Below are positions 1 through 64,000 of a DNA stretch of 64,000 nt, piece after piece (position 1 is the stretch's first letter; each line of letters begins with the position of its first letter). The notes under the pieces were generated by a model. The model made no database searches. It saw only the letters and a list, made by a program, of their open reading frames with translations, and was not told the origin of the DNA. Location of the stretch: NCBI RefSeq assembly GCF_052425735.1, contig NC_135771.1, positions 3,596,001-3,660,000 of the forward strand. The letters run 5' to 3'. Source of the DNA: Oculina patagonica. Taxonomy: Eukaryota. A program made the translations under genes and the position numbers.

Positions 1-223
1 TGTGTTCACATTAGTGCCCAGTGAGAATCGTACTCGGGCACTGTGGCCAGGCACCAAGTGTGAACACAGCCTTAGTTATAGAAGATTCGTGGTAGCTAGA
101 CAATAAAACAGGTTCAAATTTGACAAACATGCTGCATACTGCATCCTGAAATTTTTTGTACTGTAGGTGTGGGGTTCACTGGTGTGACTGACAAGAATAT
201 CTGGAAAATTTATGGCGGTTTAC

Positions 224-14034
<13,811 letters not shown>

Positions 14035-14286
14035 GTTGGTTTACTCTATTGATCATGCTCTTTGCCTTTTACCGCAAGCCAAACGTATCGTGGTAGCATT
14101 TTCAAAATGGCGGACGGACGCGTTAAAAATTTAGTCGAAAATAGATTGGTTTTTTCTGAGTCTGTGTTAGCCATCTTTTAGAAATGTTGATTTCTTTAAT
14201 CAAGGCGTATCCGTTTTGGTAAAGATAAGCTGGTTTATTTACGGTTTTAATGCAAAAGAACGCTTTTATTCGCGTACAAGTCAAAG
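14035..14286. promoter_or_regulatory. Bidirectional promoter region between KRI1 and PIGG, with YY1-like motifs
   Basis: The divergent start codons are 252 bp apart. CAAAATGGCGG occurs at ~14103 (+) and AACATGGCGG overlaps the KRI1 start (-). Confidence 0.65.
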
Positions 14287-17200
14287 ATGAATTGTGGCCA
14301 AAGTGTTTTTATAGTTCTTCTTTTATTTTGCCAAATCGTGGGCTTAATGTTGTTTCTGAGGGGCTTCTTTCCGCTGAAGAAAGCCATACAAGGACGGGCA
14401 ACAAGCGAGAACCTGCCACCAGAGCCATCAGTTGAAGGAACAGGACATCCCCTGCCTCCAAAGTTTGGACGAGTGGTCATCATGTTGATCGATGCCCTTA
14501 GAGCAGATTTTGTCTTCAGTGAACAATCAAGAATGCCTTTTACTCAAGAAATGATCAGTCTTAACAGATCATACAGGTAATCACAACAAAATCCATAGCT
14601 ATTTTTGGTAGGAGTGGAGTGGGGGGGAGAGGGACCCCCCCTCCATATGGCACCCATGGTGCATTCTTTGATAATGGCCATCCCACACTGAACGGGGTTT
14701 TGCTAAAAGCAGGCCTGGCGGCCCGCGGCCCACTTCACAGCGTGCGGCCCGGCAGCCCACCGCCCACCTCTAGGCCAGGGGCCCGGCGACACGGGCCTAG
14801 AGGTGGGCCGTGGGCCGCCGGGGCATGAGCCATGAAGTGGACCGCAGGCCTGCTTTTAGCAAAACCCACACTTAACGTACACCAGTGCAACGTTTTAAAA
14901 ACTGTACACCAAGTAAACAACTCCTAACATCCACATCTAAAAAATCTACAATTGAAGTTACATAAGCCATGCGAAAGACTCGCCAAGGTCTTTGAAAAGC
15001 TGAGCTTGGCATGGCCTTGATCACAGAGTAGTATTGACTGTAATCATTTACCAGGAAATCAGTCAACATACTTTTAAAACCCAGGTTAAAAGATCTTTGA
15101 AGTAATCTTCACTGAATACACTGGGATAGAGGGAGGTGTATAAATATATGGGTACCATCAAAGTGTTATTGAGGAGAAACACTACAATAAAACACAATCA
15201 AGTTTAGCTATGAAACTCCTCACTTCTCATCGCTTTATTATTTGTGATATGGGCCAGTGTTTTTATATCTATCTACATATATTTACATAGTGGATATTGT
15301 CTGGAACAGGGTATCTATTTTGCAATGTTTGTCTGGAACAGGGTCACAAATTCAGCTTTTTTCTCAGGAACAGGTCCAGAGTCTCAGAGACTCAGCAGCA
15401 CACCCCTGTAGTAAATTTTAGGGAGTATCCCCCCTCCCCCGGGAGGAAATACTATGGAAACTAGGATAAATTAACACAGTTTGGCCCCATGTAGACTTTT
15501 TCAAACTTTGACTTTTATATGAGATTCTCCCCACTCACCCCCCAGTGTTTTGACACAATTCACCATAATACATCTATGTGTTGTATTTTTTTATCAGTTT
15601 TTTGGCAAAGGCACACCCACCAACTGTTACGATGCCAAGAATAAAGGTCAGTAGAGTGTGTAAAATTCTATCATTTTTTTTTCCATCCAATTTTCCCTTT
15701 CAATATCCATACCATATAAAATATTTTCAAGCATAGAAGCGACAAAAACAAAGAGGTAATCAACAAGGGGTGCCACAAATTGCGAGGCAGCGAGGCATGT
15801 GATCCATTCTGGTTAGCCTAAATAGCACTCCTGGCAGTTAGCCTTTTTATTTGGAGTAGGGAGTTCTGTCTTGCATGCCTCATTGCCTTGCCTCGCACAT
15901 TTGTAAGACTCGTCAACAAGGTGGTATTTAACTAAGGAACCAGTCACCAGCTCTCGAAGTACCCTACTAGTAGGCTCCCTAGATCGATCTGCTTACTAGG
16001 GATTTGGGATGGGGCATTCGCAGACTATTCTTGAAGAATTGCCTTCTTAAGCCACTAAGACTGCTTCAAACAAGGCTTTACTGATTACACGTTTACTGTT
16101 CAAGTAAGTCTGGAGGAGGAACATGTGGATCTATCAAACAGTATATCAGACAATTCAAACCAATACTCTCATCTTGCAGGCAATAACAACAGGTGGAATT
16201 CCAGGATTTATTGATGTCGTTTTCAACATGGACTCAAAGTCTTTACAAGAAGACAATTTAATTAGTCAGCTGAAGTTTGCCAAAAAGAAGCTTGTGTTCT
16301 ATGGTGATGACACATGGATGAAGTTATTTCCTGAACACTTTGCGCGAACTGATGGAACAACATCATTTTTTGTCACCGATTACACTGAGGTACGGTAAAA
16401 AATATTGATGAGTTTGTCTGTTATCATACTTGCACAAGTCTCAAATAAATTACAAAGGGCATGACAACCTTTAACATAACGATTATTGACCGTCGGGGTG
16501 GGAGGCGTGGTGGCCTAATGGTTAGCAGACTCAACTCCAGGGCTCAAACGGCCTGGGTTCGAGCACTGGCCATGGTGCTCCGTTGTGTTCTTGGGGCAAG
16601 GCGCTTTACTCTCACATTTCCTCTCTCTACCCAGGTGTATAAATGGGTACCGGCAAGTTTACTGCTGGGGGGTAACCCTGAGATGGACTAGCATCCCATT
16701 CAGGGGGGAGAACCAATACTCTTAGCCGCTTAATGCTACAGAAATTGGGATAAGCTCCGGCTGTATGGGCCACTTGGCTCTTTCCTTTTACCTTTATTGA
16801 CCGTTGGGGAGCTGTTTCTTTAGTTGGTCAGAGGAAATTATTTGTCTCTGAATCATGCAAATTATTTAATTTCTGGTCTTTTTAACAAGCAAGACCATCA
16901 ATTATGCATCGTATCTACATTGCGCATTCAAAAACTGTTCAACTTGCTTTTAGGTTGATAACAATGTCACTAGACACATTGACAAAGAGCTGAGAAGCAG
17001 TGATTGGGACCTTATGATTCTTCACTACCTGGGCCTTGATCATATAGGACACATTGCTGGACCGTCAAGTCCCCTGGTTGGGCCAAAACTCCTTGAAATG
17101 GACCAGGTCGTTAGTGATATTTACAATGCAATGCTGAGATGGGATCAGCAAAGAGAGGCCCCTTCCTTGTTGGTGTTGTGTGGTGATCACGGAATGAGTG

Positions 17201-20200
17201 ATGCAGGGAGTCATGGAGGTGCATCTTCTGCAGAGACCAGCACACCCCTTGTGTTTATGAGCCCTTTGTTTGAACATGGTGGAGGTGAAGAATATTCCAA
17301 GAAACAGGTCCAGCAAATTGATCTTGTACCAACGTTGAGTCTTCTTTTAGGGCTTCCTATTCCTCAGAACAGGTAGAGCACAAACATACTAAATTGTTGT
17401 AAATTACAAATTTGTTGAAAACTGTTTTGGTTGGTAAGGTAAAGTAAATTCTACATTCAAGCATAGTGGTCCATCAGGCTGGCAATTATCTTTGGATTGA
17501 GCAGCATGGAGCAACTAGGAGTTTTTCTACTCTGCAGTGCCCCCAGTATTCAATTCACTGATACCCATCTATAGAAATGTGTGAGGCCCAGTGGCCTAAT
17601 GGTTAGTCTGCCGGACTCTGGATCAAGCAGTTCGAGGTCGAGCCCTGGCCCAGGGGCGGATCCAGGATTTCAAAAGGGGGGGGGGGGTTGGATGTCAGAC
17701 CATTAGGGCCTAACCCTAACCCTAACTGGTGGCAGAGGGCGAAACGTGGCGTAACAACAACCAGACATGAGCCAGAGCTAATTTTTCTTTCTTTCTTTCT
17801 TTTCTATTTCAAATAAAGTGACATTTCGAATTTTTTTTACTGAAAAATGGGGGGTGGATATCCACCCTATCCATGCCCCCCCCCCCGTATCTGCCCCTGC
17901 TGACCGAGGACATTGTGCTGTGTTCTTGGGCAAGACACTTTACACTCACAGTGCCTCTTTCCACCCAGATGTATAAATGGATACCGGCGAATTTACTGCT
18001 GGGGGGTAACCCTGTGATGGACGTACATATACTCCTAGGCCCTTCATACTCCAGCCTGATGGGACACTGGGCTAGAATGCAGACTTTACCTTATGTTACC
18101 CATTTATAGACCTGGGTGGAAGTAGGCACTATGAGCATAAAGTGTCTTGCAAAGCAACGCAAAGCAATGACCCTGGTTAGGGCTCGAACTGGGACTGCTT
18201 GATCTAGAGTCCAGGGCACTAACAACCAGGCCAATCAACTCCCACTAGAAACTGTTCTGAGGTATAGTCATATACCTAAAGACACATAAAGCAAAAGAAC
18301 AACTAGTTTGAGTTTAGAGGATATATCTTCAATTTCTTTTTCTAAAATATCATAATCCCTATTTCATTCCGTTTTTGTTATTATCTTTTTCAGCATAGGA
18401 ATTGCCCTTCCCGACCTTTTCAGCTTCCATGCTCCAAGGGAGATGCTTAGAGCTCTTCAACTGAATACTTATCAACTATCTCAAGTGCTTGCTGCAAATG
18501 GCCATTCTGTTGATAACATGTGGGAACCTCAACACGCCCATAAGCTGCACTCTGATTGGCTAAAATCAGCAGCAGTCAATCACAATATCAAGAACCTGGA
18601 GACTATGGCAGGCAAGGTTGCTAAGCAGTACATCCTGGCACTTCAGAAAATGAGCAGTCATGTGACTGCCTCGCTTTCAAGTTATGACCTGCACGCAATG
18701 ATTTGTGGTATAGCTGTTCTTGTTCAGACGCTTTATTGGGTCAGCTATGGATTACTTCAACTTTCTTTTGAAAGCAAAAGAGAAGACTGCTTTGACGTTT
18801 CAGTGACGAGCGTTTTTGTTGTGAGCGGTGCTGTTCTGTTGGTTGCAGTTCTTCAACTGTCTGCTTGCTCCAGCACAGTGATTGGTAAGAAAAAAATACG
18901 TGTAATGCTCTGATTGGTTTACACATTCTCAAACGTTTTTAAATCCTCGGAAATGCTTTACACCCGCTTTCAGTGTAACGTGCATAGCGGCTTTCTATCG
19001 GCATCCATCTTTCGACGTGCTTAACAAATAAGACGGATCAAAATCCGCCAATCACAGCCCACTAGCATGGCCTTCTGAACCTATGGGCTCATTTGCATGA
19101 AACAAACACGATCAAACCGGTATGCATCGGTTTTGATTGGCTCATTTCAAACAGCACGTCGAAAGACGATGTCGAAAGATGGATGTAGAAAGTGAGCTAT
19201 TTGCCTGTTGTTTCGGAGAGATAAAAAAAAATGTCGTTTAGGTATGAAAAAGGGCAACCCCGATTTTCGAAAAGGCAAAAGCGGTTCGTAAAAATATTTC
19301 GTTCCCTGAAATTTTCCGCCGGATTAGATACATTTTTCTCATCGTTTAAATAAGCCTTAAAATCGCACAAAAATGACACTCAATTTGACGTAAAAACGGC
19401 GTTCAGAAATCTACAGTAAAATTTGTCAAAAAATGGCAAAATTTCAGTGGCGGGATGCAATGACCTTAAAATGACTTGTTTCACTGTATCGAACTGAAAG
19501 ATTGATTAGTTAGAAAAATAAAAGAAGTTGACTTAATTAAATTTCACGTTTTTCGTTATCTTTTTTCTTTCTCAGGTGGAAGCGACATTTTGTGTTCAGT
19601 AAACAGCGCCGAGTCCATCCTGTTCAGTTCTGTATTTGCCTTGCAATCAGGAGTCACTCTTGCATCCATTATGTTTTGCCTCAATCGCAACATCTTACGG
19701 CCTCACCATCCTCCTTCGCAGCTTTCGTTAGCCTTTCCATCGTTTTTCCAAAGCAAAACCCGCAGTCTTCTTGTAATAGGAGTTTTACTTCACGTTTTAA
19801 GCCTTCTATCGAGTAGTTTTGTGGAAGAAGAGCATCAAACCTGGTACTTTTTCACCTCTGCTTTGTTCGTGGTGATTTTCCTTGAGAAAAGCGCATTGTT
19901 CAAAAGTCACAAGGACTCAGGGCTACATGAAACGATTGCAATGCAGGAAGAAACCTCAGAGAACGAAAATTCTCCTAAATATATAGAAGAAAAATCACTT
20001 GATTGTAGCAACGAAGTTAGAAACACAAGTTTTCATAAAGTTCGTGAAAATTTCACAAGAAGTGGCGCCATAAATTTAAACGTGGACAAGGCAACGGCGA
20101 GTGGAACTAGCAATACAATCTTGTACAAAGATCTCCAACGGCCAGTGTCAACTAGAGCAGAGACTGAGAACGAGAATCCTGAAAACTCACATTTGCAGTG

Positions 20201-22254
20201 GGAAGCAATACAAGAAGTGACGCTCAAAACTGGCGTTGTGTGGCATCTTTTGGTTGTTTTGTTACTTCTTGGCTTAGGAAGACTATCCAGGAGTTGGAAC
20301 CAAACTGGAATAAAATGGGCCGACAGGCCTGATATTGGAGATTGGCTCGTTAAACCTGAAAACAGAACAGTCTTGTCTGTATGTTACTTCATATCACTTC
20401 TTGTCATCATTGGATTTCGTTACAATCGTCAAAATGTTCTCACTTCACTCGTGTTTGTCATCGGTGCTGCGAATGCTTATGTTTATCGCACTGTGACGGG
20501 AAGCCTCCAGTTGCCATGGATACCAAACGAACCAATCACTAAAGGGATCCGTGCAGCACGCTTTACTTATTGTTGCGTAGCAACAATGATGGCATGGAAT
20601 TTGATTCTTTTTTACAGAGCGAGCAGAAATAGCGAAAAGAGAAGGACTTTTCACGAATACATTTGCGAAGTGTGCGGATCGTTAGAGGGTCTTTTATCTA
20701 CCGTGTTGTTGCTGGAAATTCTTCTGCAGCGACCGCATAACGTAACACTTCTCGCTGTCTTTGTTGTTCAAGAACATGTGTTGAGTAAATTATTCTGGAA
20801 AAGGTAGGCTACAAAAAGCGACAATATTTGGGCGCATAAGTGAACCTTATACTAAATAGACCTAGACATTGTTTTTTGACACTGAAGAAAAGAAGAATCT
20901 AAGGGGAAAATGTGCTATGCAAAACACATAACTTTTCTTACAGTTTCAATTACAAAATGTAATAAATTTCAGGGAAGTTATGGACAGTTTATTCTATCGT
21001 ACTGTAGTTTACCATTTGACTTGTTACATTCTGTACCTAGCCTTAGTAAACATATGTCAATCTTTGTATTCAATTTTCACCTCCCCCCTCCCCCCCCCCC
21101 CCCCTCAGGGTCGGTTGGCAGCTCTCGCAAGGTCTCACATGAATGGCTCGCTATCCTTCGAGAGAACAATAGAACAAACAACAGGAACAATGCCCCTAGC
21201 CCCAGAAATAACAATAGCAACTGCTTCACTAGAGGACCAGTAGAATTACAAGCTTACGATAACTGCTACACTACTGCCCCACACCCCCCCCCCCCCCTCC
21301 CCTCCCCTTCCTCTCCCCGTTCTTTACAATACACTTCTTACTAAGACATTCTGTTTTTTTGTTTTGTTTCAAGCCAAGAGAAGACGTGGATCATTATCGT
21401 CAGTTCCTTGTGGATGGGACATGCAATGTACTTTTCCCTGGGGAACTCCAACAGCCTGGCCTCGGTGGATATTTCTGCGGGCTATGTGGGACTAGAGGAT
21501 TTTGTGCCTGGTGTTGTGGGTCCCCTCACATACGTAGCCACATACTGTGGACCTATTCTGTGGCTGATAGCTGCCGTGTTGTCCATCGTCCGAGACGCCC
21601 GGGATACTAATAGGTAAGACCTCTTTGACGGACAATTCTACCTCCATTTAGGCCATTTAGTAAACACCTTATTAATCGAACGAGAGGTCTGTATTCTGCC
21701 ATACAGATCAGACCTCCCACTCGGTTTTCAAGTGGATTAATTTTTCTAGGTCCTATGGGAGGTTCATGATGATATTTCTTGGATGCACTAGTGCCTATTC
21801 GGCTCGAGGGCGTCCTCTCGGCTTTGGCCCTCATACGTCAAAATCTCTCTGTTGAAAAAAGTGGCAGACTCGATTTTTCCATTTGTGGTTTCTTACTGGA
21901 GAGGGTTCTCAAAGGCCTTACATGACACCTAGGAGGTTATAGATAATGGTAGCAAAAATTTAACCCTGGTTTTAACATTCTGTTTTACGACCAATATTTT
22001 TTCTCATAAGGTTGCAGAATTCTCTTTACCAAGCGTGTTACGTCATCACCCTCTGCCAGGCTTTGGTCCTCTGCGTTTACTGTACGTTGGTATTCGGTCA
22101 GCGGTATCACCTGTTCGTTTGGAGTGTGTTCTCGCCCAAGTTGTTGTATGAAGCTTTTAAAACATTTCTGCTGTCGATGTCTGTAGTTTGTGTTCTGTGC
22201 TTGGCGCGTTTTGTAGTTGGAATGAATGGATTTAACGCCGTGAAATCAGAATAA
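14287..22254 (+). CDS. PIGG: GPI ethanolamine phosphate transferase 2 (PIG-G/GPI7), 8 exons
   Basis: Approximate exons: 14287-14576, 15598-15646, 16180-16389, 16954-17372, 18394-18883, 19576-20803, 21373-21613, 22011-22254. Motifs: LFLRGFFP, IDALRADF, AHPPTVTMPRIKA, FYGDDTW, SFFVTDYTEVD, ILHYLGLDHIGH, GDHGMSDAGSHGG, SSSFVEEEHQTWYF, GNSNSLASVDISAGYVGL, RYHLFVWSVFSPKLLYE. Confidence 0.93.
14695..14867. mobile_element. GC-rich MITE with a ~10-bp TSD (Mutator-like) in PIGG intron 1
   Basis: TIR gggttttgctaaaagcaggcctg / caggcctgcttttagcaaaaccc; TSD acactgaacg / acacttaacg. Confidence 0.8.
16497..16794 (+). mobile_element. tRNA-derived SINE
   Basis: A box gtggcctaatggttag, B box gggttcgagc, body ttgtgttcttgggcaag...caggtgtataaatgggtacc, tail tttaccttt. 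Confidence 0.8.
17436..18246. mobile_element. Nested repeats: a minus-strand SINE interrupted by a plus-strand SINE (~17580-18092), itself interrupted by a hAT-like MITE (17651-17899)
   Basis: SINE tail aaggtaaagtaa at 17436 and head near 18240; inner SINE gtggcctaatggttag...gactttaccttat; MITE TIR caggggcggat / tatctgcccctg. Confidence 0.7.
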
Positions 22255-23162
22255 GAAATTCGGGGACTGTTTGTATCGCTAAGTACCAGTGAGAAGATGG
22301 ATCCATTGGGTATTGAAAGCTCGCAATCTGATTGGCTAGTAAGGCATCTCCTGTTGATCGATAGCAAACCGTCGCGGTTTTTCGTGCAACGTGGCCAAAA
22401 AGTATTAATATTTCATCAATCTTGTTTAACACTGGGCTATGCTAAAACAATTAGACTGAGTTCTTTCCATCTTGCAAACTTTCAGCCAATGGCGATCTCG
22501 AGCTCACAATCTTATTGTTAAAAACACCTTCTCACTAAATACTATAGCGTTTCTATGGTAATTTTCGCATCATGAACCGATCTTGAAAAGAAGTCATAGT
22601 TAACTGAACATATTTACTTTAATTTATTTATTTTTCGTTTTTTTCTGTGTCTTTGTACGAACATCGCGTTCTTTGTAATTTAAAACTCAACTGATACAAT
22701 AAACATAAAGTTCATTCCTTTGCGCACATAGTTAAGTTTGTTTATCTTTTCATAATAAATAACAGGAAGTGGGTTGAACGATATTTCAAGACGATTTATC
22801 ACGTCGCTAATCGAGGAAAGCTATCTTACAATAAATACAATCTGAATTAAAGAAAAATAACAAAAATTGTCACTTGAATTGCACTTTCAACACCTTCGAT
22901 GAATATCTTGTAGCTGAATAACTTAACAGTACTTCAACAGTACATAAACACTTTATCCGCTTTGTTCCGCATTCAATTTTTTAGCATTGTGTGCACGCAG
23001 TCAGTTTGCCCACACATGCAGAAATGTCATAATATTACATGTACACCTCAACCATTTGAATTGTTAGGCGTTTGACTTTCTGGTGACATAGCATTAACTT
23101 TTTTTCATTTTTTTCATGTGGCAATGAAATTGTGTGAATTGAGGTTAGTAGACCATCTGTTA

Positions 23163-23651
23163 TTACATGTCAATTTGCACCCAATTCAACCATTTCAGGA
23201 ACTCAACGAATGATAGTTTTCCATTATGATGGCTGTTCAACTCGTTAAATAGTTTTTCTGAATCCACATCGGTGTACCCAATGGCGGCGATGAGATTTTT
23301 AAACTGCTTTTTGTCCAAGGTATCGCTGTTATCTGTGTCAAAACTCTTGAACATTTCCACTGCTTGGCACAGCTTCGCAAATCTTGATTTATCGTTGATA
23401 TTTTGAAAGCCTTCTCCGCTTCTTAACCAGTTGAAAAACTCCTCGAATGATACACAATGGTCTCCAGTTTGATCCAAAAGCAGAGTGTAGATGTTTGCTT
23501 GTTCAGGGTTTAACCCCAGGTCGCCTTCCAATAAATCCTTTAGTTCTGACTCGTCAAGCCTTCCATTTCGTTCCTGGTCGTATTTATCGAACAAACTGTG
23601 GATCGCGATTTCTGGCGCGTCACGAAAGAAGTAAGAATGCCCCGCTTGCAT
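23163..23651 (-). CDS. Intronless calmodulin-like 4-EF-hand calcium-binding protein (162 aa), paralog type A
   Basis: EF loops DQERNGRLDESE, DQTGDHCVSFEE, DTDNSDTLDKKQ, NSHHNGKLSFVE; TATA box (minus) at ~23762-23768. Confidence 0.9.
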   Translation of the reverse strand: MQAGHSYFFRDAPEIAIHSLFDKYDQERNGRLDESELKDLLEGDLGLNPEQANIYTLLLDQTGDHCVSFEEFFNWLRSGEGFQNINDKSRFAKLCQAVEMFKSFDTDNSDTLDKKQFKNLIAAIGYTDVDSEKLFNELNSHHNGKLSFVEFLKWLNWVQIDM

Positions 23652-25140
23652 TTCGAAGCAAAACTTGAAACTTTTCTCCAGTCGATCGTATAAAATCTTT
23701 GAAGAAAATCTTTCTCGACGTTGTCAACTTTTTATTTATTCTGTAACGTAGCACACATTTGTTTTTATACTCTAGCACGCTAAAAATAGGACCAATCATC
23801 ACTTCTTGATCCACTGGCGCGTGACTATGGGAAATTCATGCATGCTAGCTAACACGATCATCATTAAATATTCACGAAAAACATCTGCCCTGTGTCACAG
23901 TCTGTATTTGTCGCGAATGCATAATCATCACGTTTTCTGTATTTCTGGTAAACAGCCTGTGAAAATTCGTGCTACGATTTGCCGGCAAAAGCCGTCTTCA
24001 GTTTTTTGTTGGGGAAAAATGAAAGTCGGCCTGCGAGAGCACCCGGTTTTTTCGGCTCTTCATTCACCCGCCGAAAAAATCAGATGTTTTCGCAGGCTAA
24101 ATGTAAACATTTTATCCTTACTTTAATAACCTTTCCAAACTTAACACTCGTAAAAGTTTAGAAGAAGGCGATCGAAACAAGTGTATACACTTCCTTCAAC
24201 ACAAGTTTCGAGAGCTTTTGTGACCTTGGTATTTTCCTCGTGTTTCTGAAGCTATAAAGAGCAAAGCGAAAATTTTCGATTTCGGTGTTGCGACGTAAAA
24301 TAATGTACCGAAACGCTGAACATCAGCATTTGCATTTTCGTAGATGAAAACATGCTCTTGATTAGTTTAATTTTCGCTTAAATTTTTTTTTCCCGAAATC
24401 TAAGGCATGCGACAAAAGAAGGGGTTTCCCCTGCAATATGACGTCACACCGTTGAGACGCGTGCCGACGGAAGTGTAAGTAGCTTCAAGTGATGTTGTCA
24501 GGAAAATGTTGATTTGTAATCTCACGATTTGTTGTCATTACTATTCAAGGAAATTCGCTTGTCGACCAGAACGAAAGTCACAACTTTATTTACTCTTAAC
24601 AGCGAGGTCACGTACAGAGTAACACAGCGCGGAAAAATTAGACTCAGATCGCAGTTGTAATACGATTTCGTGATAAAAACAAGAAAATAGACAGTTAAAT
24701 GCCATTCTTACTTTTTAATGTTCTTTTCATTTTACGTGTGTTAACACCTCTTGCAAATTCACGTGGAATAAGTGTAAATGTTTTATAAAAACAAATTGAA
24801 TTTCGCTAGAACAATTTACATTCGTAACTTATGTACATCTTCAATAAATATTTTTTTCCATATAATAAATATATTTTACAATGAATGGAAAATATGAGCT
24901 CAGCTCCCCTAATAAGAGCAGAGTTTCTGGCCCTATATACCTCTTCAATAAATAATGTTTCAATAAATAAATAATAATGTTTCAATAAATAATGTTTTGT
25001 TTAATGAATAGATTTTACAATACATACAAAGTCTAAACTTTGCTTCACAAAAGCGTATTAATCTTTGATCCGTGCTACTATTGTCACATCATGAAAAGCT
25101 GAAAAGTTGTTCATGTAATCATCTCATTCTGTCTCATCAG

Positions 25141-25628
25141 CTAGTTCAAAACTGGTATCCACTGAAGCCACACCATGAACTCCCAGAAAGACACTTTTCC
25201 ATTTTCGTCTTTGTCCATTTTGGCGAAAGCTTTATCCATGTCGACAGTTTCAGGACCGAAGAACTTCATCATCCGTTCAAACTGTTTTCGGTCAAGCGTA
25301 TCGCTATATCTGTGTCAAAACTCTTAAAATAGTCGAATGCTTTGGCCAGGCTTTCAAACTTGTCTTTGTCGTTTAAAACTTCGAAATGTTCCTCGCTGCG
25401 AAGCCAGTCGTTGAATTCTTCAAAGGAAATGTCGTGGTCTCCATTCTTGTCCACCAACAGAAAGTACACCAAAGATTTATCATGGTCGAGGCCTAAGTCT
25501 TCTTCCAGCAAGATTTGCATTTCTTGTACTTCAAGCTTACCGTTTCCATTTGCGTCGTATTTGTCGAAAAGACTCCGAACGACGATTTTTGGAGCCTTTT
25601 TGTCGAAGAAACTGAGTCCGGCTTGCAT
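25141..25628 (-). pseudogene. Calmodulin-like EF-hand gene with a 1-bp frameshift (tandem duplicate of 28232-28720); could be a sequencing error
   Basis: Near-identical to the 28232 gene, but reads ctatatctg instead of ctatcatctg at ~25308. The homologous C-terminus and TAG at 25141-25143 are retained in another frame. Confidence 0.8.
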
Positions 25629-28231
25629 TTTCAGTAGATTATTTCACAGTTTAAACGTTCAGCTACCAGCTACTGAAAAGTTCTTCTGTTGTTGAGTTGT
25701 TGCTGCAAGAAGTGTACCTGCCCTGTCATATAGCATTCAGAACTCCAAATTCCGTTTAAAAATAGGATCACACGTAACTTTTATCTTGTCGAACTTTCGC
25801 ACAGTTTACGGACAGGAAATGTACTATTATCGACTTAATCCTGGGTTATTGATGAGGCCCGACTTGTTTACTTTATAACGCTTAAACGCACAGTGCACGG
25901 ACTTCCCGGCGCGGCAACGTGACGTCGTAAATGTTAAAATCGAAGTTCAGAGTCCATTTACGAGACCGCAAGATCCTCTTATGTTTAGGAAGATGTCATG
26001 AAGGCGGAATCTCTGTTTAAGTGGCTGAATTAAGTTTGTTGTTCATTGTATCACGTGCGTCTTGCTGAATACTGGTAAAAGTCGGTAGAACAACCAGCCT
26101 TTTTAGGCAGAACATTTAACAAAAATACGCTCTTTTTCTAAGGCCTGTCACTTTCCTGAACTTATGCTGACGTATTTTATTTTCGGAAAGAACGGTAAAA
26201 GTCACGTAAAATATGTTGTTGCTGATATTGCTTTCAATAAAACTTAAACCACAAAACTCGTATTAAAACGCGCCGAAATCAAACTGCTGTGAAGGATATT
26301 ACTCAGCACGTATTTTCTGCTGAGGTTTCCTGTAATTAACATTAGCTACGAACTCGACAAATAACCAAGACAAAGGATACTGCATGAAATCTGAGGACGT
26401 AAAAAGGTGTGTTCCTTTAGCCTTGGTTTCCCCTATTAAATTCAGCATTTCTCTTCCTGGACTTTAAACTGAAACGTGAAGTCATACGAGAGGCGCGAAA
26501 ACTTGAAAAACCTTCGCTCACTATATAATAAACACTTTACGTACTCTACTTTCCTTTTTTTACGCCGCTTTATACAGGTTTTTGAGAGAAAATAAATTGT
26601 TTTGCAGGCCATACGTGATAGACAGAGCGCCCGAGGCCCCGGAATTAATCCAGTATTGTTTGTTTTTTGACGAACCGATAAATATTTGGCCGCTTAATCC
26701 CAAGGCAAGATTAATGTCGCCTGAATTTGGGTTTTTGTGGTCAGTCTTCCAGACTCAAGCCCAATTCCAACTCATTTGAAACGCCTGGTTTCATCTTGCG
26801 CGAGTTTTTGAAATGAGAATCTCGCTATCCTTTGGGCCTTGAGACCCAGGGGCGACATAGAAGTTGACAGTTAAAAAATATAGGAGAACATCGCTGAAAA
26901 TTTGGTTGTCTAAAATGTCATGGGCTCAATGTTAAGCAATTTAAAGGTTGAGTGACACAAGTTGACCTTGGCTGTTTAATCCAGTTACGAGCGCCCGGCG
27001 ACGTCTCGACCTACGAGTGTCGAAAACGCGAGATGCATTTTTGTTTTGACAAGAAACCAGAAATCTGACGAAAACAAATAATATTGGAAAACACTTCTAG
27101 AGAGTTAAAATTAAAGGGTTCAAATGGTGCTGGTTAATTCCAACATTTCTTTTGCATATCAAAGCTGACTCAGCAAAACGGGTATGTCAGTTAATTTGTG
27201 GTTAGAATGAGTACACTTGTTTTTTGAAATACTCATTCTTTTTTCCTCTTTATAGAATAAAGGCACGAGATTTTCTAGGTCGCAACTTTGTTTTGCTGAA
27301 CAAGCTTTAAGTAAGTTCAGTTATTTTTTTCGAACAGTAATCGGTTGTATCGTTGATTATAACAACAGCAATACCAACAACAACTTAAACGCCATAAAGA
27401 GGTTTCGTGGAGTGTATATAAGATTCCTAATAAATCCTTCGACATCAGCACAACTGCTAGTTTCCAGAATACGCAGTAAATAAAGCTGTTGTCACCTAAG
27501 GAAACCGCATCCGCAATATGCTGCAATCTGACGGTGTCTAAAATTTAGTAGTTCGATATATTAGTGGATTCCATAGATTTTACTCGAAAGAAACGAATTT
27601 ATTATACGTCAGCAAAATTTAGTTTTATTGACGATTTACTTCCTTTAAGTCAACAAACCTACTCCGGCTCATCATGTTATGACTTTGAAGCAACAAAACT
27701 GACCCAGATTGTTACATTCTGGAGCAGTTTTGTTGCATTCAATCAGTCAGTCAATTAGCCACTTGACAGTCAGTTACTTGATGTTACTGACTGTAGTCTG
27801 ATGAGGCTCATTTTTCGCGCTCTTATTTGATTTGGTTCACGTGGGTCGCGTAACAAGCTAGGGCGCGCGACAACAGCAACAAAGAAAAACATTCAAAATT
27901 GTCATTCTCATAAAAACTCATTTATTATTTTCACGTTGGCGTATGCAACATAACTATATATGTACAACAATGAAATTCGCGTAGAATTAATGAGAGTAAA
28001 TGTTTTATGAAAACAACGATGAACTTAGCTAAAACAGTCTAAGTCCTAAGTAGTACTATATACATCTTCAATAAATAATGTTTCTCACAAATAAATAGGT
28101 TTTACAATACATATAGGGTCTGAGTTTTGCTGCACGAAAAAGGCGCACTAATCTTTGATCTGTGCTCAGCTACGTTTGAAAGCCTCTTATTTAAAAGTTC
28201 TTCATGTAATCATATTATCGTGTCTCATCAG

Positions 28232-28720
28232 CTAGTTCAAAACTGGTATCCACTGAAGCCACACCATGAACTCCCAGAAGGACACTTTTCCATTTTCGTC
28301 TTTGTCCATTTTCGCGAAAGCTTTTTCCATGTCGACAGTTTCATGACCGAAGAACTTCATCATCCGTTCAAACTGTTCTCGGTCAAGCGTATCGCTATCA
28401 TCTGTGTCAAAACTCTTGAAATAGTCGAATGCTTTGGCTAGGCTTTCAAACTTGTCTTTGTCTTTTAAAACTTCGAAATGTTCCTCGCTGCGAAGCCAGT
28501 CGTTGAATTCTTCAAAGGAAATGTCGTGGTCTCCATTCTTGTCCAGCAGCAGAAAGTACACCAAAGACTTATCATGGTCGAGGCCTAAATCTCCTTCTAA
28601 CAAGACCTGCATTTCTTGTTCTTCAAGTTTACCGTTTCCATTTGTGTCGTATTTGTCGAAGAGGCTTCGAATTACGACTTTGGGAGCTTTCTTGTCGAAG
28701 AAACTGAGTCCGGCTTGCAT
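28232..28720 (-). CDS. Intronless calmodulin-like 4-EF-hand protein (162 aa), paralog type B
   Basis: ATG at 28720 (MQAGLSFF). Loops DTNGNGKLEEQE, DKNGDHDISFEE, DTDDSDTLDREQ, DKDENGKVSFWE. TATA box at ~28814-28820. Confidence 0.9.
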   Translation of the reverse strand: MQAGLSFFDKKAPKVVIRSLFDKYDTNGNGKLEEQEMQVLLEGDLGLDHDKSLVYFLLLDKNGDHDISFEEFNDWLRSEEHFEVLKDKDKFESLAKAFDYFKSFDTDDSDTLDREQFERMMKFFGHETVDMEKAFAKMDKDENGKVSFWEFMVWLQWIPVLN

Positions 28721-31454
28721 TTTCAATTGATTGTTTCACAGTTCAAACCTTCAGCTTTCAGCTATAAGTTCTGTTGTTGTTGAGTTGTTGCTGAAAGAAG
28801 CGTACCTGCCCTGTTATATAGCATTCAGAACTCCGGATTCTGTCTAAAAATAGAATCTCACGTAACTTTTATCTTGTTGTCGAAGTTTCGTATAGTTTAC
28901 GGACAGGAAATGTAGCATTATGTCAACTTAATCCTAGGTTATTGATTAGGCTTAACTTGTTTTGACGGACTTTCCGGCGGCGACATGACGTCATTCACCG
29001 TACAGAGTCCATTTACGAGACCACAAGATCCTATAATGTTTAGGAAGATATCATGAAATCGGAATCTTTCTTAAGTGGCTGAGTTTGTTGTTTATATCAC
29101 GTGCATTTTGCTGAACAGCCTAGAGCAATAATCAGCTTTTACAATTTACAAAATTTGCTTTTTTTGTTTCAAGCCAAGTAAGGCTTACTGAAGTTTAAAA
29201 AGCTCTTAATTTTTCGTAAATTTGGAACAAAGTGAAACGATGAATTAATGAGGTGATGATTAAAAGTCACGTAAAATGCTGGTGTTGATTGTTTATAATA
29301 GAACTTACACCGAAAATCGTATCAAAACCGGACGCAATCAAACTGCTGTAAAGGAAATTACTCAGTGGGCGTTTCTCGTTGAAGTTTCCTGTTTCAGCTA
29401 CAACCTTTAACAAAAGACACTGCGTAAAATCTGCCAACGTCAAAACAGGTGTCTCTGTACTTTGAGTTTCCCCGACTTCAGTATTTCTCTTCCCGGACAT
29501 GAAACTGAAATCTTACTCTGCAATTTCACCTTCATGTTAATGACGTCATACGCGAGGCGCGCAACAAACCACTAAGAACAGCTCTTTACAAACTCTACTG
29601 ACTTTCGCTTCTTTAAGCCGCTTAATAGAAATTTTTGAGAGGAAAAAAATGTTATTAAGACAGTGCGGTCTCTGTGTGCATTTTAATCCGATATCGTTTC
29701 ACTGTTTTGCAATTAATTTGTCGATAAATATTCGACAGACAAATCGTCCACTCCGAAAACAAAAGACAAGATTATGTCAGAATCGCCTTAATTTGCATTT
29801 TCGTGATCATGGCCCAACTTCCACTTTCAACTCGTTTAAGAAGTTGTGTTTAAAAACTGATTTGAATTTTGTACGAGGTTGCTGAGAATTCCACTTCACC
29901 CTTAAGAACTGTCGGAGAGTACACCGTTAAATGTTATGCCAGTTTTACCTTCAGCAAGGTCGCCCTTGGCCGGTTGATCCAGTTTAGATTGCCCGCGACC
30001 GTCGCGCCGTCGCGACCCACAAGTGACGCCGAAGTCACGAGAGGTCAGCGACGAAACTCCGACGAAACCAAATGTTATTGGATGGGGGAATTGTGCTGAT
30101 TAATTCTAACATTCCTTTGGTAAGAAAGCTGGTTAAAACTGACTCGGCCGAAATGACGTTGTTCTCAGTTAAATTTCGTGGTTGGAATGATAACCTGTTT
30201 TACCCTAACTTTTTATGTTTCACTCGCCATTTCTCACGCTGCTTTCCAACTAACCGAAAGGCTGTAACAGGCTTTTTAGAATACACTCTTTTTACAAAGG
30301 GTTATGGATGTTTGAGCCGATTTAAATTTGTTTTGACCAGAATTTTCTTGATTACCAGAAAGTTTAGGTTAAGGTTCCAATGAATCATTTGACATCATCA
30401 CAAAAGTGTACGTAATTCTTGTTGATAACACCTCATTCTAGCCGAGCAAGTGAACAATAAAGCTCTTGTCACGTAATAAAACCACATCCACAATATGACG
30501 ATTATACTGCAAGTGCCAAAAATGTGGTGTTACAATTTACACATTCCTAATAAACTTAACTCGGATAAAAACAAATTTTTCAACAAAAGAAAACGAGCGA
30601 AAGAAATCAAAGGTTATATATTGTTTCGTTCAGTCTAACAAAGCACCTTGTGTCACAATGAAACATTCTCGAAATAAAGCAGCACAAAACTAGAGCAGCG
30701 CTGCGAGTTGACTCTGTTTTTACCGGGGCCCAGCCCAGCCGAAGGCTGCAGGCTGGCGCCACCGGTCATAAAATGCAGTTTGTGTCGTCGTTTAACGTTA
30801 CATTGTTAGGGATATATCGCTGACTTGACTTGAGATATATCGCTGGCTCGTTACTTCGCAGGCCCTTGGCGTTTGACCGCTGTGTCTATTTATGCAATCC
30901 CGTGTCCTACCCATTGGGTCCCGGTAAGTTCCACGTAGTGGTTCTAGTTCTTTCTGGTATGCTAGAAGTCGACGTTTCCTTTGTACCGGACCTTTCTGAG
31001 ATCACGAAAGGCTCGTGAGGCATAAAAGTTTGGAAAGCGAGACTGTGCTAAACATTCTTTTGCCCCATCTTTCATCCACCTTTCGCGCTCACGAAAATAA
31101 AACAACTGCCTGGATCCTCAGGCAAGAAGCGATCGAGTGAGATCGAGAAATTATTAAGAGCTGGCCCCCTCCGGTTTACTGATGCGCAGCAAACTAGCGT
31201 TTTTGGCCCCGTTTTTTGCGCGTCTCTTCAGACGACCGATCAAGAGAACTGGACCGATATAAATACTCTTGTAACTGCTGAAGATGTATACTGTGGCATG
31301 AGAAACGTCAAGTTAACTTCTAGTTTTGTTTTTCAAACCATGCCGCAGTATATGTGCTATGTTTGTTGCCGCTGTTTAGACTGATATTAGAACAGGGTCG
31401 GCCAGGGTTTTTAGGTATATTAGGACGTAAATAGTGACTGCTTGTAGTCGTAAT

Positions 31455-31609
31455 NNNNNNNNNNNNNNNNNNNNNNNNNNNNNNNNNNNNNNNNNNNNNN
31501 NNNNNNNNNNNNNNNNNNNNNNNNNNNNNNNNNNNNNNNNNNNNNNNNNNNNNNNNNNNNNNNNNNNNNNNNNNNNNNNNNNNNNNNNNNNNNNNNNNNN
31601 NNNNNNNNN
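31455..31609. other. Assembly gap (155 N)
   Basis: Run of N. Confidence 0.99.
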
Positions 31610-33267
31610 ATCCTGAAAAAATTGTTTGCAAGATCAAAAACGGTCAAATAAATTGTTTGCAGACATCATAAACATTGTCTGAAAGAAGATGCAGCCGGAA
31701 AAATTGTTTGCACAGACGACGACACTGAAAAAATAAAAATTGTTTGTCTAGAAAACATTTTGATTCCCCCGCCAAAAAATAATGGGCCATCCCTTACAGT
31801 TGTACATCCAAGCAGGGGGAGGGGAGGGGGGTGCCGGGTGGCTCAAGTGGGTTAAAAAATCGTTTACAAATGAGCTGACTAAAAACGACGTTTTAAACTT
31901 CAAGTACAATATGCCGTGAGGACATTGGGTTAATATTGTTGCAAAACATTTTTCGGTAAAAAGGTAGATTTTAAAACAACACATTCTTCTGTTATCTTGA
32001 TAAAGCTAGTTGTATAGGTGTTTTGCACCTGCTCTAAGAACAATGCCTTCGAATAAAAATCAAAGGCTCATTGAGCCACGACTGAATTTTTTGCCAAGTT
32101 TAAAAGTTTATTTTCATTCCTTGAAAATTTATGAGCACATATCAAACATCTAGCAAATAAAGATAAACGGTGGAATGTCGATTACATGATATAGATTTTT
32201 CGTCTCACGTGAAACTAAGTAGCGCAGTCGGGTAGGGACTGCGGATCAAGGTGCAGTTCGTCCCAGAGGGTTTTTTTTTTTTCCTTTTTTTTTTCTTTTT
32301 TTAACCCGTAGCACTAAAATGGTTTTTTATTATATCCTCCGTAGGTATGCAGCATATTACAGTAGGCGATTAACGCTGTAAAAAAAAAGATAATAGACTG
32401 ATTCAGGTACAAATGTAATATTGTGCTGTTTCATCTGAAAAGCTTTTCCTTTTCTTGGGAACAAGCAGCCACGCACTCGATTTTAGCCAACGCTCTGGTT
32501 TCTAGATAGATCCATCGCTTATGAACTTATACCCGTTTATTTTCGAATGCTCCTACATTCGACTACATGTACTACGCTAGCTCGAAAGATAGACACGAAA
32601 GTCATCGATCGATTATGCAGATTACTGGCTCTCAATGTTCACTTTTTTGGCGGTCGATTACTTAATTCTTCACGTAATTGTCAGCCATATTTTATTTCTT
32701 TGCTTCTGTTTTTTCTTGTAAACCCCTTTAAATTAAAAGACTGCTTTTATACGGCCGCTTTTATACGGCCGCCTTGCTACACTCTTTCTACAAGTATATC
32801 TGCTGGTCAGCGGAGTTGCAATGAGAAGTCTACAGATGATGGACCAACCGACCAACCATGGCTACCCACAATACTCCTGAATAAATTCAGTCGTAAAAAT
32901 GAGCCCTAGGTTTTAGCGGCGAAGAGCCTTTCACTCCAAAATGACTCGCCGTCGCCTGCGACCGGTTGGAGGGCGCCTATTCCTGGTCTTTTGATTCCAG
33001 CCACCTTCTCTCTCGACCCGCGGCAAATCTAGCGACCTACTGCTATCAGAGTGCGTTCGTCCATGGTCTTCAGGCATTACAGTAGATCTGTTCCCAAGCG
33101 TCCTGGCCCATACTATCAAAAACATTTAATGGAACGGCTTCATGATCGGAGCGCCCTCAGCGAATTTTGATTTTTGTCAATGGGACCATGGCCAACAAGT
33201 TTCTTATTCTGTGGGACGCGATCTTCCAGTAGTCCTTGCCGGTTCCGGTGGATTTGCGAAGCCTAGA

Positions 33268-33489
33268 AGACCTTATGCATGATAACGTCGTATGCTCAAA
33301 ATTCACCACCAAGCCTCGTTTACGCGAATTATTCTCAACCCTCTGCCACTTTCATGCAGTTTTCACGTGGGTATTCTTTTCAACTTTGCTACTTTGGGAA
33401 TTGGTTTATGATGAAATTTACAAGTTTGCACTTCGAAAGCGAGGCTTGGTGGTGAAACTAGCCAGTCTGACGTCAACATGCATAAGGGC
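33268..33489. mobile_element. Palindromic MITE (second copy at ~47126-47496)
   Basis: ccttatgcatg...ttcaccaccaagcctcg ... cgaggcttggtggtgaaa...catgcataagg. Confidence 0.7.
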
Positions 33490-33850
33490 TTGGCTGGCAT
33501 CGATTGGTAGAGCACAATTTCGTTAATTTTCTCTGTTCCTTGATGTCACTACTGTATCGCATGCTATCGGTTAATTTTTATTGTAATTGTATTGTTTCGG
33601 TTATCCAATTATTATTAATTCTTTTTTCTTCTTTTAACTGTGTAGCACTCGGCCCAGGAGGGCTCGACCTAAGAAAGAAAGAACGTTAGGGGGAAATTAG
33701 CTTATTTTAAATCGTGTAAGGGGAAATTGCCTGATTTTGAATTGTAATTCAGTAAAACTACTTAGCTCGTGATTTTACTAGGAATGATGTAGACCGATGT
33801 AATCCCACAGTAAAAACTGACGCCAGTGATTGTACTGTTATAGTGGTATG

Positions 33851-34874
33851 CATAGGCGTACGGGCAATTTTTAGCCAGGGGGGGCGGTGAGACATTTGCC
33901 CAAAAATTTTTCGCAAAATGCCCAAATTTTTACGAAACAGTCAAGAAGAACGAGAGTCATACGATGCACTAACATAGGCTTACAAATGAAGTAAAACATT
34001 CTTACACAAGAATCTATCATATGAGCTCATAAAACACGTTAAAAGAAATAGCTGTCTCTACCATATCGACGGCCGAAGATATCAACGATACGATCCATGT
34101 CATTGTTGACTAAAGAGTTGGAATAATATGCCCATTAAATGCTAATAAGTGCAATGACAAGAAATAATTTAGGCCAAGTAAAAAAAAAAACAAATGTTTC
34201 TCGTCCGGATTTCTGTGAAAAAGAGAGCGGGCGGGCGCATTTTTTGTTATTTTTTAATTATAATCATTTTTCTTCAAAACTAATTGACCTATTGGCTCGT
34301 GATTATTGGGTTTATTACCAGTCACGAGTACAAAACAAAATACCAAGTTGTACTCGGGTAAGGCCTACTCTGGGACCCAAAGTCGCCGTAACTTTGGGCG
34401 ACTTAAGGCGACTTTAGCTTATTTTGTCCAAAATTACGGGCGATTTGGGGCGACTTTGGGCGATTTTAGGTCCCAGAGTAGGCCTAGGGTAAAATCAGGC
34501 CACGACACGTTTGCTTGTACGTACACAAAATGTGGGGTTGGTTTGTTAGTGTGATGATGTTCATATAACAAGCTCCCCCGGAAAATTTTAAATTTTTAGA
34601 GCATTAAAAACGCTATTTTAGGGAATTCTGGAGGAAATTTTCTGTCATTACAACACTGAATGGTGTTTTTTATAATAATTCCTTGACATTTTGTGAATTT
34701 AACTGGCTTTAACACGCCGACTTCAGGTTAAAATAGAAAATATCTATCTTTTGGAAAAAAAACTTCTTTAGAAACTGGCTTTGCCCAAATTTCTATTGCT
34801 GCCCAAAAACTCCGAGTTGCCCAAAATTTGGGGGGGCTGCAGCCCCCCCTGCCCCCCCGGCCCGTACGCCTATG
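33851..34874. mobile_element. hAT-type non-autonomous element with an 8-bp TSD, containing a nested MITE (34362-34485)
   Basis: TIR cataggcgtacggg / cccgtacgcctatg; TSD gtggtatg at 33843-33850 and 34875-34882; nested TIR ggcctactctgggacc / ggtcccagagtaggcc. Confidence 0.85.
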
Positions 34875-36091
34875 GTGGTATGATATCTACTACTGATCCA
34901 CTGTTTTTGTGTATGGTTAGTAGGTTAGTACAATTACTGAAAGGCCAGGAATTTCTTAGCTCATACTGCCAACGAACTTTCTAAAACCTTCGTTTAAACA
35001 ATTAAGACAAGCCGAGTGAAATGTAAATGTTACCGGATCTATTTTTAGTTACCCCGAACTCGTGTTTAACGTTTAATTTGAGGTTCATTATTTACTTAAC
35101 TGATGCAAAAATCACCTAACCGTTGGTATAAAAACAATGACCTTGAAACTGTTATTTCGATTTACATTTTGATTTACATTGTACTCCGAGCTACTAATAA
35201 AGCGTTGAAGATCACTGAGTTCTGTGTGAGAGGCCTGGGTCTGTCCGAATTCCAGTTGCCGCAGATTTCTGGTATCCAAAAATTAGTGACGGATTTCTGC
35301 ACTCCCGTAAGCGAAGCGTATTGCTCAGAGTTAATTTCCCCCAAGTTGTGTTCATTTGCCCGATAAAGTCCAGTTCCCATCTCCCGTCCCCACGAGGAAA
35401 AACCCCGTAACTTCACAATTTGGAAAATTTGAATGGGGGGGGGAGGGGGGGGGGGTTATAATCCATCATGATTTTCGTTAGCAGGTAGATAGGCTTACAA
35501 TCAGAGGGGCTTATAAGTGGGAGCATATAAGCAGGAGCTTATAACTGACGTTTTTTGGTCTTTGATGAAACGAAAGTCTGCAATATACCGTGAAAGACAG
35601 TTGTTTCTTGTTAAAAGGAGCAGTTGATTCTGCTCGTTGCTCTAATTAAAATACAATACAATACAATGCAATTTTATTGTCCATACGTGGGACGAGGTCT
35701 CCTTCAATGTCCGAGCCAGAGGCTCATGTATAAAAAAGAGGACTAAAATTAAAATAAACTTAAGTATATGCTATTAAAAATATAAAAAATTTATCCCGCC
35801 CATTAAAAAAAAAGAATAAAAAACAAGAACAATACTAACTGAGTGTTTAAATCCGATTACACGACAAGAAGAGCTAATGGGATACTTCAATGGGCATCCG
35901 TTTTAAGTTGCAAATACCAGATTTCGAGTTATCGGGGTAAATTTGACCCAAATTTTGATCAAGGAAAACAAAATTTAGTTCGAGTCAGGGGGGGTTTAAT
36001 TTCGAGTTATCCGAGTTCGAGTTAACCGAGTAAAAATGACTGAAAAGTGCTGAGGTTAAATTCAAGGGAAATGAAAGTTAGTTTGAGTTAG

Positions 36092-36572
36092 AAGATATTA
36101 AAGATATTTAAGTCCAATGTTGTATCTGTCCTGTTATACGGATGTGAAACTTGGCGTATGACTAAACGAGATGCGACCAAGCTGGACGTATTTCTGCATA
36201 AAAGTCTAAGAAGGATTATGAAGATCTATTGGCCTATGAAAATATCAAACGAGGAGATTCGAAACCGGGCTAACATCAGCACCATCAGCGAGCAAATCTT
36301 CCGGCGGCGCTGGAAGTTCGTTGGCCACATCCTCAGAATGGATCCAAACAAACATCCCAAGACAGCATTAACATGGGCCCCAGAGAGAAGGCGAAGGCGT
36401 GGCAGACCGAGAGAGACTTGGCGAAGAACTGCAGAAAGAGAAAGAGCAGCTTTGGGTTTTGGCTCGTGGAACCAGGCAGCAGTGGCTGCCCGCGACCGTT
36501 CAGCATGGCGGAGAAGAATGTCCGGCCCTATGCCCACTTAGGGCTTTGGCCATAAGTCAAGTAAGTCAAGTC
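36092..36572 (+). mobile_element. 5'-truncated RTE-clade LINE fragment (RT C-terminus plus short tandem tail), inserted in a MITE (~35923-36627)
   Basis: KIFKSNVVSVLLYGCETW...RRRWKFVGHILRM...RRRGRPRETWRRT...ARDRSAW; tail aagtcaagtaagtcaagt; gagttag duplicated at 36085-36091 and 36573-36579. Confidence 0.85.
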
Positions 36573-37224
36573 GAGTTAGCGGGGTTGTACAAGTTATCCG
36601 AGTTCGAGTTACCGGGGCTCTACTGTACGAGCACGGTCAGCCTTTATAATTTGTGAACAGAGAAAAAGACGCCGAATAAACCAAATAATGTTTTGGTGAC
36701 GACACATGAAATGACCAAAACCTCACGCCCACCCCCAGGCCAATTAACTGCAACTTCTTCCTGTTTTTCTTGCAATTGACGGATATATTAAACAAGGAAT
36801 AATCGTTTCCGCTTCGCCTTAACTATTGTTTGTTTAACACGTATAATTTCGAGGAAAGCTGAACGTGCTTTGGCCTGTCGTCTTGATCATCAAGTTATCT
36901 AAATTTCCACGTCGCTTTTTATAATTTTAACAAAGAAGTCCTAATAGAAAAGCAGTATTTACGAAATACCAGCTAAAAAGTGTATTATTTAACGGTTTCG
37001 CAGTTTGCAGTTTGTGCTTTGAAACGGAAGTATTAAAAACGATTTTTCATCGCTATCACTTTTGTTACGCCTGAGGCAAGAACTGTCCCATGTCTACGTC
37101 AGCGGAAATGACGTTACGTCTAAAGCACAAACGAACAACAAAGGGCAGGGTAGGGGTAGTACGAGTCTTCAAACTATCCAAAGGTTATCAGCGAATACTG
37201 AATGAAAGTTCGCGGGTTCTTCTG

Positions 37225-37284
37225 TAGCCTGCGTTGCAGACGAACAAAACTAACCGGGGTTTTGTACGTCTGCAACGCAGGCTA
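37225..37284. mobile_element. Mini TAGCCTG...CAGGCTA palindromic element with a 9-bp TSD
   Basis: tagcctgcgttgcagacg / cgtctgcaacgcaggcta; TSD gttcttctg. Confidence 0.8.
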
Positions 37285-37352
37285 GTTCTTCTGTTATTGC
37301 ACGATTTTTGAGAAACCCCACCAGGAATATTGACTTCCGATGAAAAATAAAC

Positions 37353-39698
37353 GGCATATTGTAAAACATGGAGTGGAGTGGACGGCATATTGTAAAACAT
37401 GGAGTGGAGTGGATCGGATTTGTAAAACATGGACTGGATTTGTAAAACATGGATTTGTAAAAGGTGGTTTGTAAAACATGGATTTGTAAAACATGGATTT
37501 GTAAAACATGGAGTTGTAAAACATGGATTTGTAAAACATGGATTTGTAAAACATGGATTTGTAAAACATGGAGTTGTAAAACATGGAGTTGTAAAACATG
37601 GATTTGTAAAACATGGAGTTGTAAAACATGGAGTTGTAAAACATGGATTTGTAAAACATGGATTTGTAAAACATGGAGTTGTAAAACATGGATTTGTAAA
37701 ACATGGAGTTGTAAAACATGGAGTTGTAAAAGGTGGATATTTCTCTCTCAATTCATTCTCAGTTAAATGTGACCCTCCATACGTTTCCAAAGGGTTTCAA
37801 ACCCCCCGAAATCGGGTTTCAAAAGGGTTTCTAAGTGACCTCAAATCCCCCCAAAAACGCTTTTGTTGATAATCCGTGTTTTCCCATGGAGGGTCACAAA
37901 TCGTCCCAGCAGTAACTCTAACAACTTAAATGCTGAATTTCTGTATTCCTGAATTTATATTAATCTACATTACTCAATTATCATGCATTTTCGTAAGAAA
38001 TCGTACTTTTCACATCAACTTCTATTATAACAGTCTTTGGTCATTTGGTGAGAAAGGGGAATCTCTAAAGAGAATTTTAAAACGAGACTTCGATTACCGA
38101 ACTCCTGTTTGTTTACCTTATTATAGTAATATACAATAACTTCTGACAATAATATTGAGCTGAACCTTTCGACATCTGATGTATCACACAGACGCACAAG
38201 GCACGGAGGAGTCAAGTTTGTCCGCACTTGAAAATTTCTACCGTGCAAAACGACCTTCTAAGCGTACGTGGTCCAGCGCGGGCGACGATAAATTTCGCCC
38301 CAGTTGACCATTGTCAGAATACGATAACAAAAGACGATCTGTAAACATGGAGTTGTAAAAAATGGATTTGTAAAACATGGAGTTGTAAAACATGGATTTG
38401 TAAAACATGGAGTTGTAAAAGGTGGATGTGTCTCTCTTAATTAAAAGTTAAGAAGAAGAAGAAGAAGAAGAAGAAGTTAAGTTGACCATGCCCGGGATGC
38501 CATTCAAGGTACCCAATCAGACACGATGAAAACACGTCAATTAAGTAATAGTTAGCTGATAACTATCTAACAACTTGGCAATGTCAGGTCAAAAAACGAA
38601 CTGTCACGCAACTGTAACACCGCCCCGACGCCGCGACGCGACGCGAAGCCAAAACCATTAAGCAAAACAGTCGAGAGAAAGGAATTTCATGGAACACTTA
38701 TTCATAATTTACTTATCCGAGTATCACGTCACAGGGTACAGAAGAGTCAAGTTTGTCCCCACTTTAAAAAATTTTCACCGTGCAAAACGACCTTCAGCGT
38801 ACGTGATTCAGCACCGTCATGCGATATCTTTTTACAGATCGTCTTTTGTTATCGTATTCTGACAATGGTCAACTGGGGCGAAATTTATCGTCGCCCGCGC
38901 TGGACCACGTACGCTTAGAAGGTCGTTTTGCACGGTAGAAATTTTCAAGTGCGGACAAACTTGACTCCTCCGTGCCTTGTGCGTCTGTGTGATACATCAG
39001 ATGTCGAAAGGTTCAGCTCAATATTATTGTCAGAAGTTATTGTATATTACTATAATAAGGTAAACAAACAGGAGTTCGGTAATCGAAGTCTCGTTTTAAA
39101 ATTCTCTTTAGAGATTCCCCTTTCTCACCAAATGACCAAAGACTGTTATAATAGAAGTTGATGTGAAAAGTACGATTTCTTACGAAAATGCATGATAATT
39201 GAGTAATGTAGATTAATATAAATTCAGGAATACAGAAATTCAGCATTTAAGTTGTTAGAGTTACTGCTGGGACGATTTGTGACCCTCCATGGGAAAACAC
39301 GGATTATCAACAAAAGCGTTTTTGGGGGGATTTGAGGTCACTTAGAAACCCTTTTGAAACCCGATTTCGGGAGGTTTGAAACCCTTTGGAAACGTATGGA
39401 GGGTCACATTTAACTGAGAATGAATTGAGAGAGAAATATCCACCTTTTACAACTCCATGTTTTACAACTCCATGTTTTACAAATCCATGTTTTACAACTC
39501 CATGTTTTACAAATCCATGTTTTACAACTCCATGTTTTACAACTCCATGTTTTACAACTCCATGTTTTACAACTCCATGTTTTACAAATCCATGTTTTAC
39601 AACTCCATGTTTTACAAATCCATGTTTTACAAATCCACCTTTTACAAATCCAGTCCATGTTTTACAAATCCACTCCACTCCATGTTTTACAATATGCC
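37353..39698. mobile_element. Foldback (Mutator/FB-like) non-autonomous transposon with ~0.9-1-kb inverted arms, 15-bp subterminal arrays and a 9-bp TSD
   Basis: Termini ggcatattgtaaaacatggagtggagtgga / tccactccactccatgttttacaatatgcc; TSD aaaataaac at 37344-37352 and 39699-39707; arms ~37353-38345 and ~38830-39698; array unit tgtaaaacatgga(t/g)t. Confidence 0.9.
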
Positions 39699-40046
39699 AA
39701 AATAAACACAGACACTCGATATCTTCACCAGCTAAACTCAGCATTGTTTGGCCCAAAAGCAATTTTAAAAACATCCCAGAGCTGAAATCCCCTTCCCCTC
39801 CCCGGAAGTAGCGTGAAGGTCACAAGACCCAGACGTTTATTTGTGATCGTGTCAAACGCGTGACAAATTAATTTGTTTCCGAGAATTGAGAAATTTTATT
39901 CCCCTTTTAGCAATTTGTTTCCGAACCATCGCTATAAAAAGGAAGCACTATCCACTGTTGCACATAGACGAAGCTGAACTCAACTTGAACAAACAGTACC
40001 TTAACACAAGTCTCGAAAAAGAGAATCGATTTTATCGAATTTAACG

Positions 40047-40541
40047 ATGGCTGGCACTGGTGGTTTTAAAAGTTATTTCGATCGCAACGTCCCATCGATC
40101 GCAATCCACAGTCTTTTTGACAAATACGATACAAAAAGAGACGGAAAGCTCGACGAAAGAGAGATGAAATCTTTCCTGGAGGAGGCGTTAGGTCTGGACT
40201 TTCAGCAGTCGGAAATTTACTTTTTTCTCCTGGACAAAGATGGCGACCAAGGTGTCTCTTATGAAGAGTTTAAGGACTGGCTACGAAGCGAGGAAAGATT
40301 CCAACGATTGGACGACCACTGTAAGTTTGAGCGAGTCTGCATGGCGTATGAATATTTCAAAACATTTGACACGGATAACAGCGGGACTTTGGACAGGGCG
40401 CAGTTCGAGTTGATGATGAAATATCTCGGTTACCATCACCTAGATATGGACAAAGCCTTTGCAAAGATGAACAGACACAACAATGGAAAGCTTTCCTTCT
40501 GGGAATTCATGATATGGCTGAACTGGGCACCCGTTGAATAG
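40047..40541 (+). CDS. Intronless calmodulin-like 4-EF-hand protein (164 aa), paralog type B
   Basis: Loops DTKRDGKLDERE, DKDGDQGVSYEE, DTDNSGTLDRAQ, NRHNNGKLSFWE; TATA box tataaaaa at ~39933. Confidence 0.9.
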   Translation: MAGTGGFKSYFDRNVPSIAIHSLFDKYDTKRDGKLDEREMKSFLEEALGLDFQQSEIYFFLLDKDGDQGVSYEEFKDWLRSEERFQRLDDHCKFERVCMAYEYFKTFDTDNSGTLDRAQFELMMKYLGYHHLDMDKAFAKMNRHNNGKLSFWEFMIWLNWAPVE

Positions 40542-40883
40542 TCACCCTTCTGCCTAAGAACAGTTCTAAAGTAGAAAGTGGTGCATGGCAAAATGTTTCG
40601 ACGCTGTTGTCGCCGTGGACTTGAGTACGAGCTCAACACGTTTCTTTGGTCAAATTCGGCGGAAAGAAAAAGACATTTTAATGGAATGAGATCATTAGAA
40701 AAACAGTGAACGTTATTTTCTAGTCTAGACGTTTGTACTCTTGTTTAAACCGTTAACTTCAGGCTGTACTTATTGTAAATAGTTTTTTTGTCTTTTTTAT
40801 GACGACGAGATGCTACGCATGTCAATGAGATCGTGTGATGTTCAGATGATAAATTTCCTGTTGTATAAAGTTTCACATGGGTG

Positions 40884-43800
40884 TATAATGAGAATTATAC
40901 TAGGGCCGCCAAGCGGCCTGAAGTAATAATTCGGATTATATAAACAGACGAAGTGAGAAATATATGAGAAAACAAATGGTAGGAATTTCCCAGTTAGTGC
41001 TTCAAACCACTTTTTAACGCTAAAAATATAAGGGGTACCCCCTTAAAAGTAAAACAAGGGCCTGGGTCTACCCATAAGGCCCTGGTGCCTAGGTCACGCG
41101 GATCCATGATCCTTCGCTGGCTTTTTGACGCCGTGAAATAGACAGGCAAAGCAACACCCTATAAATACACCAGGGAAGGGTGAAGGGTGGGAACCTCATA
41201 TATTTCTCACTTCGTCTGTTTATATAATCCGAATTATTACTTCAGGCCGCTTGGCGGCCCTAGTATAATTCTCATTATATTTCACAGACTCCGTTCGAAA
41301 TATATGAGAAAACAAATGGTAGTTTTTAACGCCACTTGTATAAGCAATTAAAAAATCATAACACAGCCAGTTTCCAAGTAAACTTAAATGAGAGGAAAAA
41401 CCTCGATGTCAGTGTAGAACGGCTGTTTCATCTACCTTGAGGAAAAAACCTCCATAGCAAGGTTTAAATTAAACATGGGATAACAGTAAAATGTGCTGAA
41501 TGCAGTTTAAGCACAAGACCAATAGGTCATCTAATGCAAAAAGTAAGTGTGAGAAATTTACTGGCGGCTGCTATTGTAGAAGCAACACACACTAGCATAG
41601 CTTTAAAATATGACTGTCTATTCCTGCTGCACACATAAAAAATTTTCTAGCCAGCCCACAATGCGTTATAACGGTTTGTGGGGCAGTCTAATTGAAATTA
41701 ACAACTAAACGGTTGACAGAATGTATGTTCCTAAAAAGATAAAATAACTAAATATCGTTGAAGACATTATTTGGGAGAAAGCTTTTTGCCTTGGTCAAAG
41801 ACGGGCAAAAAAATGCTTCTGTAGGTTTGTCTGAATCGAGCCTAAAATATCAGATTTTCTAAGCATAATATAACATATAGCGAGTAAGAAGACACCGCAA
41901 AAAACTCCGTTAGGAGAGTTGAGGTCAGAGATAAATGTAAACTCAGGGAGAACAACTTCCTGGCTGGGTGAACTTAAAGTGTTAGGGGCTATAGTAGCTT
42001 TTTATAACAATGAATAACGTGTGTACTACCGCCCGAAAACATACACCCATTTGCCGCGGTTTTGCTCAAGGCGATTTCGCCTAGGAACTCCGACAGACGC
42101 GGCGCGGGCGGATTTTTCTGGATTTACCGACGTCTGCCGCGGCAAGTGAGGCCGCAGTGTAGTAAGTTATAACGGCAGTTTAGATAGGCTACAGATACAC
42201 TTGTGTTATGTTCAAGAACGTAACATTTGCCGGTGTGATACCGTAATCCCTTGCTTGGCAAAAAATAGACGGGTTCCAATAAACTTGGTATACGTGACAT
42301 ACACCAAAATAAATAATTATTATTATGTAAAACGACTTATTTGGATAATTGTGGACCCAGACTTCCCTCTTGCTTTCATAGCAGATCAGTCGTTTTCTCG
42401 AAGGAGAAGTTTGTTTAGTTAAAACTTCTGTTTTTTTTTAATAATTAAAAAGCCCAAGCTTTAAAATAAAAACTGAATGAAAATATGCTTGAAGTGGTAT
42501 AAAATAATAGCAACTAATTGAATTACTCAAGTCGCTTAAAAACAAGGACTTCACGCATTCCATTTAATTTGGCACTGCAAAACTGTCCACATTTCGCTAT
42601 GAAGGAAAGTTTTTTACGCCAAAAATGCATTTATAATAATCAATTTACATTACACCATGTAATGTAAACTTATGTAAACTTTGAGGTTATGGAAAACCCT
42701 TTAAGCGATTTTCTTATTTCATGATCTGCAATCATCTGCTTCTAAACGTGAAATAAATGCGACAGGATACTGTCTTAAGTCTCTGAGTTTAATGTCGATC
42801 TGACAAACAAACAAATAAACATATGGGTATTCGCCAGGTTCACTTGTAGGCTTTTATTAGGAACGGAACGTAAAAGGCGGGAAATATACAGGCATTTGCC
42901 AAATGGCTAGTAAAATCAGAACGATAAGATTTGATAGCCATGGGCTTCGCGATGTGATATTCCGCGAAGCAGACAGTGAGAACAGTGTAGAATCTTGCTG
43001 CTTTTTCCTGACGGAATGGTAAAATCACTAACATTGAAAACAATTATGAAACCCAGTAAGTGGGTAAGCACCGATGTTGAAATATGAATGATTTTCCAAG
43101 GTTACTTGTTAACCTTAAAGGACTGGTGGAGAGCCACTTCAGAGTGTTTTGACGACTTCCTTAGTTGCCGAAGTCAAAGGTTTATAAGGACTTGAATAGA
43201 CTTTCACTTGAAGAAAGTTGAAAGAGGCTTAATCAATTCTGTAGGGCCAAACACAGGCCGAATGGGCGGGTCTTGAACCGGAACATATTCCCGTACGAAA
43301 AAATAGTCAATTTTGAGAAAAACTCGTAACGAGAACTGAAATGAACGAGTCCTTAAAAATGTACTTGACATAAAAACTCCTAGTAAAAGCGACGCTTTTA
43401 AGCAACTGATGTTTTCCGTCTGGAAAGGTTCGGTACAATGAACTTCATTTGATCGGGTCTATCACTAGACACATGGGTCCTAGGTTTTTGGTACCAGGAA
43501 AACGAGCTTCCGTGAAAAAAATCGTGTCGTGAAAAGGGAAATCTTTCATAAAGATCCTTTTCGTGGTAACCTATGAAGTGCTGGAATAATACAAGAGCCT
43601 CCTGACCCGATACGCGGGTAAAGGTGGAGACATATAGGGATGGTATATTAAAAACCGAAGGCTCATTTCTGAGAACCCGCAATGATGTGGAGAATACACG
43701 GTACGGTTTTGGGGCGATTTTTAAGTCACAAGGCGCTAGGAGTAATTGTACTGTGCGAGTCTAATTGACTTCACCTTTTGACCGTCGTCAACGCTAATTC

Positions 43801-45672
43801 TGGTAGCTCTGCAAGGGTTACGACCTGGTTCAGGCTGCAAGAAACACTCTGTTTGCAGAGAACAGAAAGAGCCATAGTTGTAATTTTGAACAAATTTACT
43901 GTGGTAAAATTAAGTTTCTATTTATCTGTCTGATGTCTCAAAATAGACAGAAAAGCATTTGCTCTGCCAGCAGGTAAAGCTTGCAGCATGGTTAATTATC
44001 ACATAAGTTGGACCTCAATCATACACCAGGGGCACCATACATGGGGCCAGTGGCATTCTAGAAGTCAAGGCAAACAATGAACATTGGACCTTGTCCCTTT
44101 CTTGGACAGAATATCTCATTCAAAGGGAAACTTGATTTGACAATTGCTGATCAAGTTTTGGGAGCAGATAGTGCATCCACTTGAGGAGTTCCCAATCTTC
44201 CAGAATAAGAAGATATTGCTTATATATAATAATATATATTTGCAAAAGTTAGTATCCACAAATTTGGGGAAAGAGGATAATGGTTTCCAGGAGGTTGACT
44301 TGGAAGTGAGTCGAACAGACCATTATCATCACTGTAATACTGTACTTAAGTTTGCAGCTTCGTCAGATATGTCTTATCAGACTCTGTTTGTTTCTAAATG
44401 GTCTCTACGAGTGCTATCATTATAAGACTGCATTGAGTTCCCAGCTTCTTTAGATGTCTATCAGACTCGGTTTGTTCCTTAATAAGCTCGACGAGTGCCT
44501 AAAATAGGCTCTACAGGTGCCTGAATAGGCAATATTGGTGCCTCAATGGGCTCTATTGGTGCCTCAATAGGTAATATTGGTGCCTGAATAGGCGATATTG
44601 GTTCCTGAATTCATAGGCAATATTGGTGCCTGAATAGGCAATATTGGTGCCTGAATAGGTAATATTGGTGCCTGAATAGGCGATATTGGTGCCTGAATAG
44701 GCAATATTGCTGCCTGAATAGGCAATATTGGTGCCTGAATAGGCAATATTGGTGCCTCAATAGGCAATATTGGTGCCTGAATAGGCGATATTGGTTCCTG
44801 AATAGGCAATATTGGTGCCTGAATAGGCAATATTGGTTCCTGAATAGGCAATATTGGTGCCTCAATGGGCTCTATTGGTGCCTCAATAGGCAATATTGGT
44901 GCCTAAATAGGCGATATTGGTTCCTGAATAAGCAATATTGGTGCCTCAATAGGCAATGTTGGTGCCTGAATAGGCTCTATGGGTGCCTAAATAGGCTCCA
45001 CAGGTGCCCGAACGGGCGCAGCAGAAGTCCAAATGACTTATCGGTCGCCAAAGGTTCGCTGAACTTCTATCCTGACGAGTCATTAGCCATAATCGACAGA
45101 TCATCAGACTGAACTTGTTCGCAGCGAATCTATTCGCTCGTAAAGACTCTCGAGCGAGAGAAGAATCTCCTGAAGAGTATCATCGTCTTCTACGTAAAAG
45201 GTCTTTGCGTCGTTTGGCAGGACCATTCATCACGTATTTCAGGCAGACGCCGAAACAGTTTCGGCGGGAAGATGGCGACCAGCAACGAGTCCTTCTATGC
45301 GACTTTGTGTTGCCAAATGGATATCTTCAGCGATGCAATATATCTGAAGAGCGACAAAATATCGCTAAAAAGAAACCTGCTGTGCCAAAAACACAGAGGA
45401 ATAGCCTGAAAAGGTAAAAAATTAGCAAAAATACAAGATAAAGGGCAAATACTTACCGTAGGGTTTGAAGCACAAGGAAAAAAAGCCAGCGAAGGATCAT
45501 GGATCCGCGGGACCTAGGCACCAGGGCCTTATGGGTAGACCCAGGCCCTTGTTTTACTTTTAAGGGGGTACCCCTTATATTTTTAGCGTTAAAAAGTGGT
45601 TTGAAGCACTAACTGGGAAATTCCTACCATTTGTTTTCTCATATATTTCGAACGGAGTCTGTGAAATATAAT
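40884..45672 (-). mobile_element. DIRS1-like tyrosine-recombinase retrotransposon, non-autonomous (coding region decayed)
   Basis: ~170-bp ITRs at 40957-41126 and 45480-45649. The internal complementary region (41195-41322) joins the complements of both element ends through attata. TATAAT lies at both boundaries. Weak minus-strand remnants resemble YR (AGID...AST, ~41570-41630) and RT (YSDD, ~44325). Confidence 0.85.
44497..45011. repeat. 21-bp minisatellite inside the DIRS-like element
   Basis: About 24 units of ggtgcctgaataggcaatatt. Confidence 0.9.
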
Positions 45673-47135
45673 AAATTAATTAAACTAATCTTCCACAGCA
45701 GTCATTTATTATGAGTTCTTGCTACTTTTCGTATATCTATAAGTTACTTTTCGATACAAATAAAAATTAATACAATTTACCGAGATGATAAGTTCCCTTT
45801 TCTCACTTCAGCGAAACCCTCTGATAACTAAGTGCCAGGGCCCTGTTCCAATGTTTTTTTTTTAACTGTGGGACTGGTCATCGCAGACAAAAACAATGGA
45901 ACTGGGACTAGTATTTGGGAAAACAGTAGGCTGAGAAATGGAATTTGTGCAAAATGTGGGCTTGGATAATGGCATTTATACCCAACTCCCCCCCCCCCAC
46001 CCCCCCCCCCGTGCCCTCATACCGCCGGGTACTTTAGGGGTTCTAATGTGCGCTTGAATTTGTCATAAGAGTGAGGGTCCCTTCTGGAGATTACCGAATT
46101 TCAGTCACACGAGCAACTCTTCCTTTACAAGTCTTCATACCACAAGGTTTACTTATTAACTGCGCTGCGCAGTTCTTGCTCTGCACGGGGTTTATTATTA
46201 TTTTTCGTTTTGTCGGTGACCTGTCCCAAACCTCCACTCGGTCATGCTTAATGTCACGCGATGTTTAGAAGCTACAAATCAGTAACAAATGGATAAATTT
46301 TCTTATTTTTTGTCTTTACAAAAAATGTTTAGTGTGAAATATACAATTTTGAAGCGTTTTATTCAAAGAAAATTCTAAATTTCTATGCGTCGAGAGAAGA
46401 ATATATTTCAGCGGGCCAGAATCTGTGAATAAATACCATTACGTTGGTGTAAAAGAATGTGCTGACATGACAAGTTTCACTTTCGATCGGCTAGACCTCG
46501 AGTCACGTAATTTTTCAAAGCTATTATCAGCTACCTTTCAAATCTTTGCGAAGCCATTCTTCTTTACTTACAAAATTCAGTGTGAAGTATTTTGAAGCGT
46601 TTGAATCGAAGAAAATACTAAAATTTTACGCTTTAAAAAGATACGCTTTAGCGGGCAAGAATTTACATTTATTTACATTACGTTTGTGTCCTGGAATGTG
46701 CTGGCGTTAGCAAATTTTTACTTTCACAAGGCACTGATCGGCAAGAATCACGCAATGCTCTGAAAGGTTTGAATCTGCCACAAACAAATCCTCTGGTCTA
46801 AACTTAGCATGTTAAGTGTGAAACGTTCGACGTTTTAGCGTTATTTATTTTTGGAACTGTGTCATCTATAGGATTTCTGAAATCTGATGGAAAACCACTG
46901 AGACAAACATGCCCTGACTTGCAAGGGTTACGTCATTGCTAAATTGATTCTCCGGGGAATTCCCATTCAGCAAAACACAGGTCTAGTGTTTTTCTCAAAT
47001 TTGATTTAATTATTTGCTCCAATATTCCATTTTCGGAGCTGGTTATTCAATCTTTAAACGGTAATTCAAGACAACACTGGATGCTGATTTAAAAGATTTT
47101 TTGTTTCACGGATCAGGATCGTGGGAATAGGCCTA

Positions 47136-47274
47136 AAGCCTGGTTCTCATATGATCGTCCCGATCGTCTCTGTCGCTTCTGTCGCTTCAAAAAGTTTGCT
47201 TGCTCCAATCACCTCAGACTTTGCAAACGACAGAAGCGACAGAGACGATCGGGGCGATCATATGAGAACCAGCC
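47136..47274. mobile_element. PIF/Harbinger-like MITE nested in another MITE
   Basis: taa|agcctggttctcatatgatcg ... cgatcatatgagaaccagcct|taa. Confidence 0.7.
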
Positions 47275-47876
47275 TTAATGCGTGATAACGTCATATGCTC
47301 AAAATTCACCACCAAGCCTCGTTTACACGAATTATTCTTAAAGTTCTGCCATCTTCATGCAGTTTTCACGTGGGTATTCCTTTTATCTTTGCTGCTTAGG
47401 GAATTCGTTCGTGATAAAATTTGCAAGCTTTCATTTCGAAAGCGAGGCTTGGTGGTGAAACAAGCACGTCTGACTTAAACATGCATTACGGCTATTAAAT
47501 TTGGCCAGCATTAGCATATAAGAAAAATATTTAATTTCGGATGGAACTAGTCAACCATGAAATGTCACGCAAGGTGTTTTCCTACCATCTTGTTTGTCAG
47601 TCGCAACATTGTTCGACGCAGGTAAAGAGGGTAAGGGGGGGGGGGGTGCATTTTTTGTTCCCCCACATGGCTCCCCTAAAGTGCTCACGAGACCAGCGCA
47701 GTTGTAAGCTCTATGAGCTCTTGTTTGCTTATGCGTCAGCGAACGACAAAGTATAGAAGGTTTTCCTTGAAAAGGTTCCTTCAAAAACTGGCGTGGGAGT
47801 GTTTGAACAACAAGGAGACTTCAAGGAAAAACGTGCACGGGTCAAAGCGGAAAAATAGTCAAACAGTCTAGTCTAT

Positions 47877-49195
47877 ATACATTTCACCGATAAAAGGTTA
47901 AAAATAAAACTTAAGGTAAAAGCTGTTAAAATTGATTCTTAACGTTTTCCATCTGTTCGATCATCATCAGAGTGAAAAAATCTGCATACGCTCATCGTTC
48001 TTATAGTTCAGATAACACCAGTTATGTAATATCCGTTCCCATTAAACTGTGTTCAGTTTTAACGGACAATTGTACAAGCAAATAGATGGATGCAGTATGG
48101 GGAACCCATTGTCTCCCACCCTAGCCAACATCTTCATGTGCAAACTAGAGAAAGACATCGTAACACCACAGAATTTGCCATTCTATGACCGGTACGTGGA
48201 TGATTGTTTTAGCAAAAGAAAGGCAAATGCTCCCGACAATCTACTTGATAAGTTAAACAGCTACCATCCAAACATCAAGTTTACCGTGGAAGAAAACCCT
48301 GGCCACTTCCTGGACACTTCTTTCAACCATCATGAGGGAAACTTCACCACCAGCGTCTACCGAAAACCGGGTAAACTACAAGTACATTGGAAATCGGCCA
48401 TCCCAGAAAGGTGGAAGCGCAATACTATTCTAGGGGCCCTACATCGAGCAAAAAGAATAGCCACCAATTGGCAAGCAGAAGTCAAAGCCATCAAACATTC
48501 ATTCATCAAAGCAGGATACCCCACGAAATTGGTGAATGAAGTCATCCGCGATTTTGAAAACCCAAAAAGCGACGAAACAATAATTCCTGTCCACTGGTTC
48601 GATGAAAGACCTAAACTTGGAATTCGCATCCCTTTCTGCAGAACAAATGAAGTAGAAAGTAGGAAATTCTTAAAGAAGCTTAACATGTACACCAAATGGA
48701 GGTTTAACTTCTTCATAATGTGGCAAACACGCAAGACGGAATCAATCTTCAAGTTAAAAGACAAAATCACACACCCGTCACACGTGTAATTGGCAAGTGT
48801 AATTGTGGAGTAACATACATTGGCGAAACAGCACGCAACCTCGAGGTTCGTGTTAACGAACATTCAGATGTCAATAAGCAGTCAGAGCCAGCCAAGCACA
48901 TCAGAAAACACCCTAATCACAAGTTCACGTGGAATGTTTTAACCACTGCCCACTCATGGTTAAAAAGAAGAATAAAAGAAGCATTCTACATTGCACGCTA
49001 CCACCCTGAACTAAACAAACAAGTGCAATCACTGGACCTCACCTTGTTCCCAATGGGAACGGGTATTACATAACTGGTGTTATCTGAACTAGAAGAACGA
49101 TGAGCGTATGCAGATTTTTTCACTCTGATGATGATCGAACAGATTGAAAACGTTAAGAATCAATTTTAACAGCTTTTACCTTAAGTTTTATTTTT
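47877..49195 (+). mobile_element. 5'-truncated Penelope-like retroelement (RT plus GIY-YIG endonuclease, frameshifted) with an inverted pseudo-LTR
   Basis: RT at 48049-48789 (FNGQLYKQIDGCSMGNPLSPTLANIFM, RYVDD, FLD); GIY-YIG to 49073 (CNCGVTYIGETARNLEVRVNEH, RRIKEAFYI, PELN); 47900-48043 is the inverted copy of 49052-49195; 12-bp TSD agtctagtctat at 47865-47876 and 49196-49207. Confidence 0.92.
49121..49158 (+). ncRNA. Degenerate minimal hammerhead-like motif in the Penelope pLTR (inverted copy at ~47938-47974)
   Basis: ctgatga-t-gatc(gaaca)gatt-gaaa-acgt-ta; stem I is weak. Confidence 0.5.
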
Positions 49196-49313
49196 AGTCT
49201 AGTCTATGGTAATGAGCTCCTGGTCTATGACGTTTTGGGAAATTACTTACAACGGCGATTATTAGTTTGCAGGAGAAAATAAAACTTGTGAAAGAAAACT
49301 TCGAAAAGTACAC

Positions 49314-49450
49314 TAGCCTCAGCGTAGCTGGCGGTTTTGTTGGGGTTGAAATGAGCGGCGAAGCCGCGAGTTTCGCCGCTCGTTGTCGCGGCTCCGCCGC
49401 TTGCTTGTGTGCGCTTTAAACTCCAACAAAACCACCAGCTACGCAAGCTA
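49314..49450. mobile_element. TAG...CTA palindromic mini-element
   Basis: tagcctcagcgtagctggcggttttg / caaaaccaccagctacgcaagcta; TSD aaagtacac / aaagtaaac. Confidence 0.7.
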
Positions 49451-50101
49451 AAAGTAAACTGGCTGTTTGTACTCACAATCAATAAAAGTTTCAAGAAAAA
49501 AAATTCAAAAGTTGAAAAATAATTAGTTTTAAAAGCAAATTTCCCCTTTGGTGTAAAACAACACGCGCGACAAGAGAGTAAAAAACCGGCTGTTTTTCTC
49601 AGGCATGATTTATCTCACTGGGCTTTTACGAGTGCTAAGTGCTTTTTTGAGCACAATACATCCGCTTTCTTTTGTGACGCACGAAAAATAAAATAAACAA
49701 TTCCTCAAAGGCCTTCCGATGAATGCTGCGTGCCGATTAGTGTGACGTCAAGATAAATAATTATACAAAACTCGTTGTATAAACTTTCTTGTTTTCAACG
49801 AAAAGTAAAAATACTATGAACCAAATGATGGTCTAAGAACGACCGATATTCCCAATATATTTTTTTATTACCTGCACTCCGAGTTAATAATTTTTAATAT
49901 ACCGATGCAGTGCTGCGTCACGCGGCGTTGGAGTCGAAGCGTGTCGAAGCGTGACGCGATGTTTATTTTTATCAACACGGAATTAAAATTACAAATCACC
50001 AGCTTATAAAAACCACCTGTTTTTCATCTCAGAGCACTGTAAGACTCAAGAGAACAACCTTTCTCAGCCATACACTAACGCTTTCGTTGATTTGATTTGC
50101 T

Positions 50102-50584
50102 ATGCAAGCAGGGACAAGCTTTTTCGATGATAATACTCCATCGATTGTTATTCGAAGCTTGTTCGACAAGTACGACAAAGATGGTTCTGGAAGGCTAAAT
50201 TACAGCGAGATAAATGACCTTTTACAGAACGATCTAGGATTTTCGAAAGAGCAAGCGAAAGTTTATTCGTTGCTGTTGGACAGGAACGGAGATCAGACCG
50301 TTTCTTTTCAAGAATTTCTCGACTGGATACATAGTGGGGAACGTTTCAAGGTGATCAATGACAAAACAAGATTCAAGACTCTGTGCAAAGCGGTGGAATT
50401 GTTCAAAACTTATGATGCGGACAACAGTAATAACTTGAGCAAAGATGAATTCAAACATTTGCTTGATTCCCTTGGTTATCAAGGAGTCGATGTGGAAAGG
50501 TTTTTCGAATACCTGGACTCGCACAACAATGGAAACATTTCTTTCTGGGAGTTGATGAAATGGCTAAACTGGGTTCCTGTTTAG
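50102..50584 (+). CDS. Intronless calmodulin-like 4-EF-hand protein (160 aa), paralog type A
   Basis: Loops DKDGSGRLNYSE, DRNGDQTVSFQE, DADNSNNLSKDE, DSHNNGNISFWE; TATA box at ~50005. Confidence 0.9.
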   Translation: MQAGTSFFDDNTPSIVIRSLFDKYDKDGSGRLNYSEINDLLQNDLGFSKEQAKVYSLLLDRNGDQTVSFQEFLDWIHSGERFKVINDKTRFKTLCKAVELFKTYDADNSNNLSKDEFKHLLDSLGYQGVDVERFFEYLDSHNNGNISFWELMKWLNWVPV

Positions 50585-51958
50585 CTGAAAAGAAATCAAC
50601 AACTCAAAAAAACAATAAACACAAATTAATAAACAGTGCTTCCAAGCTCAACAATCGCATTTCGAACATGTTGTAAATTTATACTTGGGAGAAGAGAGAC
50701 TTTTTCCCGCAGATGTCTCTCCCTTTTTGAAATTTAGTTTTCAAGTATTATTTCGGTTTCATGACTCGTGCAAAGAGTAAATAAGTTACAGGTGTATAAC
50801 TCCCGTATTTAACAAATCAAACCAGAAACGAGTCACATTTCAAATTTTAGATCACGTTTCTGATTTTTGTATAACTAAGTTCCACATTTTATCACTTTTT
50901 TATATGACTTTGTGGTTGAAATGTTTAGGCATAATTTACAGATAACAACTGACTGTACAGATAAAAGATAAAAATATGGCTTCAATGTCCTGTCAACAGA
51001 AGCAATATTAACCAATACATGAACACAAAAGGCCCTGGCTTTAACACACAAATGGATTTTTGTCTTAAAGTAATCTACATGTCAACCTTTTTTAGAATAA
51101 AGAGCACTTACAATCAATATATATTTTGTTTGTTTTATTGTTGTCACTCACATAGATTATTTTGGACACAGAAGTAATCTACATTTCCGATTCAACAATA
51201 CAGCAATATTAAGGTTATTCTTAGCACAAAAGGCATCTGAAAACAAATATTATTTTGTTAAATGTGTTGTTTTTACAGCAAGATGTATTTTTTGCTTCAC
51301 TGTATTCATCAGCATCTCCCATCTTATCATACAACTAAACAAACAATTTTAGTCTAGCATAAAGAAAACAATATTAATTATGTATGGTTGAACTTTCATT
51401 ACTGTCACACACAATTATTTTTTTGGACTTTGTGCTGACAAATCATTTAGAATTATTTTAAGGCAGTTTTACCATAACATCACTTTGAACCAATATTTAT
51501 TACATGTATGAATGTTTGTTTTTGTTTGAATCATGAAGGCGTCATAGAAACCAAAAGTATATCACAAGATATAAATTACATAAATCAAGGTGTATGTTGG
51601 CTGCTGCAGAATTCCACTGATTAGCAAAGACCATATCACTGGTTCACTGGTTGACAATAGTCTGTGGTAAATAAACGTCTTTTACAATTTTAAGCACATA
51701 TACTTCAATGGAGGATTTATTTATTAGACAGTTATTTTCTGCTCAGCAACATGATTGTTTAATGAGTGTGTTAGAATTTTACACCAGGTTACACGTTTTT
51801 TATTTTCTAGATCCAGTAATTATTTAACTAATAACAATATCATAATAATATATTAAGACGACACACGCATGGTGTACATATTACAGCTAATTCTCTCTAC
51901 TGTTTTGAGTAACCTGGACCAAGTAAATAATCCCTTCCCAATCACAGACAAACACATT

Positions 51959-52247
51959 TAAGGTAAGGTAAAGTCTGCATACGAGCCTAGTGGCCCATCA
52001 GGCTGGAGCATATCCGAGTTTCAGTAACAGGAAGCGACTAGGAGTATTTCTACTCCCCCGCGGGGGCGGCCCGGGCCCCCCCAGCAGTAAATTCACAGGT
52101 ACCCATTTATACACCTGGGTGGAGAGAGGCACCATGAGAGTAAAGTGTCTTGCCCAAGAACACAACACAATGACCCCAGCCAGGGCTGGACCCGGACCAC
52201 TCGATCCAGAGTCCAGCTCGCTAACCGTTAGGCCACTGTGCTCCCCA
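51959..52247 (-). mobile_element. tRNA-derived SINE
   Basis: Reverse complement of the SINE family at 16497: tail aaggtaaggtaaag, body ggtacccatttatacacctggg...cttgcccaagaacacaac, head ctaaccgttaggccac. Confidence 0.8.
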
Positions 52248-52796
52248 TCTAAACATTCAGCAACAAATATGAAGTTAAACAAGCATTTGTGTATTAATAA
52301 TTTTGATCCTTGCTATTCCAAAAAATAAAAATATATCATCTTGTAAGCAATTTAAAAAAAAAATCCTCTCACAACAGGCAACTCTATTAGTTGTACATGT
52401 ATTAGCTAAGTTCAAGCTGATTTCCCTTTCCTCCTTTTTCCCCTGTAAACATTTTATGAAGTAAAGCAACCAAATACAATAAGTTTGTTTAGCTGATCAT
52501 TGCAAATTGTCAATAACCGTAAGAATATATAATATTAATATCATAGAGAATAACAACATAATCAGTACCATGAGAACTGTGTAAGAAACTAATTAGATCA
52601 TTGATAATTACTGGTATAATCAATTATAAGAAAATAATTACTTCACAGCAATAGTACAGAGTCAGATAAACCCCATTTAGGGGGTATACTGAATTCTTGC
52701 AAAGTATTTTTAAAACCAAAACTATACATTACAAATTAATTATCTGACAACTGATGGAATTCTCGGCAGTAATCAGTACTATAGTGTTTGTACATG

Positions 52797-55700
52797 TCAT
52801 TCTTTGATAGCCATTTGTGCTTTACTGGTCTGTGGAAGAAAAAATTTCACAACATTAACTCAATTTAGAAACTTGATAAGTCTTCTCATCACTTTTCCTA
52901 TATTAAATTAATTTGAATAAGCACTGCCCTCGATATAGCCTGAAAACTGGCTCTCTCTTTGGGGGCAAGTAAGTGCTTTGGGGGCAATGACAGGCCTGAG
53001 CACCAAGCAAAGTGAGCCCACCAGTGGACTCCTTTTCTTCTGCACGTGTCCTTGCCCTTGAAGCACTTTTGTTACCCCAAAGAGAGAGTCTGCTTGTGGC
53101 GGGTATCAGAGCTGCATATAATTTTTTTCCTTTGAAAGGACATGTGTCCAACTAAGTTACCATTTTTATTGGACAAAACAAAAGTGAGGTCAGACATCAT
53201 ATTACAGTACTGCTCCATACGTGAACCTGCTAATCTAATGCATTGTCAACGCAGAACATTGGTGTTTGCACTGGAAAGCAAAAAAAAAAAAGTTTCCGGA
53301 CATTCTGTCTGACCACAGTCGGAATTTCATAAGACATTAGTAACTTGTAGTAGGCCAGTGTCCAATGTCCGACTGTTATTTGCAGCCCTGCTACCCTTGA
53401 AAAAGCACTGCTACAATAATTATGACAGTTCTCGTTGCCATAGCCAATGTGGCCGTCATTTTTCTTGGAATTAACCATGAGTGTGAAAACCAACCTGTAT
53501 AATAGCTATGATAACACCAAACAGTCCAATGGCACTTCCAAAGATCTCCACAATCAATACCTTGAAAACACACACACAAAAAAAGAACGTCAGAAACTGC
53601 TTAGCATGCAGAAGCATTTTTCCTATCGCCAGTAACACAAAACTACATGATTGTGCTTTGTTCCTTGCCCTCGGGTGGGGGATAGAACCGGCAAAACTAC
53701 ATGTACATTCCAGATAACATGCACTTTACTGGCTGGCTACTTTTCTCTAGGTGAGAAGAGGCAAGTAAAATTATATCTAAAGATTTTTCAGTGATGTGTG
53801 TGATAAGTAGAAAATTTGGGGAAATTTAATTTTAATGTTGACTTGTGCTTGCATGATAAGGGAGCAAAATCCCAAAATTAAAGCTTTTGACCAGTGATTG
53901 TTGGGAAATTTTCTCACTGTTTTGAGATAAAAGCCATTATTACAGGGCTAGACAGTCCATACAAGGAAGTAGTCTATCAGTATGGCCTTTACGCTCCAAA
54001 ATATAATAAGAAGTAATAATCGAACCACACAGACAAAAATAACAGGATTGATAATACCTTGACAAACAAAGATGGATTCTGGGCATCAGCAAGAGCAGCA
54101 CCACTAATACAAAGAAAAAAAAGAATTTTTGTCTAATCAACAAACATTATTTATCATCCTTATTATTATAGTACAAATACACATCAAAGGCAAAAAGTTT
54201 TTATTTTTTATTTTTTTTAGAGGTGCCCATACTATGGCAGGTGTTTTTATAAAGGAGATGTCCAGCTGTGTAATGTTTGTTTCCAATTCATGCCATTTCT
54301 TTTTATATCAAAAAGTGGAGTTCCCCAGCTGCTGGTGAAAGATTTATGTGGCTACTCACCTTCCAACGATTCCCACACAGATACCGCAGAAGAGGTTGGA
54401 AAATCCAACTGTCAAACCAGCACCAAACAGCATGAATCCTGGAAAAACAAAAGCAACTGGTCAATGACATCATTAAAGGGACAATGTCACAGATTTTTGA
54501 ACAGTCAAAATTTATATTTGTGTCATGGCAAACTTGAAAATAATGTCATTTTTATAAACAATTTTTTTAGAGAGTAAAATTTTAAAAGGTTTGTTTGGTG
54601 GGTTTTTAAAGAAACTGTTATTTACAGTCAGGGGTGTCAGTAGATGGTTAACTCCATTCCCAAAGAATGACTGAGCCTGATTTTTTTTGTCTTGCCTGTG
54701 AGCAGGCTTACTTTGGGGGGAACACACCTGCAAGTGGTGAAGCCGTGAGAATGTGCTGCTTGTGTGTTTTGCCCAAATGTGAACTTGTTAGCAGGCTATA
54801 TTTTGTCTTGAAGTTGCCATGATGCATGACAACTTTCTGAGTGCTCTCACGTACATGTTCATGCTCAGGGCTTTCAATATCTGAAGTAGGCGGCTGCCCT
54901 TGTGTGCCAACTGTCAGAGCGCAATATAAGAAGCTGAAAACATCTTCCCTTTTTAGGAAGCTGAATGATTTTTAGCCTGCAGTTTATGACAGAATACCCA
55001 CCAGAGCTCTGGTCGGTCGCAGGTCTTATTGAAAGCTCTACATTCAACAATTTGACTAGATAATAAAAATAATATTGAAAACTAAACCAGTACATGTATT
55101 TCATTAAAGAATGCTCATTCCCCCTGACCGACAATGCTATATCTACAAAGAACTATTACTTCACTACTATCAGAGCTGTGCTCTAACAGAGACCAGTTGC
55201 CACAGGTGACTCCCTTTTGTCTTTGGGTAACCTGACTGTATAATTTTGCTATCATGAAAGCTTTTAAGAGCTGAGCACCCAAGATTTCTTACATAAGAGC
55301 CTTTGGGCACCCTGCAACTATTCTAAGAGCACGGCTTTGACTATTATTTCAAAATTCCACAGAATTCTGCAAAATATGACAGTCAATTAAAAATAAAAAT
55401 GTAGTATTACTGTCAAATACAGGTCTGGCAACAAATTACCTGAATTATGGACCTGTATTATGTCCTCAAGTTTTGAGAGTTTATCCACATCAACATTCTA
55501 TGATCAAAAGTTAAAGGAAGAAATTACCTTTACAATAATCGTACAAATGGTTACACATTTAAAGTCTGGCAATTCTGAGCACAATGGTTAATACAGGCAG
55601 TGCCTACAAAAACACAGGAGTGTGGCTGCATTTTGTAATATTAAGGATACATTACCTAATAGACCCAATTCCTTCTCCCCACTGGGGAAATTGTAATGAG

Positions 55701-58700
55701 GATAAACGACTTTATTGCTGCAGAGCCTTAGCGAGGTTATTTTTTATTATTACCCATTAATACAAAGGGAAGAGAAAGTTTCATAAGGAACACACTCGAT
55801 TTGACTTTTTGACAAAACTTTTATGATTTTTTTTTTGCGAGAGGGAGACACTTGACAGTAATTAAACAGATAAACTTGGGCCCTCAGAAAAAGTAAATGA
55901 AGAAAAATAAAAATAACAGAAGTATAACAAACTGTCAATCAACTCTGGATCTTAATCAAGCTCATTGTCTTAATCATAAGATTTGTGTGCCACTAAACAG
56001 AAGTGCATAAATATACAGTAAATTTTTACTCTGTGTGCAGAAAACTATACAGGGGGGAAATTAGTCAGACAACCTTTTATCAAAGGTTGTTTTCAAAAGA
56101 CTCTTTGTACCTAGGAAAATAAATACATTACAGCTGTGGGATCATCATTTTCTTACCGCCACAAAGTTGCTAAGAACAATGGACATGATAATCCCATAAA
56201 TTGCAACCGCTTCACAAAAGATTATACTGGAATAATAAAAGCAGGAAAATCAGTAACTACAATGAAGAGAATTGTATGTAAAGCACCAACCCGTGAAACA
56301 AGGCCAGACACCAGGAACTCCATGCCCTACTCATGCCCTACGCTTTGCGATAAGTGTGTGGGTTATTTAACGTCCCCTGCTGACCATAACACTGAACATG
56401 CAGGAGACAGGGCCTAGGGTTTGTCGTCCTTATCCAAGAAGACTAGAATATCTAATTTTCCACAGGGTGTTGAAATCCCAATGCATGAAATTACTTTCAC
56501 ATAAAGTACAATGTTATAGACAATATTTAAGTCGCAAATTACTCACCTGATAAGATTTTTTGTTTTGATTCTTGGTGCTTTTACACCTCCTCCACAAATA
56601 CTGGAACCAGTGATGAGAATTCCCCTAAAAAATAAAAATAAAAACAAATCAAATTCTGAGAAATACATGTATGAAGCTTTTTAGTCAGTTATTAACAAAA
56701 AGCATTCCTTATGCACCCACTGGCATGATGAGAATTGAATTTGATGATGATGATGATGATGATGATGAAGATTATGAATGTCAAATATTAGTTTAAAATT
56801 ATTAAATAAATGTAATTAATGTAAATTAACACAATGTCATTGTAAGTGTACAGTACTGTTGTTGTTGTTGCTGTTACTACTGTTACTGCAGTAAAATTTA
56901 GCATAAAATACTGACATTACTTAGCTGAAGAAGTTTCTTTGAATATTATAGAATTCAAATGAAAGCTATTACAGTACCGCTGTGTACCACCGGGAGGACG
57001 GGGGCGCGGGAGTCCGGTGACGGACGAGTTTCGCCTCTGTGTGTCTCGGACTCACCGACTCCCAGCGGGGGGCACGGTCTTGGCATGGCTGGGACACTGG
57101 CTGATCAGGGGTGCGGCGATCCTCCGGATCGGCGGACTCGAGGGGGCGCCGGTCGCGCGGGCAGGAGATGGCAGGAGTAGCGGGGGGGGTCCTGGGGGAC
57201 GGGCGGGGGGATCTGGCGGGGGGGACCCCACTGGAGGATGCGGGGCGGGATGCGGGAGTGGACGGCGGGGGCGAGGGACGGGGGTGGGAGACACCAGAGC
57301 GGGGAGGGGGGCGGGGGAGAACGGAGGGAGGCGGAAGCGACGGGAAGGAGGGGGGGGGGGGGGGGGAGGGAGGGGAGCGGACGTACTTATTATGCCTTAA
57401 ATACAAGGTGGTTCAAGTTCTTACATCTTTGGATAAAATCCCGGGGAATGACCATTGAAATGAAGACTAGTGAGTAGAAGTAAGCTGTGGTTCAATTTTA
57501 TCCTTGGTTCAAATTTTCTTTAAAGGAAAATAAAATTTAAACCAAGGCTATATTTATTATGCTACACAAATTGGTTACAAATTTTGCATCTAATGATTGT
57601 ACCATAGCTGTGAACATTCTCAAATGAAATTCAGGATTTGAACTAACGTACCAAGTCCCTGAAGAGTGAAAAGGTTTAACCGTGCAAATAAAGAACTTAC
57701 CATGCTGCACCAACCACAGACAGAGATATTGCAAGTCCTATTCCAAGAGATGCCCACATAAATGGGGACGTTTTATCCAAGAACCTAATTTAAAATCAAA
57801 TCAATAAATTTACTCATTACCCTTTTACTTCAACATAGAATCAAACAAATTACAACACTGCTAGAAATATTCAAGATCCTTTCATGGAAATATAGTGTTG
57901 ATTTAAAAATCATAAAAAAAGATCCACAGTAAAACAACACAACTGCACTATCTTGAAAATACTAAAATTGGGGTCAGGATTTGATATAACAAATTCTTGA
58001 AAAATTCTGACACTGATTTTGATGAACGTAAAACAACGTTCATAATAAATTTACTAAAAGATTTTTCGGCTGATAACCTTCAGCCTTCGAAGGTTGTAGG
58101 TCGAAACATCTTTTAGTAAGCTTATTATGAACATTGTTTTACATTCATCAAAGCCAGTGTCAGAAATTTCAAGAATTTGTTATGTTTGTTGAATAATATT
58201 TTTTTATTTCACAATATAAATGCGGGGCCCATGTCAGTAAAATTTAATCATAATCAAATGCAGGCAAAAAATGCAGTACTGTTGCTTACATTTGTATGGG
58301 GCTAGTGTTTTTGTAACTTTCATTATTTATAATTCTGAAATTATGGGAACTAGCATCAATAAACACATTTTCAATTCATTTTTATCAATTGGTTGTATTT
58401 TCTTTGCCTTGAGGCTTGCAAATGATGGTAAACTAATAAAAAATAAACTACCATATACTAAAATAGAAAATTATTTAATAATTTCCAGAAAAGGGGCATC
58501 AATTTTAAGTTTTAAAAGACATGTTATATCATTGTCAGTAACAAATATGATGTTAAATTTGATTTCAAATTTAACCAACATTAATTTGTTACTGAGGCTG
58601 ACAGAACTTCTGTCAAAACATGTCATTTAAACTTAAAAACGTTGTCCTTTTTCTGAATAACTTACGACATTTTGGTTTAAAAGATAAGTTAAAGATGTAT

Positions 58701-59027
58701 ATTTTAAAAAATAAAATACATGTTAAAATTGGGGTGTTTCTAATGTCCTTTATATGTTATGAAAACGGAAAAGGTATAAAAAGAACCAGTCCGGAAAACT
58801 ACTCAAAACTTACCATCCTATATCAAATCTTGTTCCAAGTCCAGAAAGATTGTAATACAGACCTGCGCGAAATTATAAACATTCATGATTCACAAATTAA
58901 GCCGCCATCTTGAATGCTCGCCAAAGAACACAAATTACATTCACTTACCGACACAAATCAGGAGGAAAAGGGTCAAAGAGTACACTACAGAGTAGTATCC
59001 TAGATTGGAGCTCGCTACGTAAGGCAT
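52797..59027 (-). CDS. ATP6V0B: V-type proton ATPase 21 kDa proteolipid subunit c'', 10 coding exons
   Basis: Approximate exons: 59027-58949 ([26 protein letters not shown]), 58862-58814 ([17 protein letters not shown]), 57784-57701 ([28 protein letters not shown]), 56624-56547 ([26 protein letters not shown]), 56226-56157 ([17 protein letters not shown]), 55497-55440, 54438-54360 ([26 protein letters not shown]), 54103-54058 ([15 protein letters not shown]), 53560-53495 ([22 protein letters not shown]), 52829-52797 ([10 protein letters not shown]). Confidence 0.95.
54692..54798. mobile_element. Degenerate TAGCCTG...CAGGCTA mini-element
   Basis: ttgcctg...caggcta; TSD ttttttgtc / tattttgtc. 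Confidence 0.55.
57986..58183. repeat. ~200-bp imperfect palindrome in ATP6V0B intron 2
   Basis: ataacaaattcttgaaaaattctgacactg... / ...cagtgtcagaaatttcaagaatttgttat. Confidence 0.75.
58901..58912 (-). promoter_or_regulatory. YY1 consensus site in ATP6V0B intron 1
   Basis: gccgccatcttg, i.e. CAAGATGGCGGC on the minus strand. Confidence 0.55.
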
Positions 59028-59222
59028 AATTGTTTTAAATGCTTCAAAAAAGACACTTTCCTAAAATCAATTTTTACTCTCTCATCTCGCCTTCTCATGT
59101 GACAAGACAGATGCTCGGGACTATGTAGCCTGGCCTGTTTTAATTCACCCCAGTTTTCACGCGGGCAGAGTGAGAAGAGGAGATCTCTTTCAGCTTCTTT
59201 CGGTAAAGAAGTTCTAAAGAAG

Positions 59223-59349
59223 TAGCCTGCCTGCGAGCAGGCTCTCCGGCCGAGCGAACAAAAAGGAGAAAAAAGGAAAAGGATATCATTTCCTATCCTT
59301 TTTCTTTTCTTTTTCCTTTTTTTCGCTCGGAGAGCCTGTTTGCAGGCTA
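59223..59349. mobile_element. TAGCCTG...CAGGCTA mini-element upstream of ATP6V0B
   Basis: tagcctgc..gagcaggctctcc / ggagagcctgtttgcaggcta; TSD ctaaagaag / gtaaagaag. Confidence 0.7.
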
Positions 59350-59813
59350 GTAAAGAAGCTCTCCAATGCCAGCATGAGATGATTCTAAAAAATGGTATTT
59401 TTAATGGAAGAATCGGATGGTTGAAACAGTGGTGCACGGGAAAAAAAGAGTAATTTGAAATGCCATCCGTAAATTAAAATGACGCCATGACTTGTGGTGT
59501 TCAACTGTCCTGGAATTTACGGATTACAAGTTAGTCCGTAAGTCTCTTCATGTCAGAGGGTCGTGAGGCAGGTAAGAGTTTAAATCCCATTTCCCGGCCC
59601 AACTTTGCCCCAAGCCCATTTTCCCCGTGCCCAAATCGCAGTTCCCGTTTAACCCCGCATGGTTTTCTGGTCGCAAATAGGATCTGTGGATAAGCTATTT
59701 TTAATGGGGAAGGGGAGGGAGTTCACAATTGCATAAATTGTGGCGTTACATATAATCTCTATATGACAGTATACTCTGTCTGGTCTGTTGATCATTACTT
59801 TTTTGTATGTGGT

Positions 59814-59829
59814 GGCTCCTAAAGGAGCC
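59814..59829 (-). promoter_or_regulatory. Histone 3' stem-loop (H1)
   Basis: AAAAA-GGCTCC TTTA GGAGCC-ACCA. Confidence 0.9.
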
Positions 59830-59857
59830 TTTTTGTTTATTGTAGAATGGCCGCACT

Positions 59858-60426
59858 TTACTTCTTAGCCGAGGTTTTCTTGGCTGCGGCTTTCTTGGCG
59901 GGCTTTTTCGCTGCGGGTTTTTTGGCCGCTTTCTTGGCGGGCTTTTTAGCTGCGGGCTTCTTCGCTGCTGGCTTTTTAGCTGCGGGTTTCTTTGCTGCTG
60001 GTTTTTTAGCCGCGGGTTTCTTTGCAGCCTTCTTCGCCGCTGGTTTCTTCGCTGCCTTCTTGGCGGCGGGCTTCTTTGGTTTGGCGGCGGGCTCTTCTTT
60101 GCAGCGGGCTTCTTCTTCGGTTTCTTTTCCTTCTTTGTCGGATCCACCTTAGGCAACTTGAAGGAACCTGAAGCACCAACTCCCTTGGTGTGCACAAGTA
60201 CTCCTTTGTCAGCGCCTCTCTTCAAGGCCGTTTTCAAGTGCGAGCCGACCTCACCAACCTTGTAGTTAGCTTTGATGTATTTCTCGATGGCTTGGCGGGA
60301 AGAACCGCTTCGCTCCTTCAGCGCTTTTATTGCAGCCTTGATCATCTCTATATAAGGTGGATGTTCGGCTGGTTTTGCCGGCTTTTTTGCCGGCTTCTTA
60401 GCTGGGGACTTTGCTGCTTCGGGCAT
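59858..60426 (-). CDS. H1: Histone H1, replication-dependent type, with an apparent 1-bp frameshift at ~60093
   Basis: Globular domain [30 protein letters not shown]...[11 protein letters not shown]. The KKPAAKK-rich tail continues in another frame to TAA at 59858-59860. A stem-loop follows. Confidence 0.9.
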
Positions 60427-62051
60427 GTTGCAACTTTAGAAGACTTAATCACTTCGGACTAAAGACTTAAAATGTTCATTAGAAAATGCGCAAGTAAATT
60501 ATATGCGTCGGATGCGGACCACCGAGGAAACAATGCTAGAGAAAATGGCGTCCCCTTATTTTGTGCTAGTTTGCTTGGCGTTTTATCTAATAAAAAAATG
60601 CTTACCACTGAGATTTATTCAATCTTAGCCTTACATTTTGAAGCTGGGATAATGCTTTAGTTGAAGACACAGAACATATTAGAACAAAGGCTGGCGAAGA
60701 AGGAAAAAGAAAGCTTGAAAGTTTCCAAGACAAGCACATTGTAAAGAACATGTTGTTTTTGTAGCGAATTAATTCTTGTTTAGTTTACTATTCTTCAAAT
60801 TATATAGCATTTTATGAAAGAAGAACTCCTAAAGCTTAAGTTATGTTTAGAAAATTTGGCCTTATGCTTAATTTTCAATTGCTAAACTTCGCTTTTACTT
60901 CAATAACAAGGACAAACTCCTAACAGCGCCATTTCAAGTTACCGGCTATTCTTATTATTCCGGCACCCAACCAAATAGGTCTTCGCGTATATGTTGTCTG
61001 AGTTGGTGAAAATCAAACATTCTCAAAAATGCAGAGTATTAAACATGAGAAAAGTAGATTTGCACCGAAATCTACAATCCTTCAATGTAGTAAAAAGAAA
61101 CAGCGAAACAGCGATGACACTAGCTACTCAGATAACGCAATACACTGAACTACACAAGCCTTTCATGTCGCGCGCATATAAATGAATAGCGCAAATTCAT
61201 CTTTCAAGCGTTTCTTGTCGGATATTAGGCATGCTATCCCTTAAGTTGTTATTTGTATCTGGAACACTTCAAGTAGAACTTTACTTCAAAGGAAATGATA
61301 TGAGATTTATTATTATTATTTAGTGATGAGGATTGCAAGCGTTTATTTGCATCATACTTAGTTTGCATATATCATGCGCCAAATTTCGTTACGCTACTGA
61401 ACTCCACGCAAAGAGTTTGAAAGTCAAATCGGCTGTAATAGTAAACTTCAAAAATGCTACAAATATACAGAAAGATGGTACATTATTCCTAAACTTTAAA
61501 CTTACTTATTTCTCTACATTGAGAGTTTTTACTTACGGGCGCCATTTACTGAAACCTGATCGCGTCCATCACTGAACGTGGCGCCAAAAATTCCTTAGGA
61601 AATGACTCCCAGATCCAGTAGAGTGAGAACTGAAAAAGGGTAAAAACTCACATATCGAGTAATAAAATGTGTTTATTTCTTACAACTGAAAGAGCTAGGG
61701 AACACGACTAATAAAAGCGTTTCACGGATATAAATTTGCAGAAAAACCGGACCAACTAGGGAGCACGCGCTCGAGTTTTATATTGAAGGCAAACTGGTGG
61801 AACATATAGCGCCAAACTTTCTGCTTGTATAAAGGTTGTTAGAAATTCTGTTTGTTAACTCAAAAGGTTTTGCTACAGCATCTGATTTGATCATTAAAAA
61901 CATTACAAAAGCATTTCCAAAAATGGAGAATAAGCGAGGAAATATTTAAGGTAAAGATAATATAAAGAGTCAGCTTTTATCAACAACAGCAGTAAGGGAA
62001 TGGGAAAAGTTTCATGATTTTTATGTTGGTCATTGCTTTTATTGATTTGGT

Positions 62052-62067
62052 GGCTCCTAAAGGAGCC
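62052..62067 (-). promoter_or_regulatory. Histone 3' stem-loop (H3)
   Basis: CAAAC-GGCTCC TTTA GGAGCC-ACCA. Confidence 0.9.
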
Positions 62068-62094
62068 GTTTGTTTTGTGAGGGATGTTATCCAC

Positions 62095-63325
<1,231 letters not shown>

Positions 63326-63349
63326 ACTGTACTACCAACACAAACAAAC

Positions 63350-63365
63350 GGCTCCTTTAGGAGCC
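63350..63365 (+). promoter_or_regulatory. Histone 3' stem-loop (H4)
   Basis: CAAAC-GGCTCC TTTA GGAGCC-ACCA. Confidence 0.9.
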
Positions 63366-64000
63366 ACCAAATCTCTCAAAAGTCACGATCAATAGAATAG
63401 TCAGTGTGAATGCTCTTCCAAAAGAAACCCTAGAAGTTATTTCAGTAGTATTAAAGTTCGAAACAACGAATAAAACTAACTGCAACCTTTAACGCACTTT
63501 TCTTACGATCGATTACGAGATATTAAAATAGTTTCCCTGTTCCTTTTTTTACAACCTTAGCTATGATAAACTAGTATTTGATCTTAATGGCATCAAATAA
63601 AAGTTCAACCGCGCTTAAGGAATACACGCACTCTTTACTGCGAACAAATTTCGCAAGCAAAATAAATTTTGTTCTGATTTGTTGTTACAAGCTATTGTAT
63701 TTTCGAAATCAGAAGTTGCATGAAATTGAGTAGGCGCATAGTTGAAGATTTTAGTTTAGTCCTCATCTGTTTAGTGAAAAACTGTCTAAATGTCGTTTAT
63801 TTTTGCAGACATAAAAATCAGTACGTCTAAGTATTAAACGTAAAACTTCCCAATAAAAGTATTTGGTAGCGATTGAGTTCGTTATACACTACGCAATGTG
63901 GTCGAATTTTAATTTAAGCGCCTTTTCTTTCATTAGCGTATCCGCGCGCACTGTCGCGTGAACTATATTGTCTATATTAGCATAATAAAGAATGAGAGCT

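What the first reader, a model, noticed from the sequence alone, without database searches (positions are those of the whole stretch)
40884..45672. DIRS1-type element with pristine replication signals but a decayed coding region
Seen: ~170-bp ITRs with one mismatch that I could find. The ICR at 41195-41322 exactly matches the complement of the 3' terminal extension joined to the 5' terminus, i.e. a pre-written circle junction. The hexamer TATAAT is present at both boundaries and at the ICR junction. The 4-kb interior has no long ORF, only faint YR and RT remnants. Known: DIRS1 elements use the ICR to rebuild their ends, circularise, and integrate via a tyrosine recombinase. Inference: a full-length non-autonomous DIRS parasite mobilised in trans recently, with TATAAT as the crossover or target site.
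Basis: partly seen in the sequence, partly recalled or inferred. Interest (0 to 1): 0.7.

Follow-up and report, generated by a model that had tools for sequence, protein, structure and literature searches.

The report
Non-coding DIRS1-type retrotransposon with coding partner
This is one young copy of a roughly 30-copy, protein-less jumping gene of the tyrosine-recombinase (DIRS1) kind in a coral genome. It keeps only the end signals it shares with a rare protein-coding partner, and its 343-bp mini-derivatives show where the element is opened and pasted in.

Summary
The element has 183-nt inverted terminal repeats (ITRs). Its 128-nt internal complementary region (ICR) is the exact complement of the right end joined to the left end. 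There is no long ORF.

Two details are wrong:
- The shared or crossover motif is the trinucleotide AAT (target WAAT), not TATAAT.
- The interior has no detectable tyrosine-recombinase (YR), RT, RNase H or methyltransferase (MT) remnant, so it is not shown to be a decayed coding region.

The element belongs to a family of about 30 long copies (mean pairwise divergence 1.4%; 9 of 14 copies have identical ITRs), plus deletion derivatives.

Four elements carry the same termini but RNase H homology instead. Two of them (about 4.9 kb, on C8 and C3) also have methyltransferase and YR homology in long open frames, on the predicted sense strand next to the ICR. These are the likely partner. I could not fetch them, so their intactness and RT are unverified.

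Terminus and ICR co-vary between copies, as expected if the ICR rebuilds the ends.

Several 343-bp mini-elements are exact circular permutations of the ITR-spacer-ICR segment, opened at the ICR junction.

Verdict: a new member of a known kind. The scan had noted other DIRS/PAT-like elements in this genome, but not this family.

The parts
40887..40889 (.). Left AAT, the trinucleotide shared with the right end and the ICR junction. The TAT at 40884-40886 is flanking DNA, not element.
   Evidence: The left boundary in 28 insertions is NNW-AAT|GAGAATT, with the preceding 3 nt variable.
40887..40943 (-). Terminal extension. It is the 3' extension (rE) in the sense orientation, which is the window minus strand. 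It is complementary only to the ICR and is itself a hairpin with apex GGCCGC-CAA-GCGGCC.
   Evidence: It is not part of the inverted repeat. RNA fold of the terminal 85 nt: -20.3 kcal/mol, z = -4.6.
40944..41126 (.). Left ITR arm (the 3' ITR in sense orientation). 40950-40956 is the 'divergent ITR' block.
   Evidence: 183 nt, 177 of 183 complementary to 45480-45662; five mismatches lie in the block.
41127..41194 (.). 68-nt spacer between the ITR and the ICR. It appears in inverted orientation in the 343-bp mini-elements.
41195..41322 (.). ICR. 41195-41273 is the complement of the left terminus, 41274-41276 (ATT) is the 3-bp circular junction, and 41277-41322 is the complement of the right terminus.
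   Evidence: Both halves are 100% complementary to their termini. The junction sequence folds at -52.5 kcal/mol, z = -9.7.
41323..45479 (-). Non-coding interior specific to this family, with no detectable protein homology.
   Evidence: The 40 nt at 45440-45479 is present in about 30 family copies but not in the coding-type elements.
43802..43803 (.). Point where this copy and two others (C6:8782947, C9:16905177) lack about 170 bp that most copies carry.
44516..44996 (.). 21-bp tandem repeat, 22.7 units. Unit number varies between copies.
45480..45662 (.). Right ITR arm (the 5' ITR in sense orientation).
45663..45672 (.). 10-nt right terminal extension ending in the right AAT (45670-45672).
   Evidence: The right boundary is invariant (...GAAATAT-AAT) and is followed by unrelated flanks in about 28 insertions.

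Best explanation
Window 40887-45672 is one copy of a non-autonomous DIRS1-like retrotransposon. Its sense strand is the window's minus strand.

It keeps only the cis signals: two ITRs, a hairpin-forming 3' extension, and an ICR next to the 3' ITR. The 4.2-kb interior is non-coding.

Inferred mechanism, from the established DIRS-1 model:
1. An RNA that starts and stops inside the ITRs is reverse-transcribed by enzymes supplied in trans.
2. The missing outer ends are copied from the ICR.
3. The completed junction, carrying one AAT, recombines with an AAT in the target through the partner's tyrosine recombinase.
4. This leaves AAT on both sides and no other duplication.

The enzymes most likely come from rare coding-type elements with the same ends (G000:C8:16785191-16790122 and C3:27885266-27890148).

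Shown here: the anatomy, the copy number, the boundaries, the terminus-ICR and ITR-ITR co-variation, and the existence of the partner. Inferred: the RNA route, supply in trans, and the crossover chemistry.
For: Anatomy.

Family:
- About 30 long copies at unique flanks.
- Mean pairwise divergence 1.4% over 2.9 kb.
- ITRs identical in 9 of 14 copies, and termini equal to the ICR in most.

Boundaries:
- AAT at both ends and once at the junction; target WAAT.
- A paralogous unoccupied site carries a single AAT.

Co-variation:
- Element positions 59/338 in two copies and 63/334 in one.
- Position 27/370 in the two coding-type copies.
- Private ITR variants are present in both arms of one copy.

Partner:
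- The same termini and ICR with 0-1 mismatch.
- The same mid-ITR 38-mer at both ends.
- YR homology on the minus strand next to the ICR, in open frames of 1007 and 551 aa.
- RNase H-MT homology at E = 1e-87 and 5e-81.

An older relative, L048, has ends 64-88% identical and carries MT and YR remnants.

Literature:
- The ICR is essential and the DIRS-1 RT acts in trans (PMC7192593).
- ATT/ATT/AAT termini, extensions and a divergent ITR block are typical of DIRS1-like elements (PMC3266345).
Against:
Its RT and gag are unshown, and each RNase H-MT match contains one stop (TAG or TAA).
- The RVT_1 scan was saturated by LINE elements.
- Two ICR variants on the right-terminus side (2-nt deletion at element positions 400-401; G-to-A at 414) recur in copies whose right terminus is unchanged. 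Either they are recurrent post-insertion changes (slippage, CpG decay), or that side is not templated from the ICR.
- No poly(A) signal or TATA box was seen on the presumed sense strand.
Confidence: 0.85

Rival explanations
1. It is a decayed autonomous DIRS copy, and the interior is a mutated gag/pol/YR region.
For: Its size (4.8 kb) is that of an autonomous DIRS1-like element. The coding-type relatives are 4.9 kb.
Against: - No homology in 40 stop-free pieces or to genome-specific YR and RNase H-MT profiles, while the old relative L048 still scores 1e-24.
- About 30 copies that are 98-99% alike share this interior, so it was non-coding when it amplified.
- The 40 nt inside the right ITR is absent from the coding-type elements.
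Confidence: 0.05
2. The family spreads as DNA only. The recombinase excises and reinserts circles in a Crypton-like way, or copies arose by segmental duplication, without reverse transcription.
For: - The ICR junction is a ready-made recombination site.
- The mini-elements could be looped out of DNA between the 39-nt direct repeats 40944-40982 and 41284-41322.
Against: - Flanks are unique, so the copies are not segmental duplications.
- Copy number is about 30, against 2-5 coding-type elements.
- Terminus-ICR and ITR-ITR co-variation is what regeneration of the ends at each replicative cycle predicts.
- The partner carries RNase H-MT next to its YR.
Confidence: 0.07
3. The family is extinct: a past burst with no active source or partner today.
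For: - The RNase H-MT matches of both 4.9-kb coding-type copies contain a stop.
- Only two full-size coding-type copies were found.
Against: - Nine of 14 copies have identical ITRs.
- One mini-element is 343 of 343 identical to the form predicted from most copies.
- One YR-containing open frame is 1007 aa without a stop.
Confidence: 0.3

Closest known systems
DIRS1-like retrotransposons (DIRS-1 of Dictyostelium; NveDIRS of Nematostella; Piednoel et al. 2011, PMC3266345)
   Same: - ITRs.
- A two-part ICR next to the 3' ITR, overlapping on a 3-bp junction.
- In sense orientation the element begins and ends with ATT and the junction reads AAT.
- Terminal extensions matched only by the ICR.
- A small 'divergent ITR' block, and a motif shared by both ITRs and both ICR halves.
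- ICR halves of 49 and 85 nt, close to NveDIRS6b (40-82).
   Different: It has no gag, RT/RNase H/MT or YR. It carries a 4.2-kb non-coding interior with a 21-bp tandem array.
TOC1 of Chlamydomonas, described as an active non-autonomous DIRS retrotransposon (bioRxiv 10.1101/2022.06.16.496473)
   Same: It is a protein-less retrotransposon of the DIRS order that depends on a coding relative.
   Different: From my own knowledge, not tested here: TOC1 has the split-direct-repeat (PAT-like) end structure, not ITR plus ICR. It is also in a different kingdom.
LARD and TRIM elements of LTR retrotransposons; MITEs of DNA transposons
   Same: They keep only the terminal cis signals of an autonomous partner, have an unrelated or minimal interior, and outnumber the partner.
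   Different: The enzymology differs (DDE integrase or transposase). They have no ICR and they create target-site duplications.
L048 (G000:C1:33508931-33514368), an older relative in the same genome
   Same: It has homologous termini, ITRs and ICR (64-88% identity) in the same layout, with the ICR downstream of the YR.
   Different: It still carries MT and YR remnants. Its ITRs are only 90% alike, no second full-length copy was found, and its ICR halves are 11 nt apart.

Membership tests
DIRS1-like retrotransposon (order DIRS) | Inverted terminal repeats | tested here: met
   183-nt arms, 177 of 183 complementary.
DIRS1-like retrotransposon (order DIRS) | ICR made of two adjacent halves complementary to the two termini, overlapping on a 3-bp circular junction | tested here: met
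   The 85-nt and 49-nt halves are 100% complementary. Across the family the overlap reduces to AAT/ATT.
DIRS1-like retrotransposon (order DIRS) | The same trinucleotide at both ends, complementary to the junction, and no other target duplication | tested here: met
   AAT at both ends in about 28 insertions with unrelated flanks. A paralogous empty site has one AAT. No orthologous empty site was available.
DIRS1-like retrotransposon (order DIRS) | Terminal extension(s) matched only by the ICR, and divergent plus conserved ITR parts | tested here: met
   57-60-nt and 10-nt extensions; a 7-nt divergent block that the ICR halves copy terminus by terminus.
DIRS1-like retrotransposon (order DIRS) | Encodes gag, RT/RNase H/methyltransferase and a tyrosine recombinase | tested here: not met
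   No hit in the window element. It is therefore filed as a non-autonomous derivative, not as an autonomous member.
Non-autonomous retrotransposon with an autonomous partner | Many copies at distinct loci share the same non-coding interior, including the same deletions | tested here: met
   About 30 copies. Three copies share the roughly 170-bp deletion, and at least six share a 1.26-kb deletion.
Non-autonomous retrotransposon with an autonomous partner | A coding element with the same cis ends exists in the same genome | tested here: met
   The C8:16785191-16790122 and C3:27885266-27890148 elements have termini and ICR with 0-1 mismatch and a matching mid-ITR. They show YR and RNase H-MT homology on the expected strand. 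This is coordinate-level evidence only. RT, gag and intactness were not shown.
Non-autonomous retrotransposon with an autonomous partner | Mobilisation in trans is demonstrated | not testable with these tools
   This needs RNA or cDNA data or an assay.
PAT-like / Ngaro (split direct repeats) | Terminal repeats are direct and split, not inverted | tested here: not met
   The long repeats are inverted.
Crypton (DNA transposon with YR only) | No reverse-transcription module and no ITR/ICR | tested here: not met
   ITR and ICR are present. The partner has RNase H-MT next to its YR.

The most novel reading that the evidence does not exclude
The 343-bp (and 332-, 336- and about 150-bp) mini-elements are integration products of small molecules made from the ITR-spacer-ICR corner of the element. 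They were opened exactly at the ICR's AAT junction.

If so, they are natural genomic fossils showing that a joined-ends (circular) form is the recombinase's substrate and that the crossover lies in the 3-bp junction. The circle junction could not be amplified by inverse PCR in Dictyostelium (PMC7192593).

They would also define a minimal cis-acting substrate of about 150 nt.
Probability: 0.5. Interest if true: 0.6.

Novelty: new member of a known kind. Interest (0 to 1): 0.45.

Why it matters
DIRS elements are the least understood order of retrotransposons. Their priming, end repair and integration rest largely on a 1985 model and one experimental system.

This coral family offers a clean natural data set:
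- a parasite and partner pair that share only the ITR, ICR and extensions, which delimits the cis signals;
- terminus-ICR co-variation that supports end repair from the ICR;
- about 30 mapped junctions that fix the crossover at AAT (target WAAT);
- recurrent circularly permuted mini-elements that point to a joined-ends substrate.

For genome annotation, it shows that DIRS-derived repeats without any coding homology can still be recognised by the ITR/ICR signature.

Tried and rejected
- Coding remnants in the interior: 40 stop-free pieces against Pfam, tblastn with DIRS-like ORFs of this genome and with L048 pieces, and profile HMMs for YR and RNase H-MT. Nothing was found.
- Rfam: no family matched.
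- The 5.7-kb extra DNA in copy C3:20408940-20419204: it has no long ORF, so it is not a partner.
- L047: only a solo end fragment beside P450 genes and a LINE-type RT.
- A degenerate terminus motif search found no further families.
- The RVT_1 scan of the genome was saturated by 5470 LINE-type candidates, so it says nothing about the partner's RT.
- A BLAST search with the ITR-spacer was saturated by family copies.
- The roughly 170-bp indel at 43802/43803 is not an intron. It has no GT-AG on either strand and only 2-nt microhomology.
- A simple internal-deletion model for the 343-bp minis scores much worse than the permutation model.
I did not try to read the partner through other tools.
Full report
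COORDINATES. 'Element position' (q) means window coordinate minus 40883. The window is G000:C14:3596001-3660000 of a 529-Mb eukaryote assembly. Earlier notes of this scan call it a stony coral; I did not verify that.

1. THE OBSERVATION

The repeat finder returns three inverted-repeat pairs:
- 40944-41126 with 45480-45662: 183 nt, 97% complementary.
- 40884-40968 with 41195-41279: 85 nt, 100% complementary.
- 41274-41322 with 45624-45672: 49 nt, 100% complementary.

A direct comparison shows six ITR mismatches. Five lie in one 7-nt block (q67-73). One (q213) is private to this copy. Each ICR half copies the block of its own terminus, so the ICR is terminus-specific.

The region has no ORF above 109 aa from a start codon. 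Its longest stop-free stretch, 149 aa, lies in a 21-bp tandem array of 22.7 units at 44516-44996.

2. A MULTICOPY, YOUNG FAMILY

- BLAST of the element against its own genome gives 224 matches.
- Exact-pattern searches find the left-terminus motif 86 times (terminus plus ICR, 43 on each strand) and the right-terminus motif 90 times. Reversed-pattern controls give none.
- Pairing the hits gives about 36 long elements of 3.2-5.5 kb.
- A 40-mer from just inside the right ITR occurs at 34 places. This counts about 30 copies with this interior, plus a tandem array.
- Nineteen long copies differ pairwise by 0.5-2.3% (mean 1.4%) over q1-2920.
- The window copy clusters with C6:8782947 and C9:16905177 (0.7-0.9%). 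All three lack about 170 bp at 43802/43803 that the majority carry. At least six other copies share a deletion of q963-2228. So variants defined by deletions were themselves propagated.
- In 9 of 14 copies the 170-nt conserved ITR parts are identical, and the termini equal their ICR halves in most.

3. THE TRUE BOUNDARIES

- Across about 28 insertions the right end is invariably ...GAAATAT-AAT, followed by unrelated DNA.
- The left end is NNW-AAT|GAGAATT, with the three bases before AAT variable. TATAAT occurs in 3 of 28.
- The ICR junction reads GAAATAT-AAT-GAGAATT.
- So only AAT is present at both ends and once at the junction. The base before the target AAT is always A or T.
- One insertion (C7:24522145-24527018) lies in an older repeat. 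A paralogue of that repeat in L023 runs through the site with a single AAT and no gap.
- In sense orientation this is the ATT...ATT / AAT arrangement reported for most DIRS1-like elements. So are the extensions, the small divergent ITR block and the motif common to both ITRs and both ICR halves (PMC3266345).

4. THE INTERIOR IS NOT RECOGNISABLY CODING

- Forty stop-free pieces (all those of 41 aa or more on the minus strand, and the longest on the plus strand) give no Pfam family above noise.
- ORFs of DIRS-like elements from this genome do not match the element in tblastn. These ORFs carry RNase H plus a Dam-like methyltransferase, followed by an overlapping tyrosine-recombinase ORF. The best E-value was 0.09.
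- Profile HMMs built from those ORFs score 1e-24, 5e-19 and 2e-16 (YR) and 4e-23 (RNase H-MT) on L048, but nothing on the window element.
- Rfam finds nothing.

5. CODING RELATIVES

(a) L048 (C1:33508931-33514368, 5.4 kb)
- Its ends are 64-88% identical to ours and have the same layout.
- It carries MT and YR remnants on the strand that puts the ICR downstream of the YR. This fixes the sense strand of the window element as minus.
- It is old: its ITRs are 90% alike, and no second full-length copy was found.

(b) The candidate partner
- A YR piece of L048 used as a protein query finds its two best relatives (55% identity) at C8:16785992-16786384 and C3:27886069-27886461. Both are on the minus strand, in open frames of 1007 and 551 aa.
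- Both lie inside elements that the pattern searches had already delimited: C8:16785194...16790122 and C3:27885269...27890148 (4.93 and 4.88 kb). Their left terminus, ICR and right terminus match ours with 0-1 mismatch.
- The mid-ITR 38-mer matches at both ends in inverted orientation.
- An RNase H-MT query hits the same two elements upstream of the YR (E = 1.5e-87 and 4.9e-81). Each match contains one stop.
- The RNase H part also hits two 3.4-kb elements with the same ends (C1:16834342-16837750, C3:2816916-2820312). These look like deletion derivatives of the coding type.
- The 40-mer just inside our right ITR is absent from all four. As far as tested, what the two types share is the ends.
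RT, gag and intactness therefore remain unshown. The RVT_1 scan was swamped by LINEs.

6. SIGNS THAT THE ENDS ARE REBUILT AT EACH CYCLE

- A change in the left terminus is mirrored by the complementary change in the ICR at q59/q338 (two copies that are also each other's closest relatives), at q63/q334 (one copy) and at q27/q370 (both 4.9-kb coding-type copies).
- Other changes are present on one side only, as expected after insertion.
- Private ITR variants occur in both arms of the same copy: the window copy at q167 and q220, and the C8 element in the 38-mer.
- Two variants in the right-terminus half of the ICR (2-nt deletion at q400-401; G-to-A at q414, a CpG site) recur without a change in the right terminus. 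They fall in different sub-lineages or at mutable sites, so I read them as recurrent. They remain a caveat.

7. MINI-ELEMENTS

- At least five loci hold elements of 332-343 bp with both termini and AAT on each side. All have unique flanks.
- The form predicted by closing q100-439 on its 39-nt direct repeat (40944-40982 = 41284-41322, 87% identical) and opening it at the ICR's AAT is 343 nt.
- L051 matches that prediction 340 of 343 ungapped against the window copy, and 343 of 343 against the version in most copies. A plain internal-deletion model scores much lower.
- L050 and L052 carry variants of another subfamily, so the minis arose more than once.
- A 332-bp mini fits the 11-nt shorter spacer of the coding type.
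- Versions of about 150 bp exist (L056). Related lineages have their own minis (L049; C11:6900103-6900408).
- The minis have no ICR of their own.
- Two routes would give exactly this sequence:
  - a small circle looped out between the direct repeats (as DNA or cDNA) and integrated at the ICR junction; or
  - an inward transcript from the other ITR, in which the ICR's left half mimics the genuine 3' end, processed by the normal end-repair pathway.
- I cannot tell these routes apart. Both need the recombinase in trans and a cut at AAT.

8. STRUCTURE OF THE JUNCTION

The 57-60-nt extension is itself a hairpin. The joined ends fold into a long imperfect hairpin (-52.5 kcal/mol, z = -9.7) with the AAT in the stem. 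This one has a different apex, and I did not compare them further.

9. WHAT IS KNOWN

- The DIRS-1 model uses the ICR to restore the ends. The ICR has been shown to be essential and the RT to act in trans. The circle junction could not be amplified by inverse PCR (PMC7192593).
- The 3-bp junction rule is established (PMC3266345).
- A non-autonomous element of the order, TOC1, is known.
- In the library searched I found no description of circularly permuted mini-derivatives.

10. VERDICT

This is a textbook-ended, protein-less DIRS1-like family with a candidate partner: a new member of a known kind. The title's 'decayed coding region' and the TATAAT site are not supported. The mini-elements are the part most worth following up.

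Noticed in passing
L053 = G000:C2:6339800-6343200: A tandem array with a 508-bp period and at least four units. Each unit joins the last roughly 220 nt of the interior, a shortened right ITR and right terminus, and about 210 nt of unrelated DNA. It looks like a satellite seeded by the element's right end.
   Followed up: partly
L003/L033 = G000:C9:16904863-16909396: A family copy that lacks element positions 319-622, that is the whole ICR. By the DIRS-1 result (PMC7192593) it should be unable to transpose further.
   Followed up: partly
L046 = G000:C14:14876500-14884500: A rearranged locus with one left terminus, two right termini 1.5 kb apart and inverted interior pieces. It may be nested or recombined copies.
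   Followed up: no
L047 = G000:C6:22738500-22748400: Two tandem cytochrome P450 genes with a LINE-type RT ORF between them, next to a solo ITR fragment of the L048 lineage.
   Followed up: partly
whole genome: There are 379 candidate tyrosine-recombinase loci and 343 candidate RNase H-MT loci, many in long open frames. Tyrosine-recombinase elements are diverse and apparently active in this genome.
   Followed up: no
L048:2736-2928 (element positions 2205-2397 of L048): A roughly 200-bp insert inside L048 recurs at 84-90% identity at eight or more other loci. It is probably a SINE or MITE.
   Followed up: no
window, whole: The window contains 155 N. I neither examined nor filled them.
   Followed up: no
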